Assembly (NCBI GenBank): GCA_903960135.1
Contig: CAJBZP010000068.1
Span: forward strand, 1 to 63,209
Length of the DNA stretch: 63,209 nt
DNA from: an uncultured Actinomycetes bacterium
GTDB lineage: Bacteria; Actinomycetota; Actinomycetes; S36-B12
Direction of reading: 5' to 3'
Shown here: one piece after another, positions 1 through 63,209 of the stretch
Layout of the letters: each line of letters opens with the position of its first letter
Position numbering within the stretch: position 1 is the first letter of the stretch
The notes under the pieces: model-generated
Databases searched by the model: none
The model's input: the letters and a program-made list of their open reading frames with translations, nothing else
What the model was told of the DNA's origin: nothing
Program-made: the position numbers and the translations under genes

Positions 1-1650
1 CTTGGTGTACTTGGCCAGCACGCCCCGGGTGTAGCGAGGTGGCAGGGGCACAAACACCGCCCGCCGCCTGGCCAGTTCGGCTTCATCAACCAATAGATCC
101 AAAGTTCGGGCCCCGATATCGATCCGCACCCGATCCCCCGGCTCGACCAGCCCGATCGGGCCACCATCGACCGCCTCGGGGGCCACGTGCCCAACACATA
201 ACCCGGTAGTGCCACCGGAGAACCGGCCATCGGTGATCAGCATGACCTCCTTGCCGAGCCCAGCACCCTTGATCGCACCGGTGATCATCAACATCTCGCG
301 CATTCCCGGGCCACCCTTTGGACCCTCGTAGCGAATGATGATGACATCGCCTTTTTGAATGGTGCCATCTTCTAGGGCAGCCATCGCCGACTGCTCCCGC
401 TCGAATACCCGGGCCGCGCCTTCAAAAATGTCAACGGCCACCCCGGCGTTCTTCACCACCGCACCTTCTGGGGCCATCGAGCCGGACAAAATCGTGATCC
501 CACCGGTGGTGGCGATTGCATTCTTCGACGCGTACAAAATATCGCCATCGGGATCCGGTGGATTGATGTTCGCAAGGTTTTCAGCCATGGTCTTACCAGT
601 TACCGTCAGGCAGTCACCGTGCATTAGGCCGGCATCTAGTAACGCTCGCATGATGACTGGCACCCCACCGACCCGATCAACATCACTCATGACGAATCGC
701 CCAAATGGCTTCACGTCGGCCAACAACGGCACCTTGGAGCCGATGCGGTGGAAATCCTCCATGTCGAGTTCAACATTTGCCTCATGGGCGATAGCGAGCA
801 GATGCAGAACCGCATTTGTGGAGCCGCCGAATGCCATTACTACGGCAATTGCATTCTCCAGGGATTGCCTGGTGATGATGTCGCGGGTGGTGATGCCTTG
901 ACGAATGAGTTCGACCACAGCCTCACCGGAGCGACGGGCAAAACCATCGCGGCGGCGATCTACTGCCGGCGGCGCTGCCGAACCCGGCAAGGACATCCCC
1001 ATGGCTTCAGCCGCACTGGCCATCGTGTTCGCCGTGTACATACCACCGCAGGCACCTTCACCAGGGCAAATTGCCCGTTCGATGGTGTCAACGTCTTCAC
1101 GTGACATCAAGCCGCGGGCGCAAGCTCCCACGGCTTCAAAAGCATCGATAATGGTGACATCCTTTTCGGTGCCATCGGATAGTTTCACGTGCCCGGGAAG
1201 AATCGAGCCGGCATACACAAAAACTGCAGCAACATCGATGCGCGCCGATGCCATCAGCATTCCTGGCAGTGACTTATCGCAGCCCGCGAACGTAACCATG
1301 CCGTCAAGGCGCTCGGCCTGCATCACAGCTTCGACCGAGTCCGCGATGATCTCGCGCGAGACAAGGGAAAAGTGCATCCCCTCATGGCCCATCGAGATGC
1401 CATCCGAGACCGAGATGGTGCCAAATTGCATCGGGAAGCCGCCGGCCTGGTGCACCCCCTCCTTCGCCGAGCGCGCGAGGCGTTCAAGGGAAAGATTGCA
1501 AGGCGTGATCTCATTCCACGAGGAGGCCACCCCGATCTGGGGCTTTGGGAAATCCTCATCGGACATTCCAACTGCCCGGAGCATTCCGCGAGCAGCTGCC
1601 CGCTCTAGCCCGTCTGTGACCTCAGAACTACGTGGCTTCATATTCGTCAT
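1..1650 (-). CDS. ilvD: dihydroxy-acid dehydratase (C-terminus cut by window edge)
   Basis: Absent from the ORF track because it runs off the window. Manual reverse translation from ATG at 1650 gives [59 protein letters not shown], a typical IlvD N-terminus. The codons at the window edge read ...[17 protein letters not shown], which is IlvD C-terminal-like. The + strand ORFs 359-901 and 905-1663 are Ala/Ser/Pro/Arg-rich antisense shadows. Confidence 0.85.
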
Positions 1651-1695
1651 AGCGACACCTTAATGTTGCCCGGGATCTAGGAGTTCGCCGGATTA

Positions 1696-2589
1696 CTACG
1701 TGGGGATGATATTTCGCAATTGCCCGCCGGTGGTCCAACTCGTCACCTGATCGCAAATCAAGGCTCGAGCCCTTGGAGCGAAGGCTGAGGTATCACCACC
1801 GACATGGGCCGAGATCAATAGATTCGGGCAAGACCAGAGCCGATGCGCTGGCGGTAGCGGCTCGGGGTCGGTCACATCCAACGCGGCACAAATCCGCCCG
1901 GACTGCAAAGCCTCAATAAGTGCCTCGGTGTCAACGACCGGGCCACGGGCAACATTCACCAATAGCGCATTATTCTTCATCAACTTCAGGAATTTCGCAT
2001 CAACAAGTGCGCGAGTGGTGGCGTCAAGGGGCACCGCCAGTACCACCACATCTGCTGTTGGCAGGATCAACTCAAGGTCAGTTATCGCCCTTACGCCGGG
2101 GCGCTCGGTGCGCCCGATCATGGTCAGCGTTACCTCAAATGGCTCAAGGCGCCGACCAATTGCCTGCCCGACTCCGCCAGCACCGAGAACCACCACCTGC
2201 CGATCAGCCAGACTCAATCGAGTCTCATGCTGCCAATTCCCGGATTCCATATTCCGCGCAGCGACATCCAAGCCGCGCAGCGAAGCCAATATCAGACCAA
2301 CAGCAAGCTCTGCGGTGCTGGCATCATGCACGCCGGCTGCATTACAAAGTCGCGCACCCGCCGGTAGGTACGGCAACACATAGTCGAATCCGGCGGTCAG
2401 TAACTGAACTACCTCAAGTGCCGGCATTTCGGTCAGGACTTCTACCGTAGAAACCGAGCCCATGTATTCGGGCACGAAGAATCCAGCCCGCAATAAGTCG
2501 GCTGACGCGGGTGCATCGTCATAGAAGACAACTTCACCGGGGTAGTTAACCCCTTGCAGGAAAGCCGGGAGCAGCGCGATACCAGCCAA
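1696..2589 (-). CDS. D-isomer-specific 2-hydroxyacid dehydrogenase family, NAD-binding
   Basis: 297 aa. Rossmann motif VVVLGAGGVGQAIGRRL. C-terminal ARGPVVD...ALDVTDPEPLP...ISAHVGG pattern typical of the family. Confidence 0.75.
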   Translation of the reverse strand: MAGIALLPAFLQGVNYPGEVVFYDDAPASADLLRAGFFVPEYMGSVSTVEVLTEMPALEVVQLLTAGFDYVLPYLPAGARLCNAAGVHDASTAELAVGLILASLRGLDVAARNMESGNWQHETRLSLADRQVVVLGAGGVGQAIGRRLEPFEVTLTMIGRTERPGVRAITDLELILPTADVVVLAVPLDATTRALVDAKFLKLMKNNALLVNVARGPVVDTEALIEALQSGRICAALDVTDPEPLPPAHRLWSCPNLLISAHVGGDTSAFAPRARALICDQVTSWTTGGQLRNIIPT

Positions 2590-2595
2590 CGGGTA

Positions 2596-4113
2596 TTACT
2601 CGCTAACCCCGAGGCGGTCGAGCAGTAAGGCGCGTACCTTCGCCGCGTCAGCCTGCCCCTTTGTCGTCTTCATGACCGCACCGACGATGGCCCCGGCTGC
2701 TTGAATCTTGCCGCTCTTGATTTTCTCCACTACATCTGGCTGCGCCGCAAGGGCCTCATCAATTGCCGCAAGTAGGGCGCCATCATCACTGACCACGGCC
2801 AGGCCACGCTGCGCAATCACCACATCAACATCGCCTTCCCCTGCCAACACCCCCTCGAAAACTTGACGGGCAAGTTTGTCGTTGAGGCTGCCATCTGCTA
2901 TCAAAGACTCCACTCGGGCAATCTGGGTAGCTGTCACCGGTAAATCTGCCAACTCGACTCCGCGCTCATTGGCAACGCGTAGTAACTCACCGGTCCACCA
3001 CTTGCGGGCCGCTGCCGGATCCACCCCGGCAGCGATACTGGACTCAACGAGTTCGACCGCCCCGGCATTTACCAAAGTTGCCAACTCAAACTCGTTTATC
3101 CCCCAGGTGCTTTGCAGACGAGCCCGCTTGACGGATGGCACCTCCGGTAGCTCTGCCCGCAACTCCTCCACCCAACTACGAGTTGGCGCAATCGGCACGA
3201 GATCCGGCTCAGGGAAATAGCGATAGTCCTCGGCCTGCTCCTTTGACCGACCCGAAGTAGATCGGCCGGTGTCCTCGTGAAAGTGCCGGGTCTCCTGAAT
3301 TACCCGGCCGCCGCCGTCCAAGACGCCCGCCTGCCGCTCGATTTCAGAATGCACGGCGCGTTCGACCGAGCGCAGTGAGTTCACGTTTTTCGTCTCGCTG
3401 CGGGTACCCCAACCGGCGCCCGGTTCATTTAGCGACAGGTTCACGTCGCAGCGCAAAGAACCTTCCTCCATGCGCACATCAGAAACGCCGAGGGCACGCA
3501 TAACATCACGCAATTCGGCTACATAAGCACGCGCGACGGCGGGCGCCAACGGCCCGGTGCCGATCACGGTCTTAGTCACGATCTCGATCAGCGGGATCCC
3601 CGCCCGGTTGTAATCCACGAGGGAGTAGTCAGCGCCATGGATGCGACCGGTCGCACCACCGGCGTGGGTCAGTTTGCCGGTGTCCTCCTCCATATGTACC
3701 CGCTCAATTTCGACTCGCACCACCTGCGGACCATCATCGGTTGCAACAGTTACGTCAAGCCAACCATTGGTGCAAAGTGGCTCGTCGTACTGACTGACTT
3801 GATAGTCCTTGGGCATATCCGGATAGAAGTAGTTCTTGCGAGCGAACCGGCACCAGGTAGCGATCTCACAATTCAATGCCAGGCCGATACGAATGGTTGA
3901 CTCCACGGCCACCTTATTCAACACCGGCATCGAGCCCGGTAGTCCAAGACAGACCGGACACACTTGCGTGTTTGGCGGTGCGCCGAATGCCGTGGCACAG
4001 GAGCAGAACATTTTTGAATTAGTGCCGAGTTCGACATGGACTTCAAGCCCGATGATGGGTTCATACCGGGTCATCGCCTCATCGAATGGCACTGTTAGTT
4101 GGGCGTTGCTCAC
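2596..4113 (-). CDS. gatB: Asp/Glu-tRNA amidotransferase subunit B
   Basis: 505 aa. N-terminal [31 protein letters not shown] motif, C-terminal GatB/YqeY tail. 4-nt overlap with gatA. Confidence 0.95.
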
Positions 4114-5615
4114 AGGTCCGGAACCTCCTCGATCAGCAGGTGACCCCAGCTATCGGTGAGCGCCGACTCCAGCGCTGCGCCCACCAGATAAAGCCGGTCA
4201 TCGGCCATCGGCGGCGCCATTATCTGCAGGCCCACCGGCAGTCCATCTGCTGGCGAGAGCCCCACCGGTAATGACATCGCACAGTTACCGGCCAGGTTGA
4301 CCGGGATAGTGGCAATGTCGTTGAGGTACATCGCGAGTGGGTCATCTACTTTCTCGCCGATTTTGAAGGCCGTTGTCGGCGCCGTCGGCGAGATTAATAC
4401 ATCGGCTTTTTCGAAAGCCGCATTGAAATCTCGGGTGATGAGCGTTCTCACTTTCTGGGCCTGACCGTAATAAGCGTCGTAATAGCCACTTGAAAGCGCA
4501 TACGTGCCCAGCATGATTCGGCGTTTCACTTCTGCACCGAATCCGGCCTCACGGCTAAGCGACATGACTTGCTCAACCGAATTTGATCCGTCGTCACCAA
4601 CACGCAGGCCATAACGCATCCCATCGAAGCGCGCGAGGTTACTCGAGGCCTCGGAGGGAAGAATCAGGTAGTAGGCACCCAGGGCATAGTCAAAGTGCGG
4701 ACACGACACCTCAACTACCTCAGCCCCCAGCCCCTGCAGCAACTCAACGGCCTCGTTGAAACGTTGCAACACTCCGGCCTGATACCCCTCCCCGCTCAAC
4801 TCCTTAACCAGCCCAATGCGCAAGCCGCGGACATCGCCACGGTTCGCCGCCGCCACCACATCGGGCACCGGTGCATTTATTGAAGTTGAATCGCGAGGAT
4901 CGTGGCCGGCTATCACCGAGTGAAGCAATGCCGCATCCAGCACCGAACGGGCGCACGGACCAGCCTGATCAAGTGACGAGGCGAGTGCCACCAGCCCGTA
5001 GCGCGAGACCCCGCCATAGGTGGGCTTGACGCCGACGGTTCCGGTTACGGCCGCCGGCTGGCGGATTGATCCGCCGGTATCGGTGCCGATCGAAAGCGGG
5101 GTTTCAAATGCTGCCAGCGCGGCCGCCGACCCACCTCCGGAGCCACCCGGAATACGTGCAAGATCCCATGGATTGTGGGTTGGACCATAAGCCGAGTGCT
5201 CCGTTGACGAACCCATGGCGAATTCGTCCATATTGGTCTTGCCCAAGATAACCATGTCGGCCGCCCGCAACCGGGAAACGACGGTGGAGTCATATGGCGG
5301 GCACCAGCCTTCGAGAATCTTCGACCCGCAGGTAGTCGGCACCCCCCGCATCGTCAGCACATCTTTCACCGCGATCGGCACCCCGGCGAGACTTCCGAGT
5401 TTGGCTCCGGTTTTGCGCTTTGCATCGACTACCTGCGCACTTTCAAGTGCCGCTTCAGCAGTGACCTGCAAGAAAGCGTGTACTCGTTCATCGACTTCAG
5501 CGATTCGTGCCAGGTGCGCCTTGGTTACCTCGACTGATGACACCTCGCCCGCGCTGATCGCGGCAGCCAGCACACTTGCGGGTTGGCGAATTAGATCCGC
5601 TGCTGCAACCGTCAT
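4110..5615 (-). CDS. gatA: Asp/Glu-tRNA amidotransferase subunit A
   Basis: 501 aa. Amidase signature [13 protein letters not shown]...[13 protein letters not shown]. Overlaps gatC and gatB, giving an operon. Confidence 0.95.
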
Positions 5616-5913
5616 GCCTCCTCCTCGTCAAGGATTCTCGGCACGCGAAAACGATGGTCTTCGGTCGCAGGCGCCGCAGCGAGTACCTCCGCCCGATCCA
5701 GGCCGGGCATGGCGATGTCGTCGCGGAACACATTTTCAACAGGTACCGGGTGGGAGGTCGGTGGGATGTCGTCGGCGGCAACCTCTCCGATCCGGGCCAC
5801 CGACTGCAAAATCACTGCCAACTGGCCCGCATAATGATCGAGTTCGGCGCCACTTAGGTCAAGGCGGGCCAATTTTGCTAGGTGCGCGACTTCGTCACGG
5901 GTAATTGCGGTCA

Positions 5914-5914
<1 letters not shown>
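5612..5914 (-). CDS. gatC: Asp/Glu-tRNA amidotransferase subunit C
   Basis: 100 aa, [26 protein letters not shown] typical GatC. The GTG start overlaps the ligA stop by 1 nt (TAGTG). Confidence 0.9.
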
Positions 5915-9160
<3,246 letters not shown>

Positions 9161-9184
9161 TTAACTGACCTCATGTAATTGGTC

Positions 9185-10270
9185 TCATGCAGCACGGGTT
9201 GTGGCAGCAATAGTTGCCGAGCCAACAACCCGGGTACCGTCGTAGAGCACGACGGCTTGGCCCAGCGCGATACCGCGAATCGGCACCAGGAGCTCAACCA
9301 GCACCCGACCAGCTAGTTGATGTGCGCGAGCCGGCACCGGCACTCCGTGCGCTCGCACCTGAGCCAGTAGATCGATCGGGCACTCGCCAAGTGGTGCGGC
9401 GGTCCAGATGGGTTTGATGCCCTCGAGGGCATAGACATCAAGCAGCTCCGGGGGTCCGACAGTTACCCGCCGGCTGCCGATTTCAACGTCAACGACATAA
9501 CGCGGCGCCCCATCAGCCGCCGGTCTAGACAACTGCAGCCCTCGACGCTGCCCAATCGTGAACGCATAGGTTCCATCGTGCTGCGCCAGCACCTCACCAG
9601 ATTCGGCATCGACTATTTCACCGGGTAATGACCCGAGTTGTCGTTGCAAATATCCAGCCGTATCACCATCGGGAATAAAACAGATGTCGTGGCTATCTGG
9701 CTTCTGCGCCACTAACAAGCCCCGAGCTTGCGCCTCAGCCCGGATAACATCTTTGGTGTCAGCGCCGAGCGGGAATAGCGAATGCGCTAGTTGCAGCGGT
9801 TGCAAAACTCCCAGCACATACGACTGATCCTTATCCGGATCAACCGCCCGGTGTAACTCCGGACCCGCCGGTCCGAGCACAATTTGCGCGTAATGCCCGG
9901 TAGCCACCGCATCAAAGTCCATCGCGAGGGCCCGATCCAGGACCGCCGTGAACTTAATTGACTCATTACAGCGCAGGCACGGATTGGGCGTATGACCGAG
10001 CCGGTACTCCTCGACAAAATCGGCAATTACCGCCTCCGCAAACTCTTCAGCCATATCCCATACATAAAAAGGGATACCAAGTTTGTCAGCGACACGACGT
10101 GCATCACGGGCGTCGTCAAGGGTGCAGCAGCCCCGCTGCCGACCATCACCGTAGGTTTTTGTGCGCGACAGCGCGAGGTGCACCCCTACGACCTCATGAC
10201 CGGCATCCACCATGCGGGCGGCCGCGACCGAAGAGTCGACTCCACCAGACATCGCGACTAAGACCTTCAT
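9185..10270 (-). CDS. mnmA: tRNA 2-thiouridine(34) synthase
   Basis: PP-loop MKVLVAMSGGVDSSVAAARM begins at ATG 10270. The ORF track extension to 10513 overlaps the upstream desulfurase gene and is rejected. Confidence 0.9.
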   Translation of the reverse strand: MKVLVAMSGGVDSSVAAARMVDAGHEVVGVHLALSRTKTYGDGRQRGCCTLDDARDARRVADKLGIPFYVWDMAEEFAEAVIADFVEEYRLGHTPNPCLRCNESIKFTAVLDRALAMDFDAVATGHYAQIVLGPAGPELHRAVDPDKDQSYVLGVLQPLQLAHSLFPLGADTKDVIRAEAQARGLLVAQKPDSHDICFIPDGDTAGYLQRQLGSLPGEIVDAESGEVLAQHDGTYAFTIGQRRGLQLSRPAADGAPRYVVDVEIGSRRVTVGPPELLDVYALEGIKPIWTAAPLGECPIDLLAQVRAHGVPVPARAHQLAGRVLVELLVPIRGIALGQAVVLYDGTRVVGSATIAATTRAA

Positions 10271-10286
10271 GCGATCGGCGGATTTC

Positions 10287-11483
10287 TCATGCCGATCTCG
10301 ACGAAACCGAGCGACCAGCTCTGTCGACGGCGCCCGGCAGCGCAGCGATAACGCGATCAACGTCAGCCGAGGTGGAAGGGTACCCGAAGCTAAACCGCAG
10401 TGATGCTCGCGAAGTGCGCTCATCAACACCCATTGCCAAAAGCACGTGGCTGGCTTCGGGGATCCCCGCGGTGCATGCCGACCCGGTTGAGCAGTCCACC
10501 CCAGCGGCGTCAAGCAACATCAGCAGTGAGTCGCCCTCGCATCCGGGAAAGGAGAAATGCGCATTAGCCGGTAGCCGGCCGCCGTCCAACAAATCCGGGT
10601 CACCATTTAGGACCGCACCAGGAACGGTTGCCAATACTCCCTTGACTAGTTCATTACGCAGTTGCCGTAGGTGCTGCGCATGCATCACCTGCTGGTCAAC
10701 GGCATGTCGTACGGCCACCGCAAAAGCCGCGATGGCAGGCGCATCTAGAGTTCCGGATCGAATATCGCGCTCCTGGCCGCCACCGTGCAGCACCGGGGTG
10801 AAGCCGGTAGCCGGGTTAACGATCAGTGCACCAACCCCAAACGGGCCGCCGATCTTGTGGCTGCTTATCGTCACCGCGTCAGCACCAAGTGCACCCAGAT
10901 TCATCGGCACCTGACCCAGTGCTTGCACCGCATCAGTATGAAATGGCACCCCGAACTCTCGACAAAGTTCGGCAATACGCTCAACCGGTTCGACGGTTCC
11001 GACCTCGTTATTCGCCCACATCACCGTGCAAAGTGCGACATTGGCAGCCGATTCGAGAGACTGCGCAATAGCGGTCGTACTCACCCGAGCATCGTGGTCG
11101 ACCTCGAGCCATTCGATGATGGCTCCTTCATGCTCGCCCAGCCAGCCCACCGGATCCAGCACCGCATGGTGCTCAATCGCCGAAGCGAGAACCCGCAGTG
11201 GCTCCCCATTGCCTAATACCTGCTGACGCTGCCAATAAAGGCCCTTGATCGCCAAGTTGTCCGCCTCGGTACCACCAGCGGTGAAGATGACGGCACTGGG
11301 GCGTGTCATCAAGTCAGCCGCAATGCTCTCCCGGGATTCCTCGACAACTTTGCGCGCAGAGCGACCCGATGCATGCAATGAGGACGGGTTGCCTAGGTGC
11401 TCGGACGCGGCCAGCCAGGCGGCACGAGCCGCAGGCAACATGGCCGTGGTCGCAGCATGATCGAGATAGGACCGGTCACTCAC
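10287..11483 (-). CDS. iscS: cysteine desulfurase (NifS/IscS class V aminotransferase)
   Basis: 398 aa. PLP-lysine motif ISSHKIGGPFGVGAL and catalytic Cys loop TGSACTAGIPEASHVLLAMG. Confidence 0.9.
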   Translation of the reverse strand: MSDRSYLDHAATTAMLPAARAAWLAASEHLGNPSSLHASGRSARKVVEESRESIAADLMTRPSAVIFTAGGTEADNLAIKGLYWQRQQVLGNGEPLRVLASAIEHHAVLDPVGWLGEHEGAIIEWLEVDHDARVSTTAIAQSLESAANVALCTVMWANNEVGTVEPVERIAELCREFGVPFHTDAVQALGQVPMNLGALGADAVTISSHKIGGPFGVGALIVNPATGFTPVLHGGGQERDIRSGTLDAPAIAAFAVAVRHAVDQQVMHAQHLRQLRNELVKGVLATVPGAVLNGDPDLLDGGRLPANAHFSFPGCEGDSLLMLLDAAGVDCSTGSACTAGIPEASHVLLAMGVDERTSRASLRFSFGYPSTSADVDRVIAALPGAVDRAGRSVSSRSA

Positions 11484-11517
11484 AACGCATCATCGTAGAG
11501 CAGCGGGCCAACGGGGC

Positions 11518-12471
11518 TCAGGCGCGCTTCTTGATCTCCTCGGTCAGCTGCGGAACCACCTTGAAGAGATCACCAACTACGCCGAAGTCCGCGAGCTCAA
11601 AAAGCGGTGCTTCGGGATCCTTATTGACCACAACAATAGTCTTGGAAGTCTGCATTCCGGCCCGGTGCTGGATAGCGCCGGAGATACCGTTGGCCACATA
11701 AAGCTGGGGCGATACCGTCTTGCCGGTCTGACCCACCTGGTATTGATGCGGGTACCACCCGGCATCGGTTGCCGCCCGCGAGGCACCAACGGCCGCGCCC
11801 AAGGTGTCGGCAAGCGCCTCGATCACCGCGAAACCTTCAGCGGCCCCGACTCCACGGCCACCGGAAACCACGATCGCGGCCTCGGAGAGATCCGGTCGCC
11901 CATCCTTTTGGGCAACGGTGCGGCCGGTGACCTTCGCCTTCATTGCCAACTCACTCACCGAAACGGTGACATCCACCTTGATCGGGGTTGAGGTGGCCGG
12001 CACCGGTGGGGTGGAATTCGGGCGGACGGTGAAGATCGGCGTGCCCTTGATGACCTTGGAGTGCACGACGGTGCTCCCGCCGAACACGCTTTGGGTGGCA
12101 ATGCCCTCAGCTGAGATGCCTATTGCATCAGTGATCACCCCCGAGTTGATTTTGATGGCAAGCCGACCCGCAGTCTCCTTGCCATCGGCACTCGATGCGA
12201 TCAGCACTGCACTAGGTGCGTGCTCGGAAACCAAGTTGGCCAACACCTCGGCCCGCGGTGCCACCGGGTGATCTACATACTGCGCCCCGTCAGCCACATA
12301 AACCTTGGCCGCACCGAATTCGCCGAGAGCCGCTGCCGCTGCGTCGGAATAACCCGGACCAATCCAGACCGCCGACGGCTCACCCAAAGTGCGCGCAAGG
12401 GTCAAAAGTTCGCTGGTTACTTTCTTCACCGTGCCATCAGCATGTTCTACGACGACCAAAACCTCAGACAT
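11518..12471 (-). CDS. etfA: electron transfer flavoprotein alpha subunit
   Basis: 317 aa. C-terminal FAD-binding segment SPQLYVANGISGAIQHRAGM. Confidence 0.9.
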   Translation of the reverse strand: MSEVLVVVEHADGTVKKVTSELLTLARTLGEPSAVWIGPGYSDAAAAALGEFGAAKVYVADGAQYVDHPVAPRAEVLANLVSEHAPSAVLIASSADGKETAGRLAIKINSGVITDAIGISAEGIATQSVFGGSTVVHSKVIKGTPIFTVRPNSTPPVPATSTPIKVDVTVSVSELAMKAKVTGRTVAQKDGRPDLSEAAIVVSGGRGVGAAEGFAVIEALADTLGAAVGASRAATDAGWYPHQYQVGQTGKTVSPQLYVANGISGAIQHRAGMQTSKTIVVVNKDPEAPLFELADFGVVGDLFKVVPQLTEEIKKRA

Positions 12472-12495
12472 GTGAATCCTCTCCGGAAACCGAAT

Positions 12496-13275
12496 CTAGA
12501 TAAACTTTTGGGTAGCTAGGAACTCAGCAAGCTTGACGCCACCATCGCCCTCATCGGTGACAATCGTGCCCGCGGCTTTCGGCGGCCGAGCCGCAAAATC
12601 TTCGACAACCGTCCAGGCTGCGGCTAAACCGAGTTGCGATCCCTCAAGCCCTGCGTCGACCGTCGAAAGGGTTTCAACCGGCTTCTTCTTCGCGGCCATA
12701 ATGCCCTTGAATGACGGGTAACGCGGCTCGTTGATCTTCTCCACCACACTCACGACCGCCGGCATATTTGCCACAACCGTCTCGAAGCCGTAGTCGGTGA
12801 CGCGTTGAATAGTGACGGAGGTGCCGTCAACGTCAACCTTTTGTGCAAAAGTCAATTGGGCAACTCCTAGCCGCTCGGCAACCATCGCCGGAACGACGCT
12901 CATGCGCGCATCGGTTGATTCTGACCCAAAGAAAACAAGGTCGAAATCGCGGCCGGTAAGTATCGTCGCCAAGGCGTACGAAGTGGCTAGCGCATCAGAT
13001 CCGTGCAGGGAGTCGTCAACTAGGTGGACGGCGGCATCGGCACCCATGCTGAGGGCTTTGCGCACCGTCTCGCCCGCCCGCTCCGGGCCCATCGTGATGA
13101 TCGTTATCTCACCGCCATGTGCTTCTTGTAGCTTTAGGGCCTCTTCGACGGCGTACTCGTCAAGTTCGTTCATGACGCCATCAGCGGCTTCGCGATCTAA
13201 AGTCGAGTCATCACTTCGGAGTTTCTTCTCGGCCCAGGTATCGGGTACCTGCTTCACACAAACTGCGATCTTCAC
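12496..13275 (-). CDS. etfB: electron transfer flavoprotein beta subunit
   Basis: 259 aa, MKIAVCVKQVPDTWAEKKL canonical EtfB start. SD AAGGGG sits upstream of the GTG. Confidence 0.9.
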   Translation of the reverse strand: MKIAVCVKQVPDTWAEKKLRSDDSTLDREAADGVMNELDEYAVEEALKLQEAHGGEITIITMGPERAGETVRKALSMGADAAVHLVDDSLHGSDALATSYALATILTGRDFDLVFFGSESTDARMSVVPAMVAERLGVAQLTFAQKVDVDGTSVTIQRVTDYGFETVVANMPAVVSVVEKINEPRYPSFKGIMAAKKKPVETLSTVDAGLEGSQLGLAAAWTVVEDFAARPPKAAGTIVTDEGDGGVKLAEFLATQKFI

Positions 13276-13374
13276 GCCAACCCCTTATTCGGACCGATCC
13301 CCTTGTCGATCGCCAATTTAGCAGCGCCGGCCGATTACGCCACCGTGGGCTAGGTTTCTCGCGCCTGCTCCGAA

Positions 13375-13776
13375 CTACGGTGCGACCAATGTCACACCGC
13401 TGCTCGCCAAGTCGGCCACCCCGGCCCCGGCTAAGTTCACCACGCTGGTAAACCCGGCGGCCGCCATCTCATCACTTGCCAGGGTTGACCGGCGCCCACT
13501 GCGGCAGTAGACCGCGTAGGTGGCGCCTTTATCAAGGTTGGCGATATTGGCCGCAAAGTCCGGGCCCTCAAGGTTTATGTTCACCGCACCGGGTAGATGG
13601 CCGCTGGCAAACTCAACGGGTGTTCTGACATCAACTATCACAACACCTGGCTTCGCAGCAGCCGAGATGAATGCGGCTGAATCTACGTTGGTAATCGCGC
13701 TAGAAGCAGAGCCGCAACCGGCTACCAAGAGGGCGGCGGTGACCGACAGAACGACCAGGGCCTCTTTGATCTTCAC
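13375..13776 (-). CDS. rhodanese-domain lipoprotein (sulfurtransferase)
   Basis: Lipobox LLVAGC and active-site loop YCRSGRRS. The GTG at 13776 is preceded by GAAGGGA. The longer ORF reaching 13881 has no support. Confidence 0.7.
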   Translation of the reverse strand: MKIKEALVVLSVTAALLVAGCGSASSAITNVDSAAFISAAAKPGVVIVDVRTPVEFASGHLPGAVNINLEGPDFAANIANLDKGATYAVYCRSGRRSTLASDEMAAAGFTSVVNLAGAGVADLASSGVTLVAP

Positions 13777-13822
13777 TTTGGTCTTTCCCTTCGTTACCGA
13801 GCACCTGTTGCCGGGTCTGAGT

Positions 13823-13838
13823 ATACCCCACGGGGTAT
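13823..13838. promoter_or_regulatory. CsoR/CstR-type operator-like inverted repeat (ATACCCC-AC-GGGGTAT)
   Basis: Perfect 7-bp arms with a 2-nt spacer in the divergent rhodanese/ybaK intergenic region, 47 nt upstream of the rhodanese start. Closely resembles the G/C-tract operators TACCC-N-GGGGTA known for CsoR-family repressors. Confidence 0.5.
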
Positions 13839-13901
13839 CATGGCGCCGATCGGGATGACAAATCCGACCCGGTAGCCGCAAACCCGGACTACCCTCATGC
13901 C

Positions 13902-14384
13902 GTGAGCGAAATAACCGAGCAGCAATCAGTCATCAAAGTGCGCGAAGCCCTCGCCCTTCTCGGTGCCCGGGGCGAGGTCCGAGCCCTTGCAGACAGTGCC
14001 CGCACCGCCCAGGAGGCCGCCGACGCGCTCGGAATCGAAGTCGGGCAGATCGCGAGTTCACTGATTTTCCTAGCCGATGGCCAACCAATACTGGTCATCG
14101 CCTCTGGTGGTCACCGGGTCGACACCATGACCCTTGCCACAATCCTCGAAGTCAGTGAAATAAAGAAGGCCAATGCTGATGAGGTTCGAAAAGCTACGGG
14201 CTTTGCAATCGGTGGTGTCGCGCCGGTTGGGCACCCGCACCCGCTGCGTACCATCGTCGACATTGCACTATCTCGCTTCGACGAGGTGTGGGCAGCCGGC
14301 GGGCATCCCCACTACGTATTCCCGACCAGCTACGACGAACTACTTCGGATCACAGCTGGTGCAGCTGCTGAAGTAGGCGGTTAA
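13902..14384 (+). CDS. YbaK/ProX-type aminoacyl-tRNA deacylase
   Basis: 160 aa. A central SLIFLADGQPILVIASGGHRVD and FAIGGVAPVGH pattern typical of YbaK/EbsC editing domains. Confidence 0.7.
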   Translation: MSEITEQQSVIKVREALALLGARGEVRALADSARTAQEAADALGIEVGQIASSLIFLADGQPILVIASGGHRVDTMTLATILEVSEIKKANADEVRKATGFAIGGVAPVGHPHPLRTIVDIALSRFDEVWAAGGHPHYVFPTSYDELLRITAGAAAEVGG

Positions 14385-14391
14385 CCGGTCG

Positions 14392-15294
14392 CTAAGCCCG
14401 CTCGCCCTTGACGACTAGGACGACACCGCCCAAAACCACCGTTAGCCCGATGAGAATTGATCTGCTAAGTGGCTCCGCTAAAACCAGCCAACCGAGCAGC
14501 ACCGCAACAACCGGGTTCACATATGGAAACGTTGAGACCAACGAGATGGGCGCCCGAGCAATCAGAAAGGTAAAGGCCGAATAGCCGATTATCGAGGCAA
14601 TCACCAACCAGACCCAACCAATGACACTCACGCTTAAATAGCTGCCAAATTCGATCCGTTCGCCAATCAAGATGCCGACGGCCATCAACGCCACGCCTGC
14701 CATCAGCATCTGCAACGTCGCGGTCACCAAAGAGTTGGCTGGTACCGCGAATGACTTCGCCCGCCAGGAAAAGAAGGCCCACGAAATGCAGCCCATGAGG
14801 ATGGCGAAACACCAGAAAAGAACTGCACCCGGTGCAGCGCCATTTACCGAGACGATGCCGCCGGGCAACAACATCATCACAATCCCGGCGATGCCAATCA
14901 TTACCCCGGCCCCGGTGAGCCGGCTTGGACGGTCCCCATTGAGTAGCCGAAACAACACAATCCATAGCGGAATGGAGGCACCGATAAGGGCGGCAATCCC
15001 GCCAGGGACATATCGCTGGCCAAGGGCTAGAGCCGCAGCCCAGATACTGATAATGCCAAGGCCCATGATGGCGCCGGAAAAAAGCTCCCGACGGGTGATC
15101 CGAAACGGTGCCACACCACGAAAAATCAGCACTCCGATACCAAGGCATAGCGACGCAACAAAATATCGCGACCCGGTTGCGATCAACGGCGGCATCGACT
15201 TAACCACCTCGGAGAGGCCAAGGTAGGTGGAACCCCAAACAATCCAGAGCGTGACCAACGGTGCCCACACACCCAGCGCCGTTGGCTGTTTCAC
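14392..15294 (-). CDS. EamA/DMT-family transporter
   Basis: 300 aa, about 10 predicted TM helices, duplicated EamA-like halves. Confidence 0.8.
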   Translation of the reverse strand: MKQPTALGVWAPLVTLWIVWGSTYLGLSEVVKSMPPLIATGSRYFVASLCLGIGVLIFRGVAPFRITRRELFSGAIMGLGIISIWAAALALGQRYVPGGIAALIGASIPLWIVLFRLLNGDRPSRLTGAGVMIGIAGIVMMLLPGGIVSVNGAAPGAVLFWCFAILMGCISWAFFSWRAKSFAVPANSLVTATLQMLMAGVALMAVGILIGERIEFGSYLSVSVIGWVWLVIASIIGYSAFTFLIARAPISLVSTFPYVNPVVAVLLGWLVLAEPLSRSILIGLTVVLGGVVLVVKGERA

Positions 15295-15359
15295 GCTGGC
15301 AGCCTATTGCCGAGAGCACCGCGGATTGCTGGGCATTCGCTGACAGGTACCTTTGGTGG

Positions 15360-15857
15360 ATGTCTTTAACAGGTCAGCTAAGCGGTGGTGGTGAGATCAC
15401 CCTGTGCCCAATTGACGAGGCATACCCAAAGCAGTTGATCCACAGCCCATACGAGAACTGGGGCGATAAGGCGGCAGCCGCCAATCAAATGATCATCGAG
15501 AGGTGGTGCATAAGACTCCGCGCGCAAGGTGCGCCCGTGGCAGATGTCGGCTACCTCTCGGCGCATGTGGTTTGGTACGGCCCCACTCTCGGGTCCAGGG
15601 CCATGAACATCGGCATCGGCATCGTCGCCGAATACCGCGGGCAAGGCATCGGATCCTTGAGCCAGCGACTGCTGGCCGAATACCTGCATTCGCAGGGGTA
15701 TCTGCGCGTCGAAGCGTCCACCGATGTCGCGAACCTTCCCGAACAGCGTGCTCTAGCAGCCGCAGGTTTCGAATTCGAAGGCATCGCGCGGCTGGCACAG
15801 GGCCGCGCAGATGGGGTGCATGACTTGCAGGTGTGGTCACATCTGCCCGGCTCATAA
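15360..15857 (+). CDS. GNAT N-acetyltransferase
   Basis: Acetyl-CoA motif YRGQGIGSLSQRLL. The start is moved to ATG 15360 (MSLTGQ...) because the track start at 15261 overlaps the EamA gene. Confidence 0.7.
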   Translation: MSLTGQLSGGGEITLCPIDEAYPKQLIHSPYENWGDKAAAANQMIIERWCIRLRAQGAPVADVGYLSAHVVWYGPTLGSRAMNIGIGIVAEYRGQGIGSLSQRLLAEYLHSQGYLRVEASTDVANLPEQRALAAAGFEFEGIARLAQGRADGVHDLQVWSHLPGS

Positions 15858-15875
15858 ACGGCCTACACTCTGGGC

Positions 15876-16676
15876 ATGAGCGTGCGGGTGTACACCGGAC
15901 GCCACTCTGATCGTGGCAGCTCCCCATCGGGCTGGCTGCCCTATGTGCCTTGGGCCCTAGCCGGCCTGACCATCACCGGGCAGATCATCTGGGTCCTGGT
16001 GGGTGACCAACCGCGAATCGCGCTCACCATCGGCACGGTTGTCACCTTCTTCTTGGCGAGCGCAACACATGCCTACCTATCGCGCGGACTTAGTTGGACC
16101 GCGGGCTATCTTGCGATCTCACTTGGCTTTGGCCTTGCGATCGAAGCCATCGGCACCGCGACCCGATTCCCATTCGGCGATTACACCTACACCAGCGTTC
16201 TTGGCCCCGCTGTCCTTGGCGTTCCGATCCTCATCCCACTGGCCTGGTCGATGATGGCTTATCCGTGCTTACTTGCGGCGCAGCGCCTGGTAGGCAGTGG
16301 GCTCGCCACCGCATTGGTGGGCGGTTGGCTATTCGCCTCTTGGGATCTGTTCCTGGATCCACAGATGGTCAGCGCGGGGGCATGGCAGTGGAATTCGGTG
16401 GGCTGGGTTCTACCCGGTATCCCCGGCATCCCATTGCAGAATTTCCTCGGCTGGCTGCTGATGGCATTCGTCTTAATGTGGCTCCTTGACCGGCTACCGC
16501 GCAAGGTCGTCAAGGACGGTGTCCCCACCTTGCTGCTCACCTGGGTCTACCTATCCAATGTGCTCGCCGCCGCCGTTTTCTTCGGCCGTCCCACGGTCGC
16601 GCTCTGGGGTGCGGTTTGCATGGGTATCGTGCTGATTCCATGGTGGTGGCGCAGTTGGAGCCAACCCCAGTGGTGA
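15876..16676 (+). CDS. carotenoid biosynthesis membrane protein (CruF-like carotenoid 1,2-hydratase family)
   Basis: 266 aa polytopic membrane protein. The FPFGDYTYTSVLGP...PLAWSMMAYP region resembles the Caroten_synth/CruF family as I recall it. Context: immediately followed by a GT2 and a CrtI-family desaturase. Confidence 0.55.
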   Translation: MSVRVYTGRHSDRGSSPSGWLPYVPWALAGLTITGQIIWVLVGDQPRIALTIGTVVTFFLASATHAYLSRGLSWTAGYLAISLGFGLAIEAIGTATRFPFGDYTYTSVLGPAVLGVPILIPLAWSMMAYPCLLAAQRLVGSGLATALVGGWLFASWDLFLDPQMVSAGAWQWNSVGWVLPGIPGIPLQNFLGWLLMAFVLMWLLDRLPRKVVKDGVPTLLLTWVYLSNVLAAAVFFGRPTVALWGAVCMGIVLIPWWWRSWSQPQW

Positions 16677-17812
16677 TTAGACGCGGAGCACTAATTCGAC
16701 GCGCAGCGGCAATTGGTGCATTTGGTGCGAGTGCTATCGCGGTGCACACCGCAATCAACCTCCAGCGCCTGCGCGCACCGGCAGTAGCCGGCCCGAACAT
16801 AACCGAGCGCGTCAGCGTCCTGCTCCCGGCGCGGAATGAAGCCGAACATATTTCCGTTACCGTGCAAAGTATTCTCGCGCAAGAAGGCTTAGACGACTTT
16901 GAGTTGATAGTTCTCGATGACGGTTCGACCGACGACACCGCGGCGATAGTTCGGGCAATACCTGACCCGCGCTTGAAGTTGGTTGTTGGCGCGGATGATT
17001 CGCTGCCAGCAGGATGGCTGGGCAAACCCTGGGCCTGCGCTCGACTTGGCGACCTAGCTACCGGATCCGTCCTTGTTTTCGTCGACGCTGACGTTTACTT
17101 CGAGCCACAGGCCATTCGCGGCGCCGTCGAACTCTTGCGCGACCAAGGGTTCGCTCTCGTCTCCCCTTATCCCAGGCAGGTTGCCAAATCCTGGCTAGAG
17201 CGCCTAGTGCAGCCACTGATCGTTTGGTCTTGGTGCGCGACCGTGCCGCTCCGCTGGGCTGAGGCGTCGAGTCGACCATCTTTGGCTGCGGCGAATGGTC
17301 AATTCATCGTCATTGATGCGCAGGTCTACCGGGCGGTCGGCGGCCATGAAGCGGTAGCCAGCGAGGTAATTGAAGATGTGGCACTCATGCGCGCGGTGAA
17401 AGTCATGGGCCAACAGGCGGTAACCGCGGACGGTTCAAAAATCGCCCACTGCCGGATGTACGCGACATCGCAGGAGGTTGTTAATGGCTACACAAAGTCA
17501 CTCTGGTCGGCATTTAACGGCCCGGCTGGATCCATTGCCGTCAATGGGCTGCTCCTCACTGCGTATGTCGCACCCGCAGCAGCAATGCTCGTCGGGCGCG
17601 GAAGAACTCGTGCCATCGGCGCTATCGGCTATGCGGCCGGTGTCACCAGCCGAGTGCTGGTCGCAAAGCGCACCGGTGAGCGCAGCTGGCCCGACGCGTT
17701 GGCCCACCCCATCTCGATCACCGCATTTACCGCTCTCAATGTACTTTCCTGGTCGCGCCATCGCCGCGGCGCTAACTCCTGGAAAGGTCGACCCGTAACC
17801 GCGGTTAACTAA
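16673..17812 (+). CDS. family 2 glycosyltransferase (carotenoid glycosyltransferase candidate)
   Basis: GT-A motifs VLLPARNE, LDDGSTDDT and VFVDADV. Probable GTG start in a GTGA overlap with the upstream stop; ATG 16640 is an alternative. Confidence 0.75.
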   Translation: MIRRGALIRRAAAIGAFGASAIAVHTAINLQRLRAPAVAGPNITERVSVLLPARNEAEHISVTVQSILAQEGLDDFELIVLDDGSTDDTAAIVRAIPDPRLKLVVGADDSLPAGWLGKPWACARLGDLATGSVLVFVDADVYFEPQAIRGAVELLRDQGFALVSPYPRQVAKSWLERLVQPLIVWSWCATVPLRWAEASSRPSLAAANGQFIVIDAQVYRAVGGHEAVASEVIEDVALMRAVKVMGQQAVTADGSKIAHCRMYATSQEVVNGYTKSLWSAFNGPAGSIAVNGLLLTAYVAPAAAMLVGRGRTRAIGAIGYAAGVTSRVLVAKRTGERSWPDALAHPISITAFTALNVLSWSRHRRGANSWKGRPVTAVN

Positions 17813-17839
17813 AATGGTCGAGGCTCCTAGGCTGGGGCT

Positions 17840-19369
17840 GTGCCTGCCAAATCAAAAGAAATTAGCAAATCAAATGTCATTGTGATTGGCGCCGGGGTTG
17901 GCGGGCTGGCTACCGCGGCGCGCTTAGCCGCAAAAGGCATGGCGGTGACGGTTCTTGAGCAGGCAGATCAGTTCGGCGGCAAGTTGGCCTCTTATCGAAG
18001 GGCTGGCTTTGTTTTCGATACCGGTCCCTCACTTTTCACCCTGCCGGCTGTTTACCGAGACCTCTTCCTAAAAACCGGCGGGCCGCTTGAGGAAGCCATT
18101 GACCTACAACCCCTCGACCCGGCTTTTCGCTACCAATTCGGTGACGGTGCCACCGTCGTGATGCCCGGGGTCGGAACTGGCCAGTGCGCTGACGCCCTCG
18201 CCGACGGACTCGGGGGCAAGGCCGCGCAGGAGTGGCGCAACCTGATTAAACGCGGCGGCGCAATGTGGCAGGTTACCCGGGAGCCATTCTTGCAATCCCC
18301 GTTAGCCGGGTGGCGCAACATCATGTCACTTGCGCGAAATCCCGGTGATGTGCAGACTGTCGCGCCTTTTACGACTTTGCGCGCGCTGGGTGAGAAAACC
18401 TTCAGCGACAAGCGCCTGGTGACTCTGCTCGACAGGTACGCGACTTATACCGGGTCTGATCCGCGCAAGGCACCGGCCGTCTTGGCCACCGTGCCATATA
18501 TCGAACAGACTTTCGGCGCCTGGCATATCGGTGGCGGAATCAGTTCCTTGGCCGATGCGCTGGTGCAGCGCTGTCGAGACCTCGGGGTGCAGCTTCTTCC
18601 CAGCATGGACGTAACGTCTATCAATACCAACGGAAATCAGGTGACGGGCGTTCAAACCAGCAGCGGCGAAACTTTCATGGCAGATATCGTGGTTGCAAAT
18701 GCTGACGCCGGACAGGTATACGGCAACCTGACTAACTCCAAAAGCGTTCAAGAGACCCTCAAGAACATCCGAAAGTCAACTCCGTCACTGGCCGGCTTCG
18801 TGCTACTTCTTGCGGTAAAAGGCCGAACCAACGGCCTGCAACATCACAATGTCTGGTTTACCGAGGATTACGATGCGGAATTCGACTCAATATTTGGTCG
18901 CAAGATCGCCCCGGTCAGCGATCCGACAATCTATGTCTGCTCGCCAAGTGACCCACTCATGCGCCCCGACGAAGATCACGAGTCATGGTTTGTTCTTGTT
19001 AACGCACCGCGTCATGGTGATGGCACGAATGGCACGATGAATTGGGATGAGCCCGGCCTGGCCGAGCAGTACGCAGATCACGTCTTAGGCGTACTCGCCA
19101 GACGAGGGATGGACATCAGGCCCAATATTTGCTGGCGCGAGATTCGAACCCCCGCGGATCTGGAGCGCGATGTCCGGGCACCCGGGGGCGCGATTTACGG
19201 CACTTCCAGCAATGGCGCACGCGCGGCCTTCGCTCGGCCGGCAAATGAGTCGCCGGTCGGTGGGCTCTATCTAGTCGGCGGCTCATCGCACCCGGGCGGC
19301 GGCTTACCACTTGTCGGCATGAGTGCGGAGATCGTTGCAAAACTTATTAGCGCAAGTGGGAGTTATTAA
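17840..19369 (+). CDS. CrtI-family carotenoid desaturase (CrtD-like)
   Basis: 509 aa. FAD fold VIVIGAGVGGLATAARLAAKG...EQADQFGGK. C-terminal GGSSHPGGGLPLVGMSAEI typical of phytoene-desaturase-family enzymes. Confidence 0.8.
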   Translation: MPAKSKEISKSNVIVIGAGVGGLATAARLAAKGMAVTVLEQADQFGGKLASYRRAGFVFDTGPSLFTLPAVYRDLFLKTGGPLEEAIDLQPLDPAFRYQFGDGATVVMPGVGTGQCADALADGLGGKAAQEWRNLIKRGGAMWQVTREPFLQSPLAGWRNIMSLARNPGDVQTVAPFTTLRALGEKTFSDKRLVTLLDRYATYTGSDPRKAPAVLATVPYIEQTFGAWHIGGGISSLADALVQRCRDLGVQLLPSMDVTSINTNGNQVTGVQTSSGETFMADIVVANADAGQVYGNLTNSKSVQETLKNIRKSTPSLAGFVLLLAVKGRTNGLQHHNVWFTEDYDAEFDSIFGRKIAPVSDPTIYVCSPSDPLMRPDEDHESWFVLVNAPRHGDGTNGTMNWDEPGLAEQYADHVLGVLARRGMDIRPNICWREIRTPADLERDVRAPGGAIYGTSSNGARAAFARPANESPVGGLYLVGGSSHPGGGLPLVGMSAEIVAKLISASGSY

Positions 19370-20258
19370 GTCCTAGGGCTTGATAAACCTCTCGGGTCGA
19401 GGTTGAGCGATTAAGGGTGTAGAAATGCAGGCCCGGCGCCCCCAGCGCCAAGAGTTGCTCACCCAAGGTGGTTGCGACTTCGACACCTAATTCGTGGACG
19501 GCTCTTTGGTCATCTTCGATCCCTGCAAACCGCTGGGCGAGCTCGGCCGGGAATACGGCACCAGAAAGTGCTGCGAACCGCTCGATCTGCGCGACATTAG
19601 TGACGGGCATTAACCCGGGCACAATGGGCATGGTGCACCCGTGAACTGCAGCACGACTAACTAGCCGCTCGTAGTCGGCCGCCCGGAAGAAGAACTGCGT
19701 GATGGCAAATTCGGCCCCCGCGTCCTGCTTGGCCGCAAGGACGCGCGCATCTTCCTCGAAGTCAAGGGATTCGGGATGACCTTCGGGGAATGCGGCGACC
19801 CCCACACTAAATGCACCGAGGGATCGCACGAGTGATACAAGTTCATCGGCATGTTGCAGGCCACCGGGGTACTGCTCCCACTTGGCGCCTAGCCCAGAAC
19901 TCGGATCACCACGCAGCGCCATGATGGTATTGACTCCGGCATCGAAGTATTGGGCAATTACTCGCCGGAGGTCCGCAACGCTCGCGTCGACGCAGGTCAG
20001 ATGCGCAACGGGAAGCAGGGTGGTTTCCTCCGCAATCTGCTTGGTGATTCGCACCGTGCGATCTTGCGTGGATCCGCCCGCGCCGTACGTCACCGAAACA
20101 AAAGTGGGCTTTAGGGCCTCGAGTTCACGGACCGTCTGCCAAAGGGCCTGCTCCCCGGCATCAGTCTTGGGCGGAAACAACTCGAAGGAGAAACTGCTTT
20201 GGCCGCCCGCCAGTACCGCGCCCAGGCTCGGTGCGACTTCACGGCTAGCCATGGCCAA
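19347..20258 (-). CDS. metF: methylenetetrahydrofolate reductase
   Basis: 303 aa. FSFELFPPKT and SVTYGAGGSTQDRT motifs. Its 3' end overlaps the convergent desaturase gene by 23 nt. Confidence 0.85.
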   Translation of the reverse strand: MAMASREVAPSLGAVLAGGQSSFSFELFPPKTDAGEQALWQTVRELEALKPTFVSVTYGAGGSTQDRTVRITKQIAEETTLLPVAHLTCVDASVADLRRVIAQYFDAGVNTIMALRGDPSSGLGAKWEQYPGGLQHADELVSLVRSLGAFSVGVAAFPEGHPESLDFEEDARVLAAKQDAGAEFAITQFFFRAADYERLVSRAAVHGCTMPIVPGLMPVTNVAQIERFAALSGAVFPAELAQRFAGIEDDQRAVHELGVEVATTLGEQLLALGAPGLHFYTLNRSTSTREVYQALGLNNSHLR

Positions 20259-20311
20259 ACCCTAGCCCAGCAGGCCTGCAGTGCGGCCCAGCAACCAACC
20301 GGTCAGCCGAT

Positions 20312-21448
20312 TTGGGCACTAGCATCTACACTCAGACGATGCCCGCGCCGTCTGCAGCACCCATGAAGTTATCGCCATTTGATGCGGCGGAACTACGGCA
20401 GCGTGTGCAGTGTGCGATAGACATGGTCCTCGCGCAGGAATCTGAGCGGCTGACGAAGATTGATCCCGATCTACTCCCACTTATTGAAGCCTTAACGGCC
20501 TTACTTGCAGGCGGTAAGCGACTGCGACCGGCCTTTTGCTACTGGGGCTGGCGCGGTGCGCTAGCCGGCGATCGGCCACCGGCCGAAATTGACGAACCTG
20601 CGATGCGGGCGGCCTCCGCGCTGGAATTCTTACAGGGGTGTGCCCTGGTTCACGATGATGTCATGGATGGGTCCGACACCCGACGCGGTCAACCGGCCGC
20701 CCACCGACGCTTCGCTAATCTGCACCGCAATCATTCCTGGCTGGGCTCCCCCGAGCATTTTGGTATTGGCGCGGCAATCTTGTTGGGTGATATGTGCCTG
20801 TCGTGGTCAGATCAAGTGCTGCTAACCAGCGGTATGCCCGATACTGCGCTCAACCGGGTCAAGCCCATCTACGACGAGATGCGCACCGAGCTGATGGCTG
20901 GTCAGTACCTAGATCTCCTCGAGCAAGCCCGCGGCGGTGGTTCCATTGAGCGAGCCCTGCGTGTGGTGCGCTACAAATCCGCAAAGTACACGATCGAGAA
21001 GCCACTGCACCTGGGCGCAGCACTTGCTGGTGGCTCCCCAGAGGTATTCGCGACCTACACCGCATTCGGCCTGCCCCTTGGCGAGGCGTTTCAATTACGC
21101 GATGATGTACTAGGGGTGTTCGGCGACCCGAAGGAAACCGGCAAACCAGCAGGTGACGACCTTCGCGAGGGCAAGCGCACAGTGCTAATCGCGATTGCAT
21201 CCGAGCGTGCCACGAGTGACCAGATGTCAGCGATCCGCACTCACCTTGGCGATCCGGCACTTGATCTTGCCGGGGTTGAGGAACTCCGCGAGATTATTAC
21301 GACCACCGGTGCCCGCGAGCATGCAGAACACCTCATCGCCAGCCTGCTGGAGACCTCTCTCATTGCCATTGAGACTGACATCATCAACCCTGAGGCGCGG
21401 GCAATCTTCACTGAACTTGCCCACGCCGCAACTAAGAGATCGGGCTGA
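20312..21448 (+). CDS. crtE: geranylgeranyl diphosphate synthase (polyprenyl synthetase)
   Basis: First and second Asp-rich motifs LVHDDVMDG and FQLRDDVLG. The true start may be ATG 20339. Confidence 0.85.
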   Translation: MGTSIYTQTMPAPSAAPMKLSPFDAAELRQRVQCAIDMVLAQESERLTKIDPDLLPLIEALTALLAGGKRLRPAFCYWGWRGALAGDRPPAEIDEPAMRAASALEFLQGCALVHDDVMDGSDTRRGQPAAHRRFANLHRNHSWLGSPEHFGIGAAILLGDMCLSWSDQVLLTSGMPDTALNRVKPIYDEMRTELMAGQYLDLLEQARGGGSIERALRVVRYKSAKYTIEKPLHLGAALAGGSPEVFATYTAFGLPLGEAFQLRDDVLGVFGDPKETGKPAGDDLREGKRTVLIAIASERATSDQMSAIRTHLGDPALDLAGVEELREIITTTGAREHAEHLIASLLETSLIAIETDIINPEARAIFTELAHAATKRSG

Positions 21449-21474
21449 TCAATTTTCATGTCAAGGCAAGTTGG

Positions 21475-23040
21475 ATGAACCTGTCAAAGAGCAGATCACT
21501 TACCCGCTGGTTGCCGCGCACAACCCCGCGAACCGTTAGCGGGCCCACCGATCACGTTGTCATTGTTGGCGCGGGGCTCGCCGGCCTCTCCGCGGCGATG
21601 CGTCTTGCCGGAGCCGGGCGCCAAGTCACGGTTCTAGAGCGCGAGTTGGTGCCCGGTGGTCGCGCTGGGCGCATAGACATTGAGACAGCGGACGGCACTT
21701 ATAAGTTCGACACCGGTCCCACCGTCTTGACGATGCCCGACCTGATCGCAGACTGCTTCGATGCATTAGGTGAGGACATGCAAGATTGGCTTGAACTTAA
21801 GCCGGTGGCCCCGCTCTACCGCGCCTTCTACCCCGATGGCTCGATTCTTAATGTACACGCCGATGTTGCCCAGATGGCCCAAGAGATTACCGAAGTAATT
21901 GGCGCAGATGAGGCTGCGGGATATTTGAAGTATGTTGATTTTGTCTCGAAGCTCTACAAGTACGAGATGAAGGATTTCATCGACCGCAATATCGACAACC
22001 CATTCGATTTAGTCACCCCCGATCTCGCCAAGCTGGTGGCCATCGGCGGGTTTCGCAAACTGGCTCCAAAGGTGCGTGAATACCTTAAAGATCCCCGCAC
22101 CGAGCGCATCTACTCCTTCCAGGCGATGTATGCAGGGCTGTCCCCGTACGACGCACTTGCAATCTATGCCGTAATCGCCTACATGGATTCAATCGCGGGG
22201 GTGTTCTTCCCGACAGGTGGCATGCACGCACTCCCCGTCGCTATGGCAGCGGCCGCTGAAAAACATGGTGTGAGTATCAAGTACGCGACCACTGTCACTT
22301 CGGTCGAAACTAATGGTGACCGCGCTACCGCGGTGATCACCTCATCCGGTGACCGGATCGAAGCCGATGTAGTCGTGCTAAACCCTGACCTTCCGGTGGC
22401 CTACCGAGATCTGCTCGGCAAAACCCCCTGGTCGGTCGGTCGGCTGGACTACTCCCCATCCTGCTTCCTGATGCTTGCCGGATCTACCGCGAACTACACC
22501 AAGATCGCCCACCACAATATTCACTTTGGGCGAAGCTGGCGTGGCGTATTCGATGAGCTGATCGACAAAAAGCAGCTCATGAGTGACCCGAGTGTCCTTG
22601 TTACCAACCCCTCCCGCTCGGACCCAACTTTGGCACCTGCTGGAAAACAGATTTACTACGTTCTCTTTCCCACCCCGAATCTCGATGCAGATATTGATTG
22701 GCGAAACACCGGCCCAAAGTATCGCGATGAGGTGGTGCGGGTACTTGAAGAACGAGGATATATCGGATTTGGTGATGCCATAGAAGTTGAGAACATCACC
22801 ACCCCACTGGATTGGCAAGATCGCGGCATGGAGCGCGGGGCACCATTTGCGGCCGCTCACTCATTCCTGCAAACCGGACCATTTCGGCCAGGCAACCTCT
22901 GGGGCGAGAATGTGGTCTTCACCGGATCAGGAACCCAGCCGGGTGTCGGTGTACCTATGGTCCTGGTCTCGGGCCGGCTTGCTGCTGAGCGTATTGTTGG
23001 AAAGGACCCGAACTATCACTCGCGTGCCCGCAGGAGTTGA
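21475..23040 (+). CDS. crtI: phytoene desaturase
   Basis: 521 aa. VVIVGAGLAGLSAAMRLAGAGRQVTVLE FAD fold and C-terminal FTGSGTQPGVGVPMVLVSG. 4-nt overlap with crtB. Confidence 0.9.
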   Translation: MNLSKSRSLTRWLPRTTPRTVSGPTDHVVIVGAGLAGLSAAMRLAGAGRQVTVLERELVPGGRAGRIDIETADGTYKFDTGPTVLTMPDLIADCFDALGEDMQDWLELKPVAPLYRAFYPDGSILNVHADVAQMAQEITEVIGADEAAGYLKYVDFVSKLYKYEMKDFIDRNIDNPFDLVTPDLAKLVAIGGFRKLAPKVREYLKDPRTERIYSFQAMYAGLSPYDALAIYAVIAYMDSIAGVFFPTGGMHALPVAMAAAAEKHGVSIKYATTVTSVETNGDRATAVITSSGDRIEADVVVLNPDLPVAYRDLLGKTPWSVGRLDYSPSCFLMLAGSTANYTKIAHHNIHFGRSWRGVFDELIDKKQLMSDPSVLVTNPSRSDPTLAPAGKQIYYVLFPTPNLDADIDWRNTGPKYRDEVVRVLEERGYIGFGDAIEVENITTPLDWQDRGMERGAPFAAAHSFLQTGPFRPGNLWGENVVFTGSGTQPGVGVPMVLVSGRLAAERIVGKDPNYHSRARRS

Positions 23041-23996
23041 AATTGAGTTCAAGGGATCTCGATGCTGCAGGCATCATCGACCCGGACTTACGAGCTTCGT
23101 ATGAACTTTGTCGGCAATTAAACGCCGCGCACGGCAAAACTTACTATTTGGCGACTTTATTACTGCCCCCCGGCAAACGCCCATATGTGCACGCGCTGTA
23201 CGGATTCGCCAGATATGCCGATGAGATAGTTGATGACCTCGCTTCCACCCTGACCCAACAGCAAAAGGCCGACTGGCTGCTGACCTGGGGGCAAACATTT
23301 CTCGATGACCTAGATAAGGGCTACTCAACTGATGCAGTATGCCGAGCCGTCATCGACACCGTCCAGCGCTGGGACATCCCAAAAGGTCACTTTGCGGCCT
23401 TCCTGCACTCGATGCAGATGGACTTGACAGTTACGCACTATCAGACATTTGCCGATCTTTATGAATACGTGTACGGGTCGGCAGCCGTGATTGGACTGCA
23501 GATGGTGCCGATCCTCGAACCCACGTCACTCGAAGCCGCCGAAAAAGCCAAAGACCTCGGGGTCGCCTTTCAGCTCGCTAACTTTGTTCGCGATGTCGGC
23601 GAGGATCTTGACCGGGGTCGGGTGTATTTGCCACTTGACGAACTTGCAAGGTTTGGGGTTTATCCTGACGATTTGCAGGCACGGGTCGCCACCCCCGAAA
23701 TCAAAAGTGCTTTGCGTTATCAAATTACCCGGGTAAAGGAACTAGAAGAGCGGTCACGACCCGGGATCTCGATGCTCCATCCATCATCCCAGGACTGCAT
23801 TGAAGCCGCCCGGGTCCTTTATTGTGGGATTGTCGATGAGGTCGAAAAAATCGACTACGAGGTGTTCACCAAGCGTGCATCCGTCCCGATGACGCGCCGG
23901 CTCAGCGTCGCGGGGCCAGCTTGGCTACGCGCGCGGCGAGCGCGTCGACGATTTGGATCCGGGCACGTGCGCGGCTTACATCAAAATGCAAGTTAG
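23037..23996 (+). CDS. crtB: phytoene synthase
   Basis: 319 aa. YARYADEIVDD and NFVRDVGEDLDRGRVYLP Asp-rich motifs. Confidence 0.9.
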   Translation: MKLSSRDLDAAGIIDPDLRASYELCRQLNAAHGKTYYLATLLLPPGKRPYVHALYGFARYADEIVDDLASTLTQQQKADWLLTWGQTFLDDLDKGYSTDAVCRAVIDTVQRWDIPKGHFAAFLHSMQMDLTVTHYQTFADLYEYVYGSAAVIGLQMVPILEPTSLEAAEKAKDLGVAFQLANFVRDVGEDLDRGRVYLPLDELARFGVYPDDLQARVATPEIKSALRYQITRVKELEERSRPGISMLHPSSQDCIEAARVLYCGIVDEVEKIDYEVFTKRASVPMTRRLSVAGPAWLRARRARRRFGSGHVRGLHQNAS

Positions 23997-24370
23997 CGGC
24001 GCCACATAGGTGGTCCGGCTTTCGGTGTGCGCTGCACGCCATGGCGTCCGAGCCAAACCCAGCAGCCCAACGACAGCAACACCAGTGAGAATCCGAAAAG
24101 CAGATCCTCGACCGGCGCGAAGGCGAGTCGGCCATCACCGATGAATGGAGGTGCACCGCCCTCTGGTGAAGTACCACCGATAATGGCGGCGCCGTCATAG
24201 CGAACGATTGCGAACCCCGTGAACATGCCGTTGGTTATCAGTTGAAAGAAAACGATGATCGCGTACGAGACCCAGAACACCTTGCGGGTCACCAATTTGG
24301 TACGCAGAAGGAACATATCGATTAAGACCGCCAGGATCACGGCGAGGCACCCAAGTTGCGTGTAAGTCAT
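23993..24370 (-). CDS. crtYd: lycopene cyclase, heterodimeric small subunit
   Basis: 125 aa with 3 TM helices. 4-nt overlap with the upstream half and with the crtB 3' end. Actinobacterial CrtYc/Yd arrangement. Confidence 0.75.
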   Translation of the reverse strand: MTYTQLGCLAVILAVLIDMFLLRTKLVTRKVFWVSYAIIVFFQLITNGMFTGFAIVRYDGAAIIGGTSPEGGAPPFIGDGRLAFAPVEDLLFGFSLVLLSLGCWVWLGRHGVQRTPKAGPPMWRR

Positions 24371-24729
24371 GGCGCGCCGTCCTCATCGCCGACCGCCCAC
24401 CCTTTGACCGATCGCACTGCCTCCAAGGTCAAAATCGAAGCGATCGGAATGACGATGAAGAACAGCACCTCATCAACTGGGACTGCGCCTGGCAAGTACC
24501 ACCCTGTTATGCGATCTTCATCAAACCACCAGTGGCCATTTGCAATTGCGTAAGCATCCCAACAAAAGAACATGATGACCGCCGGGACGATACTCAAGGC
24601 CAATCGTTTAGCCCGGCGAAATACCCGGGTGCGGCAAGTTGCTTCAAGCCAGGCACTACCTGCCAAGACGAAAATCAAGATCGCCACATATGACAAATTC
24701 GCGGGCACGGTCATATACTCTCCTAACAC
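24367..24729 (-). CDS. crtYc: lycopene cyclase, heterodimeric small subunit
   Basis: 120 aa with 3 TM helices. The PVDEVLFFIVIP motif is typical of lycopene cyclase domains. Confidence 0.75.
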   Translation of the reverse strand: MLGEYMTVPANLSYVAILIFVLAGSAWLEATCRTRVFRRAKRLALSIVPAVIMFFCWDAYAIANGHWWFDEDRITGWYLPGAVPVDEVLFFIVIPIASILTLEAVRSVKGWAVGDEDGAP

Positions 24730-24740
24730 AACTAAACATG

Positions 24741-24832
24741 CACGGGAGCTCCTGCCTAGTGGAGCTGAGAGGGCGACAGCACGGCGTCGCCGACCGTTCG
24801 AACCTGTCCGGGTAATGCCGGCGTAGGGAGGA
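24741..24832 (+). promoter_or_regulatory. TPP (THI-box) riboswitch
   Basis: Reads GGGAGCUCCUGCCUAGUGGAGCUGAGA-(GC hairpin GGGCGAC..GUCGCC)-GACCGUUCGAACCUGUCCGGGUAAUGCCGGCGUAGGGAGG. The hallmark CUGAGA, GAACCUG and GGUAAU..GCGUAGGGA blocks are all present. The 3' AGGGAGG is also the SD of the downstream ORF. Confidence 0.85.
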
Positions 24833-24834
24833 TT

Positions 24835-25443
24835 TTGGTGTCGATGTTCATGAACGTGGCCTTCAGTGCGTGGAACTATGACGTAACGGTGCTTGAGTTG
24901 CTGGCCGTGATTACCGCATTTATCGGAATCGGTCTGGCAATCCGCGGGACGCGGTGGGCGTGGCCGTTCTATTTCCTCTCAAGTGCCCTATATGGCTGGC
25001 TGCTCTGGGAGTACGCCCTCTACGGCACCGCGGCCCTGCAATTGGTTTTTATTGCCGCGGCAATCTGGGGTTGGTTCGGGTGGGGGCCGAAATCCATCAC
25101 CCCCACCACCGTCAGTAATCGAACCCGCCTGATCCTCCTGGCTGGCAGTCTCGCGGCCTGGCTCGCCTTGGTGCCCGTCCTCGCAGCAATCGGGGATCCA
25201 GCGCCGTGGCCCGATACTTTCGTCTTTGTCGGCAGTGTCGTCGCCCAGGTATTGATGGTCCGTGAGTACGCAGAGTCGTGGGTCCTTTGGATGGTCGTAA
25301 ATGTTGTGGGAGCCGCCCTTTACGCAACACAAAACCTCTGGTTCACCTCGTTGTTCTACGCGGCGCTAATTGTGCTGGCGGTGATTGGCCTGCGTAGCTG
25401 GCTAGCCAAGCGGGCACCGCTCCCGGGTTCGACTCACCTATGA
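24835..25443 (+). CDS. pnuC: PnuC-family transporter (predicted thiamine-specific PnuT type)
   Basis: 202 aa with about 7 TM helices. LYGWLLWEY...IWGWFGW Trp-rich PnuC signature. Controlled by the TPP riboswitch. Start is TTG 24835, GTG 24838 or ATG 24844. Confidence 0.8.
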   Translation: MVSMFMNVAFSAWNYDVTVLELLAVITAFIGIGLAIRGTRWAWPFYFLSSALYGWLLWEYALYGTAALQLVFIAAAIWGWFGWGPKSITPTTVSNRTRLILLAGSLAAWLALVPVLAAIGDPAPWPDTFVFVGSVVAQVLMVREYAESWVLWMVVNVVGAALYATQNLWFTSLFYAALIVLAVIGLRSWLAKRAPLPGSTHL

Positions 25444-25982
25444 GCGCGGCAGGTGGAACATCACGGAAAATTGGGCTGCTCGGCGGGGAATGCACCGGCA
25501 AGACCACTCTCGCCAAAGCTTTATGCGACCACCTTGATGCGGTCATCGTGCCGGAGTATCTTCGCGAGTTCGTCAGCACCACCGGGCGGGCGCCAACCGC
25601 CTTCGAGCAATCCAACATCATGACCACCCAAATTGCCGCGGAGAATGCCGCCTTAGTCGCCAGCCCGCATGCGCTCCTCGTGTGCGATCCCGCCGCCCTA
25701 ATGACCGCCATCTACAGCCTCGCCTACTTCGGCGATCGCTCGTTACTCGATTCCGCCGCCGTGCACGCCGCGACATACCGAACTCTTATTTGGTGTGGTA
25801 CCGACATCCCATGGGAACCTGATGGCAACCAACGGGACGGCCCGGAATACCGAGAACAGGTCGATGGCCTGATCGCCGAGGTGGTTGGCAGTGAGCTAGT
25901 GCCTGCCGGTATCCAAGTACACCGAATTGACGGCACAGTTGACGATCGGCTGCTGGCAGTCGTGAAGTTGCTGGAACACTAG
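25440..25982 (+). CDS. NadR ribosylnicotinamide-kinase-domain-like P-loop kinase
   Basis: 180 aa. Walker A LLGGECTGKTTLAKAL, then CDPAALMT and IPWEPDGNQRDG blocks paralleling the NadR RNK domain. ATGA overlap with pnuC. Confidence 0.65.
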   Translation: MSAAGGTSRKIGLLGGECTGKTTLAKALCDHLDAVIVPEYLREFVSTTGRAPTAFEQSNIMTTQIAAENAALVASPHALLVCDPAALMTAIYSLAYFGDRSLLDSAAVHAATYRTLIWCGTDIPWEPDGNQRDGPEYREQVDGLIAEVVGSELVPAGIQVHRIDGTVDDRLLAVVKLLEH

Positions 25983-26052
25983 GCGGCACTGGAACAGGCA
26001 CGGCAAGCGTGGCAACAGCACCGGCACGGGCGACGTACCTAGAATCACAAGG

Positions 26053-27915
26053 GTGGAGCAGTCTGTACCGGACCCGTTAGTCGGGCAGACGATTGATGGG
26101 CGCTATTTGGTCCGCGCGCGCCTCGCCCGGGGTGGGATGGCCACCGTTTATGAGGCCATTGATTTGCGTTTGGACCGCGTGGTCGCACTCAAGGTTATGC
26201 ACCGTCACCTCGCCGAAGACCCGGATTTCGTGGCCCGGTTTGAGCGTGAGGCGAAATCGGCGGCGCGCCTTTCGCACCCACATGTCGTTGCCGTCTATGA
26301 CCAAGGGCACAGTGACAACCTGATCTACCTGGCCATGGAGATGGTGCCCGGGCGCACTTTGCGCGATGTGATGCGCGACTTCGGTCCACTCACCCCAGAA
26401 CAGGCCCTCGTAATCCTTGACCCGGTACTTGAGGGCCTGGCTGCCGCACACGCCGCCGGTTTCGTGCACCGCGATATTAAGCCGGAGAATGTGCTGCTTG
26501 CCGACGATGGTCGGGTGAAAGTTGCCGACTTCGGGTTGGCGCGTGCGGTTTCAACTTCAAATACCAGCGCCACCCAAGGATTGATCATGGGCACGGTCGC
26601 ATACCTTTCACCCGAACAAGTTGAACGCGGTGACGCCGACGAACGCTCAGATCTTTATGCCGCCGGGATCCTGCTTTTCGAAATGGTGACCGGGCAGACC
26701 CCACATGCAGGTGACAGTCCACTCTCCGTCGCCTACGCCCATGTCAACAATGACGTCCCGGCGCCGTCCAAGATTCAGCCGACGGTGCCACCTGAGATCG
26801 ACGCCCTAGTCGTTCGCGCAACGCGTCGCGAGGCGAACTTGCGTTACCAGCGAGCTGCCGAGTTCCTGGCCGATGTAAGAAGGATCCGCGCTAATCTGCC
26901 ACCACCTCGGCCGTTCGTGGAATCACATGACACCTTGGTTGTTGACGCTTCGACCGCAGCCCGACTTGCCGCCGGTAAACCGGTGGCACCATCGCCGGCC
27001 GTTTCACCAGCAATTGCTGACACCAGACCTCGGCGGCGAAAGGGACCTTGGATCGCCTTGGTGATCTTTCTCGTCGTGCTCGGGTCCGGCCTCGGTGGTT
27101 GGCTACTCGCCACCGGAAAATCTGTGCCGACTCCCGACATCGTTGGCCAATCCACCGCGGCTGCCACCGAAATTCTCAGTGCGGCCGGGCTCTCGCTGGT
27201 GGTTACCGAAGAGCAATTCAGTGAAGAGTTGCCAGCCGACCAAGTCATCAGTAGCGATCCGGCACCTGGTGCTGGGGTTCGCGAGGGGGGCGCCGTCGGC
27301 GCCGTCGTCTCCAAGGGCCCGGAGCGTTATGTCATACCAAATGTGCAAGGGCTCACGGCCGCAGAGGCAACCGCAGCTCTTGCGGGGGCGAATTTGGTTA
27401 TTGGTTCCACCACCTCGGTATTCGATGACCGGGTACCCGCGAATGCGGTCTCCGGCACGAGTCCGGAGATCGGGACCGAAGTCAAACCGGGCACCAGCGT
27501 CGATATCGCGGTTTCGAAGGGACCAAAGCCCGTGCCTATTCCTGCTGTGGTGGGCAAGAAAGCCCAGGTCGCGGCCAGCGCACTGGCCGATCTTGGCCTC
27601 ATCGTGGTAACAAAGGAGAAATTCTCGGAGCAGGTAGCCGACGGGTTGGTCATCGCGATCCGGCCAGGCGAAGGCACGGTGGTCGACTCCGGTACCGAGG
27701 TTGACTTAGTAACCTCCAAAGGACCGCCGCCGGTTGAAGTGCCAAGCCTCGTTGACATGCCAAAGAACAAGGCAATTAGCACCCTTAAGGGCCTTGGCTT
27801 AAAACCGAAAGTCCTCGAGGCGGCAGCGACCCCACTTGATCGGGTCTATTCGCAGGACCCGCCGGCCGGCACCATGATCCCCAAGGGCAGCCAAGTCATT
27901 ATTCGTATTATCTAG
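26053..27915 (+). CDS. Ser/Thr protein kinase with four extracellular PASTA domains
   Basis: HRDIKPENVLL, DFGLA and SPEQ kinase motifs. One TM helix (WIALVIFLVVLGSGLGGWLLA). Four PASTA repeats start at PDIVGQS, IPNVQGL, IPAVVGK and VPSLVDM. Confidence 0.9.
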   Translation: MEQSVPDPLVGQTIDGRYLVRARLARGGMATVYEAIDLRLDRVVALKVMHRHLAEDPDFVARFEREAKSAARLSHPHVVAVYDQGHSDNLIYLAMEMVPGRTLRDVMRDFGPLTPEQALVILDPVLEGLAAAHAAGFVHRDIKPENVLLADDGRVKVADFGLARAVSTSNTSATQGLIMGTVAYLSPEQVERGDADERSDLYAAGILLFEMVTGQTPHAGDSPLSVAYAHVNNDVPAPSKIQPTVPPEIDALVVRATRREANLRYQRAAEFLADVRRIRANLPPPRPFVESHDTLVVDASTAARLAAGKPVAPSPAVSPAIADTRPRRRKGPWIALVIFLVVLGSGLGGWLLATGKSVPTPDIVGQSTAAATEILSAAGLSLVVTEEQFSEELPADQVISSDPAPGAGVREGGAVGAVVSKGPERYVIPNVQGLTAAEATAALAGANLVIGSTTSVFDDRVPANAVSGTSPEIGTEVKPGTSVDIAVSKGPKPVPIPAVVGKKAQVAASALADLGLIVVTKEKFSEQVADGLVIAIRPGEGTVVDSGTEVDLVTSKGPPPVEVPSLVDMPKNKAISTLKGLGLKPKVLEAAATPLDRVYSQDPPAGTMIPKGSQVIIRII

Positions 27916-27951
27916 ACCAATAACGTTGCCGATTTTGATGAATGGAACTCC

Positions 27952-29364
27952 ATGCGCGAACTTCCAGATGAGACCCGGCGAGCACTTGATATTCCAGCAG
28001 ATATCTTGGCGTTGGAACCGGACCAGATGCGCCGACTTGGCTACGAGGTTGTTGATCGAGTAATTGAGCACCTGACCACCCTGGGCGAACAACGGGCACT
28101 GACCACCGGTGACCTCGTCACCTTGACCACTCAATTAGGTGGTCCAATCCCCCGCCAAGGCTCCTCGATCTCAGAAAACCTCACCAAGCTAGCTGACATC
28201 GCATTGGCCAATCAACAACATGGTGAGCACCCGCGTTATTTCGCCCGCGTACCCGGCCCCTCCTCCTATCCAGCCATTCTCGGTGAATGGCTCGCCACCG
28301 GCATGCAGTCGGTGGCTTCCTCATGGGGTGGGGGCTCTGGCCCAAGCACCCTGGAAACCATCGTCTGCTCATGGCTGCGCGATGGACTTGGCTTGGCACC
28401 AACATGTGAAGGAGTGCTGCTTTCCGGCGGCTCCATGGCGAATATCACCGCGGTGATCACGGCACGCAATATCAAGGGCCCGGGCATCATCTATCTAACA
28501 GATCAAACCCATTCCTCGATCAAGCGCGGCCTGCTTGCGATCGGGCAACCTCCTGAGCATATTCGCATTCTCGCGACCGACAGCAGCTTTAAACTCAACC
28601 CAATCGATCTGCGTGCAGCCATCGAGGTCGATATCGAAAATGGCTTAGCACCGATGCTGGTAGTTGCGACCGCGGGGACAACCAATACCGGCGCCGTCGA
28701 CGACCTGCCAGCAATTGGCGCCATCTGTGAGTCGTTCAAGATGTGGCTACATGTTGATGGCGCATACGGCGGCCCGGCCGCGCTCTGTGATCGCGGCCGA
28801 TTGGCGCTACCTGGCCTAGAACGAGCCGACTCGTTCGTTACTGATCCACATAAGTGGTTATTTCAGCCCTATGACATAGCCTGCCTTTTCGTCAAGACTC
28901 CCGGCGCCCTTGAACAGACCTTTGCGATGAACCCCGAGTACCTGAAAGACGTCGCTGGTGGCGCCGTCGAACTGCAAAACCGAAGTCTGGAGTTGACCCG
29001 CCGAAGTCGCGCCGTAAAACTCTGGCTCACGTTCCGGTCCTACGGGCTGGAGACCTTGTCCGCTGCGATAAACCGTGGAATTGGCTTGGCGGAGTACGCC
29101 CAATTTCTCGTGGAGGAGGATGAGCGACTCGAGATCATCACTCCGGCGGCCCTTGGAATCGTGACCTTCGCTGGTATAAATGCCGATGCCGCGGACCACG
29201 TGCGAGCAGCTGCTGAACTCACCGCAGATGGTTACGCCGCGGTCTCGAGCACGGTGCTAAAGGGCCGAACCGTCCTACGGCTTTGCACCATCAACCCGAG
29301 CACCACCACCGATGACATCGCCGGCACCGTTGCCCGCCTTGCCCAGTTTCTCAGCCGAGGCTAG
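27952..29364 (+). CDS. group II PLP-dependent decarboxylase (aromatic amino acid/DABA decarboxylase family)
   Basis: 470 aa. PLP lysine motif SFVTDPHKWLFQPYD, plus SGGSMANI and HVDGAYGG blocks. Confidence 0.85.
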   Translation: MRELPDETRRALDIPADILALEPDQMRRLGYEVVDRVIEHLTTLGEQRALTTGDLVTLTTQLGGPIPRQGSSISENLTKLADIALANQQHGEHPRYFARVPGPSSYPAILGEWLATGMQSVASSWGGGSGPSTLETIVCSWLRDGLGLAPTCEGVLLSGGSMANITAVITARNIKGPGIIYLTDQTHSSIKRGLLAIGQPPEHIRILATDSSFKLNPIDLRAAIEVDIENGLAPMLVVATAGTTNTGAVDDLPAIGAICESFKMWLHVDGAYGGPAALCDRGRLALPGLERADSFVTDPHKWLFQPYDIACLFVKTPGALEQTFAMNPEYLKDVAGGAVELQNRSLELTRRSRAVKLWLTFRSYGLETLSAAINRGIGLAEYAQFLVEEDERLEIITPAALGIVTFAGINADAADHVRAAAELTADGYAAVSSTVLKGRTVLRLCTINPSTTTDDIAGTVARLAQFLSRG

Positions 29365-29839
29365 CGCCCTCGTGTTCGAGTAATGCCCGCTTAATCGCCA
29401 AGCCGTAGCCATAGCCGCCGATCCCCTTCGCGGCAACAACTCGATGACATGGCACAAATGGTGCCACCAGATTCACCGAGCATGCGGTACCCACGGCCCG
29501 GTAGGCATTTGGCCTACCCGCTCGCGCTGCTAAACCACCGTAACTATCAATTGTGCCAGGCTCGATGGTGCGCATTGCACTCCACACGTCCAACTGAAAG
29601 GGGCCCCCGGGTTGGGAAACTTCAACTTCATCGAGGGCGGTCAGCTCCCCCCCGCAGTAGCGTTTTAAAACATCTTTAATCACCGGTAGGTCAGACTTTT
29701 TGTAGGTGAACTCCGGTAAGAGCCTCGAACGAATATCGTCAATACCTCGATATGACGACGCCACCACTACACCATTAGTCACCACCACCGCGATTGTTCC
29801 GCCAGGTATTTTTGCCGTTGTGTAGGTAAGTGTCGTCAT
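29351..29839 (-). CDS. ogt: methylated-DNA-protein-cysteine methyltransferase
   Basis: 162 aa. Active site VPCHRVV. Its 3' end overlaps the convergent decarboxylase by 14 nt. Confidence 0.85.
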   Translation of the reverse strand: MTTLTYTTAKIPGGTIAVVVTNGVVVASSYRGIDDIRSRLLPEFTYKKSDLPVIKDVLKRYCGGELTALDEVEVSQPGGPFQLDVWSAMRTIEPGTIDSYGGLAARAGRPNAYRAVGTACSVNLVAPFVPCHRVVAAKGIGGYGYGLAIKRALLEHEGASLG

Positions 29840-29860
29840 TCAAATGGCTCCCTCAGCGCG

Positions 29861-31222
29861 TTATCGAGTGATCAACATGTCGGCAACTAGAAACGCCAAC
29901 TCGAGGCTTTGCTCTCGATTTAATCTCGGATCGCAGGCGGTCTCGTAGCGGTCGCCAAGGTTGTCCTCCAGCACGCCGCCGGTGCCGCCGACACATTCGG
30001 TGACATCATCGCCGGTTAGTTCGATGTGGATCCCGCCGGGGAAGGTGCCCAGATCACGGTGGACTTCGAAGAAGCCCTTGACCTCGCCGATTACATCATC
30101 AAAAACCCTGGTCTTGTGCCCGGTCGTGGCTTCTCGGGTATTGCCGTGCATTGGATCGCAGACCCATACCACCGGCACGCCACTGGCATCGACTTTCTGG
30201 ACGATACCGGGCAGCACCTCTCGCACCTGACCGGCACCCATTCGTGTGATTAAGGTCAGTCGGCCGGGGATGCGCTCAGGGTTTAGCCGTTCGGCAATTT
30301 CCACGATGTCGTCGGCAGCGGCCGTCGGGCCAACCTTGACACCGACCGGGTTATGGATTACCGAGGCAAACTGCACATGGGCGGCATCAAGTTGCCGGGT
30401 CCGCTCTCCGATCCACAAAAAATGACCGGAGACGTCGTAGGGCAACCCAGTGCGCGAATCAATGCGAGTCATCGCACGCTCATAGTCAATGGAAAGTGCT
30501 TCGTGCGCTGCGAAAAACTCAACCCGCTTGAACTCATCAGGATTTGCACCGCAAGCGTGCATGAAGGACAGTGCCCGATCAATTTCAGCCGCAAGTGAGT
30601 CGTAGCGCTGGCCGGCGGTTGAGTCGCGCACGAAATCCTGATTCCAGGCATGTACTTGACGCAGATCCGCGTAGCCACCTTGGGTGAAAGCACGCACGAG
30701 ATTCAGCGCCGCACTCGATGCGTTGTAGGCACGAACTAGTCGCTGCGCATCTGGGCGACGGGCTTGCTCGGTGAACTCCATCGAGTTCACCGCATCACCA
30801 AAGTACGAGGTTAACTCAATACCATCGCGCACCTCGGTCAACTTGGTGCGCGGCTTGAAGTACTGCCCCGCCAACCGACCAACTTTGACAACGGGTAGCG
30901 AGGCCGCGTACGTCAGTACCACTGACATCTGGAGCACTGTTTGCAAGCGCGAACGGATTGAGTCCGCGGTATTGGCCTCGAAAGTCTCGGCGCAGTCACC
31001 ACCCATCAGGACGAATGCTTCACCACGGGACGCGGCGGCTAGACGGTCCAGCAAAATATCGCATTCACCGGCAAAAACCAGTGGGGGAAGTGCGCGTAAC
31101 TCAGCCACCGCCCGGGCTAGTTCCCCGGCATCTGGCCACGGCGGCTGCTGGTGGGCCGGTAACTCCGGCCAGTTAGCCAACGGGCCCGGGTGCACTTGAC
31201 CAGGGGCAGGGGCTGCGGACAT
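29861..31222 (-). CDS. aroG: class II 3-deoxy-7-phosphoheptulonate (DAHP) synthase
   Basis: 453 aa. The length and the GQYFKPRT and CDPMHGNT motifs are typical of class II (plant/actinobacterial) DAHPS. Confidence 0.9.
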   Translation of the reverse strand: MSAAPAPGQVHPGPLANWPELPAHQQPPWPDAGELARAVAELRALPPLVFAGECDILLDRLAAASRGEAFVLMGGDCAETFEANTADSIRSRLQTVLQMSVVLTYAASLPVVKVGRLAGQYFKPRTKLTEVRDGIELTSYFGDAVNSMEFTEQARRPDAQRLVRAYNASSAALNLVRAFTQGGYADLRQVHAWNQDFVRDSTAGQRYDSLAAEIDRALSFMHACGANPDEFKRVEFFAAHEALSIDYERAMTRIDSRTGLPYDVSGHFLWIGERTRQLDAAHVQFASVIHNPVGVKVGPTAAADDIVEIAERLNPERIPGRLTLITRMGAGQVREVLPGIVQKVDASGVPVVWVCDPMHGNTREATTGHKTRVFDDVIGEVKGFFEVHRDLGTFPGGIHIELTGDDVTECVGGTGGVLEDNLGDRYETACDPRLNREQSLELAFLVADMLITR

Positions 31223-31242
31223 GGGCCAAGGGTAGAGCAGGT

Positions 31243-32268
31243 TCAGCCGAAGAAGGCGGCTGCCTCTTCATACCGGGCCACCGGCACAGTTTTCAATGCC
31301 CCGGTCGCCACCGCCAATGGCACCCGAACGATGTCGGTGCCTTGGAGGGCCACCATCTTGCCCCAGTCCTTGTCCTTGACCGCCGCGATCGCATTCAGTC
31401 CGAAACGGGTTGCTAACACCCGATCAAATGCGGTCGGGGTGCCGCCACGCTGCACATGGCCCAGCACCGTGGTTCGAGCCTCCTTGCCGGTGCGATTTTC
31501 GATCTGACCGGCCAGCCACTCGCCAATTCCCGACAATTTCACGTGGCCGAAGGCATCAAGGGTGGCGTCCTTGGTAATGAGGTCACCGTCTTTAGGCAGT
31601 GCACCTTCGGACACCACCAGAATTGGTGAATAGTGCGAACGGAACCTAGATTCCACCCAGCTCACCACCTCATTGAGGTCAAATGGCACCTCCGGGATCA
31701 AGATGGCGTTCGCCCCACCGGCCATCCCCGAGTGCAGGGCGATCCAGCCCGCGTGTCGGCCCATTACCTCGCAGATAAGTACCCGATGGTGTGACTCGGC
31801 GGTCGTGTGCAACCGGTCAATCGCTTCGGTCGCGATCATGACCGCGGTATCGAAGCCGAAGGTGTAATCCGTCCCACTTAAGTCATTGTCAATTGTCTTT
31901 GGTACGCCGATCACCGAAATACCATGCTCGTGCAGGACGGTTGCCACACCGAGAGTATCTTCACCGCCGATGGCGATCAACGCATCGATCCCTAGGTCAC
32001 TTAGGTTTTTCTCAATCGACTCGATGCCGCCATCAACTTTTAGTGGGTTGGTGCGCGATGACCCAAGAATGGTGCCGCCGCGGGGCAAGATGCCCCGGAC
32101 CGCAGCGATATCCAGCTCCATCGTGATGCCGTCGAGGGGGCCTTTCCAGCCATCGCGAAAACCGACAAAGGAAAAGCCGTAATCGGTGACCCCGCGCCGC
32201 ACGATGCCACGAATGACCGCATTTAAGCCTGGGCAATCGCCCCCGCCGGTCAATACTCCAACACGCAT
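31243..32268 (-). CDS. pfkA: 6-phosphofructokinase (phosphoryl donor uncertain)
   Basis: 341 aa. MRVGVLTGGGDCPGLNAVIRG, IGGEDT and PKTIDNDL motifs. Confidence 0.9.
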   Translation of the reverse strand: MRVGVLTGGGDCPGLNAVIRGIVRRGVTDYGFSFVGFRDGWKGPLDGITMELDIAAVRGILPRGGTILGSSRTNPLKVDGGIESIEKNLSDLGIDALIAIGGEDTLGVATVLHEHGISVIGVPKTIDNDLSGTDYTFGFDTAVMIATEAIDRLHTTAESHHRVLICEVMGRHAGWIALHSGMAGGANAILIPEVPFDLNEVVSWVESRFRSHYSPILVVSEGALPKDGDLITKDATLDAFGHVKLSGIGEWLAGQIENRTGKEARTTVLGHVQRGGTPTAFDRVLATRFGLNAIAAVKDKDWGKMVALQGTDIVRVPLAVATGALKTVPVARYEEAAAFFG

Positions 32269-32362
32269 GAGACCCGCCCCTCCCCTTGCCGGCTTACTTG
32301 GAATGTAAACGCTATCAAGGTCGGGCAGTCGTTACAGCAACCGGCGGCCTAAAGTTCAACCC

Positions 32363-33865
32363 ATGGAGCCACCGGACGCACGCGCCACGTCGGCGATCTT
32401 GGCAATTGACGCCGGCACCACCGGTGTTACTGCCTTGGTAGTGACACCGACCGGCTTGGTTGTGGCCGATGGCTACGCGCAATTCCCGCAATATTTTCCA
32501 GCCGATGGTCAAGTTGAACATGAGTTGGGCGAGATTTGGGCAGCGACTTTGACCGCCACTCGAGAGGCACTGGCCAAAACCAATCTTTCGATCAGCGCGA
32601 TCGGAATCGCCAATCAACGTGAGACCATCTGCTTTTGGGACCGCGAAACCCTAGGGTCGGCGCGCCGGGCCATCGTCTGGCAGGACCGTCGCACCGCTGA
32701 AATGTGCGAGCAGCTCCGCGCGGCCGGACACGAGCCCAAAGTCACCGCTTTGACCGGGCTGCGCCTTGACCCGTATTTCTCGGCAACCAAAATCGCCTGG
32801 GTGCGCGAAAATGACGAGCAGACTTGGAGCCAGGTCCTCAGCGGTCGGGTTGCGATCGGAACTATTGATTCCTATCTAATTGCCCGAATGACTCGCGGAC
32901 TTCACCATGTGACCGATGCGACCAACGCTTCGCGCACCATGTTGTACAACCTTCGCACCGGGGTCTGGGATCCTTGGCTCTGCTCACTCTTTGGGGTGCC
33001 GATCGATGCCCTTGCGAGCATCGTCTCGTCATACGGTGTCGTGGGCAATAGTGACCCTGCGAGCTTCCTGGGCCTTGATGTGCCCATTGCCGGAATTGCC
33101 GGTGATCAGCAAGCGGCCCTCGTCGGCCAGGTGGGCTTTACCGCAGGAGCAGCCAAATGCACATATGGCACCGGTTCATTCTTGCTCGTACACACCGGAG
33201 CCCAGCCCGCGGCATCCACCACCGGACTACTGACAACCGTTGCGCTGCAGCATCTCGATGGTCACCGTGATTTTGCCCTCGAAGGCTCGGTGTTCGTTAC
33301 CGGGGCGGCCGTCCAGTGGCTTCGCGACGGACTAGGAATCATCGCCAGCGCCGACGAAGTAGAAGCACTTGCGCGCAGCGTTCCCGATGCCGGCGGAGTG
33401 ATTTTCGTCCCAGCGCTAACCGGCCTGGGCGCACCAGACTGGGATCCCTATGCGCGCGGGTTGATCATTGGCATCACCCGTGGCACCACCAAAGCACATC
33501 TAGCGCGGGCGACCCTTGATGCAATCGCCTACGAAGTGGTTGACGTGGTTCAGCTCATGCGTGCCGAGAGCGGTATCGACCTTTCGAATTTGGCTGTTGA
33601 CGGTGGCGCCGCCGCGAACAACCTGCTGTGCCAATTGCAAGCTGATGCACTGGGCATCCCAGTGGACCGATCCGCCGAACTACAAACCACCGGCCTCGGT
33701 GCTGCTTTCCTGGCCGGCCTCGGCACCGGTGTGTGGACGTCTACCGAAGAATTAATAGCGACCCGACGAAGCTCTGGGATTTTTAGCCCGGGTGCAGCAG
33801 ACCCAATAGGCCATGCGCGTTGGCGCGCTGCCGTTAGGCGCAGTACCGCCTGGGCCAGCGACTAG
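32363..33865 (+). CDS. glpK: glycerol kinase
   Basis: 500 aa. FGGY motifs LAIDAGTTGV and IAGDQQAALVGQ. Confidence 0.9.
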   Translation: MEPPDARATSAILAIDAGTTGVTALVVTPTGLVVADGYAQFPQYFPADGQVEHELGEIWAATLTATREALAKTNLSISAIGIANQRETICFWDRETLGSARRAIVWQDRRTAEMCEQLRAAGHEPKVTALTGLRLDPYFSATKIAWVRENDEQTWSQVLSGRVAIGTIDSYLIARMTRGLHHVTDATNASRTMLYNLRTGVWDPWLCSLFGVPIDALASIVSSYGVVGNSDPASFLGLDVPIAGIAGDQQAALVGQVGFTAGAAKCTYGTGSFLLVHTGAQPAASTTGLLTTVALQHLDGHRDFALEGSVFVTGAAVQWLRDGLGIIASADEVEALARSVPDAGGVIFVPALTGLGAPDWDPYARGLIIGITRGTTKAHLARATLDAIAYEVVDVVQLMRAESGIDLSNLAVDGGAAANNLLCQLQADALGIPVDRSAELQTTGLGAAFLAGLGTGVWTSTEELIATRRSSGIFSPGAADPIGHARWRAAVRRSTAWASD

Positions 33866-34602
33866 GTTCCCGAATCAACCAAGGACTGCGCATCTGCTCG
33901 ATCACCCTTGGCAATTAGCTCCTTTGCCCGGGTGGCATACATATCGACATACTCCTGACCGGACAACGTCATCAATTCGTACATGACCTCATCGGTTACC
34001 GAGCGCAGGATGAAGCGGTCATCCTCAAGTCCCTCGTAACGGTCGAAGCTCAGCGGTTTGCCTACGCGAATACCTACCCGGCGCAGCCTCGGCTTGATGA
34101 CTCCCGGCGGTTGGATCTCATAAGTGTTGATCATGGCCACCGGGATAATGGGGACCCTTGCCTCCATCGCCATTCGAGCCGCACCGGTTCGACCTCTGTA
34201 CAAGGTGCCATTTGGTGACCGGGTGCCTTCTGGGTAGATACCGAGCAACACCTGCTCGCCAAGGAGCCTGGTCGCGGTGTGGATCACGGCCTCGGCACTG
34301 CGCCCCCCGGATCGGTCAACAGGTACTTGGCCTACCCCGTTGAAGAACAGCTTGGTGAAGAAGCCCTTGATACCCCGGCCGGTGAAGTAATCACTCTTCG
34401 CGAGGTAGGTCAACCGGCGATTGAGAACAACGGCCAAGAAAAACGAGTCGGAGAACGAAAGGTGGTTGCTGGCGAGCAGCGCCGCGCCCGAATCCGGCAC
34501 ATTCTCCCGGCCTTCCACCCAAGGCCGAAAAAGCACGCGCAGCCACGGGCCAATCACCCAGTACTTAAGTACCCAGTAGAGCACCCTGATCTCCTTGACC
34601 AC
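33862..34602 (-). CDS. plsC: 1-acyl-sn-glycerol-3-phosphate acyltransferase family
   Basis: HX4D motif SNHLSFSD and YPEGTRS block. The start is set at GTG 34602 (VVKEIRVLYW...). The ORF track extension to 35289 is antisense to the hydrolase gene and compositionally aberrant. Confidence 0.8.
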   Translation of the reverse strand: MVKEIRVLYWVLKYWVIGPWLRVLFRPWVEGRENVPDSGAALLASNHLSFSDSFFLAVVLNRRLTYLAKSDYFTGRGIKGFFTKLFFNGVGQVPVDRSGGRSAEAVIHTATRLLGEQVLLGIYPEGTRSPNGTLYRGRTGAARMAMEARVPIIPVAMINTYEIQPPGVIKPRLRRVGIRVGKPLSFDRYEGLEDDRFILRSVTDEVMYELMTLSGQEYVDMYATRAKELIAKGDRADAQSLVDSGT

Positions 34603-34639
34603 GCGAATCCTTGAACGCCTTGGTGGCACACTAGTGGCT

Positions 34640-35398
34640 ATGCCCCTAATGCCTGATGCACAGCCGTTCGCATTCGACGGACCGCCGTCCAACTCGGTAG
34701 CCATTTGTGTCCTCCATGGCTTTACCGGGTCCCCCAAATCGGTCACCCCGTGGGGGCGGGCCCTGGCCGCCGCCGGCTGGACGGTTCGGGTGCCGCGGCT
34801 CCCCGGGCATGGCACCCGTTGGCAGGATATGAACATCACAACTTGGGAGGACTGGTACGCCGAGGCCGATCGCACCATTCGCGAGCTCATGTCAGCACAT
34901 GACAAAGTCTTCGTCATGGGCCTGTCGATGGGTGGGTCGCTCAGCCTGCGCATTGCCGAGCAGCATGGATCCGCCATCGCCGGCCTCGTGCTGGTAAACC
35001 CGGCCGTGCACTCAGAGCGCCCTGACCGCCACCTACTACCGCTTATGTCGCGTTTCATTCCGTCCTTCCCCGGAGTGTCGAATGACATCGCCAAGCCAGA
35101 CACCGACGAAGGCGCATACGACCGCCTGCCGCTCAAGGCGGCATATTCACTCACTCGACTGTGGAAAGTAGTTAAAGCCGACATTGCCAACGTGACGCAG
35201 CCGTTGCTGATTTTCCATAGTGAGCACGACCACGTCGTCGAACCGTCCAACACGGCCTGGATTTTGTCGAACACCCGATCCGCCGACAAAACCGACGTGC
35301 TGCTAACACGGTCCTTCCACGTCGCAACCGTTGACTATGAAGCAGACGTCATCGAAACCGGCAGCATAGATTTCGTTCGACGAATCACCGCGAGCTAA
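34640..35398 (+). CDS. alpha/beta hydrolase (carboxylesterase/monoacylglycerol lipase-like)
   Basis: HGFTGSP oxyanion region and nucleophile elbow GLSMGG. The start is probably ATG 34640 (MPLMPDAQ). Confidence 0.8.
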   Translation: MPLMPDAQPFAFDGPPSNSVAICVLHGFTGSPKSVTPWGRALAAAGWTVRVPRLPGHGTRWQDMNITTWEDWYAEADRTIRELMSAHDKVFVMGLSMGGSLSLRIAEQHGSAIAGLVLVNPAVHSERPDRHLLPLMSRFIPSFPGVSNDIAKPDTDEGAYDRLPLKAAYSLTRLWKVVKADIANVTQPLLIFHSEHDHVVEPSNTAWILSNTRSADKTDVLLTRSFHVATVDYEADVIETGSIDFVRRITAS

Positions 35399-35814
35399 TG
35401 ACGCCATCACGGCCTGAACCGGCAGACGACGAATCCGACTCGGGGCAAGATAGTGCCTGGGCGGCCATCGTCGCCGACCTGTCCGGTGACATGCGCATGG
35501 AAATCGGGGATCTGAACAAGCAATTAGGCACTGAGGATGAGCCGGACCCATTCATTGAGGAGCTACTTTCCGAGGGCCGCTTCGAGCCACCGGAACCGCC
35601 ACCTATCCCGATGCCCGACACCATCGGCAGATTTGCTTGGGCTGGTGCGATTGGCGGACCGATACTGCTGGTGGTCTTTTATCTCCTCGGCCTCGGTGGC
35701 TTCTTGACCACGGTGGCACTCCTTGCCGCGATCGCCGGATTTATCACGTTAGTCGCCCGCAAGCGCGAACGAGTGCCGGGCGCCGATGAGCGCGACGATG
35801 GTGCAGTGGTCTAG
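35398..35814 (+). CDS. hypothetical membrane protein with an acidic N-terminal tail
   Basis: 138 aa. Asp/Glu-rich N-terminal half, then two hydrophobic helices (ILLVVFYLLGLGGFLTTVALLAAIAGFITLV). ATGA overlap with the upstream gene. Confidence 0.5.
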   Translation: MTPSRPEPADDESDSGQDSAWAAIVADLSGDMRMEIGDLNKQLGTEDEPDPFIEELLSEGRFEPPEPPPIPMPDTIGRFAWAGAIGGPILLVVFYLLGLGGFLTTVALLAAIAGFITLVARKRERVPGADERDDGAVV

Positions 35815-35835
35815 TCGAGCCGCTATAGTTCCGCA

Positions 35836-36348
35836 ATGCCTAATCAGTTGGCGCCCGTGCGCCGGACAATAACCCTGTTTACGGCTATTGCAACAATTTT
35901 CATGTTGTTTGCCCCGAGCGCCGCCGCCGCCAAAGCGGATCTGGTCTGGTACCTCAGCACACCGACTCGAACTGTTGTTGATCTATCGGCGCCGGGTTCA
36001 GATGTCGGCGATATCTCAATCTCATCAGGCACCTTGGCGCGGAAGCCCGCCGGCACCGCAATCGGGTTCTACACAACCAGCCAGGTAACAGTGCGAGCGG
36101 GCTTGCCCGGTGGCCAGGAAAATCGCGATGTCAGTTTGACCCTCAGCGCACCGGGTGGAGTCATCTACGCCAAGTCCTTGATCACGGCTACTCCCAATGT
36201 GCCACCAAGTGCCGCACAGGTGTTCGCCATCATCGGTGGCACCGGAAAGTACGCTGGCGCAGCCGGTGAGCTAATTCATGCCGGCTTCACCAGCTCCGGC
36301 TCAAGGGCAGCCATCTACTTCAGTGACCGCGGAACCACATTTAATTAG
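35836..36348 (+). CDS. secreted hypothetical protein
   Basis: 170 aa. Signal-like LFTAIATIFMLFAPSAAAA. Internal IIGGTGKYAGAAGE motif. No family assigned. Confidence 0.5.
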   Translation: MPNQLAPVRRTITLFTAIATIFMLFAPSAAAAKADLVWYLSTPTRTVVDLSAPGSDVGDISISSGTLARKPAGTAIGFYTTSQVTVRAGLPGGQENRDVSLTLSAPGGVIYAKSLITATPNVPPSAAQVFAIIGGTGKYAGAAGELIHAGFTSSGSRAAIYFSDRGTTFN

Positions 36349-36354
36349 AGTGCT

Positions 36355-37305
36355 CTAGCTTGGCCGCGCCAAGTCGGCGGCACCGATCAGGCCGGCATTG
36401 TTGCCCAGCATTGCCAGGCGGACCTGCGGCGTCGGTCGTTGGCGTTTACCGCTTAGTTTTTCGGCAAGAGTTTTCCTCGTGCTGTCGAGGAGTAAGTCTC
36501 CGGCTTCACATACCCCACCGCCGATCACAAATGCTGTTGGATCCAAGATCGCCGCCAAATCCGCCAGTCCCCGACCCAGCCAGGTACCTACGCGGGTGAA
36601 TGCCTCAATTGCTACCGGATCTCCCAATTGGGCGGCCTTGGTTAGGTGCACCCCTTGGACGCCTTCAGGCGTGCCATCACCAAGTGAGAGCAACAGACCG
36701 GCCTCTCCTCGACGACTTGCCGCTAGCGACCGCGCATCGCGAACCAGTGCGTTACCACTTGCGTATTGCTCCCAGCACCCATTGCGGCCACACGCACATG
36801 GCAAACCATCGGGGACCGAGTTCATGTGACCGATTTCGCCGGCGGCACCGTGGGCGCCACGAAGTAGTTTCCCGTCAATGATGATCCCGCCACCGATGCC
36901 GGTGCCTACGGTCACCACCGTTAAGTCATCGACATCAGCGCCGGCGCCAAACTTGAACTCCCCCCAGGCTGCGGCATTGCCGTCATTTTCAACAATTACC
37001 TGAACACCAACCACCTCTTCGAGCAGGGCTCGCGCCGGCACATTTGACCAACCTAGATTCGGGGCGAAGAAAACCGTCGACCTCGCCGAATCAACCGGGC
37101 CCGCAACCCCCAGACCCACACCGACCACGGCCCCCGGATACGGCGCACTTAATTCCGAAACTACTTCAGCAACCACGGCGAGGGCTCTATCGGCATCATT
37201 TCGAGGCGACTCCCGCCGCGCCGTGGTGACAATCGCACCAGACTCGTCGACTAGGCCGGCGAGAATCTTGGTGCCGCCGACATCAACGCCGATACTGAAT
37301 GTCAT
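36355..37305 (-). CDS. glk: ROK-family glucokinase
   Basis: 316 aa. IGVDVGGTK ATP motif and ROK zinc motif CACGRNGCWEQ. Confidence 0.85.
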   Translation of the reverse strand: MTFSIGVDVGGTKILAGLVDESGAIVTTARRESPRNDADRALAVVAEVVSELSAPYPGAVVGVGLGVAGPVDSARSTVFFAPNLGWSNVPARALLEEVVGVQVIVENDGNAAAWGEFKFGAGADVDDLTVVTVGTGIGGGIIIDGKLLRGAHGAAGEIGHMNSVPDGLPCACGRNGCWEQYASGNALVRDARSLAASRRGEAGLLLSLGDGTPEGVQGVHLTKAAQLGDPVAIEAFTRVGTWLGRGLADLAAILDPTAFVIGGGVCEAGDLLLDSTRKTLAEKLSGKRQRPTPQVRLAMLGNNAGLIGAADLARPS

Positions 37306-37314
37306 GTGTTAAGC

Positions 37315-37629
37315 CTATGGGCGCTCGCGCCTGACGCGTACCCAAGTCACATCTTCGTCGTTACCAACAAAAGTTACATGCTCTGTTACATCGGCAGCAG
37401 TATCCAAATCCCATTCGGTGACGCTTCCGGTTGCCGCTTCGTTCATAACGGTGTCAAGGCCAAGGGCCCGCATAGCGCCCAAGCTGCGGCAGACAAGGCA
37501 TTCTGGATGCTCACTTGGATCCACGTGCTCACCGTGCGGACCGACCACCGTCTGCGCAGCCCAAGTGAGTAGTTGCTGCAGTCCGCCCATTATCGCGGTG
37601 GGGTCAAATGACCGCTGTTCATCGCTCAT
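37315..37629 (-). CDS. small conserved hypothetical protein (CxxC)
   Basis: About 104 aa. HPECLVCR motif. ATGA overlap with the ArsA-like stop suggests translational coupling. Confidence 0.45.
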   Translation of the reverse strand: MSDEQRSFDPTAIMGGLQQLLTWAAQTVVGPHGEHVDPSEHPECLVCRSLGAMRALGLDTVMNEAATGSVTEWDLDTAADVTEHVTFVGNDEDVTWVRVRRERP

Positions 37630-38795
37630 GGTTGCGGCCAAATCGACTCATCGGGCTCGAATGCGATCACGAGCTGTTGTGCTCGAACTTCTGCCTCTTT
37701 CATAATGCACCGACATAGCACTGGTGGCAATGGCAGCACTCGCCTAGAAGTGCCCACGACGATAATCGCGTTGTCGCCGAATCGGCCCACCTTGATGACC
37801 TGGTCTGCCAGATCAGCCAGTGGAAGTCGCCACTCGTAACCCGAAACAGTCGGCAGCACCCCACTGGGGACTTTCTTAGTGAAAGCACGGTCTGCCTGCT
37901 GATGCCGAACCGATACCGGCAATTTACGCAGGCCGGACTTGCCGATTGGCTCAGCTGGTTTAAAGGGCACCGTGATTATCGGTGTTTCCACTAGCTCATC
38001 CCGCAAGGCGCGCACGCGCTTACGCTGCTTCTGCGCCCACTTGCGTGGCCAATTATCACTGCTCACCGGGTACCGATTTATAAAGACCGCATCGACGTGA
38101 TGCCCGAGCAGAGTCAAAGTAGCAAGATGTCGACGGGTTTCAGCCAGCACGACTTTCTCCGGTGTCGCAACCAGCCGAACCACGCTGCCCGCACCCGAAA
38201 GCGCCTTCTTAACCCGGCCTAAGTCGGCTGCCAGCTCCTGAACCGCGGTCAGCACGGTTGCCTTTGCCGAAATCGGACCGCGCGCCGCGCGGGCCACCGC
38301 GAACCCGGGTGTCAAGATCACGGCAAGTAGTTGCTCCAAGGCCTCCGGTAGCGCCAAAAGCCGAGCGGTCTCGGCGGTCGGCCCGCCATCAACTACAACA
38401 ACATCAATTTCTGGGTCCGCAAGCAAGTCGGCAACTGCAAGCAATGACAGCAACTCATCAACCCCTGGCAGTACCGTCAACTCAGCCGCGTGTATTGGGT
38501 CAACACCGGCTTCGGCGAGTAATTCAACCGCGACTGCACGAAGTACCTGCCACGACGCGGTGCGTTGGGTATGCGCGTCCAAGATGGTCACCGATAACCC
38601 TTTGCCAACAACATTCGGAGCCCCCGGGCTCATCGGTATTGCAAGCACATCACCGCATGAGTGCGCTGGATCGGTTGAGACTAAGCGCACCCGGCGACCG
38701 GCATCGGCTAACTGGACGGCGGTCGCAGCCGCGAGGGTTGATTTACCGACGCCGCCCTTGCCGCTAAACAGAATCAGGCGAACTTGACTCGACAC
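37626..38795 (-). CDS. ArsA/Get3-family ATPase
   Basis: 389 aa. Deviant Walker A LFSGKGGVGKSTLAAA. Confidence 0.85.
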   Translation of the reverse strand: MSSQVRLILFSGKGGVGKSTLAAATAVQLADAGRRVRLVSTDPAHSCGDVLAIPMSPGAPNVVGKGLSVTILDAHTQRTASWQVLRAVAVELLAEAGVDPIHAAELTVLPGVDELLSLLAVADLLADPEIDVVVVDGGPTAETARLLALPEALEQLLAVILTPGFAVARAARGPISAKATVLTAVQELAADLGRVKKALSGAGSVVRLVATPEKVVLAETRRHLATLTLLGHHVDAVFINRYPVSSDNWPRKWAQKQRKRVRALRDELVETPIITVPFKPAEPIGKSGLRKLPVSVRHQQADRAFTKKVPSGVLPTVSGYEWRLPLADLADQVIKVGRFGDNAIIVVGTSRRVLPLPPVLCRCIMKEAEVRAQQLVIAFEPDESIWPQP

Positions 38796-39219
38796 GTTTC
38801 TTGAGTCCTTTAAGTGCGGTGTCGACGATGACGCGCTCGGCTTTCCGCTTAATCATGCCGATCATCGGGATCTTCACATCAACAGCAAGTTGGTAATGCA
38901 CCGTCGTCGTTCCGTCACCATTGTCGGTTAACGTGTAACTGCCATCCATCGCGGTTAGCATCTCTGCCTTGGTCAAAGTCCACGAAACCGAATTGTTGTC
39001 ATCCCAGTCGTATTCAAGTTCGTAGGTGTCTTTGATAGGACCTGAGGCCAAACTGAACCGGGCATCGGCAGGCCGGGAGTCTTCCTCGTAAACCGACAGC
39101 ACCTCAACGGAGGAAATACCGTCGCTCCACTGCGGATAGGCGGCTAGGTCGGCGATGACTTTCATTATCGGTGCTGGTGCAGCCTCGATGACAATGCTGG
39201 ACTCGGTCCTATCGCCCAT
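38764..39219 (-). CDS. SRPBCC (cyclase/dehydrase-like) ligand-binding protein
   Basis: Start at ATG 39219 (MGDRTESSIVIEAAPAPIMKVIADLAAYPQW), preceded by SD AGGGGAG. The length and pattern fit the START/SRPBCC fold. Confidence 0.65.
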   Translation of the reverse strand: MGDRTESSIVIEAAPAPIMKVIADLAAYPQWSDGISSVEVLSVYEEDSRPADARFSLASGPIKDTYELEYDWDDNNSVSWTLTKAEMLTAMDGSYTLTDNGDGTTTVHYQLAVDVKIPMIGMIKRKAERVIVDTALKGLKKRVESSSPDSV

Positions 39220-39313
39220 GCTGACTCCCCTGCTGCAGTTATCAGCATTACTGCCTTTGACCGGCGCCATGCCCTTGCTGATGGGCCAAAGGCTACTACC
39301 CTGCCGGACCCGG

Positions 39314-40093
39314 CTAGAGGTCGATGACGAACGGGAGTTCGCGCCCGTGGAAATGCCCCACATTCATGCATTCGGTCTTGCCAATTCGGGCCCGTGCCCG
39401 CAAGGGCTGGTGCACGTGGCCAAATAGGTGCAAGGCCGGCTCGAACTCCTTTAGGTATTCCAAGATAGCCAAACTTCCGATTTCGAATCGGCGCGCGACA
39501 ATGTCATATGTCAATTGCGGCACCGCCGGCGGAATGTGGGTAAACAGGACGTCTACCGGCCCTAAGGCTTGGATTTTCTCAGCGTATTGCTCCTCGGTTA
39601 GTTCATATGGCGTGCGCATCGGGCTCGCCAAGCCGCCGCCAACGAATCCCATGCGGATCCCATCGACCGTGAGCGTCGCACCGTCAACAACTTGGTGACC
39701 CGCCTTCAAGAACTCCGGCCAGAGGGCAGGTACGTCGACATTGCCATACGTCAGCAGAGCCGGAGTCGGCATCGCTTCGAACAGCTCTTGGTACTGCTGA
39801 CGGATCATCACCTCCAGTGAGCTCCAACGATCAGCGTGATCGAATACCCCGCGCCCGCGCCACGCTGCGGCACTAAGTTCACGCGCTTCATCGAAACGAT
39901 TAGCGGTTCGCGCCTCGATATAGGCCCGTGTGTGGTCAGGTCCAAAAAGATCCGTGTATATCCCCCTGGTGGGATCGTCATAATCCAGGAACAAAATCAG
40001 GTCGCCTAGGCAGACGAACAGGTCAGATCCCTGCCCCGCACGCGCCAATGCCTCGCTCGCGCCATGTACATCGGAAACCACGTGCACCCTCAC
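39314..40093 (-). CDS. calcineurin-like metallophosphoesterase
   Basis: 259 aa. Motifs VVSDVHG, CLGDL, YGNVD and FGHVH. Confidence 0.8.
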   Translation of the reverse strand: MRVHVVSDVHGASEALARAGQGSDLFVCLGDLILFLDYDDPTRGIYTDLFGPDHTRAYIEARTANRFDEARELSAAAWRGRGVFDHADRWSSLEVMIRQQYQELFEAMPTPALLTYGNVDVPALWPEFLKAGHQVVDGATLTVDGIRMGFVGGGLASPMRTPYELTEEQYAEKIQALGPVDVLFTHIPPAVPQLTYDIVARRFEIGSLAILEYLKEFEPALHLFGHVHQPLRARARIGKTECMNVGHFHGRELPFVIDL

Positions 40094-40500
40094 CGCGGAT
40101 CACCTGGTCGCCTGCCCCCCTCGAGTTCATCCTTCAGCGCCCAAACGGTGCGCTTCCAAGCCATCGCGTGCCGATTGCGAAGCGCGTCAATTTGGCGCCG
40201 GCCATGTGGGCTGGCGGGAATCGTCCGCGCCATCGCCGGTGACCCGGGCAGTGCTGGGTCCGCGCGCAGGTAATAGTGCAGGAGCACCCCATCGCCGACT
40301 TGCTCCAGCCAGATCTCACTTGATCCCACCATGGCACCCGATACCGACCACCTGATGCCATCTAGGCCCCGGTCCATGAACACCGTCAAGGTCAACTCGG
40401 GCCACCAAAGCTGCCAGCGGGTGCGATCGGCCACCACCAAGGCAAGTTGCGCCCGGTCAACCACCACATAGGTCTCGTCTACGAGATCCACGCTGGCCAT
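40090..40500 (-). CDS. hypothetical protein (possibly SRPBCC-like)
   Basis: 136 aa. 4-nt overlap with the downstream phosphoesterase gene. No motif recognised with certainty. Confidence 0.45.
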   Translation of the reverse strand: MASVDLVDETYVVVDRAQLALVVADRTRWQLWWPELTLTVFMDRGLDGIRWSVSGAMVGSSEIWLEQVGDGVLLHYYLRADPALPGSPAMARTIPASPHGRRQIDALRNRHAMAWKRTVWALKDELEGGRRPGDPR

Positions 40501-40631
40501 GCCCCTGAGAATGCCATGACAAGGCCGCTTGCGCCGATCCTGGGGTAGCGCCCGGGGTGACCGGCATCACGATTCCCCTCGCCTGCCGGGCGAAGTTCGG
40601 TTAGCGTTGCGGTTATGTTTACGCACCCGCA

Positions 40632-40645
40632 AAGCCACGTGGCTT
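40632..40645. promoter_or_regulatory. perfect 14-bp palindrome AAGCCACGTGGCTT upstream of fadD
   Basis: Read directly. It ends 16 nt before the GTG start, just 5' of the SD GAAGGAG. Candidate operator. Confidence 0.35.
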
Positions 40646-40661
40646 AAGTGAAGGAGTAGCC

Positions 40662-42458
40662 GTGCTAAAGGAGTTCTCCGTCCCGGTGATCGTCCCGGCC
40701 CCCACCTCGGGGAGCTTGGTCGACCACATCACCGAAAATGCCGAGCAGGTGCCAGACAAAGTTGTCTTCTCGGTGCCCCGCGGGGCCGCTTGGGTCGGCA
40801 TCACAGCCAAGCAATTCAATGACGAGGTCAAGGCAATCGCCAAAGGCATCATCGCGAACGGGGTCGAGCCGGGCCAGCGCATTGGCATCATGTCGCGCAC
40901 CCGATACGAATGGGCATTGGTCGACTACGCGATCTGGTACGCCGGAGCCGCAAGTGTGCCGATCTACGAGACGTCATCGGCGGAGCAGGTGCAGTGGATC
41001 CTTAGTGATTCCGGAGCTGTTGCCGTGTTCCTCGAGACCCATAAGCACAAGGCGGTATTCGACCAGGTTGCAGTTGAAATCCCCGACGTCACGCGCATGT
41101 GGGTGCTAGACGACGGAATTCTTGAAGATCTAAAGTCAGCGGGCAAAGGTGTCAGCGACGACGAACTTGAATCTCGGCGCGCGACTTTGAGCCCAGCCTC
41201 CGTCGCGACCATCATCTACACCTCCGGTACCACGGGGCGACCGAAGGGCTGCGTGCTCACGCACAGCAACTTGATGTTCGAGGTCGACAACGTGGTCCAG
41301 GGCCTCAAGGAGGTGTTCTTGGTCGAAGGGTCGTCAACTTTGCTGTTCTTGCCGGTTGCCCATGTATTCGGTCGCCTTATTCAGCTGGGCTGCGTTCGAG
41401 CCCGCGTGCGCCTGGGCCACACCGCCGATATCAAGGAGCTTCTCCCAAACCTGCAATCCTTCCAGCCGACCTTCTTGCTCGCGGTGCCCCGAGTTTTCGA
41501 GAAGATCTACAACTCCTCGCAGCAAAAGGCGAATGCCGCCGGCAAGGGGCATATCTTCGAAACCGCAAGCCAGGTGGCCATCGACTACAGCAAGGCCCTT
41601 GATGACGGTGGCCCCGGGATCGGCTTGAAGATCAAGCATGCTGTTTTCGACCGCTTGGTCTACAAGAAGTTGCGCGCCGCAATGGGTGGGAAGCTGAAAT
41701 GGGCGGTTTCCGGCGGCGCACCACTTGGCTCCCGACTCGGGCACTTCTTCCGCGGTATCGACGTCACGATCTTGGAGGGCTACGGCCTGACCGAAACCAG
41801 TGCCGCCACCACAGTAAGCCGACCACATGCCCTGCGCATCGGCAGCGTCGGCCAGCCGCTGCCGGGGGCCAGCGTCAAGGTGGCCGATGACGGCGAACTT
41901 CTGCTCGCGGGTGCCCAGATCTTCGCCGGCTATTGGAATAATCCGGCCGCCACGGCCGAGGCCATCGAACCCGATGGCTGGTTTCACTCCGGCGATATCG
42001 GCGAAATCGATGATAAGGGCTTTGTCCGAATCACCGGCCGCAAGAAGGAGCTCATCGTCACCGCCGGCGGAAAGAATGTGGCTCCCGCTGTGCTCGAAGA
42101 TCGAATTCGCGCCAACTGGTTGGTATCGCAGTGCATGGTCGTCGGCGATGCCCAACCATTCATCGCAGCACTTGTCACCATCGACCCCGAGGCATTTCCG
42201 GCTTGGGCTAAGCAAGCCGGTAAACCCGAATCTGCAACCATTGCCGACCTTGTTGCCGATGCGGATCTAACTGCTGCGGTGCAATCGGCAATCGATGAAG
42301 GGAACAAGGCGGTGTCACATGCCGAGGCCATCAAGAAGTTCGTGATCTTGCCTAATGATTGGACCGAAGAGGGTGGCCAGATGACCCCTTCAATGAAGTT
42401 AAAGCGCAATATCGTGATGAAGGAATGCGAAGGCGAGATCGCCGCCCTGTATTCATGA
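40662..42458 (+). CDS. fadD: long-chain fatty-acid-CoA ligase (FadD15-like)
   Basis: 598 aa. AMP-binding motif YTSGTTGRPKG, plus GYGLTETS and TGDIGEID-like blocks. Confidence 0.9.
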   Translation: MLKEFSVPVIVPAPTSGSLVDHITENAEQVPDKVVFSVPRGAAWVGITAKQFNDEVKAIAKGIIANGVEPGQRIGIMSRTRYEWALVDYAIWYAGAASVPIYETSSAEQVQWILSDSGAVAVFLETHKHKAVFDQVAVEIPDVTRMWVLDDGILEDLKSAGKGVSDDELESRRATLSPASVATIIYTSGTTGRPKGCVLTHSNLMFEVDNVVQGLKEVFLVEGSSTLLFLPVAHVFGRLIQLGCVRARVRLGHTADIKELLPNLQSFQPTFLLAVPRVFEKIYNSSQQKANAAGKGHIFETASQVAIDYSKALDDGGPGIGLKIKHAVFDRLVYKKLRAAMGGKLKWAVSGGAPLGSRLGHFFRGIDVTILEGYGLTETSAATTVSRPHALRIGSVGQPLPGASVKVADDGELLLAGAQIFAGYWNNPAATAEAIEPDGWFHSGDIGEIDDKGFVRITGRKKELIVTAGGKNVAPAVLEDRIRANWLVSQCMVVGDAQPFIAALVTIDPEAFPAWAKQAGKPESATIADLVADADLTAAVQSAIDEGNKAVSHAEAIKKFVILPNDWTEEGGQMTPSMKLKRNIVMKECEGEIAALYS

Positions 42459-42514
42459 ACTGCCGGTATTCATGAACTGCCGGTCTTCACGAACTGCCGG
42501 TCTTCATGAAACTG
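42451..42514. repeat. 17-bp tandem repeat (ATGAACTGCCGGTMTTC), three full units plus partial copies
   Basis: Units at 42455-42471, 42472-42488 and 42489-42505, then a degenerate ATGAAACTG. The first unit contains the fadD stop codon (42456-42458). Confidence 0.9.
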
Positions 42515-42613
42515 TGCACCCGATGAAAAGTTCGGGCTAGCCGACTACCCGGCCAATCCCGGTGAAGTGCTGCGCGTACCAAGGCGCGAGCACATTGGTG
42601 ATTATGACGCCGT
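42506..42613. repeat. direct repeat copy A (108 bp, 1 mismatch to copy B)
   Basis: 42506-42602 is identical to 44387-44483. After one mismatch, 10 more matching bases follow. The offset is 1881 bp. Confidence 0.95.
42537..42613 (-). pseudogene. orphan 3' fragment of the ripC-like NlpC/P60 gene
   Basis: Encodes GVIITNVLAPWYAQHFTGIGRVVG*, identical to the C-terminus of the intact gene at 44418-45491. The upstream reading frame bears no resemblance to NlpC/P60. Confidence 0.85.
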
Positions 42614-42774
42614 GAACTTGGAGCTTGGTTCGGTTGGATACGAGAAAAGTGAAATTCATCACGAGATAGCGAATATTAAGTGCGAGCAAGTGGCGCGAAG
42701 GTTTGGATATGCGTACGTGAATGATTACATGGGAAGGTCTTCCAACCCTGAAGTTACATACTCTCGTTGGCAAC

Positions 42775-42990
42775 TTAAAATCTAGGCGAACTAGCTTCTA
42801 AAACTTCTACAATAAGTTGCAACGATTCCCTAGCCCATGCCACACCATCCGCGTCGAGACCTTCCTCAAATTCAATTCCTAGCCCGTTAGTAGGTGCTGG
42901 GTTGACATTTGCTGTCGATTGGGCAGATTCCGTTAGGGGCGATCCAGCCACACCGACCCGTGAGTTGACCGGCTGATGCGCTGAACCCAT
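42775..42990 (-). CDS. hypothetical small protein or gene fragment
   Basis: 71 codons from ATG 42990. Only the C-terminal part (GIEFEEGLDADGVAWARESLQLIVEVLEASS) looks protein-like. The 228-aa track ORF extending to 43461 is antisense to the secreted-protein gene. Confidence 0.25.
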   Translation of the reverse strand: MGSAHQPVNSRVGVAGSPLTESAQSTANVNPAPTNGLGIEFEEGLDADGVAWARESLQLIVEVLEASSPRF

Positions 42991-43017
42991 GCGTCGCCGC
43001 TGGTAGCGTCGCGGCGT

Positions 43018-43938
43018 ATGGGACCACTTGGAACGTCCGTAAGGGCGACAGCCGCGCTCGGGCTGTGCCTGTCTGCCGTGACGGTTGGAGCGGTCGCACC
43101 AGCACCGAGCGCCTTTGCGGTGAGTGGCCAGACAGCAAGGATCGTCGATGACCCGAGGGCCCCAACGGTCTCGAAGGCGACCTGGCGCGAGTACCTGACC
43201 GCGATCACCGATGCGGCCGTTGCGCTTCCCTCCGAGGTCGCCCGCGATCTGCTGGTGCCCGCGCCGAGCGACGCACGCACCAGGTGGAAAACCATCGACG
43301 GGGTTGACTATCTGCTCGTGACCGCCCTGAGGTTCGCCCCGGTGAGCACCGTGGATCCCGGTGCGCAATTCACCCTCGATGCCAGCCGTTGGGTGTCGAT
43401 TCCCGGGCAGCTCGCCTCGGAGTGCGTCCGGTACTCCTGTGCCAAACTCGGCACCCAGCAACTCGATCTCACACTCAAGCAGGTCCTTGGCCTGCCGCCG
43501 GATGCCGACTACCGCTACGTCTCAGAGTTCTGGGTGAAGCCGGCCGACATGTTCCGGCCGTGCACCGACCCGCGGATCACCAGCCCCAGTTGCCCAGAAC
43601 TTGTCGTTGGTGCGTCCGCCGGAATCCCGACGACGGTGGGGGAGGTGACCCTCACGGAGTTCCTGTGGTCGCAGGCGAACTACGCATGGCGGGCGCCTGA
43701 TCGATTCCGGCCGAAGGCGGCCGTCTCCTGCGCTCAGGATTATGCGAACGCATCCGTCGGTCAGTGCTACGGCTTCCCGTGGACCCGGCTTGGGTACACC
43801 TACGACTGGAGCCCGGGGGCGAAGGACGACATCGGCCTCACCGAGTTCGTCGTGGCGAAGGGCGCTGTCGCATATCTGGAGAGGGTCGGGACCCAGCGCG
43901 AGTTCTTCCCATTCTCGAAGCGGGGCAGCAAGCCATGA
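43018..43938 (+). CDS. secreted hypothetical protein, six Cys in the mature part
   Basis: 306 aa. Signal peptide ...LGLCLSAVTVGAVAPAPSAFA. Aromatic-rich C-terminal block QCYGFPWTRLGYTYDWSPGAKDD. No family recognised. Confidence 0.6.
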   Translation: MGPLGTSVRATAALGLCLSAVTVGAVAPAPSAFAVSGQTARIVDDPRAPTVSKATWREYLTAITDAAVALPSEVARDLLVPAPSDARTRWKTIDGVDYLLVTALRFAPVSTVDPGAQFTLDASRWVSIPGQLASECVRYSCAKLGTQQLDLTLKQVLGLPPDADYRYVSEFWVKPADMFRPCTDPRITSPSCPELVVGASAGIPTTVGEVTLTEFLWSQANYAWRAPDRFRPKAAVSCAQDYANASVGQCYGFPWTRLGYTYDWSPGAKDDIGLTEFVVAKGAVAYLERVGTQREFFPFSKRGSKP

Positions 43939-43939
43939 C

Positions 43940-44380
43940 CGTGCCCGATTCGACCTGCCCAAAACCCACGCCCTGGATGCTCTCGCTGTTGGTCATCCCG
44001 ACACGGTCGACGCCATCCATCCGACCGTCACGCGAACACTCACAATCACTAGCAACGGACGCGGGCAATACCAGCGCACGAAACCTGACAAGTACGGCTT
44101 CCCCCGCCTCAACCTGACCCGCGTGAAGTCCCATCACGGGTTCCAAACCGGCGACATTGTTAAAGCCACCGTCCCTGCAGGGAAACACGCAGGCACCCAC
44201 ACCGGCAGGGTCGCAGTTAGAAAATCAGGTTCCTTCAACATCACCTCAACCCTTGGAACCATCCAAGGCATCAGCCATAAGCGCTGCACCGTCCTCCAGC
44301 GTGGAGACGGTTACGGATACCTCTGGAAGGAGGAAGCGTTCTCCTCCCGGCCCTTGAAGGACCGGGTTTCCGAACGCTGA
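43940..44380 (+). pseudogene. C-terminal remnant of an IscB/IsrB-type (RRXRR-HNH, OMEGA) RNA-guided nuclease
   Basis: The frame-2 translation FDLPKTHALDALAVG...GRGQYQRTKPDKYGFPRLNLTRVKSHHGFQTGDIVKATVPAGKHAGTHTGRVAVRKSGSFNITSTLGTIQGISHKRCTVLQRGDGYGY matches my recollection of the RuvC-III (H..DA) plus C-terminal target-interaction region of actinobacterial IscB-like HNH endonucleases. The N-terminal RuvC-I/II, bridge helix and HNH are absent. Confidence 0.6.
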
Positions 44381-44386
44381 AACTAG

Positions 44387-44494
44387 ATGAAACTGTGCAC
44401 CCGATGAAAAGTTCGGGCTAGCCGACTACCCGGCCAATCCCGGTGAAGTGCTGCGCGTACCAAGGCGCGAGCACATTGGTGATGATGACGCCGT
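44387..44494. repeat. direct repeat copy B
   Basis: See copy A. Copy B is contiguous with the intact NlpC/P60 gene. Confidence 0.95.
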
Positions 44495-45491
44495 CACTAG
44501 GGTTCGCCGCGTGCACCATCTTGCCGCCGCCAATGTAGAGGCCGACGTGGTGCACACTGCCACCGAAGTAAAACACGAGATCCCCTGGCTGGGCTTGACT
44601 GAGCGGTATCTTGCGCGCTGTTTGGTATTGCGAATAGCTGTAGTGCGGCAAGGAGACGCCGCCTTGGCGCCAAGCGCTCATCGTGAGGCCGGAGCAATCA
44701 AATGTTGTAGGGCCAGACGCGGCGGCCACATAGCGATCGCCAACTTGTGAAAGGCCGTAACGAACCGCAGCCACCGCCCGGCTGCTAACGGAGTAACCAC
44801 CACCGCTAAAGCTGCTGCTATTTAGTTCTTGTGCGGCTGCTGCCGCCGCTGCAAGTGACGCCTGTCTTTCACTAGCCGCCATTGCAGCCAGGCGTTGCCG
44901 CTCTGCTGCTTCCAAGGAATTTAGGATGGCCTGCGCATCGGCCAGCCGGTCATCGGCTTCCTTCTTCGCGTCGGCCATTTCGGCACGTACCTGGCGGGCG
45001 GCGTCCTCTTTTTGCTGCAGGGTTGCCTCACTTTGAGCCAACCGCAACCGAGCGGTCTGGGAGGCCCGCAGGGCATCGGCTTGCCCCTTGGCTACTTGGT
45101 CCAGGGCGGAGGCTTGGGCTAGAAACTGGGCTGGATCTTCTGCGAGCAGCACCTGCAAGGAAGCATCGACCCCACCACCGGTATAGGTGGCCCGGGCGAG
45201 ATCATCAACCGCACCGGAAATCGCAGTTAGCTCCCGACGCTCGACCGCGATCTTGTCTTTCAGGGTCGCCAGCGCTTCGTCAATGTCATTTAAGCGGGCT
45301 CGGGCATCGTTGAAGCGCTCGTTGGCCGACTCGGCCTTGGCCTCTAGCTCAAAAACTTGCTGGCGCACCTCGCCCAGATCGCGGGCCGCTGCCGGTGCGG
45401 CCAAGGCGGTGGCGCCGATCAGGGCGGCGCTGACGGCAGCCAGTGCAACTGACCTAGTTCGACGCGACCGCAGCACCCGCATAAACCGCAC
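44418..45491 (-). CDS. RipC-like secreted peptidoglycan endopeptidase (coiled coil plus NlpC/P60)
   Basis: 357 aa. Signal peptide, long Ala/Glu/Gln-rich coiled-coil region, C-terminal NlpC/P60 with catalytic FDCSGL and HHVGLYIG. The GTG start is preceded by GAAGGGAG. Confidence 0.85.
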   Translation of the reverse strand: MRFMRVLRSRRTRSVALAAVSAALIGATALAAPAAARDLGEVRQQVFELEAKAESANERFNDARARLNDIDEALATLKDKIAVERRELTAISGAVDDLARATYTGGGVDASLQVLLAEDPAQFLAQASALDQVAKGQADALRASQTARLRLAQSEATLQQKEDAARQVRAEMADAKKEADDRLADAQAILNSLEAAERQRLAAMAASERQASLAAAAAAAQELNSSSFSGGGYSVSSRAVAAVRYGLSQVGDRYVAAASGPTTFDCSGLTMSAWRQGGVSLPHYSYSQYQTARKIPLSQAQPGDLVFYFGGSVHHVGLYIGGGKMVHAANPSDGVIITNVLAPWYAQHFTGIGRVVG

Positions 45492-45640
45492 TGATCAGGC
45501 TCCCTTCGCCTTGGTTGCTTAAGGCAATTAACGCCCCCGGCCGCCTTGCCGACTGCCAACACGGTAACAGACATTCACCGGACGCCCAACCGGACTCAGC
45601 CTTCTTTGTCCCCCAGGGCGTCCCCCATTTTTAACCCCAA

Positions 45641-45868
45641 TTAGGTACCCCATTTCTGGTCAAAATCCGCATATCGGGCGCTAATTCCGGATATTTCGGT
45701 GACCAGCCGCAGCGGTGGGATCAGCCCCGAATCGGTCAAGACGCCAAGGGCCACCTGGTGGTCATCGGCGATTTGCACCGTAGCGGCCGGCGGGCCCAGC
45801 AATACGGTTACAACACAATCCCCGCAGGCCAAACCTGCGACTTTGCAGGTACCGCAATCAATGATCAT
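45641..45868 (-). CDS. small Cys-rich hypothetical protein
   Basis: 75 aa. N-terminal DCGTCKVAGLACGDC (CxxC-N6-CxxC). Confidence 0.45.
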   Translation of the reverse strand: MIIDCGTCKVAGLACGDCVVTVLLGPPAATVQIADDHQVALGVLTDSGLIPPLRLVTEISGISARYADFDQKWGT

Positions 45869-45907
45869 GCCCCGAAACTAACTAGGGGGTCTGACACCCA
45901 GCACAGA

Positions 45908-46189
45908 TCACGGGCCGCCATCTCCTGGTCCTTCGGTGCTGGGGCCACCAAACTCAGGACGCGGAACGATCTCGATCCGGTCGGTGGCGGCGCACCACCG
46001 ACATTGAACCTGGTCGATTTCCTCGGTCAGCACGGTGGTTTCCTCCACCACCGGCGCACCAGAGATATCAACATGCCAAAACTCACTTACCTTGGCCTTG
46101 CGCACCACATCAAAGCGGGTCAAGTTACCGCAATGGGCACAGCGAAAGCGTGATTTTGAATCCGGGAGGGTGCGTAGGGTGTCGGCCAC
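45908..46189 (-). CDS. zinc-ribbon hypothetical protein
   Basis: 93 aa. CAHCGN ... CRWCAA pairs. Confidence 0.5.
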   Translation of the reverse strand: MADTLRTLPDSKSRFRCAHCGNLTRFDVVRKAKVSEFWHVDISGAPVVEETTVLTEEIDQVQCRWCAATDRIEIVPRPEFGGPSTEGPGDGGP

Positions 46190-46238
46190 GGCAGCACCTT
46201 ACCGGGATTTGTCGGAGGGTTGCCTTAGCGTGCATCAC

Positions 46239-48029
46239 ATGCCGGCCGTTGCCCCTGTCAACCAGCAGTTGAGTCTTGCCGACCTCGGTACCCGACTAAG
46301 TGCCGCGACTTTCGTCGTGGTTGACCTCGAGACCACCGGTGGGCCGCCGGCCGAGGCCGGTATCACCGAATTCGGAGCGGTGAAGGTAACCGGGGGGCAG
46401 GTTATCGGCGAGTTCGCGACTTTGGTCAATCCCGGTAGCCCAATACCACCATTTATCGCGGCCCTCACCGGCATCACGGACTCTCTTGTTGCCACGGCGC
46501 CACGACTTACTGCGGTACTTCCCAGCTTTTTGGAATTCGCCCGCGGCAGCGTGCTCGTCGCCCACAACGCCCCCTACGACATCGGATTCCTAAAGGGCGC
46601 CTGCCTGAAACTCGATCACGAATGGCCGGGCAACCACGTTATCGACACGGCCCGGCTTGCCCGGCTCACGCTACACCGCGATGAAGTCGCAAATTGCAAA
46701 CTTGCGACCCTCGCCGCCTACTTTCGCACCGACGTCACACCCACGCACCGAGCTTTTGATGACGCCCGCGCCACCGCTGACGTCTTGCACCGGCTCCTCG
46801 AGCGCGTCGGCGACTTCGGCGTCGAAACCCTTGAGGATCTTGCCGCATTTACCTCCCGCGTGACCTCGGCCCAGCGCACGAACAGGCATCTCGCAACAGG
46901 TCTACCTGATGCACCTGGGGTCTATATCTTTCGAGATCCCCAAGGTGAGGCGCTTTATGTCGGCACCTCCAAGAACATCCGCAAACGAGTGCGCACCTAC
47001 TTCACCGCCTCGGAGACTCGGCGCCGAATGGACCAGATGATCACCATCGCGACTTCAGTTGATCCGATCGTGTGCGCCACCACACTTGAAGCCCGGGTTC
47101 GTGAACTTCGACTAATCGCAACCAAGCAGCCCAGATATAACCAGCAATCAAAGCGACCCGAGCGTCAAACCTGGCTGAAATTAACCGCAGAAACTGCGCC
47201 ACGCTTAGCCATTGTCCGCGAAGTTCGCGACGACACCGCCGGCGGCGCCTGCTACTTGGGGCCCTTTCGATCCAGCGCTGCTGCCCAAGAAGCCGCAGCA
47301 GCATTGCAATTCGCGTTACCACTTCGGGTTTGCTCGACCAAACTGGCGCGTAAACCTCGTAGCACCACGGCGGGCTGCGCCCTCGCTGAACTTGGTAAAT
47401 GCCTGGCCCCGTGCACATCGGCGGTAGACCACCTCGAATATGACGCCCTAGTTGAACGCGTCCGCTCGGCAATGTCCGGCGCAGTCGAACCCGTCGCATC
47501 AGCGGTACATGAGCGTATGCGTGAACTCGCTGATCAAAGCCGTTTCGAAGATGCCGCACTCTGGCGCGACCGCCTCGCCCACTTCGTGCAGGCCAGCGTG
47601 CGCACACATCAGCTGATGATGCTGGCAGATATTGAACAAGTAGTCGCCGCCAAGCTGACTTCGGCGGGCGGCTGGGAGGTGCACTGTATTCGCTACGGCG
47701 CACTTGCCGGCGCGGCCACGATCATGGCTGGTGTTGACCCGCTCCCAGTGGTGGCGGCCATGATTGCTGCCGCGGACGTCATCCCCGCACCCAAAGCGGG
47801 GGCCCTTGCCGCACTGACCGAAGAAGCCGAGGCGATCTTGGCCTGGCTGGGCGGTGACTTCGTTCGATTGGTGCGCACCAGTGCACCACTTGCCCTGCCA
47901 ATTGGCTGCGGGGGTGCACTCCTTGCCAAGCTCGGTCAGGTCCGCGAGGAGATCCGCGCCCAAGAGCCCGTTGACTACCAATGGCTATCGGCGGCTGCCC
48001 GGAGTAAACCCGTCACCCGCATCGCTTAG
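46239..48029 (+). CDS. DEDD (DnaQ-like) exonuclease fused to a GIY-YIG/UvrC-like domain
   Basis: Exo I VVVDLETTGG and Exo III HRAFDDARATADV. GIY-YIG PGVYIFRD...ALYVGTSKNIRKR. The start is moved to ATG 46239 because the track start at 46035 overlaps the divergent zinc-ribbon gene. Confidence 0.85.
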   Translation: MPAVAPVNQQLSLADLGTRLSAATFVVVDLETTGGPPAEAGITEFGAVKVTGGQVIGEFATLVNPGSPIPPFIAALTGITDSLVATAPRLTAVLPSFLEFARGSVLVAHNAPYDIGFLKGACLKLDHEWPGNHVIDTARLARLTLHRDEVANCKLATLAAYFRTDVTPTHRAFDDARATADVLHRLLERVGDFGVETLEDLAAFTSRVTSAQRTNRHLATGLPDAPGVYIFRDPQGEALYVGTSKNIRKRVRTYFTASETRRRMDQMITIATSVDPIVCATTLEARVRELRLIATKQPRYNQQSKRPERQTWLKLTAETAPRLAIVREVRDDTAGGACYLGPFRSSAAAQEAAAALQFALPLRVCSTKLARKPRSTTAGCALAELGKCLAPCTSAVDHLEYDALVERVRSAMSGAVEPVASAVHERMRELADQSRFEDAALWRDRLAHFVQASVRTHQLMMLADIEQVVAAKLTSAGGWEVHCIRYGALAGAATIMAGVDPLPVVAAMIAAADVIPAPKAGALAALTEEAEAILAWLGGDFVRLVRTSAPLALPIGCGGALLAKLGQVREEIRAQEPVDYQWLSAAARSKPVTRIA

Positions 48030-48036
48030 CCAAAAC

Positions 48037-49122
48037 TTACGGTTTAAGGGACCGCGTCCGAGCGATCCACCGGTCCAACAGCACTAATCCCGCCCCCGAG
48101 TCGATCACCTCGCGGGCCCTTGGCAGCCCTTGCCGCAACCGCTCCATCAAAGCCACCTGCGCATCACCTGAATCCGTTGCCGCGTCATACGCAACAAGTG
48201 CTGCCGACCCATTCAGCGCAACGCCGGCACGAATAGCGGCTACCCGATCGGCATCTGCATCGGTTATCTGCACTCCGCTCAGAACCTTCCGCAGGAGTTC
48301 TGCATTGCGCACCCGATCACCACCGGTTATCAACTCCGCGGATACAAATTCAATCCCAAGTTCACGTGGATCAATGACCACCTCGCGGATCCCGGTTGCC
48401 GTGACATCCCAGGCATGGGTCACGGCACTCGTAGAGATCTCATCGAGGCCATCAGCACCGTGCACCACGATCGCCTTAACGCCTCGGCGCTCCAGCACAT
48501 CAGCCATTATTGGGGCGCGGGACTTATCCGCACAGCCGATGAGTGCACTCTGAGCCAAGGCTGGGTTCGTCAACGGTCCCAATAGGTTAAAGACAGTGGG
48601 CACCCCAAGTTCACGACGCGCCGTCACGGCGTAGCGCATTGCTGGGTGGTGGATGGGCGCGAAGCAAAACGCAATGCCGATCTCCTCGGCACAGACCTCA
48701 ACTAGTTCGGGCGGTAAGTCGATCACCACCCCGAGTTCTTCCAGCACATCAGCGGTACCGGTTGAAGATGACGCCGCACGGTTACCGTGTTTGACCACCG
48801 GAGCACCGGCCGCCGCGGCGACTATTGCGGCCATGGTCGAGATATTCACTGAATGTGAGTTATCGCCCCCCGTGCCCACCACGTCAAGTACCGAGGTCTT
48901 CACGTTTACCCGGTTCGCATGTGCCAACATCACTTCGACCAGCGCTCGAACTTCGACCGGTGTTTCACCCTTGGCTCGAAGCGCGGTCACAAAACCGGCC
49001 ACCTGCACATCTGTGGCTTCACCGTCAAGGATTTGGGTCATCGCCCAAGTAGCGCTCTCGGCCGACAAATCACTACCCGCTAGCAAGGAGCGCAGGATCT
49101 GCGGCCAGGTCAGCGGTGCCAT
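48037..49122 (-). CDS. trpD: anthranilate phosphoribosyltransferase
   Basis: 361 aa. VVGTGGDNSHSVNIST and KHGNRAASS motifs. Confidence 0.9.
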   Translation of the reverse strand: MAPLTWPQILRSLLAGSDLSAESATWAMTQILDGEATDVQVAGFVTALRAKGETPVEVRALVEVMLAHANRVNVKTSVLDVVGTGGDNSHSVNISTMAAIVAAAAGAPVVKHGNRAASSSTGTADVLEELGVVIDLPPELVEVCAEEIGIAFCFAPIHHPAMRYAVTARRELGVPTVFNLLGPLTNPALAQSALIGCADKSRAPIMADVLERRGVKAIVVHGADGLDEISTSAVTHAWDVTATGIREVVIDPRELGIEFVSAELITGGDRVRNAELLRKVLSGVQITDADADRVAAIRAGVALNGSAALVAYDAATDSGDAQVALMERLRQGLPRAREVIDSGAGLVLLDRWIARTRSLKP

Positions 49123-49162
49123 CTAGATCATCGTGATTTCAATTATTTGCGAGGACAGTAGG

Positions 49163-49582
49163 TCACGCGGTGACGACAGTGGACGACTTGGTGGTGGACG
49201 ACTTGGTCAATCTGGACCGAAGTAGGCCGGCCACCGCGTCGGCGATCAACACGGCATTGATCGGATGTGAGGACACCGCATCGGCCCGCGACCAGGTAGC
49301 CAGCCAGGCGTCATGCGGCCGGGCTATCAGCACCAAAATCGGTGGGCAGTTGAATATTTCATCCTTTAGCTGCCGGGTCAGGCCCATACCGCCCGCCGGG
49401 GTGGCTTCGCCGTCCAAAATCAGCAGGTCAAAGCCCCCTTTGTCAACCAACCCAATCAACGCCGGCGCCGTCGCACATTCGACATACGTAAGTTCGGGTA
49501 AGTCCGCGGCTGGCCGCCGGCCCAAGGCTAAAAGCACATCCTGGCGAACCTTGCGGTCATTGCTGTAGACCAAAACCTTCAT
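49163..49582 (-). CDS. stand-alone receiver-domain-like protein
   Basis: MKVLVYSNDRKV...FDLLILDGEATP resembles a CheY-like fold with the phospho-acceptor Asp, but the acidic pair is ND rather than DD. There is no output domain. Confidence 0.55.
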   Translation of the reverse strand: MKVLVYSNDRKVRQDVLLALGRRPAADLPELTYVECATAPALIGLVDKGGFDLLILDGEATPAGGMGLTRQLKDEIFNCPPILVLIARPHDAWLATWSRADAVSSHPINAVLIADAVAGLLRSRLTKSSTTKSSTVVTA

Positions 49583-49776
49583 CGGGCCGGGCACCTCTTG
49601 GCTCACCTGTGCACTCACGGGGCCGATCCTAGACGGCGCCTTGGGCCAACCAATCAGCCGACCCGCGGCCCGTTCCGGTTACCTATCCCCGGACTCCGTA
49701 CTGCCAAGGGGCGACAGTGAGCAGATTCACTGGGGGTGGACGGGAAACAAGGCCGTTCATCTGCCAGACTGCCCCC

Positions 49777-50382
49777 GTGGCTTCGACAACCCAAGTTCCA
49801 GCGGCTTATGAGCATGCCCCCGCCAATCGCCCGAACATGGTGGCCATCGGCACCATCGTGTGGCTGGCCAGCGAACTCATGTTCTTTGCGGCCCTTTTTG
49901 CAATGTACTTCACCCTGCGGGCGGTCAATCCAGAGCTCTGGGCCGAGGAAACCAAGCTGCTCAATATTCCGTTCGCGAGCCTAAACACCACGGTCTTGGT
50001 GCTGTCCAGCGTCACCTGCCAGTTGGGTGTGTTCGCCGCAGAACGCGGTGAGGTCAAAGTCCTGCGTCGCTGGTTCATCATCACCTTTTTGATGGGGTCC
50101 TTCTTCATCGCCGGCCAGGTCACCGAGTACGTCGCACTAGTGCATGAGGGCCTGACCTTGTCCGCCAATGCCTACGGTTCTGCTTTCTATCTGACCACCG
50201 GGTTCCACGGTCTGCACGTGACCGGCGGGCTCATTGCCTTCCTGTTCGTGCTGGCCACCACCTACGCCACCAAGCGTTTTACTCATGATCAGGCCACTCG
50301 ATCGATCGTGGTGTCGTACTACTGGCACTTTGTCGACGTGGTCTGGATCGCCCTGTTCTTCATGATTTATATCCTTAAATAA
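49777..50382 (+). CDS. ctaE: cytochrome c oxidase subunit III
   Basis: [29 protein letters not shown] matches the actinobacterial CtaE N-terminus. The GTG 49777 start is chosen over the longer track ORF. Confidence 0.9.
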
Positions 50383-50401
50383 CGACGAAAGGCTTGCCCG
50401 C

Positions 50402-51193
50402 GTGAAGTTCCTCGCCGCCCGACGACGCCAGCCCGTCGTTGCCTTGGCCATGCTGCTTTTCGCACTGGTAACGGTCGGTGGCCTTTATGCCGCAGCAGCG
50501 ACCGTGCGACCGGCCGAAGCCGCCGGCGCCGCCAGCAGCGAAACCCAGGTTGAGATGGGCAAGCAGTTATATCTAGAGGGCTGCTCCTCCTGCCACAGCC
50601 TGCAGGCCCAGGGCTCTGCAAACGGTCCGACCCTGATCGGGGTGGGCGCAGCCGCCGTTGATTTCCAGGTTTCCACCGGCCGCATGCCGCTGGCCGCCCC
50701 CGGTGTGCAATCAGTTGCTGGGCCCCCGCAATTCAACGAAGAACAAACAGCCGCACTGGCCGCCTATGTGGCATCACTGGCCCCGGGCCCGGCCATCCCC
50801 AGTGCCGAGCAGGTTGACTTCGCCAGTGCCGATGTGGCCGAGGGCGGGGTGCTCTTTCGGGTCAATTGCCAGCAATGCCATCAGGCCGCGGGCCAAGGCG
50901 GCGCACTGACCCAGGGCAAGTACGCACCCAGCCTGATGGGTGCAACTCCAACGCAGATGTACGAAGCCATGATCACCGGGCCCGAAAGTATGCCGGTCTT
51001 CAGCGATGCCACCTTGCCGGAAGAAGACAAGAAAGCGATCATGGCATATGTCGACTATTTGCAAAATGCGTCGGACCCGGGCGGGCTCTCCCTCGGCCGA
51101 CTCGGCCCGGTGACCGAAGGCCTCTTCCTATGGACTGCAGTATTTGGTGCCCTGATCGCAGTGGCCGTCTGGATTGGAATTAAGGCGCGATGA
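50402..51193 (+). CDS. qcrC: cytochrome bc1 complex dihaem cytochrome c subunit
   Basis: Two haem c motifs, CSSCH and CQQCH. C-terminal TM anchor. Confidence 0.9.
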   Translation: MKFLAARRRQPVVALAMLLFALVTVGGLYAAAATVRPAEAAGAASSETQVEMGKQLYLEGCSSCHSLQAQGSANGPTLIGVGAAAVDFQVSTGRMPLAAPGVQSVAGPPQFNEEQTAALAAYVASLAPGPAIPSAEQVDFASADVAEGGVLFRVNCQQCHQAAGQGGALTQGKYAPSLMGATPTQMYEAMITGPESMPVFSDATLPEEDKKAIMAYVDYLQNASDPGGLSLGRLGPVTEGLFLWTAVFGALIAVAVWIGIKAR

Positions 51194-52245
51194 CCGATAT
51201 CAGTACCGGATCAGGGCACGGCCCCAGCGAAAACACACCGGCCAAGCTTGGTTACTCCCCCGTTGCCGACATCCCGCATCGCCCACGGGTGGCCGACACC
51301 GATCCGAAGGCGGCACGTCGGGCAGAGCGCCAAGTTGCGTCGATGTTCATGCTGTCCATGCTTTTCGTCGTACTTTTCATCGTTGCCTACATCGCCATCG
51401 ATAAGTCCGCGACCGTCTACGTCCCCGTATTCGGTGCGGTTGGGGCAATGAATATCGCCCTCGGGTTCACTATGGGCGTAGCGATCTTCCTGATCGGTGC
51501 CGGAGCCATTCAGTGGGCAAAGAAACTGATGCCCGATGTCGAAGTCGTGCAACAGCGCCACGATTTGGTTTCACCCACCGAGGCCACCAAGGAAGCAGCG
51601 GCGAATTACGAGCGTGGCAAGGAAGAATCCGGTTTTGCGCGCTTCAAGATCATCCGCCGCACGTTGATCGGCGCCATGGTTTTGTTTCCCATCCCGCTGG
51701 TCGTGATGTTGCGCGATCTGTGGATTTCCCCCCCTGGCAACCCCAGCCCCTCAGAACTCTTGACCACCACGCTCTGGGAGGACGGCACCCGGGTGGTGAC
51801 CGACGCCACCTATTTGCCCATCCGCCCTGAAGACATCCCGGTCGGCGGCTTGGTGTCAGCGGCACCGGCCGATCTACCCGAAGTCCAAGAAGCCGAGCAC
51901 GACCTAAATGCCCGCGGCAAGGCCGCCATCATCTTGGTGCGTATGGACCCGGCCGAAATCGTCTCACAGCAAGGTGACGGCTGGGATTACCAAGGAATCC
52001 TCGCTTACTCCAAGATCTGCACCCACGTCGGTTGCCCAATTGCCCTGTATGAACAGCGCACCCACCACCTGCTCTGCCCCTGCCACCAGTCCACCTTCGA
52101 CCTTTCAGACTCAGGCAACGTGATCTTTGGCCCAGCGGCTCGCCGCATGCCCCAGTTGCCGATTGGCGTAGATGCGGAAGGATTCATAGTGGCGAAGGCA
52201 CCATTCGCTGAACCGGTCGGACCAAGTTTCTGGGAGCGTGGATGA
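51190..52245 (+). CDS. qcrA: cytochrome bc1 complex Rieske iron-sulfur subunit
   Basis: Rieske boxes CTHVGC and CPCHQS. N-terminal TM helices. Confidence 0.9.
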   Translation: MTDISTGSGHGPSENTPAKLGYSPVADIPHRPRVADTDPKAARRAERQVASMFMLSMLFVVLFIVAYIAIDKSATVYVPVFGAVGAMNIALGFTMGVAIFLIGAGAIQWAKKLMPDVEVVQQRHDLVSPTEATKEAAANYERGKEESGFARFKIIRRTLIGAMVLFPIPLVVMLRDLWISPPGNPSPSELLTTTLWEDGTRVVTDATYLPIRPEDIPVGGLVSAAPADLPEVQEAEHDLNARGKAAIILVRMDPAEIVSQQGDGWDYQGILAYSKICTHVGCPIALYEQRTHHLLCPCHQSTFDLSDSGNVIFGPAARRMPQLPIGVDAEGFIVAKAPFAEPVGPSFWERG

Positions 52246-54014
52246 GCACGACGAATCCGGCAGCGGCTAGTCCGGCCGCAGCTAGTCCAATCGAAGCCGC
52301 CGGCGGTGGCGTTGCCACTTATGTTGATCAACGGGTGGGCAGCAACAAGTTCTTGGGGCGCAACCTCGGCAAGGTCTTTCCGGACCATTGGTCCTTCATG
52401 CTGGGTGAAATTGCCCTTTACAGCTTCCTGGTAGTACTTCTCTCCGGGGTCTACTTGACTTTATTCTTCAAGCCCTCCATGGTCGAGGTCATCTACAACG
52501 GCTCGTATGTACCCCTCAAAGGCATCGAGATGTCTGAGGCTTACGCATCGACCCTCGACATCTCATTCGATGTGCGCGGCGGGCTCTTGATCCGCCAGAT
52601 GCATCACTGGGCGGCCCTGATCTTCGTAGCGGCAATTGCAGTGCATATGTTCCGGGTTTTCTTCACCGGCGCATTCCGCAAGCCACGCGAATTCAACTGG
52701 ATACTCGGCGTCGGTTTGGCCACCTTGGCCCTGGCCGCCGGGTTCTCCGGTTACTCACTGCCCGATGACCTACTCTCCGGCACCGGACTACAGATCGCCC
52801 GCGGCATCGTGCAGTCCATCCCAATTGTCGGCACCTGGGGAGCGTTCTTGCTATTTGGTGGCGAATTCCCCGGCACCGACTTCATCTCCAGGCTCTACGG
52901 CATCCATATCCTGCTAGTCCCCGGGCTAATTCTCGCCCTTGTCACCGTGCACCTGATGCTGGTCTGGACCCAAAAGCACACCCAGTTCCCCGGCCCGGGC
53001 CGCACCAATAACAACGTGGTCGGCTACCCCCTTATGCCGGTGTACATGGCAAAAGCGGGCGGCTTCTTCTTCATTGTGTTCGGCATCTGCACCCTGATCG
53101 CCGGGCTCGTGACAATTAACCCAATTTGGCTTTTCGGGCCCTACACCCCAGACCAAGTTAGCGCCGGTTCACAGCCAGACTGGTACATCGGTTGGCTCGA
53201 TGGGGCGCTGCGGATCATGCCGAATCTTGAGTCGTACTTGTTCGGCTACACCATCTCCTGGAACATCTTGATCCCCGCGGTAATCATGCCCGGGATCGTC
53301 TTCACCGCCCTTGCCCTATATCCATTCCTCGAGGCATGGGTCACCGGCGACAAGCGCGAGCATCACCTCTTGGACCGCCCGCGCAACACCCCAACGCGCA
53401 CCGGAATTGGGGTCATGGCCATTACCTTCTATGGCTTGCTCTGGATCGGTGGCGGTAACGACATCATCGCAACTAGTTTCAACCTAACCATCAACTCAAT
53501 TACCTGGTTCCTTCGCATCACCATCTTCGTGCTGCCACCGATCGCCTTCGTGGTAACCAAGCGCATCTGCTTGGCCCTGCAGCGCCGCGACCGCGATAAA
53601 TTACTCCACGGTTACGAAACCGGACGAGTGCTACGCCTGCCCCATGGCGAGTTCATCGAGGTGCACGAAACCATCAATTACAAGGAGATGGCGGTCATCA
53701 CCTCTAAGAGCGACATCGCGCCGTTGCCGGCTCCGGTCAAGGTCGACGCCGACGGTGTTGCCAACCGTAAGTACCGGATCCAGTCGCTGCGTGCCAAGCT
53801 CAGCAACTTCTTCTACGCTGACAACATCACCAAGCCAACCACCGCGGAGATCGAAGCCGCCCAGCACCATATCGATCATGATGCCGCCCTTGAGGCTCCG
53901 CTGCATGCCTATGAGGACGCCGATGAAATCCGCAACGCTCACGGCGGCGTGCTGCACCACCCCGGGATGGCGAACACCAACGCCGAGCAGTTGGCCGGGC
54001 GTACCGACCACTGA
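52242..54014 (+). CDS. qcrB: cytochrome bc1 complex cytochrome b subunit
   Basis: 590 aa polytopic protein. RQMHHWAA and HILLVPG haem-ligand regions. Long C-terminal extension typical of Actinobacteria. Confidence 0.9.
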   Translation: MSTTNPAAASPAAASPIEAAGGGVATYVDQRVGSNKFLGRNLGKVFPDHWSFMLGEIALYSFLVVLLSGVYLTLFFKPSMVEVIYNGSYVPLKGIEMSEAYASTLDISFDVRGGLLIRQMHHWAALIFVAAIAVHMFRVFFTGAFRKPREFNWILGVGLATLALAAGFSGYSLPDDLLSGTGLQIARGIVQSIPIVGTWGAFLLFGGEFPGTDFISRLYGIHILLVPGLILALVTVHLMLVWTQKHTQFPGPGRTNNNVVGYPLMPVYMAKAGGFFFIVFGICTLIAGLVTINPIWLFGPYTPDQVSAGSQPDWYIGWLDGALRIMPNLESYLFGYTISWNILIPAVIMPGIVFTALALYPFLEAWVTGDKREHHLLDRPRNTPTRTGIGVMAITFYGLLWIGGGNDIIATSFNLTINSITWFLRITIFVLPPIAFVVTKRICLALQRRDRDKLLHGYETGRVLRLPHGEFIEVHETINYKEMAVITSKSDIAPLPAPVKVDADGVANRKYRIQSLRAKLSNFFYADNITKPTTAEIEAAQHHIDHDAALEAPLHAYEDADEIRNAHGGVLHHPGMANTNAEQLAGRTDH

Positions 54015-54119
54015 GAACTCGTTCAACGTAACTAAAGAACGCCTTAAGTCCTCTGGGTGAAGAGTTAGCACATAGACCTAGGTATATACGTTCACTTTTA
54101 AGATTTTTTGCACGTTCTG

Positions 54120-54149
54120 GGCCATCACGGGCAAAATTAGGTGATGGCC
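54120..54149. promoter_or_regulatory. 9-bp inverted repeat GGCCATCAC-N12-GTGATGGCC
   Basis: Read directly. The right arm covers the GTG/ATG start of the DUF3024-like ORF. It lies at the end of an AT-rich stretch. Confidence 0.3.
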
Positions 54150-54394
54150 ATCCCAGAGACTGACAGCCTTCCAATTGGCATCTGCTCTCGTGCGCGGGTG
54201 CCGCAGGCGTTGTGGAACGAACTGCGTGTCGAGTGCGAGATCGCGGATCGCCACGTGACGATCGTTGAGACTCGCCAGCCATGGGACGGGGAGGACCGGC
54301 CGTGGACCCGGTTCCCGATTACCCGATTGCGGTACTCGTGCAACCATTACTTGATCACATTGCCGATAGCGGAGATCCGATCTTCTGGGGTTGA
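54141..54394 (+). pseudogene. DUF3024-like gene with internal deletion and frameshift
   Basis: N-terminal VPQALWNELRVECEIADRHVTIVETRQPWDGEDRPWTRFPITRLRY matches my recollection of DUF3024. The family C-terminus reappears in the +1 frame as LVQPLLDHIADSGDPIFWG* (stop 54392-54394). The expected middle segment is missing. Confidence 0.45.
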
Positions 54395-54512
54395 GCATCA
54401 GCATCCCGCATGTGCCAAGACGCTACTTCGCCAACTGGGCAATCGGGGGGTTATTCCCCCGGGCGATCGCGGTCGACGTCGCGATGGAACTCTTCAGGAC
54501 AAGAAGCGGGGT

Positions 54513-54908
54513 TTAGTGGGCGAATTCGCCCCGGTAGTACTCAAAGAGCCAACCAACCAATGCGATGAGAAGTGAGACAACCCCAAGCACCAGCAGCCAG
54601 ACCGCGAAAATTAACCCAAAAACCACCAACACGGTCGCAAAGCCAACGACTAACGGCCACCACGAATGCGGGCTGAAGAACCCGTATTCGGGATCGGCCT
54701 CGTCAATATTTGCATCAAGGCGATCCTCCGGCCGGGGGTATACCCGCTTGGATGTGTAGAGCACATAGAAGGCCACCAAGAAGGCCAGCGCCCCGGAAAG
54801 GGCTAGCGCGGTGGTACCGATCGGATCACGGGACAGGTACCAGTAGGCGGCCGCGGTGAGCGGGAAGAAGATCGCACCTAGGGCGAAGATGGCGCCTTCA
54901 ATCCTCAC
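54513..54908 (-). CDS. ctaF: cytochrome c oxidase subunit IV (actinobacterial CtaF)
   Basis: 131 aa with 4 TM helices, [15 protein letters not shown]... 4-nt overlap with ctaD. Confidence 0.8.
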
Positions 54909-56602
54909 GGCTTTGACCCTTCGACAGCTGGTGCGTGGGTACTTATCGCTAGCTCGGGATGGTGCAGGTCAAAGGCTGGCCGCTCCGACCGGATCTTGGG
55001 TATCGACACGAAGTTGTGGCGTGGCGGCGGGCACGAGGTCGCCCACTCCAGTGAGCCACCCCAGCCCCACGGGTCATCAACGCCGACTAATGGCGCAGTG
55101 CGGGTGGTCTTGATTACGTTCCAGAAGAAGAACAGCGAAGAGATGCCCAGAATCGCCGCGCCCACGGTCGAGACCGCATTGAGCGTGGAAAAGCCATCCG
55201 AGGGCAGGTAATCTCCGTAACGACGCGGCATGCCCTGCACGCCCAGCCAGTGCTGCACCAGGAACGTCGTCTGGAAACCTACGAACAGCAGCCAGAAGTG
55301 GATCTTGCCGAGGCGCTCATCGAGCATTTTTCCGGTCATCTTGGGCCACCAGAAGTAGAGGCCGGCGAAGAACATGAAGACTACGGTGCCAAAGACCGTG
55401 TAGTGGAAATGTGCAACCACGAAGTAGCTATCGGACAGGTGGAAGTCAAGCGGCGGCGACGACAAGATAATGCCCGTGAGCCCGCCGAACAAGAACGTGA
55501 ACATAAAGCCCATGGTCCACAGCATCGGGGTGTCAAAAGCGACAGAGCCCTTCCACATGGTGCCGATCCAATTGAAGAATTTCACTCCCGTCGGCACCGC
55601 GATCAGCATCGTCATGAAGGCAAAGAAAGGCAGATAAACCGAGCCAGTCACGTAGAGGTGGTGCGCCCAAACGGCCATGGAAAGGGCACCGATCGCCAAG
55701 GTCGCGAAGACTAAGCCCTTGTACCCAAAAATTGGCTTACGGGAGAATACCGGGATGATTTCACTGGCAATGCCGAAGAAGGGTAACGCCAAAATGTAGA
55801 CCTCTGGGTGACCGAAGAACCAGAAGAGGTGCTGCCACAGCATCGCGCCACCGTTTTCCGATGCGAAGACGACCGCACCATAGTTGCGGTCGATGAATGC
55901 GAGTGCTAGCGCAGCGGCCAGCACCGGGAAGGCGAGCAGCACCAGCACACTGGTCACGAAGATCGTCCAAGTAAATATCGGCATCCGGAACATCGTCATA
56001 CCAGGGGCGCGCATGCAGAAAATCGTTGTCACGAAGTTTACCGAGCCAAGAATTGTGCCCAGGCCGCCCATGGCCAGGCCCAATAGCCACAGGTCACCGC
56101 CCACCTCGGGCGAGTAGACCGCATTGCTCAACGGTGCATAGGCAAACCAGCCGAAAGCCGCCGCGCCGCCGGGGGTCAGGAATCCCGCTGCCGCCGTCAG
56201 ACCACCAAAGACGAAGAGCCAAAGACCGAGCATGTTAAGCCGCGGGAATGCCACATCCGGCGAGCCGATCTGCAACGGCATGATGACATTTGCGTAGCCA
56301 ACAAACAGTGGCGTGGCGAACAGGAACAACATGATCGTTCCATGCATGGTGAATAACTGGTTGTATTGCTCAAGGGAGATGAATTGCAGACCGGGGATGG
56401 CCAGTTCGGCTCTAATGGCTAAGGCCATTGCGCCGGCAGCAAAGAACCAAAATGTGGAAAGCATCAGATACATGTAACCGATGACTTTATGGTCGGTAGA
56501 AGTCAGCCACGACACCACGATCGAGCCGCGGCTTTTCTTCTTGCGCTGCGGCGCCTCGGGCAGTTGGTCTGAAATGTCGACGCGGTCGCTGAGAATCGTC
56601 AT
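54905..56602 (-). CDS. ctaD: cytochrome c oxidase subunit I
   Basis: 565 aa. [11 protein letters not shown] and HHLYVTG-type haem/CuB ligand regions. Confidence 0.95.
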
Positions 56603-57432
56603 ATGGTTGTCTCCTCGGGCATCTGACCCTCGTCGGTGCTTCTACCGGTATCCAACAAACCTGACTGCCCCTGCGCTCTCAATTGCTCCACATAAGCGTC
56701 AAATTCGGCGCGCTCGACCACTTTGACGGTAAACAACATACTTGAGTGCTCCACCCCGCATAGCTCTGCGCACCGGCCCGGGTAGGTGCCGATTTTGTCG
56801 GGTGTTAACTCAAAGGCATTCGTCTTGCCGGGGATTACGTCCATCTTGAATAAGAAATCTGGCACCCAAAATGAGTGGATCACATCCGGCGAGGTGAGTT
56901 CGAAGCGAACTTTTTCATTAACGGGCAGCACCAGCACCGCAATTTGCGCCGGGCTGCCCACCGCGTAGACATCCTCATCCAGGTAGTTAAAGCCCCAGTT
57001 CCAGCGATACGCGACCACATTGACCGTTTGGGCCTGGTCATTCTCCATCGTCAGAAGTTCACTTTGATCTCGCGCGGTGAACCAGAACAAGCCGAGAATC
57101 ATGATGAGAGGAACAATCGTATAAAGCAATTCAAGGGGCAGGTTGTAGGTGGTCTGCTCGGGAACTTCGTTCTTGTGCCGGCGGCGATAGGCCACCGCAG
57201 CCCACAGCATCAGCCCCCAAGTCACGATCCCGACGCCCCAGGCGGCCAACCAAGAACCGTTCCAGAGATTTAAGATTAGGTGGGCTTCCTTCGAAGCCGG
57301 TTCTGGCATATCAAAGAAAAAAGCCTCATTGGCGGTGCAGCCACTCAATAGCCCCGCCGCGGCCACGGTGCCAAGGACGATAACCAGCGCGCGCGGACGG
57401 CGCAGGCGCGCCGCCACCATAGACAAACCCAC
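56599..57432 (-). CDS. ctaC: cytochrome c oxidase subunit II
   Basis: 277 aa. Lipoprotein-like signal LLSGC. CuA site DVIHSF...[12 protein letters not shown]. Confidence 0.9.
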
Positions 57433-57562
57433 GAAACGCCCTCCGCTGGAAGCTTGAACTCGCCCTTACATTAGCGCCTAAGAGTCAAGGTTGCCTTCTC
57501 ACCCCGGGCAAATTGACGTGAGGTCTTCACCACATAATTCGGGCCCGACTAACGTGCTGCCT

Positions 57563-58675
57563 ATGGGTAGTAATTGGCAGCCACCCCCCGGGCTACTTGA
57601 CGGTGTCGGCGGCCAGCCGGCGTCAGCCACCGCGGCCGCGGCCCAGGTTGCTGCTGCTGCGCTGGCCTGGGCAGATCCGCGATCCCTTCACCATGCTGGC
57701 CGCCGCAGTGACGGGCTCCTTGCTGCGGCCCGCCGCAGTATCGCCGACAGTGTGTCCGCCGCCGCGGGCACGACCATCCACGCCGACGAGGTCTATTTCA
57801 CCCCGTCGGCCCTGGCGGCACAGACCATCGCCCTCGCCGGCTGCCCGGGCCCGGTTGTCATGAGCGCCGTTGAAACCGCAGCACTACTAGATCTCGGCGA
57901 CTTACGAGAACACTCGCAAGTCATCGGAGTTGACGCCCTCGGCCGCGTTGATGTCGCCGCATTCGGCCAGGCCGCGGCCGGCAAGGCCATAGCCGCCCTG
58001 CAGCTGGCCAATAGCGAGGTAGGCACCTGCCAGCCGATTGAGCAGGTGGCAGCGGCTAACCCGGCGCTGCCGATCTTGATGGACGCCACCGGAGGGCTGG
58101 GGCGGATCCAATTGCCCACGGGGTGGGCCATGCTCACCGCTGGAGCCGGCGGGTGGGCTGGCCCGGCCGGGGTCGCCATCTTGGTAGTGCGCCGCGGCGG
58201 GCGGTGGGTTTCACCACCGGCAAGTGAGCGCGGCCTCCTCGGCGGCTTCGCCGATATCCCCGGGGCCGTTGGTGCTGCCACCGCCCTTGCCGAACTCAGT
58301 GCCGAACAAGATGCCCAACATGATCAAGCATTCGCAAATATCGAATTACTTAGAGCCGGTATCGCCACCAAGATCGCTGATGTCGAAGTCTTAGGTGATG
58401 GGGTCTGGCGCCTACCGCATATCCTCGCGTTTTCCGTGCTTTATGTCTCCGGTGAGGCCCTGGTACTCGAACTAGATAAGCGCGGGTTCGCCGTCGCAAG
58501 CGGCTCAGCCTGCGTTGCCGAGGAGGCCCGGCCCAGCCACGTGCTAGCGGCAATGGGTGCCTATACGGGTGGCAATATCCGAATTTCCCTGCCCCTTGGC
58601 TGCACCACCGAAACGGTTGTGGGCTTCCTCGATGCGCTACCTGATGCGGTTGCCGCGGTTCGAGCCGATAACTAG
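57563..58675 (+). CDS. cysteine desulfurase paralog lacking the PLP-binding lysine
   Basis: Class V aminotransferase-like. The C-terminal Cys loop ASGSACVAEEARPSHVLAAMG is retained. The segment aligned to SSHKIGGPFGVGALIV of the canonical paralog reads GAGGWAGPAGVAILVV, with no Lys. The start is uncertain, between 57491 and 57563. Confidence 0.7.
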   Translation: MGSNWQPPPGLLDGVGGQPASATAAAAQVAAAALAWADPRSLHHAGRRSDGLLAAARRSIADSVSAAAGTTIHADEVYFTPSALAAQTIALAGCPGPVVMSAVETAALLDLGDLREHSQVIGVDALGRVDVAAFGQAAAGKAIAALQLANSEVGTCQPIEQVAAANPALPILMDATGGLGRIQLPTGWAMLTAGAGGWAGPAGVAILVVRRGGRWVSPPASERGLLGGFADIPGAVGAATALAELSAEQDAQHDQAFANIELLRAGIATKIADVEVLGDGVWRLPHILAFSVLYVSGEALVLELDKRGFAVASGSACVAEEARPSHVLAAMGAYTGGNIRISLPLGCTTETVVGFLDALPDAVAAVRADN

Positions 58676-58920
58676 TGGACACGCAGATTTGGCTTGATGA
58701 ACGCGGCCGGCGCTGCCCGCTGCCGATCATCGCACTTAATCGCGCTGCCACGGAGCATCCCGCCGGCACCGTCATTGCCTTGCTAAGTGACGATCCGGCA
58801 GCAACATTCGATGTGCCCGCATGGTGCCGGCTGAAGAACGCGACGCTACTTAGTGAAAGTACGCCACCAGATGGCGGGGCTGGTTCGGTTTTTCGCGTGC
58901 AGGTTAACGCAGCAACCTAG
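58675..58920 (+). CDS. TusA/SirA-family sulfur carrier
   Basis: 81 aa. RGRRCPLPIIAL contains the CPxP persulfide-carrier motif. The GTG start overlaps the upstream stop by 1 nt. Confidence 0.75.
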   Translation: MDTQIWLDERGRRCPLPIIALNRAATEHPAGTVIALLSDDPAATFDVPAWCRLKNATLLSESTPPDGGAGSVFRVQVNAAT

Positions 58921-59579
58921 TTGGCAAAACAGGGTTCAAGTAGCAGCGCGCTTTTCAGGTCAGACAAATACTCTGCCCGCGAAATGGCGATCGCCCCAAG
59001 GCTTGCAAGGTGGTTGGTGCGCCACTGCACATCGATGAACCTGCCCTCGCCACACGTGCGCAATTTATTCACAAGAGCTACGAGGGCGACCTTGGATGCA
59101 TCACGTTCGCGGTGGAACATCGACTCCCCCGCAAAAAGCCCCCCAATCTCAATACCGTACAAACCACCGACCAGCTCCCCGGTGCGCCAAACCTCGATCG
59201 AGTGCGCCCACCCCATGTCGTGCAGTGTCGAGTAAGTGGCGATGAAATCCTCGGTAATCCAAAGACCATCTCGGCGGGAGTCACCGCACTCTCGCATCAC
59301 CCGAGCGAACGCCTGATCAATGGTGATTTCGAATCGACCGCTTGATTTGCGGAGGGATCTACTTACCCGAAAGTCCACTAGGCGCAATATCCCCCTGGGA
59401 TCAGGTGACCACCAACCGAGCTCACCGGTATCCACGTGCATCGGAAATAAGCCCATTCGGTAAGCCTGCAAAACGGTCCCCGGCGCCAGATCGGCCCCGA
59501 GGCCAACTAGGTCTTGGTCAGGTGCCGCTAGCGCTGGGTCCGGCAGCAGCCATTCACCGGGGGCTGGCTCTACGCGCAT
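58917..59579 (-). CDS. aat: leucyl/phenylalanyl-tRNA-protein transferase
   Basis: 220 aa. GLFPM, WWSPDPRGIL, GESMFHRERDASK motifs. Confidence 0.85.
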   Translation of the reverse strand: MRVEPAPGEWLLPDPALAAPDQDLVGLGADLAPGTVLQAYRMGLFPMHVDTGELGWWSPDPRGILRLVDFRVSRSLRKSSGRFEITIDQAFARVMRECGDSRRDGLWITEDFIATYSTLHDMGWAHSIEVWRTGELVGGLYGIEIGGLFAGESMFHRERDASKVALVALVNKLRTCGEGRFIDVQWRTNHLASLGAIAISRAEYLSDLKSALLLEPCFAN

Positions 59580-59597
59580 GGCGTTACTTGGAACTAC

Positions 59598-60584
59598 TTA
59601 CGGCCGTGGGCAGGAAATATGCGGCTCAATATCTGCTGCGGCATCATCACCATAGGTCTTGGCGATCCGCTCCAAGAAGTGCCGCTGGGCAATCGAGTAC
59701 TCCTGCGTGCCGATGGTTTCAATGACATAAGTCGCCAAGAGTGAACCGATTTGCGCACTGCGCTCATCACTAAGGCTCCATGCCTGCCCAGCAAGGAAAC
59801 CGGCACGGAATGCATCGCCAACCCCGGTCGGATCGGCCTTACGATCCTCAGCGGGGCAGGTTACGGTCACCGCCGGCTCACCACGTCGCTCAATGCGCGC
59901 ACCATCTGGGCCTAATGTCGTGACACGGACTTCAACCCGAGATGCGATGTCTTGGGCGGTCCAACCGGTCTTTTGATGAATCAGCGCGGATTCATACTCG
60001 TTGGTGAAAAGCAGTGCCGCGCCCTCAACAAGTGGGCGGATTTCGTCGCCATCCATCCGCGCAAGTTGCTGGCTTGGGTCGGCAGCAAAAGGCATACCGC
60101 GAAAGCGGCACTCATCGGTGTGCCGAAGCATCGCTTCGGGATCATTGGGGCCAATTAGCACCATGTCAGCGCTGCCTACGCGGTCGATGACCGGCTGCAG
60201 TTCAATGCCACGAGCTTCCGACATCGCGCCTGGATAAAACGAGGCAATTTGATTCTGCTCTAAATCGGTCGTGCAGACAAAGCGTGCCGTGTGATGGACA
60301 TCGGAGATGAGAACCGAGGAGGTATCAACACCGTGCCGTTGCAACCACGAACCGTAATCGCTGAAGTCGGCACCAACCGCGCCGACGAGCACCGGGTTAA
60401 GCCCAAGGCAGCCCATGCCAAAAGCGATATTGGCAGCTACGCCGCCGCGCCGGATCTCTAGGGCCTCAACCAAGAAGGACAAGGAGATCTTGTCCAACTT
60501 GTCGGCCACGAGCGAATCGGCGAACCGACCCGGAAACGTCATCAGATGATCGGTCGCGATGGACCCGGTGATTAGGACAGCCAC
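59598..60584 (-). CDS. adoK: PfkB-family adenosine kinase
   Basis: 328 aa. The N-terminus MAVLITGSIATDHLMTFPGRFADSL...SLSFLV...RGGVAANIAF closely parallels mycobacterial AdoK as I recall it. C-terminal DPTGVGDAFRAGF. Confidence 0.75.
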   Translation of the reverse strand: MAVLITGSIATDHLMTFPGRFADSLVADKLDKISLSFLVEALEIRRGGVAANIAFGMGCLGLNPVLVGAVGADFSDYGSWLQRHGVDTSSVLISDVHHTARFVCTTDLEQNQIASFYPGAMSEARGIELQPVIDRVGSADMVLIGPNDPEAMLRHTDECRFRGMPFAADPSQQLARMDGDEIRPLVEGAALLFTNEYESALIHQKTGWTAQDIASRVEVRVTTLGPDGARIERRGEPAVTVTCPAEDRKADPTGVGDAFRAGFLAGQAWSLSDERSAQIGSLLATYVIETIGTQEYSIAQRHFLERIAKTYGDDAAADIEPHISCPRP

Positions 60585-60602
60585 GCCTGCAGACCCTACC
60601 TG

Positions 60603-60977
60603 TCAGAGCCGTGAAGTTGCGCAGGCTGGCGTCGAGCCGGGTAGTCGGTGTCGATTGGCCGCGACTACTCGGTAACCGCGATCTACCAGGTGGCTGAGCC
60701 CCGGGGTGCTAAGTGCCGCGCCCAAGGCACGCCATGGCTGCGCCGAAGCACGCAGTATCGCCACCACTGCTGGTCCACCGGAAACGGGTGGACCTGCCAT
60801 CGGCACCCACTGCAGGGCACTTTCGCAGGCCACCTGTGAGACCCCAAGTGCGTTGAGATCGGCTCGCTGCCACGCGATGATGGTGGCCGGCGGCTGGACC
60901 CACCGCTGGAGTTTTCTCGCACTCCACGTGCAAAAGCCACAGTCTCCGTCAAAGAGGACTGTGGCTTTAGCTCGCAT
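60603..60977 (-). CDS. DCC-family thiol-disulfide oxidoreductase (DUF393)
   Basis: VLFDGDCGFCTWSARKLQRW motif. The start is moved to ATG 60977 to avoid overlap with erpA. Confidence 0.75.
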   Translation of the reverse strand: MRAKATVLFDGDCGFCTWSARKLQRWVQPPATIIAWQRADLNALGVSQVACESALQWVPMAGPPVSGGPAVVAILRASAQPWRALGAALSTPGLSHLVDRGYRVVAANRHRLPGSTPACATSRL

Positions 60978-60987
60978 AATTAACTCG

Positions 60988-61359
60988 TTAGCTGAATGAA
61001 TCCCCGCAGGCGCAAGAGCTACCCGCATTCGGGTTATCAATTGTGAAGCCCTGCTTTTCGATGGTGTCGACGAAGTCAATAGTGGCACCGCCTAGGTACG
61101 GGGCGCTCATCCGATCGGTCACCACGCCGACCCCGTTGTAATCCTTGATGACATCGCCATCGAGGCTGCGGTCGTCGAAGAAGAGTTGATAGCGAAGGCC
61201 TGAGCAACCACCAGGCTGCACGGCCACCCGAAGGGTTAGATCATCTCGGCCCTCCGCGTCAAGAAGTGTCTTGACCTTGAGCGCAGCAGCATCAGTCAGG
61301 ACGATCCCGGTGCTGATCGGTTCGCTCGTGACCTGCTCGGTCGTGGTGTCGGCAGACAT
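60988..61359 (-). CDS. erpA: HesB/IscA-family iron-sulfur cluster insertion protein
   Basis: C-terminal NPNAGSSCACGDSFS and internal GCSGLRY. ATG 61359 is preceded by GAAGGGG. Confidence 0.85.
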   Translation of the reverse strand: MSADTTTEQVTSEPISTGIVLTDAAALKVKTLLDAEGRDDLTLRVAVQPGGCSGLRYQLFFDDRSLDGDVIKDYNGVGVVTDRMSAPYLGGATIDFVDTIEKQGFTIDNPNAGSSCACGDSFS

Positions 61360-61485
61360 GTTTACCCCTTCATTTGTGCTGGCGCCGGTGCTGGCGCTGG
61401 TGCTATAAGTATTGAAACAGGAGTCTACGACAGTTTTAACCATTCGCCCAGCGACACTATTCCCGAAGGCCCGGGTCTTCGGCCG

Positions 61486-62724
61486 GTGACCCTTGGGATG
61501 CCTGATTCTGCCGGGTGCGGAACAATAACCCTCGTGACCGGGTTACTGCACGAACCTCAGCCAACCCCACTGGCATTGCTGTTGCTCGGCCAAGATGCCG
61601 ACCCCGGGAGTGAACGGGGGGTTGAGTGCCCCGGCGCCTTGCCCGCCGCAAGTGACCCAGACCTCGTAGATCGGGCCGCCGCAGCCAAGGCCGAGCTGGG
61701 TGATCGGCTTTTTATCCTCGGCCACCACTACCAGCGTGGTGAGGTTATTGACTTCGCCGACGTCACCGGTGACTCATTCAAGCTTGCCCAGCAAGCCGCG
61801 GCACACCCAGCAGCCGAGTTCATCGTTTTTTGTGGTGTGCACTTCATGGCCGAAAGTGCCGATATTCTCACCGCTGACAACCAGCAGGTGATACTGCCTG
61901 ATCTTGCCGCTGGCTGCTCAATGGCCGACATGGCAAATATCGCGCAAGTTGAGCACTGCTGGGAAGAGTTAGAGCAGGCCGGTATCGCTGAAGTCACGAT
62001 CCCAATAACTTACATGAATTCCACCGCAGCCATCAAGGCATTTACCGGCCGGCACGGGGGCGCCGTCTGCACTTCGAGTAATGCCGAGCGCAGTATGCGT
62101 TGGGCCTTCGAACAGGGCGAAAAAGTGCTTTTTCTGCCCGACCAGCACCTTGGGCGAAATACCGCGGTGCGCGAACTCGGGCTCGAGCTAACCGACTGCG
62201 TGGTTTTTGATCCACGCAAGCCACTCGGCGGCCGCACCGCCGATCAGTTGCGCGATGCGAAAGTCATCCTCTGGAAAGGCCATTGTTCAGTGCACGGACG
62301 CTTCACCGCCGATTGCGTAGACGATGTCCGTGAACGTATCCCAGGTGTCACGGTTATCGTCCATCCAGAGTGCACCTACGAGGTCGTCACCAAGGCCGAT
62401 GTTGTCGGCTCAACAGAAAAGATCATCGCCACCATCGCCGCGGCTCCTCCTGGGAGCGCATGGGCCATTGGTACCGAATTGAATCTAGTAAAACGCCTTG
62501 CCCAAAACCACCCCGACAAGACAATTGCCTACCTGGATAAGTCGGTGTGCTTCTGCTCGACGATGAACCGCATTGACCTACCGCACCTCGTTTGGGTTCT
62601 TGAGTCGTTGGTCGCCGGGACCGTGGTCAACCAAATCGAGGTCGATCCCGAAACCGCCAAGTGGGCCAAGGTCTCACTCGACCGCATGCTTGCCCTCCCG
62701 GGGCCAGATGCCAAAGCCGACTAG
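61486..62724 (+). CDS. nadA: quinolinate synthase
   Basis: 412 aa. ILGHHYQR and VFCGVHFMAESADIL motifs, plus conserved Cys ligands. The exact start is uncertain. Confidence 0.9.
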   Translation: MTLGMPDSAGCGTITLVTGLLHEPQPTPLALLLLGQDADPGSERGVECPGALPAASDPDLVDRAAAAKAELGDRLFILGHHYQRGEVIDFADVTGDSFKLAQQAAAHPAAEFIVFCGVHFMAESADILTADNQQVILPDLAAGCSMADMANIAQVEHCWEELEQAGIAEVTIPITYMNSTAAIKAFTGRHGGAVCTSSNAERSMRWAFEQGEKVLFLPDQHLGRNTAVRELGLELTDCVVFDPRKPLGGRTADQLRDAKVILWKGHCSVHGRFTADCVDDVRERIPGVTVIVHPECTYEVVTKADVVGSTEKIIATIAAAPPGSAWAIGTELNLVKRLAQNHPDKTIAYLDKSVCFCSTMNRIDLPHLVWVLESLVAGTVVNQIEVDPETAKWAKVSLDRMLALPGPDAKAD

Positions 62725-62735
62725 GCTGCGCAATC

Positions 62736-63209
62736 ATGTTCGGACTTAATCGCAGGAACGCCGCAGCCAATGATGCTGTTGACACTCATGGGGTGGGGCA
62801 AAGCGCCCCGGGCCAGGTGGCCGGTGGCGGCAAGGGCCACGCCACCCCATCGCGTCGCGAGGCGGAGGAGGCACGCAAGAGCCAGCTGAAGATCCCGAAG
62901 GACCCTAAAGCCGCAAAGAAGGCATCGCGGCAACGCGATCAAGAAGATCGGGCCCGCGCCCGCGAAGGCATGCGCAACGGCGAGGAGAAATACCTGCCAG
63001 CCCGCGACCGGGGCCCGGCTAGGGCATTCGCACGAGACTTCGTCGATGGTCGCGTTACCTTGGCAGAGTTTTTCATCTTCATCGCCGTTGCGGTACTCGC
63101 CCTTGGCTTTATCCGAAATCCGCTGATCCAAAGTTGGGTATCAATCGGGTTCTTCGCCCTGACGGCACTCATCGTCGTCGACACCGTCGTATTGCTGGTG
63201 CAGTTGAGC
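62736..63209 (+). CDS. DUF3043-like membrane protein (3' end beyond window)
   Basis: Not in the ORF track because it runs off the window. Manual translation from ATG 62736: MFGLNRRNAAAND...GKGHATPSRREAEEARKSQLKIPKDPKAAKK...LAEFFIFIAVAVLALGF. The basic N-terminus followed by TM helices matches the conserved actinobacterial DUF3043 pattern. The antisense ORF 62721-63131 is rejected. Confidence 0.65.
   Translation, partial: MFGLNRRNAAANDAVDTHGVGQSAPGQVAGGGKGHATPSRREAEEARKSQLKIPKDPKAAKKASRQRDQEDRARAREGMRNGEEKYLPARDRGPARAFARDFVDGRVTLAEFFIFIAVAVLALGFIRNPLIQSWVSIGFFALTALIVVDTVVLLVQLS

Follow-up and report, generated by a model that had tools for sequence, protein, structure and literature searches.

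A TPP-riboswitch operon in an uncultured actinobacterium couples a Pnu-type transporter to a NadR-like P-loop protein, a candidate thiamine kinase

How does an actinobacterium that depends on imported thiamine make TPP from it, when neither TPK nor ThiK was found in its genome? The question is raised by a 63,209-nucleotide stretch of DNA from an uncultured Actinomycetes bacterium (the window, analyzed at its full length), in which a TPP riboswitch stands ahead of genes for a Pnu-type transporter and a 180-aa P-loop protein. In lakes and oceans, thiamine is a micronutrient in limiting supply. Nanopelagicales-type actinobacteria, which rank among the most abundant bacteria in fresh water, are thiamine auxotrophs. 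Published reconstructions end at the transporter and leave the route from thiamine to TPP without TPK or ThiK unexplained.

A preliminary description of the window had placed a THI box before the pnu ORF, in the 105-nt spacer between the end of the divergent lycopene-cyclase ORF (24729) and the start of the longest pnu ORF (TTG 24835). The Rfam covariance model RF00059 matched 24732-24846 over the full length of the model (positions 1 to 105) with 66.9 bits (E = 5.6e-11; gathering score, 54.3 bits), which bears out the proposal, and every sequence element named as a hallmark is present (Table 1). This was the sole Rfam match across the window and is the only TPP riboswitch of the host genome (2.33 Mb, 95.5% complete). 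The same aptamer lies ahead of pnuT at 16 related loci; P3 shows a compensatory CG-to-GC exchange in 6 of the 16 sequences, and P5 covaries (CCGG/CCGG versus ACAG/CUGU, GCAG/CUGC, and GCGG/CCGC). P1, with three of five pairs in the Rfam alignment, is weak. The element also precedes pnuT in a third lineage, of 70% GC (L123). When the leader was folded as a single sequence, its minimum free energy did not improve on that of shuffled sequences (z = 0.61), and an RNAalifold consensus recovered P2 and P3 and not P4 and P5. RNAalifold also paired the Shine-Dalgarno sequence with early codons; this pairing was not trusted because coding constrains those columns.

The AGGGAGG noted earlier ahead of the clustered TTG, GTG, and ATG starts was located there, and its placement relative to P4, the junction, and P1 was taken from the structure annotation in the Rfam alignment. 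This overlap of aptamer and Shine-Dalgarno sequence suggests that the latter would be sequestered upon TPP binding. No terminator-like site was found between the aptamer and the pnu ORF, and control by the riboswitch is therefore probably translational. In-frame starts of pnuT are TTG 24835, GTG 24838, ATG 24844, and ATG 24850. Since GGGAGG is invariant over the 16 related loci, with a start codon 6 to 7 nt downstream in each clade, GTG 24838 is the likely start; close relatives carry ATG in its alignment column. A promoter-like site, which is a pattern match only, would start transcription just ahead of the aptamer; it shares bases with the 5' end of the divergently oriented lycopene-cyclase ORF.

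Table 1. Features of the riboswitch-pnuT-kinase locus (positions in the window)
Feature	Position	Strand	Basis or remark
Promoter-like site (ATGACA, 18 nt, TATACT)	24690..24719	+	Consensus scan, 10/12 matches
TPP riboswitch aptamer (THI element)	24732..24846	+	RF00059
AGCUCC/GGAGCU	24747-24752 / 24761-24766		Riboswitch spacer, read from sequence
CUGAGA	24765-24770		Riboswitch spacer
GAACCUG	24800-24806		Riboswitch spacer
GGGUAAUGCCGGCGUAGGGA	24810-24829		Riboswitch spacer
Shine-Dalgarno AGGGAGG	24825..24831	+	Overlaps P4 3' strand, GA junction, and first bases of P1 3' strand
pnuT, Pnu-family facilitator, about 201 aa	24838..25443	+	PF04973; likely start GTG 24838
ATGA overlap, pnuT stop/kinase start (translational coupling)	25440..25443	+	Read from sequence
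Candidate thiamine kinase, 180 aa, stand-alone, NadR-RNK-like (AAA_28) P-loop	25440..25982	+	PF13521
Walker A/P-loop GGECTGKT, residues 15-22	25482..25505	+	Translation

The first gene is the only Pnu gene of the host genome. Its ORF (24835-25443) matched PF04973 with 140.6 bits (6.9e-41; cut-off, 27.3), and its product contains the TM6 motif WxxW(x)3D/N, as defined for PnuT (PMC5749112), in the form W149-V-L-W152-M-V-V-N156 (P0001 numbering). Over its full length, it is 54% identical to the TPP-linked PnuT of a sister family. Together with the linkage to the THI element, the family match and motif agree with its earlier description as a PnuT-type transporter. Thiamine specificity of the PnuT subgroup is defined operationally, by THI-element linkage or by transport assay; linkage was found in the window and at the related loci, and specificity is thus predicted only. 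Similarity to 4QTN, an NR transporter of solved structure, is low (36 bits) and does not discriminate, the window PnuT and the riboswitch-less Pnu of locus L125 being equally far from it. Purified PnuT from Shewanella woodyi bound thiamine and also thiamine analogues, and did not bind TMP or TPP (PMC5749112); cells that depend on PnuT would therefore need a thiamine kinase. A freshwater metatranscriptome yielded a single 151-nt contig inside pnuT (25222-25372), which is uninformative on co-transcription or regulation, and three other RNA runs searched for the locus gave no match.

The coupling of transporter and kinase through an ATGA had also been described and is present; no GGAGG-like site was found in the 20 nt ahead of 25440. 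The kinase ORF matched PF13521 (AAA_28) with 83.3 bits (3e-23; cut-off, 27), while matches to NadR models (TIGR01526 / NF005988) remained below threshold (50 bits versus a cut-off of 341, and 22 versus 201). The protein is a kinase domain only, without an NMN adenylyltransferase fusion, and in longer members of its family, here called A1 (e.g., P0247, 368 aa), no second Pfam domain was found. An AlphaFold model (pLDDT 92.7) had NadR kinase domains as its best solved matches in Foldseek (8x7f, TM 0.78, 21% identity; 1lw7, TM 0.70), in keeping with the family match and with the NadR-kinase-like fold proposed previously. The accompanying claim that the kinase is not of the ThiN/TPK or ThiK type likewise held, as NCBIfam/Pfam scans revealed no homology to ThiK (NF007620) or TPK (TIGR01378). 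The Walker A motif is invariant within A1 and aligns with the P-loop of NadR kinase domains, and the two groups have the motif set in common, in the order GGExxGK(S/T), ExxRE, Walker B, and lid W-x-x-DG-x-R. Residues G15, E17, G20, K21, E39, R42, D83, W125, and R132-D133-G134-P135 are invariant in the A1 alignment. Published NR contacts of NadR are docking-based and centered on the Walker motifs, and do not discriminate the substrate (PMC13256911); in structures of Lactococcus lactis NadR, the kinase site is without substrate. Automatic (JGI) annotation names many A1 homologues "nicotinamide riboside kinase."

The thiamine pathway of the host contains a hole at this step. ThiL is present (253.9 bits), ThiC, ThiE, ThiM, and TPK were not found in the genome at its 95.5% completeness, and the ThiK model gave only a 30-bit match to an APH-family gene (G000:C82:16352-17029; cut-off, 206). 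Thiamine imported by PnuT would therefore need a thiamine-to-TMP kinase. NadA is encoded in the window, as it is in 19 of 21 relatives. Judged from this gene, the host very likely synthesizes NAD de novo, so NR salvage would not be required; no NAD riboswitch was found by Rfam in the 63-kb window.

The distribution of these genes was assessed across 151 genomes from the host's order. ThiC was found in none, TPK in none above cut-off, ThiE in 8, and ThiL in 145, and usually there was exactly one TPP riboswitch per genome. All 46 pnuT genes of the riboswitch type have a P-loop kinase gene directly behind them, which belongs to A1 in 18 cases and to a second family, A2, in 28; pnu and A1 are adjacent in all 18 sampled genomes that encode both. 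The kinase tree groups the PnuT-linked kinases in a single, actinobacterial clade, and the riboswitch, pnuT, and the kinase travel as a module. The linkage thus arose few times, and the linked genomes are not independent. Pnu-kinase pairs in Betaproteobacteria and elsewhere, with kinases about 40-45% identical to the 180-aa protein, had no TPP riboswitch nearby. In the taxonomic family of the host, A1 lies away from pnuT and the riboswitch in 30 of 32 sampled genomes; there, it occupies the same carotenoid-to-pknB locus, and the riboswitch is elsewhere, controlling a ThiBPQ-like ABC importer. A first ORF clustering of the neighborhoods was swamped by spurious high-GC ORFs, and targeted inspection was used instead.

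Presence of the kinases was compared with that of ThiE. A1 or A2 was found in 126 of 143 ThiE-negative genomes (88%), and both families are missing from seven of the eight that are ThiE positive, the exception being a metagenome-assembled genome (G103; 530 contigs, 4% contamination) with pnuT and A1. Within genus g24, the ThiE-negative G075 has PnuT and A2, and the ThiE-positive G070 and G167 lack both PnuT and a kinase of either family; in genus g25, 12 of 13 genomes are ThiE negative with neither kinase family.

A2 is a Udk-like P-loop kinase family that is unrelated to A1 and has only the P-loop in common with it. It directly follows pnuT in 28 of 28 cases in family f7, and in genus g34 it is found also within a ThiY-like ABC operon regulated by TPP. 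The two families are nearly mutually exclusive in the order sample. With the riboswitch the same and the PnuT proteins orthologous, their occurrence at one position supports displacement of one family by the other in place. That A1 (NadR-RNK-like) and A2 (Udk/PRK-like) would be the long-missing thiamine kinases of dominant freshwater actinobacteria, displacing each other in place and explaining the retention of ThiL, is in our judgment slightly better than an even bet.

Several characterized systems resemble the locus in part. TPP-riboswitch pnuT-tnr3 uptake operons, e.g., in Bacteroides thetaiotaomicron (PMC5613172), likewise combine the riboswitch, a Pnu thiamine facilitator, and a co-transcribed trapping kinase. 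Their kinase, however, is a TPK (Tnr3/ThiN type) that yields TPP in one step, whereas the partner here is a NadR-RNK-like P-loop protein, and neither the genome nor the order yielded a TPK; this partner would make TMP, and ThiL would therefore be needed. In PnuC-NadR uptake and trapping of NR, as in Haemophilus, Salmonella, and Lactococcus (PMC7221760), a Pnu transporter also works with a kinase, whose fold is that of the 180-aa protein. Unlike NadR, this protein is a stand-alone domain that lacks the NMN adenylyltransferase and HTH parts, and here the pair is under TPP-riboswitch control in a thiamine auxotroph with NadA. The proposed chemistry, thiamine to TMP to TPP, is that of enterobacterial ThiK (YcfN) and ThiL, but ThiK has an APH/protein-kinase-like fold and the protein here a P-loop NMP-kinase-like one. 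The acI freshwater Actinobacteria, which belong to the same order, have a THI-element pnuC (predicted PnuT) and are thiamine auxotrophs (Kang et al. 2017, PMC5301498). No kinase is mentioned in that paper; the gene behind pnuT in the small acI genomes (family f7) encodes A2, in contrast to A1 here. The searchable literature yielded no paper describing this candidate thiamine kinase, and a Polynucleobacter paper matched "pnuC" through locus tags only.

The 180-aa protein could instead be a stand-alone NR kinase for NAD salvage or recycling, an old resident of the locus with riboswitch and pnuT merely upstream. NadR kinase domains, its nearest relatives in sequence and fold, are real NR kinases, and the JGI label agrees; most genomes of the family keep the gene at the locus without pnuT or a riboswitch, and Betaproteobacterial pairs exist without the riboswitch. 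Yet the protein is only about 20% identical to real NR kinase domains, the gene is coupled to a TPP-controlled transporter and adjacent to it in every sampled genome with both, the genome has no other Pnu transporter for NR entry, and NAD is probably made de novo. Mutual exclusion with the A2 kinase of TPP operons and absence from ThiE-positive genomes would also go unexplained, and we consider an NR kinase unlikely.

Specificity of Pnu transporters and P-loop kinases is unreadable from sequence, so the substrate could be another compound entering via Pnu: a product of thiamine degradation or a precursor product (such as HMP, a thiazole alcohol, or an analogue of thiamine), or else a nucleoside unrelated to it. 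The binding of analogues by Shewanella PnuT fits this (PMC5749112). A2 also occurs in a ThiY-type operon, and binding proteins of the ThiY type are generally tied to uptake of pyrimidine precursors. Without ThiE, ThiM, and ThiC, however, phosphorylated precursors could not be joined into TMP in the host, the retained ThiL needs TMP, and A1 and A2 are missing from the ThiE-positive genomes, which are able to use precursors; another substrate is accordingly improbable. It is more doubtful still that a different enzyme (e.g., the weakly ThiK-like APH protein on contig C82) phosphorylates thiamine while the P-loop protein serves as an ATPase to regulate or gate PnuT. The weak ThiK-model match of the APH protein and the 17 ThiE-negative genomes living without A1 or A2 would fit such an arrangement, but the match is far under the cut-off, the P-loop protein retains the whole NadR kinase motif set, and PnuT functions by itself as a facilitator in liposomes (PMC5749112).

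A thiamine kinase behind pnuT, the activity suggested in the preliminary description, is supported by the pathway hole, the conserved position, the displacement, the anticorrelation with ThiE, and de novo NAD. Weighing against it are the NR-kinase annotation and the nearest solved relatives, the position of A1 away from pnuT in most genomes of the host's family, the few origins of the linkage, the riboswitch-less Betaproteobacterial pairs, genus g25, and G103. We regard it as fairly likely that the two genes form an operon for uptake and trapping of thiamine, controlled by a TPP riboswitch, with a kinase that makes TMP; genomic context suggests thiamine as the substrate and TMP as the product. 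When TPP is scarce, the aptamer would be unliganded and the ribosome-binding site AGGGAGG free, so that PnuT would be translated and the kinase co-translated through the ATGA overlap. Thiamine would diffuse inward via PnuT, and the kinase would use ATP to phosphorylate its hydroxyethyl group. The resulting TMP, which could not exit via PnuT, would be trapped and converted by ThiL to TPP. Abundant TPP would bind the aptamer and keep paired the P4/P1 strands in which the ribosome-binding site lies, turning both genes off. The kinase would be a diverged relative of the NadR NR-kinase domain, recruited to another cationic heterocycle with a primary alcohol. That the protein is a pyrophosphokinase is less likely, given that ThiL has been kept throughout the order.

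A1 is thus probably the missing thiamine kinase for imported B1 in abundant freshwater auxotrophic actinobacteria, as far as gene content and context indicate. If A1 and A2 are thiamine kinases, a gap in vitamin B1 metabolism would be closed, and the names "nicotinamide riboside kinase," "uridine kinase," and "ATP-binding protein" would be put right in thousands of database entries. Prediction of auxotrophy from metagenomes would improve, and the locus would show clearly how a transporter and the kinase that traps its cargo moved jointly from vitamin B3 to vitamin B1.

The divergent lycopene-cyclase ORF is separated from the longest pnu ORF by a 105-nt spacer, which contains all of the THI-box motifs that the preliminary description had read there, each where it had been placed, and the TPP riboswitch model (RF00059) matches above its gathering score. 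This was the sole Rfam match in the whole window, and the element is the single TPP riboswitch of the organism's genome, an assembly of 2.33 Mb in 152 contigs that is 95.5% complete. No terminator-like hairpin was found between the aptamer and the pnu ORF; thus, translational control of pnuT fits. When 16 related leaders were aligned for the ribosome-binding site and start codon, GGGAGG was unchanged in all of them, and a start codon lay 6 to 7 nt 3' of it in every clade. The window codon at this spacing is GTG 24838, a column that is ATG in close relatives; the more distant clade starts at the ATG column equivalent to 24850. In the Rfam alignment, the GGGAGG purines run from the 3' end of P4 through the GA junction into the beginning of the P1 3' strand, such that ligand-stabilized folding of the aptamer would be predicted to occlude the ribosome-binding site. 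Compensatory changes between clades occur in P3 and P5, and P1 of the window aptamer is weak (3/5 pairs). Elements preceding pnuT in f7, a sister family of small genomes, score only 29 to 42 bits, far under the gathering score, consistent with a lineage-wide variant aptamer.

Features of the window and of related loci
Feature	Location	Strand	Evidence
Lycopene-cyclase ORF	24367-24729	-	divergent from pnu
Promoter-like site	24690-24719		10/12 matches
TPP riboswitch	24732-24846	+	RF00059, 66.9 bits (gathering score 54.3), E 5.6e-11, full model covered
Longest pnu ORF, Pnu-family transporter	24835-25443		PF04973, 6.9e-41
P-loop protein, candidate thiamine kinase	25440-25982		AAA_28, 3e-23; NadR models sub-threshold only
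NadA, quinolinate synthase	61687-62694	+	334 bits
APH-family protein, organism's genome	G000:C82:16352-17029	-	ThiK model, 30 bits (cut-off 206)
A2 after TPP-riboswitch pnuT, f7	L112:1529-2131	+
A2 after TPP-riboswitch pnuT, f7	L111:3402-3962	-
A2 after TPP-riboswitch pnuT, f7	L113:1506-2108	+
TPP riboswitch, ThiY/NMT1-like, A2 (Udk-like), ABC permease, g34	L117:1859-3613 (G116:C20)	-	also L118 (G096:C27)
Low-scoring TPP element, f7	G199:C23:13086-13198
Low-scoring TPP element, f7	G100:C6:36148-36261
PQ-loop/MtN3 (SWEET-like) protein, 199 aa, g25	L109:50-649 (G072)	-
A1-family locus with Pnu gene	L125:294-1912		probable Proteobacteria
A1-family locus without Pnu gene	L126:3710-4669		probable Proteobacteria

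The PF04973 match confirms the PnuC-type ORF described earlier, and the sequence shows its ATGA overlap with the kinase ORF (25440-25443). Carotenoid genes lie upstream of the operon and a four-PASTA Ser/Thr kinase downstream. The pairing of riboswitch and PnuT-type transporter is ordinary and already known in this group: THI-element pnuC genes of acI genomes have been published, with no kinase mentioned (PMC5301498). Homologues of the kinase (family A1) are ~180-aa proteins of freshwater Actinomycetota MAGs, annotated as "ATP-binding protein" or, automatically, as "nicotinamide riboside kinase." Their alignment conserves GGE(C/S)(T/S)GK(T/S), ExxRE, a Walker B aspartate, and a W-x-x-D-G-x-Q-R-D-G-P lid, in the motif order of NadR kinase domains. 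The best solved structural matches of the confident AlphaFold model (pLDDT 92.7) are the NadR kinase domains 8x7f (TM 0.78, 21% identity) and 1lw7 (TM 0.70), followed by deoxynucleoside and thymidylate kinases. The proposed NadR-like character is borne out, and the protein is a distant relative of the NadR kinase domain that would work like it. Unlike NadR, it lacks an adenylyltransferase domain and falls outside the NadR equivalog definition. One family member, P0247 (368 aa), has a 190-residue N-terminal extension without a Pfam match; either its start was called too far upstream in high-GC DNA, or the extension is a fused domain of unknown type.

Purified PnuT binds thiamine and neither TMP nor TPP (PMC5749112). 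The window pnu gene is the organism's only Pnu transporter, and ThiL is retained (253.9 bits); reliance on PnuT therefore calls for an enzyme that converts thiamine to TMP. The genome has no known enzyme of this kind: searches for TPK, ThiC, ThiE, and ThiM found none, and Phos_pyr_kin gave one weak match and nothing stronger. The best that the ThiK model returned was an APH-family protein far below the cut-off, an alternative thiamine kinase of low probability. The same 151 genomes of the order were used for each survey search: ThiC was found in 0/151, TPK above the cut-off in 0/151, ThiE in 8/151, and ThiL in 145/151. TPP riboswitches were found in 130/150 genomes, nearly always exactly one each, and the genes under this single element vary with lineage. 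They encode a ThiBPQ-like binding protein, permease, and ATPase in most of f1 (the organism's own family), genus g25 of f4, f5, and genus g20 of f10; a YkoE-type component in g26 and a ThiY/NMT1-type binding protein in g34, both of f10; and PnuT in the window's genus (g1), parts of f4 and f5, and nearly all of f7.

Kinase families and Pnu genes in genomes of the order
Family	A1	Pnu gene	A2
f1	32/32	2/32	3/32 (weak, 47-68 bits)
f4	19/32	12/32	0/32
f5	4/16	3/16	10/16
f7	0/32	28/32	29/32
f10	0/32	2/32	30/32

By gene coordinates tabulated by hand, each of the 18 sampled genomes with both A1 and a Pnu gene has the kinase immediately 3' of pnu and in the same orientation. In f7 (acI-type genomes), pnuT is followed by a different P-loop protein of ~200 aa, A2, which matches AAA_18 and weakly PRK/dNK (JGI name "uridine kinase") and has 28 P-loop columns in common with A1 and nothing more. 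A2 is the next gene in 28/28 f7 genomes with pnuT; thus, 46/46 riboswitch-type pnuT genes precede a P-loop kinase gene. Orthology holds for the transporters (54% identity, full length) but not for the kinases, and A1 and A2 are nearly exclusive of each other. A2 is itself a candidate thiamine kinase. Its second, independent tie to thiamine comes from g34, where it separates the ThiY-like gene from the permease gene in the TPP-regulated operon; because g34 genomes lack ThiE, this system may import thiamine itself, not a pyrimidine precursor.

A1 or A2 was present in 126 of 143 ThiE-negative genomes (88%); the 17 with neither are mostly of g25 (12), which carry an ABC importer that might in principle take up TMP or TPP. 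In one g25 genome, a PQ-loop/MtN3 protein gene lies divergently beside the TPP riboswitch and ThiBPQ-like operon. ThiE-positive genomes can assemble TMP from salvaged precursors, and in 7/8 of them neither kinase was found; G103, which breaks this pattern, is a MAG of 530 contigs with 4% contamination. These counts come from related genomes and so are not independent samples. Switches within genera and four wholly ThiE-positive genera (g13, g16, g18, and g31) are separate contrasts in the same direction: in g24, G075 is ThiE negative with PnuT and A2, and G070 and G167 are ThiE positive with neither kinase. In g15, one genome has pnuT with A1 and five have A2.

Nicotinamide riboside, the substrate named in automatic annotations, is the main alternative to thiamine. 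Against it, no further Pnu transporter is available for its import, the Rfam scan found no NAD riboswitch in the window, and NAD is probably made de novo, as NadA is encoded in the window and in 19/21 relatives. Other observations weaken the case for thiamine. A Pnu gene adjoins the kinase in just 18/80 loci from reference genomes, the remainder having the kinase alone in the same carotenoid-to-pknB synteny, and is absent altogether from 35/50 genomes with the kinase in that synteny. The kinase tree groups the 17 actinobacterial PnuT-linked kinases in a single clade (SH-aLRT 87), and two changes suffice to explain the linkage; the riboswitch-pnuT-kinase module is stable and moves as a unit, its linkage having arisen few times. 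L123, a locus of a third lineage (70% GC), has the same arrangement, with a variant TPP element (29 bits, local E 5e-4), PnuT 53% identical, and kinase 37% identical to those of the window. Near the pnu-kinase pairs of Betaproteobacteria and L125, no TPP riboswitch was found, and their Pnu proteins are just 32 to 34% identical to PnuT; therefore, the wider family may include real nicotinamide riboside kinases or members of other specificity. In L125 and L126 the family member follows ftsB/divIC (eno in L126), and L125 alone has a Pnu gene in between; as in actinobacteria, the kinase keeps its locus and the transporter comes and goes. Loci titled "Bifidobacterium breve" (L007, L009, L029, L031, L032, and L039) or "Rubrivirga"/Rubricoccaceae (L053, L058, L059, L070, L071, L079, and L081) carry ill-fitting organism names: their carotenoid-kinase-pknB synteny is that of freshwater actinobacteria and, in the tree, their kinases fall within Nanopelagicales sequences, so that these MAG labels are probably wrong.

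The published trapping model for PnuT was framed around TPK or ThiK (PMC5749112), and a literature search that covered subscription journals only in part found no paper tying an AAA_28/NadR-like or Udk-like kinase to thiamine. We regard the coupled kinase as a well-supported candidate, and rather probably an example, of a new kind of thiamine kinase, and the complementary second family makes this claim both more plausible and of more interest.

Follow-up and report, generated by a model that had tools for sequence, protein, structure and literature searches.

Integration of foreign DNA at the 3' end of a protein-coding gene, with a replacement 3' end for the gene, is known for e14 and phage 21 in icd of E. 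coli. Insertion with duplication was also described for naturally transformable bacteria, by homology-facilitated illegitimate recombination or unequal sister exchange. For IscB-type IS200/IS605 elements, the iscB 3' end faces the LE and transposition occurs without target duplication (bioRxiv 10.1101/2023.03.14.532601; PMC9581776). The TAM is TTCAT for GstIscB (bioRxiv 10.1101/2023.03.14.532601) and NTGA for IsrB (PMC9581776).

Here, an islet between a fadD-like and a ripC-like gene was examined and compared with these systems. The window, i.e. the whole stretch of DNA that was analysed, has a length of 63,209 nt. The islet is flanked by a direct repeat. With a probability of roughly 60%, we regard this repeat as a host duplication, created when an empty-type copy of the locus was joined once and illegitimately to a transposon-occupied one, and the islet as a multi-event scar. 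The following features were assigned.

40662-42458, plus strand: fadD-like gene for a long-chain acyl-CoA synthetase of 598 aa, left native flank (Pfam AMP-binding, E 3.7e-75, and AMP-binding_C_3).
42449-42510, plus strand: 17-nt tandem array of 3.6 units, repeating the fadD stop region (TRF score 103).
42506-42613: repeat copy A, native spacer and orphan stub of the ripC 3' end; empty-type, with its left side continuous with the native fadD spacer.
42613-42614: junction J1, illegitimate join of native ripC sequence to foreign DNA; the ripC homology of relatives ends at 42613.
42614-42920: AT-rich orphan segment of 307 nt, about 46% GC by GC profile.
42921-42968, plus strand: 3'-terminal 16 codons of a pirin gene, with which the captured fragment begins on its left side; aligns to the pirin 3' end upstream of the ORF306 homologue in L021.
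43018-43938, plus strand: ORF306, intact cargo gene for a predicted secreted protein of 306 aa with homologues in freshwater Actinobacteria.
43940-44380, plus strand: iscB 3' remnant with the RuvC-III motif KTHALDA and the TAM-interacting (TI) C-terminal domain; about 300 first codons are missing.
44335-44386, plus strand: terminus of an IscB-type IS200/IS605 element together with its terminal hairpin (DNA fold z-score -2.6).
44387-44494: repeat copy B, occupied-type, with an ATGAA motif (TTCAT on the minus strand), native spacer and the ripC end.
44418-45491, minus strand: intact ripC-like gene for an NlpC/P60 peptidoglycan hydrolase of 357 aa, right native flank (Pfam NLPC_P60, E 2.2e-24).

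The two copies of the 108-nt repeat match at 107 positions (repeat finder and blastn). They are offset by 1881 nt from start to start, with 1773 bp of DNA between them. This agrees exactly with the sequence-only reading, in which a run of 97 matching bases, a mismatch and another 10 matching bases were reported at a distance of 1881. That reading also assigned 77 bp plus the stop of ripC to each copy. The 77 nt were found in both copies, but the stop codon lies inside them. Copy B thus consists of 31 nt of spacer (44387-44417), with a small hairpin at 44400-44417, and 77 nt of ripC including the stop codon (44418-44494). Its initial ATGAA (44387-44391) is also present in copy A, there in native context. 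The sole mismatch is at 42603, with T in copy A and G in copy B, and is silent in the ripC frame, where ATC becomes ATA (both Ile). This position is polymorphic (T/G) among strains, and copy A carries G in L001, L002 and L004. Therefore, the copies were identical at 108 of 108 positions at their origin.

Copy A begins 47 nt past the fadD stop (42458), and the tandem array lies between. Three of the array units contain the palindrome TTCATGAA, which represents the IscB-type target motif on both strands. The copy number of the array varies by strain, and in L003, L005 and L020 the array is one unit shorter; the closest relative, L022, has no array. At the point equivalent to J1, copy B carries on into ripC, as had been claimed, and provides the 3' end of this gene, which for this reason remains intact. 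The gene is of full length against relatives. Its protein scores 128.9 bits on the NCBIfam RipC model NF038345, which is under the cut-off of 425. Hence, the target-gene product resembles RipC, being an NlpC/P60 protein with a coiled-coil N-terminus, but is no curated RipC equivalog.

The structure of the islet recurs at 99-100% identity in many independent metagenome assemblies (L001-L007, L020, L036). The neighbours were invariant on all contigs read that carry the identical RipC (22 of 22), ORF306 (24 of 24) or FadD (25 of 25). In favour of an assembly artefact, i.e. a collapsed or chimeric repeat, one contig (L007) stops 2 nt past copy B. However, many independent assemblies from differing samples and pipelines span both copies in identical order. 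The artefact is thereby refuted and can practically be dismissed. The islet is fixed in a freshwater actinobacterium; no empty site within the species was found among the 22, 24 and 25 contigs of the RipC, ORF306 and FadD sets.

Among relatives, fadD and ripC are directly convergent in 12 loci (L013-L019, L022-L026), with a spacer of 17-48 nt and nothing else between the genes. FadD is 91-96% identical to the proteins of these empty-site relatives, and for L022 a protein identity of 94-96% was determined. The sequence-only reading had predicted that deletion of one repeat and of the 1773 bp restores a simple convergent junction, and had called the DNA between the repeats accessory. Both statements are supported, and a junction of this kind is what the empty sites show. 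The compositional anomaly was confirmed as well. The lowest GC content per 1 kb in the whole window was found at 42-43 kb (0.532) and the highest at 43-44 kb (0.660), compared to a mean of 0.595.

The homologous segment of L022 is 88% identical over the repeat. For the fast-evolving spacer of 31 nt, which is included in both copies, a counterpart was found only in L022, and it could not be aligned in L013, L015 and L016. Both copies are thus native, lineage-specific sequence, and on this ground we attribute the repeat to duplication of host DNA.

The insert proved to be a mosaic composed of three pieces, namely AT-rich orphan DNA, a chromosomal operon fragment and the remnant of an IscB transposon. 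The operon fragment starts with the pirin stub (translation GQIPLGAIQPHRPVS*) and ends at 43945 with the first 10 nt of an MFS gene that overlaps the ORF306 stop. DNA homology to L021 is confined to 42921-43945. Homologues of ORF306 are located at other, unrelated chromosomal loci, e.g. in the order pirin-ORF306-MFS in L008-L011. The fragment was probably cut from such an operon of another, higher-GC actinobacterium.

For ORF306, a dN/dS of 0.17 against L021 was calculated, and the gene is under purifying selection and retained as a predicted secreted protein. Its AlphaFold2 model reached a pLDDT of 84.6 and a pTM of 0.80; residues 1-46 are disordered and were read as a signal peptide. Neither a Pfam or NCBIfam match nor a PDB fold match was obtained, and an uncharacterised Orpheovirus protein was the sole structural neighbour. 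With about 2000 clusters at 50% identity, no Pfam model and a confident predicted fold lacking a solved counterpart, this family deserves characterisation.

In the AT-rich segment, the promoter scan gave a single sigma-70-like match, at 42753-42781 on the plus strand and 5' of ORF306. A coding remnant of an integrase or another gene was considered for 42614-42920 and rejected, as three concatenated peptides had no homologue among 5.8e9 proteins. Comparison of the segment with PHROGs yielded noise only. No DNA match was found in plasmids, phages or IMG/VR, and no Rfam match was obtained. An omega RNA was rejected for the segment as well, since HEARO gave no match there, whereas control loci were detected. 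A 17-nt inverted match (42405-42421 and 42655-42671) was judged to be due to chance.

The iscB remnant, which preserves the last approximately 130 codons of the gene, is 60% identical to residues 300-428 of a PGAP-annotated Polaromonas IscB of 439 aa (E 7e-53), and it aligns with positions 307-428 of 429 in phrog_2214. The remnant has 323 homologues annotated as HNH endonuclease or RRXRR, and its plasmid matches are annotated as RNA-guided endonuclease IscB. In the domain test, PLMP/RRXRR, RuvC-I/II and HNH were absent, while RuvC-III and the TI domain were present. No omega RNA (HEARO, RF02033) was detected in the window even at E<=5; the positive controls L030 and L029 gave 83 and 64 bits, respectively. 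TnpA (Y1 transposase) was not found in the insert. Hence, the iscB piece is the remnant of a member of this family and no functional IscB element.

The hairpin adjoining the iscB 3' end marks the end that Meers et al. name LE. The transposon end was defined by comparing elements from six plasmids; megablast with the Polaromonas plasmid gave no usable boundaries. In the resulting alignment A2 (seven sequences, the remnant and six IscB elements), GTTTC, CGC and a terminal GATGA are invariant, and compensatory changes were detected in five of the 11 hairpin pairs. The conservation across IscB elements stops right after ATGA, at the repeat boundary. The terminus directly abuts the ATGAA (TTCAT) target motif at the start of copy B. 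The left edge of copy B is therefore the canonical junction of IscB transposon end and TAM, and not the edge of an att core.

This boundary bears on the site-specific integration proposed by the sequence-only reading. In this scenario, the attP of a small integrative element would have recombined with an attB covering the ripC 3' end and spacer to give attL and attR, and later deletions would have removed the integrase together with the remaining parts of the element. Foreign DNA at a gene 3' end between direct repeats with the gene kept intact, the empty sites in relatives and the atypical composition would all be expected for such a site-specific integration. The attP/attB identity segment of SLP1 has about 112 bp, and long segments occur in some actinomycete integrative elements. 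Thus, an integrase cannot be rejected on repeat length alone. However, the absence of an integrase from the insert, stated earlier, was verified. No tyrosine or serine recombinase and no excisionase was found with Pfam, NCBIfam and PHROGs on all insert ORFs or by homology search with small ORFs, and the same databases together with DNA comparison to phages and plasmids revealed no gene of a phage, plasmid or ICE. What the insert does contain is an operon fragment with an IS remnant. An attP-type junction was not detected in IMG/VR, and the 108 nt have no third copy elsewhere in the 63-kb window (repeat finder, blastn). Furthermore, the repeat takes in lineage-specific spacer, which is unexpected in the attP of an independent element. 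The transposon-end boundary, the native spacer in both copies and the mosaic insert speak against the attL/attR mechanism, and we consider it improbable.

For the host duplication, the following history is proposed. In a first step, an IscB-type IS200/IS605 element would have entered the fadD-ripC spacer beside a TTCAT on the ripC-sense strand, supplied by the palindrome TTCATGAA of the duplicated fadD stop region. Its orientation would be that of fadD, as is usual for such elements. In a second step, the omega RNA, the other transposon end and about 300 iscB codons may have been lost and replaced by the pirin-ORF306-MFS fragment and the 307 nt of AT-rich DNA. As only about 130 iscB codons and the terminal hairpin survive, the remnant is incapable of both DNA cleavage and transposition. 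In a third step, empty-type native DNA, from fadD through copy A to 42613, would have been joined at J1 to the foreign DNA, which leads via the transposon end to the occupied-type copy B and ripC. It is the J1 join that creates the duplication. The join could have arisen by unequal exchange between sister chromosomes or by homology-facilitated illegitimate recombination with incoming DNA anchored in ripC. A join inside ripC would be viable only if a second intact 3' end was brought along, hence the look of a gene repair.

The first two steps can be read from the anatomy of the locus, and from this only, since no full-length IscB close to the remnant (>63% aa identity) is present in the protein collections. 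The order of these steps and the route of the third one are inferred. At least three events are required. Neither an intact IscB element in the spacer nor the islet without duplication was found as intermediate allele. Aberrant repair of a donor-joint cut by IscB was considered as source of the duplication and rejected on geometry. The empty-type part extends 108 nt beyond the target motif; thus, the break was at J1, away from the guide target.

Alternatively, a circle of 1881 nt, containing the islet and one copy of the 108 nt, could have been cut illegitimately from an occupied allele and inserted into an empty site by a RecA crossover of Campbell type. This route predicts exactly the observed topology, and it accounts for the perfect identity of the copies as well as for the empty-type left and occupied-type right side. 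It is hard to tell apart from the illegitimate join. However, the same J1 join is needed, and beyond it a circle must form and cross over within a homology of just 108 nt; the circle junction was not seen in the viral contigs scanned (IMG/VR). We regard this route as unlikely.

A transposase could also have been involved. TnpA acting in trans on the surviving end and a surrogate end would mobilise the 1881-nt unit as a cargo-carrying transposon. Either the host hairpin with the TTCAT that closes copy A or the TTCAC straddling J1 could serve as this surrogate end. Read on the minus strand, the unit follows a TTCAT and its end has the form hairpin-N8-TTCAT, and TTCAC is the right-end motif of the Geobacillus elements. 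Selection of alternative end motifs with capture of flanking DNA was shown experimentally (bioRxiv 10.1101/2023.03.14.532601). Nevertheless, the AT-rich end forms no hairpin (z +0.9), and it was rejected as second transposon end. Identical ORF306 occurs in one context only (24 of 24 contigs), and no tnpA is known here. As J1 must pre-exist such a unit, capture by a transposase does not explain the duplication, and it is very unlikely. We likewise give little credence to the idea that the one-ended IscB fossil and the host terminator hairpin with TTCAT form a mobile unit of 1881 nt, still movable by TnpA in trans. If this were true, the 108-nt repeat would represent a surrogate transposon end that was captured, and it would show how IS200/IS605 elements acquire passenger genes.

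For genome scans, the host duplication implies a caution. Direct repeats that rebuild a gene do not prove the action of an integrase, because one boundary is here a junction of transposon end and target and the repeat itself goes back to a duplication of host DNA. A small, abundant freshwater actinobacterium with streamlined genome (acSTL/Nanopelagicales type) has fixed one gene for a predicted secreted protein; we propose that this gain came through IS-associated illegitimate recombination. In general, the islet represents a fairly ordinary, well-resolved genome history and no new kind of system, and the understanding of IscB and of integration is unchanged.

With IscB OMEGA elements, the islet shares the C-terminal 130 residues (50-63% identity to annotated IscB proteins), the terminal hairpin GTTTC...CGC...GATGA, the end abutting ATGAA/TTCAT and the orientation as the upstream gene. 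In contrast to these elements, it is a fossil in which no more than the final third of the gene and a single end are preserved; omega RNA, RuvC-I/II, HNH, the second end and TnpA are all missing. Foreign DNA at a gene 3' end, a duplicated 3' segment and an intact gene are found for e14 and phage 21 as well. In these two, the duplicate came with the element and has diverged, and there is an integrase, whereas the islet has identical native copies including the spacer, no recombinase and a transposon end as one boundary. In homology-facilitated illegitimate recombination or unequal sister exchange, duplication is a rarer outcome than deletion, and for the islet such a process is a proposal. One homologous side (ripC), one non-homologous join (J1) and a mosaic insert are common to both.

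The region between the convergent acyl-CoA synthetase gene (fadD) and the ripC-like hydrolase gene contains the following features:

40662-42458, acyl-CoA synthetase gene (AMP-binding, E 3.7e-75)
42449-42510, 17-nt tandem array of 3.6 units, repeating the fadD stop region and adjoining copy A
42506-42613, copy A of the direct repeat, an orphan stub 47 nt past the fadD stop
42614-42920, AT-rich piece (307 nt, ~46% GC)
42921-43945, operon fragment (89% DNA identity to contig L021, 64% GC; the sole stretch with DNA homology to L021)
43018-43938, ORF306, a 306-aa secreted-protein gene carried in the operon fragment
43940-44386, 3' end of an iscB gene
44387-44494, copy B of the repeat: 31 nt of spacer and the NlpC/P60 3' end (77 nt, stop codon included)
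44418-45491 (-), NlpC/P60 (ripC-like) gene (Pfam NLPC_P60, E 2.2e-24)

The 108-nt direct repeat described by the sequence-only reading was confirmed with a repeat finder, which returned this single such repeat (start-to-start distance 1881), and by blastn, with the region as query and the whole window as target, which found no third copy. The sole mismatch lies at 42603 (T in copy A, G in copy B). Across 42300-44700, an alignment of nine sequences shows just a handful of differing sites; three of the sequences have G at 42603, as in copy B. Thus, the copies were identical at origin and T is a later synonymous change. Exact look-ups retrieved the RipC-like protein from 22 contigs, ORF306 from 24 and FadD from 25, from various samples and assemblers and with identical gene order in all. 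The islet is hence no assembly artefact; its structure is real and fixed in the population. The lowest (42-43 kb, 0.532) and the highest (43-44 kb, 0.660) 1-kb GC bins of the whole 63-kb window both fall at the islet.

Scanning the RipC-like protein against species-representative genomes and metagenome contigs gave 14 related loci, assigned to freshwater Actinomycetes (acSTL / 'Candidatus Nanopelagicales' type). At each of the 12 loci covering the junction (L013-L019, L022-L026), fadD and ripC converge directly, their stop codons 17-48 nt apart, and no ORF306 or IscB homologues were found within the flanks. The DNA between the repeats is accessory, as had been proposed. The closest relative, L022 (RipC 94%, FadD 96% aa identity), has a spacer of 27 nt clearly homologous to that of the window; 92/105 positions of the segment equivalent to the repeat are identical. 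The spacer of more distant relatives was unalignable. Thus, both copies are native, lineage-specific sequence. Two contigs with the gene order of the window and this locus type, L014 (CAMBQX010000085.1; 'Bifidobacterium breve' MAG; 83-91% aa) and L018 (CAZJYN010000007.1; 'uncultured Rubrivirga sp.'; 60-75% aa), are probably mis-binned.

The insert is a mosaic of three pieces with sharp joints. The AT-rich piece (42614-42920) has no protein homologue and no Rfam match, and DNA searches of plasmids, phages and viral contigs found nothing similar; it has one promoter-like site (42753-42781). A chimeric 78-codon ORF (42537-42773, -) joins 53 codons from this piece to the orphan last 25 RipC codons. 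It has no homologue, another ORF runs over this stretch on the opposite strand, and it is probably not a gene. Elsewhere in the window, a TPP riboswitch (24732-24846, +; RF00059, 66.9 bits) is the sole Rfam family above gathering score, and a Cho-like protein with RNase_T exonuclease, GIY-YIG and UvrC_M domains is encoded at 46035-48029 (+). Its start is uncertain: gene prediction yields 596 or 599 aa even on identical contigs, and the longest ORF has 664 aa. No tRNA genes were found in the window.

At its left edge the operon fragment holds the final 16 pirin codons, and it ends 10 nt into an MFS gene. In L021 and L008 this MFS gene overlaps the stop of ORF306. The neighbours of ORF306 in relatives are often a pirin gene on one side and an MFS transporter gene on the other. 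Its homologues occur in unrelated chromosomal contexts: pirin-ORF-MFS (L008-L011), aldo-keto reductase-ORF-GT8 (P0130) and acyl-CoA dehydrogenase-ORF-hydrolase (L012). The dN/dS of 0.17 against L021 points to purifying selection. The protein has a signal-peptide-like N-terminus and a confident predicted structure (pLDDT 84.6, pTM 0.80) with no PDB neighbour (best E 1.3) and one structural neighbour, an uncharacterised Orpheovirus protein. The family comprises 1955 representative clusters (50% identity, E<=1e-3), matches no Pfam or NCBIfam model and has invariant residues within the motif PWTRLGYTYDW.

The third piece has 323 homologues, named HNH endonuclease or RRXRR protein; matches on plasmids are annotated 'RNA-guided endonuclease IscB'. 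It aligns to positions 307-428 of 429 in phrog_2214 and shares 60% identity with residues 300-428 of a 439-aa Polaromonas IscB. The remnant still encodes the RuvC-III motif (KTHALDA) and the C-terminal domain, but nothing upstream of them. In the IscB-related IsrB the equivalent domain has the TAM-interacting role (PMC9581776). With the omega RNA model (HEARO, RF02033), two control loci scored 83 and 64 bits for an RNA preceding iscB; the window gave no hit. The closest homologue (63% aa; L029, 3001-3723) is called at only 240 aa, in a locus with a HEARO RNA (1984-2247). This locus is itself probably decaying, because the conserved terminal block is missing.

This block is present in the window, where the conserved DGYGY motif is followed by an extended hairpin (44335-44378; DNA fold z -2.6). 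The block recurs in six IscB elements from proteobacterial plasmids (GCGCT...hairpin...GTTTC.CGC...(T)GATGA), and their similarity ends directly after ATGA. Alignment of all seven sequences showed GTTTC, CGC and GATGA to be invariant, with compensatory changes in 5/11 predicted pairs. According to Meers et al. (bioRxiv 10.1101/2023.03.14.532601), the omega RNA lies between the right end and iscB, so that the left end is on the 3' side of iscB. The same study reported that a Geobacillus IscB element has TTCAT as its target-adjacent motif, located 5' of the left end, and that transposition occurs without target duplication; IsrB prefers NTGA (PMC9581776). In the window the terminus ends at G 44386. 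The following ATGAA, TTCAT on the ripC-sense strand, forms the first five bases of copy B. Copy A also begins with ATGAA, there continuing native spacer from GGTCTTC into ATGAAACTG. Thus, the left boundary of the repeat is a transposon-end/target junction. Copy A has the empty-site and copy B the occupied-site configuration.

Site-specific integration into the ripC 3' end by an integrase, with an element that has since decayed or a satellite-type cargo islet, was proposed earlier for this structure. Actinomycete integrative elements can have long att identities, and a decayed element can always be invoked. However, a transposon end forms one insert boundary, part of the repeat is spacer specific to the lineage, the cargo is a piece of a chromosomal operon, and no attP-type junction was found in IMG/VR. 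As already noted there, no integrase survives; the insert holds neither a recombinase nor any other element gene. This mechanism is thus probably wrong, and we regard it as unlikely.

Most likely, the duplication arose by one illegitimate join between an empty-type and an occupied-type copy of the locus. For the duplication, only the junction 42613|42614 (J1), where native ripC meets the AT-rich segment, would require a non-standard event: joining fadD...copy A to islet-transposon end-copy B-ripC would give the observed order. The join may have come about by unequal sister-chromosome exchange, by homology-facilitated illegitimate recombination with incoming DNA anchored in ripC, or through a small circle entering by one homologous crossover. 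A break within ripC would be tolerable only if an intact 3' end was supplied, which would explain the appearance of gene repair without a dedicated att system. For the operon fragment and the AT-rich piece to take the place of the omega RNA and the iscB 5' two-thirds, at least 1-2 further illegitimate joins would be needed.

An IscB cut at the donor joint was dropped as trigger, since the empty-type part runs 108 nt past the target motif. TTCAC, the right-end motif of Geobacillus IS200/IS605 elements, spans J1 (42609-42616, -), and use of alternative end motifs has been reported (bioRxiv 10.1101/2023.03.14.532601). A surrogate second end is unsupported: no hairpin was found near J1 or at the AT-rich end, and identical ORF306 occurs in a single context. 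We judge this TTCAC to be chance.

The 17-nt array varies between strains in copy number and at two unit positions (42485, 42490); one unit is absent in three strains of the nine-sequence alignment. Three units contain the palindrome TTCATGAA, which presents the target motif of IscB-type elements on both strands. In L022 there is one unit at this position, and L015 has an independent 18-nt duplication in the same place. This polymorphic array with a transposon target motif on both strands and the ORF306 family are by-products of some interest. Overall, the islet represents a fossil IscB-type insertion that combines a captured gene with duplicated host sequence, a new example of known processes.

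Follow-up and report, generated by a model that had tools for sequence, protein, structure and literature searches.

Positions 43938-44386 of the window (the whole 63,209-nt stretch, positions 1-63,209 of contig CAJBZP010000068.1 of an uncultured Actinomycetes bacterium, assembly GCA_903960135.1) very probably represent a non-functional relic of an IscB-type (OMEGA) element of the IS200/IS605 family, which arrived here with its interior already swapped for cargo DNA. IscB is an RNA-guided nuclease and the transposon-borne ancestor of Cas9. The locus retains the C-terminal part of the iscB coding sequence and the adjoining transposon end, preceded by an unrelated gene for a 306-aa secreted protein, and the same junction between this gene and iscB was found in two other genomic contexts.

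Identification of the IscB fragment

Frame 2 of the forward strand is free of stop codons at positions 43940-44377, encoding 146 aa, and ends with a TGA codon at 44378-44380, in exact agreement with the translation quoted in a first-pass annotation of this DNA. The codons correspond to residues 386-523 of full-length relatives, followed by an eight-residue tail, LKDRVSER. The best BLASTP partner of the fragment, the full-length RRXRR- and HNH-containing protein P0002 (523 aa), shares 88% identity with it over 138 aa (E 3.5e-75), a similarity much too strong to be due to chance, and the alignment covers the C-terminus of P0002 from residue 386 to residue 523, its last. DNA comparisons were based on the full-length relatives L014, L015 and L052-L054. 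DNA homology to L014 and L015, which are ~78% identical to the window, starts at position 43938, and the IscB remnant was delimited by this start and by the BLASTP match to P0002 as 43938-44380 on the forward strand.

A word-indexed search limited to longer proteins returned 1801 sequences with E <= 1e-3, nearly all of which bear Pfam RRXRR (PF14239) and HNH domains, while many carry the NCBI name 'RNA-guided endonuclease IscB'. When 1.8 billion representatives were searched exhaustively with HMMER, 1419 hits were obtained, all long ones matching at the C-terminus. Since all close sequence relatives of the fragment possess HNH, its parent can be identified as an IscB and not an IsrB. Searches of the fragment itself against Pfam and NCBIfam produced no hit, because the IscB models there span just the N-terminal and HNH parts. 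No IscB was detected by phmmer search of the fragment against PDB sequences, and no solved IscB by hmmsearch of the C-terminal profile against PDB sequences.

By sequence, solved IscB/IsrB structures could be reached only from full-length P0002, through its PKTHALDA motif. The full-length protein could be aligned to TbaIscB (9k30, E 1.7e-52), OgeuIscB (7xht/7utn), HfmIscB (9k2z) and DtIsrB (8dmb), and its alignments end at 'RARFDLPKTHALDALAVG', facing 'PKTHMNDA' of TbaIscB (9k30) or 'PKDHYLDA' of 11hr_A, a solved 495-aa IscB. In the OgeuIscB structures this motif corresponds to the RuvC-III His/Asp helix. The RuvC-III catalytic His/Asp motif is present in the fragment as K-T-H-A-L-D-A at 43961-43981 (+ strand), with His at 43967-43969 and Asp at 43976-43978; among 30 homologues, conservation reaches 90% or more at fragment residues K8, H10, D13 and A14.

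The remainder of the fragment is predicted by an AlphaFold model to form a beta-rich C-terminal domain at fragment residues 31-131 (44030-44332, + strand), with nine strands between residues 32 and 131 and a mean pLDDT of 81-95 in ten-residue blocks over residues 61-130. The three best Foldseek matches of this model in the PDB were DtIsrB (E 5.4e-4), HfmIscB and TbaIscB. The C-terminal parts of the same three proteins also rank first by VIA, with Z of 8.0 for HfmIscB, 7.6 for DtIsrB and 7.3 for TbaIscB over 58-80 residues, though this is a middling match, with generic SH3/Tudor/KOW barrels just below at Z 6-6.9. By its position and fold likeness, the modelled domain is consistent with the domain of IscB that interacts with the transposon-adjacent motif (TAM). 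BLASTP, HMMER, the alignment to solved structures and the fold search agree with the first-pass description of the fragment as a truncated IscB in which only RuvC-III and the C-terminal beta domain remain.

Absence of a functional nuclease system

In P0002, Pfam assigns RRXRR to residues 86-265 and HNH to residues 284-326, and the fragment contains neither. The sole open frame holding the fragment (212 aa, 43742-44380) starts within the 306-aa gene, in a different reading frame from it, and the fragment itself has neither a start codon nor a ribosome-binding site. Pfam detected neither PLMP/RRXRR (PF14239) nor HNH (PF01844/PF14279) on the fragment or on the 212-aa frame, HNH being present in the relatives. 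The genome (2.33 Mb in 152 contigs, 95.5% complete) was matched by the fragment at the window locus only, and full-length P0002 used as a query also matched once, with residues 377-523 at the same locus. Nothing upstream of residue 377/386, where RuvC-I, RuvC-II and the bridge helix would be encoded, was found anywhere in the genome. The Pfam results and the genome search with the full-length query bear out the earlier statement that the RRXRR/PLMP region, RuvC-I/II, the bridge helix and HNH are missing.

The omega RNA of IscB corresponds to the Rfam family HEARO (RF02033) (Meers et al. 2023, doi 10.1101/2023.03.14.532601). No HEARO was detected in the window at the gathering threshold or around the fragment at E <= 10, and none was found in the whole genome, in a search whose control gave no signal anywhere. 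The protein encoded by the fragment cannot cut DNA, because it is without RuvC-I/II, HNH, the RNA-binding N-terminus, a guide RNA and a translation start. As a nuclease, the segment at 43938-44380 is an ordinary pseudogene and a non-functional relic.

The first-pass annotation had suggested that intact copies with omega RNAs may exist elsewhere in this genome or in its relatives. The genome contains no second copy, and comparison of P0002 with 60 relatives revealed no real IscB, the hits being confined to HNH domains in other proteins. Intact copies accompanied by HEARO were found in metagenomes. When the remnant DNA was compared with 150 genomes of the family, just one decayed relative was found, at G158:C103 (4766-5281; L041/L042) in another genus. 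Sequences corresponding to P0002 residues 2-114 and 460-523 adjoin there in one 255-aa open frame, an arrangement that reads as an internally deleted IscB element. No HEARO was detected at this locus at E <= 1.

Intact relatives and their omega RNA

Five full-length relatives with DNA are available (L014, L015, L052, L053 and L054). A covariance-model search detected HEARO in all five, with scores of 100, 78.7, 106.9, 93.9 and 93.9 bits, respectively, at a gathering score of 83; in each case it starts 80-100 nt upstream of the called ORF start and overlaps that start. The intact relatives sit in intergenic spaces and are oriented like the upstream gene, for example in fabH/acpP and pheS/pheT, and L054 comes from the same metagenome sample as one copy of the window locus.

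At positions 700-760 of L014, and in the counterpart regions of L015, L052, L053 and L054, a conserved AAAGGAGG followed by ATG was observed within the HEARO scaffold. Due to this combination, gene callers start the IscB ORF inside the omega RNA, producing proteins of 523-557 aa. Pfam RRXRR starts only at residue ~85 of the ORFs called in this way. For annotation, the lesson is that the called ORFs of the intact relatives begin inside the omega RNA.

Retained transposon end and adjacent motif

In blastn comparison of the window with L014 and L015, homology runs past the stop codon of those genes to about 44390. In a seven-way alignment of the window, the contig L028 and the five intact relatives, hardly any variation is seen in the final ~100 nt of iscB and the ~35 nt that follow, and all seven sequences carry GATGA(A/C) at the boundary and diverge directly after it. 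The iscB-distal transposon end was placed at 44290-44386; it overlaps the last iscB codons and lies opposite the omega RNA. Folding of the minus strand as single-stranded DNA predicts a subterminal hairpin at 44335-44378, 13 nt from TTCAT, with an energy of -21.7 kcal/mol (z = -3.35). A retained end with a subterminal hairpin is the end anatomy of IS200/IS605 elements.

From the fact that the ORF stops 6 nt before a repeat (copy B, below), the first-pass annotation had concluded that both IS ends are gone. The spacing is correct, with copy B starting at 44387, but the conclusion must be revised: the iscB-distal end overlaps the last codons and is retained, DNA homology reaching 44386/44391, where the five intact elements diverge, and including the hairpin. 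The window has this end only; the omega-RNA-side end was found in L028, and no further copies of either element end were found in the genome.

The end is followed by the conserved boundary motif ATGAA at 44387-44391 (TTCAT on the minus strand), which constitutes the first 5 nt of repeat copy B. In IscB elements the omega-RNA side is designated RE and the TAM lies 5' of LE, and for Geobacillus elements the TAM is TTCAT (Meers et al. 2023, doi 10.1101/2023.03.14.532601). On this convention the retained end would be LE, and ATGAA at 44387-44391, or TTCAT, is probably the TAM.

The end region also accounts for the C-terminal tail of the fragment. Relative to L014 and L015, the window has a one-base insertion between 44354 and 44355 on the forward strand (CCCTTGAAGG vs CCC-TGAAGG), which displaces the stop codon of these two closest full-length relatives and gives the tail LKDRVSER. 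L028 carries the same extra base at the equivalent position, as C. Other IscBs translate the conserved end DNA in a different frame too and have LKDRVS-type tails, so the insertion is in itself not disabling. A further lesson for annotation is that the transposon end overlaps the last iscB codons, the frame differing among homologues.

The cargo gene and its native context

The gene for the 306-aa secreted protein (43018-43938, + strand) is full length and has replaced the omega RNA and IscB residues 1-385. The earlier remark that the omega-RNA position is taken by an unrelated secreted-protein gene is correct: this gene lies there, and no HEARO does. Several homologues of the protein are likewise 306 aa long; the query is covered completely (100%) by those at 89-99% identity and to 97-99% by more distant ones. 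No Pfam or NCBIfam family matched the protein, and its homologues gave no Pfam hits. About 100 homologues were noted, the majority of them from metagenomes of freshwater Actinobacteria, and the collection indexes the exact 306-aa sequence in 416 blocks.

The native context of the gene is pirin-306-MFS, as in L029 and L030. This locus is absent from the present genome, where only a pirin at 47-51% identity was found, and there is no second copy of the 306-aa gene. Alignment of the window with L028, L029 and L030 identified a remnant of the pirin 3' end at 42919-42968 (+ strand), without the first 22 nt that are kept in L028.

The same composite in other genomic contexts

L028, a 2.5-kb Logan contig, matches window 42919-44391 over its nt 122-1594 at 99.46%, with unrelated flanks on both sides and a right boundary identical to that of the window. 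Toward its 5' end, L028 shares 93.5% identity with L014 over nt 29-105 and 96.9% with L015 over nt 31-94, a region that covers the omega-RNA-side end and nt 1-76 of the HEARO scaffold (a partial HEARO hit of 30 bits). At the left junction of L028, the truncated HEARO and the pirin 3' end meet in GAGGAC, which is common to both, and at the right junction, between the stop codon of the 306-aa gene and IscB codon 386, there is a microhomology of ACCG. The state with both transposon ends is known from this one contig.

A further type of copy was found in G010, a same-genus MAG titled Candidatus Nanopelagicales bacterium, from Lake Mendota. It matches window 42970-43969 at 99.7%, comprising the 306-aa gene and only 31 nt of IscB, and is located between a DUF4379 zinc-finger gene and ribonucleotide reductase. 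Nine further assemblies have this context, with identical boundaries. Across three genomic backgrounds, the break points recur at >99% identity, vs roughly 75-80% for the surrounding genes. The boundaries of the G010 type are at neither IS end, and therefore at least one of the spread events was not a transposition.

The scenario implied by the first-pass annotation, in which the islet once carried an RNA-guided nuclease element, supposes that an intact IscB element inserted here and decayed in place, the 306-aa gene coming later. The iscB-distal end does abut a plausible target, TTC/ATGAA, at the window locus. This reading is nevertheless unlikely, as the 306/IscB-386 junction recurs base for base in L028 and in the G010 type between unrelated flanks, L028 retains more than the window does (the omega-RNA-side end and 22 more nt of pirin), and the donor pirin-306-MFS locus is absent from this genome. 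Since the junction is shared by two other contexts and the native locus is absent here, the piece most likely arrived already truncated. The islet itself probably never held a working nuclease.

A scan of the genome collection for the junction 22-mer found the G010 MAG only, and viral contigs scanned for either junction yielded nothing. A single JGI metagenome hit to a junction, L033, was rejected, because its 23-nt match is fortuitous and lies in an unrelated gene of high GC content. None of the three contexts yielded an empty-site allele; for L028 this is explained by its right flank, which belongs to the multi-copy Lcl_C gene family (best match 74%).

In G010, about 2.67 kb (L019 1275-3940; G010:C61; JBIIOU010000016.1) has no counterpart in the syntenic region G000:C52 of the present genome. 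Besides the 306-aa gene and the 31 nt of IscB, this segment includes a 381-aa gene whose product has four DUF4379 treble-clef zinc-finger repeats.

Age, selection and coding capacity of the fragment

Differences between the fragment and L014/L015 are distributed over codon positions as 24/11/60, being mostly at third positions. A relative-rate count gave 11 window-specific replacements vs 7 for L014 and 10 for L015, with no clear excess. In comparison of near-identical copies, four of the five substitutions in the fragment are non-synonymous. The excess of third-position differences, with no clear excess of replacements, was read as a sign of recent truncation and not as evidence of function. 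Relaxed selection on the window lineage was considered and rejected, given the lack of a clear replacement excess in the relative-rate count. As far as such small numbers allow, the pattern would fit a recent truncation followed by neutral drift.

These counts also bear on the idea that the fragment is still a gene, encoding a small beta protein of the TAM-interacting type that acts as a DNA-binding factor or a regulator of related elements. Its product would be either an 85-aa ORF from GTG 44123, called by one gene caller, or the 212-aa frame from 43742. The frame is open for 146 codons in all seven copies examined, the 85-aa product is on record as a called gene, and the beta domain is predicted to fold with high confidence. 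We regard this as very unlikely: no Shine-Dalgarno-like sequence precedes GTG 44123, the 212-aa frame starts out of frame inside another gene, and there is no promoter-like site nearby. Moreover, the G010-type copies have lost all but 31 nt of the fragment with no replacement, the recent substitutions are predominantly non-synonymous, and the openness of the frame is explained by the youth of the truncation.

Structure of the islet and its flanking repeats

The islet comprises 1773 nt flanked by a 108-nt direct repeat, the two copies of which are 99% identical. Copy A (42506-42613) consists of 31 nt of intergenic DNA and the last 77 nt of an NlpC/P60 gene, and copy B (44387-44494) is located within the intact NlpC/P60 gene (44418-45491, minus strand). 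In same-genus genomes, the closest of which is G003 at 88-89% identity, fadD and NlpC/P60 are adjacent and the repeat is single-copy. The absence of the islet from relatives that have one repeat copy identifies it as an insertion. Six contigs of up to 218 kb, derived from other samples or records, contain the islet at 99.85-100% identity. A metagenomic chimera across the 108-nt repeat, conceivable in a 152-contig assembly where such repeats are shorter than or close to typical k-mer or read lengths, is extremely improbable in view of the identical islet with both repeats in contigs of this size from several independent samples and assemblers.

Between copy A and the pirin remnant lies an AT-rich segment of 305 nt (42614-42918), which occupies the place of the omega-RNA-side end in L028. 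It had no match in the 150 family genomes or in phages and plasmids. Open frames are present in this segment on both strands. A sigma-70-like promoter match was observed at 42753-42781 (+ strand), upstream of the 306-aa gene.

In copy A the site is unoccupied and reads TTC|ATGAA inside the palindrome TTCATGAA. A tandem array with a 17-nt period, CTGCCGGT[A/C]TTCA[T/C]GAA, starts at the fadD stop codon and extends over 42446-42510 with about four units. The palindrome TTCATGAA is held by three of the four units, one having TTCACGAA, and it presents a TTCAT-like motif on both strands. The length of the array varies by one unit between assemblies.

Proposed history of the element

In an earlier host with the native pirin-306-MFS locus, ~1.16 kb of the element interior, from nt 77 of the omega-RNA scaffold to IscB codon 385, would have been swapped for ~1.04 kb of host DNA, namely the last ~70 nt of pirin and the complete 306-aa gene. 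The junctions may have formed at the short microhomologies GAGGAC on the left and ACCG on the right. The composite would have kept both transposon ends, a state as in L028, and most likely was moved by TnpA acting in trans into a TTCATGAA site separating fadD from NlpC/P60. In this lineage, TTC/ATGAA in the palindrome of the last unit of the 17-nt array would have served as the target. The omega-RNA-side end would later have been lost here in a rearrangement that duplicated 108 nt of host DNA and added 305 nt.

The right boundary is precise in two unrelated contexts other than the MFS locus, and at least one TnpA-mediated transposition would explain it best. Simple transposition does not account for the duplication of 108 nt, for the 305-nt segment or for the imprecise boundaries in the G010 type, and the 108-nt repeat is not a transposition footprint. 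For these features, template-switch repair and homology-facilitated illegitimate recombination are guesses only. The complete account, in which a cargo-swapped IscB element with intact ends was generated through microhomology, was mobilised in trans between freshwater Nanopelagicales species and now provides the sole copy of the gene here, is proposed tentatively, as something short of probable.

A candidate source of transposase in this genome was sought with Y1_Tnp (PF01797), which gave one match of 48.8 bits at G000:C92:37503-37763 (L034 1450-1764), truncated there by the end of the contig. The search revealed no TnpA with matching ends. The match on C92 looks like a HUH transposase of the RAYT/IS200 type, with an HVHYLI motif.

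Comparison with known systems

The fragment is homologous to the C-terminal third of characterised IscB proteins (OgeuIscB, 7xht/7utn; TbaIscB, 9k30; HfmIscB, 9k2z). It keeps the RuvC-III K-x-H-x-x-D-A signature and the C-terminal beta domain, and its intact close relatives have HEARO/omega RNA immediately upstream and are oriented like the upstream gene. It differs from them in being without PLMP/RRXRR, RuvC-I, the bridge helix, RuvC-II, HNH, the omega RNA and its own start codon. The C-terminal domain of IsrB (8dmb) ranks with the best structural matches (Foldseek E 5.4e-4; VIA Z 7.6), but IsrB is HNH-less, whereas the close sequence relatives of the fragment all possess HNH.

The nearest analogues of the composite are palindrome-associated transposable elements (PATEs) and elements with only tnpB or iscB, which are moved by TnpA in trans (Meers et al. 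2023, doi 10.1101/2023.03.14.532601). Like PATEs and other non-autonomous IS200/IS605 derivatives, the composite has conserved ends with subterminal hairpins, an adjoining TTCAT-like motif and no transposase of its own, and in the L028 state both ends are kept and the interior is changed. Unlike PATEs, which contain no protein gene or the omega RNA only, it has as its interior a captured host gene for a secreted protein; moreover, the window copy is one-ended and presumably immobile. A limited literature search, which is not proof of novelty, found nothing relevant on passenger-carrying IS605/IscB elements, and a cargo-swapped derivative of an IscB element in the abundant freshwater Nanopelagicales may be considered a modestly new variant.

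The locus offers no new editing enzyme; its value is that of a dated snapshot of the decay and repurposing of an OMEGA element. It suggests that ends of the IS200/IS605 type can ferry ordinary genes once the nuclease module is lost, and the composite would explain the route of a secreted protein into a very widely sampled freshwater actinobacterial population.

Elsewhere in the window, a TPP riboswitch (RF00059, 66.9 bits) was detected at 24732-24846 on the forward strand.
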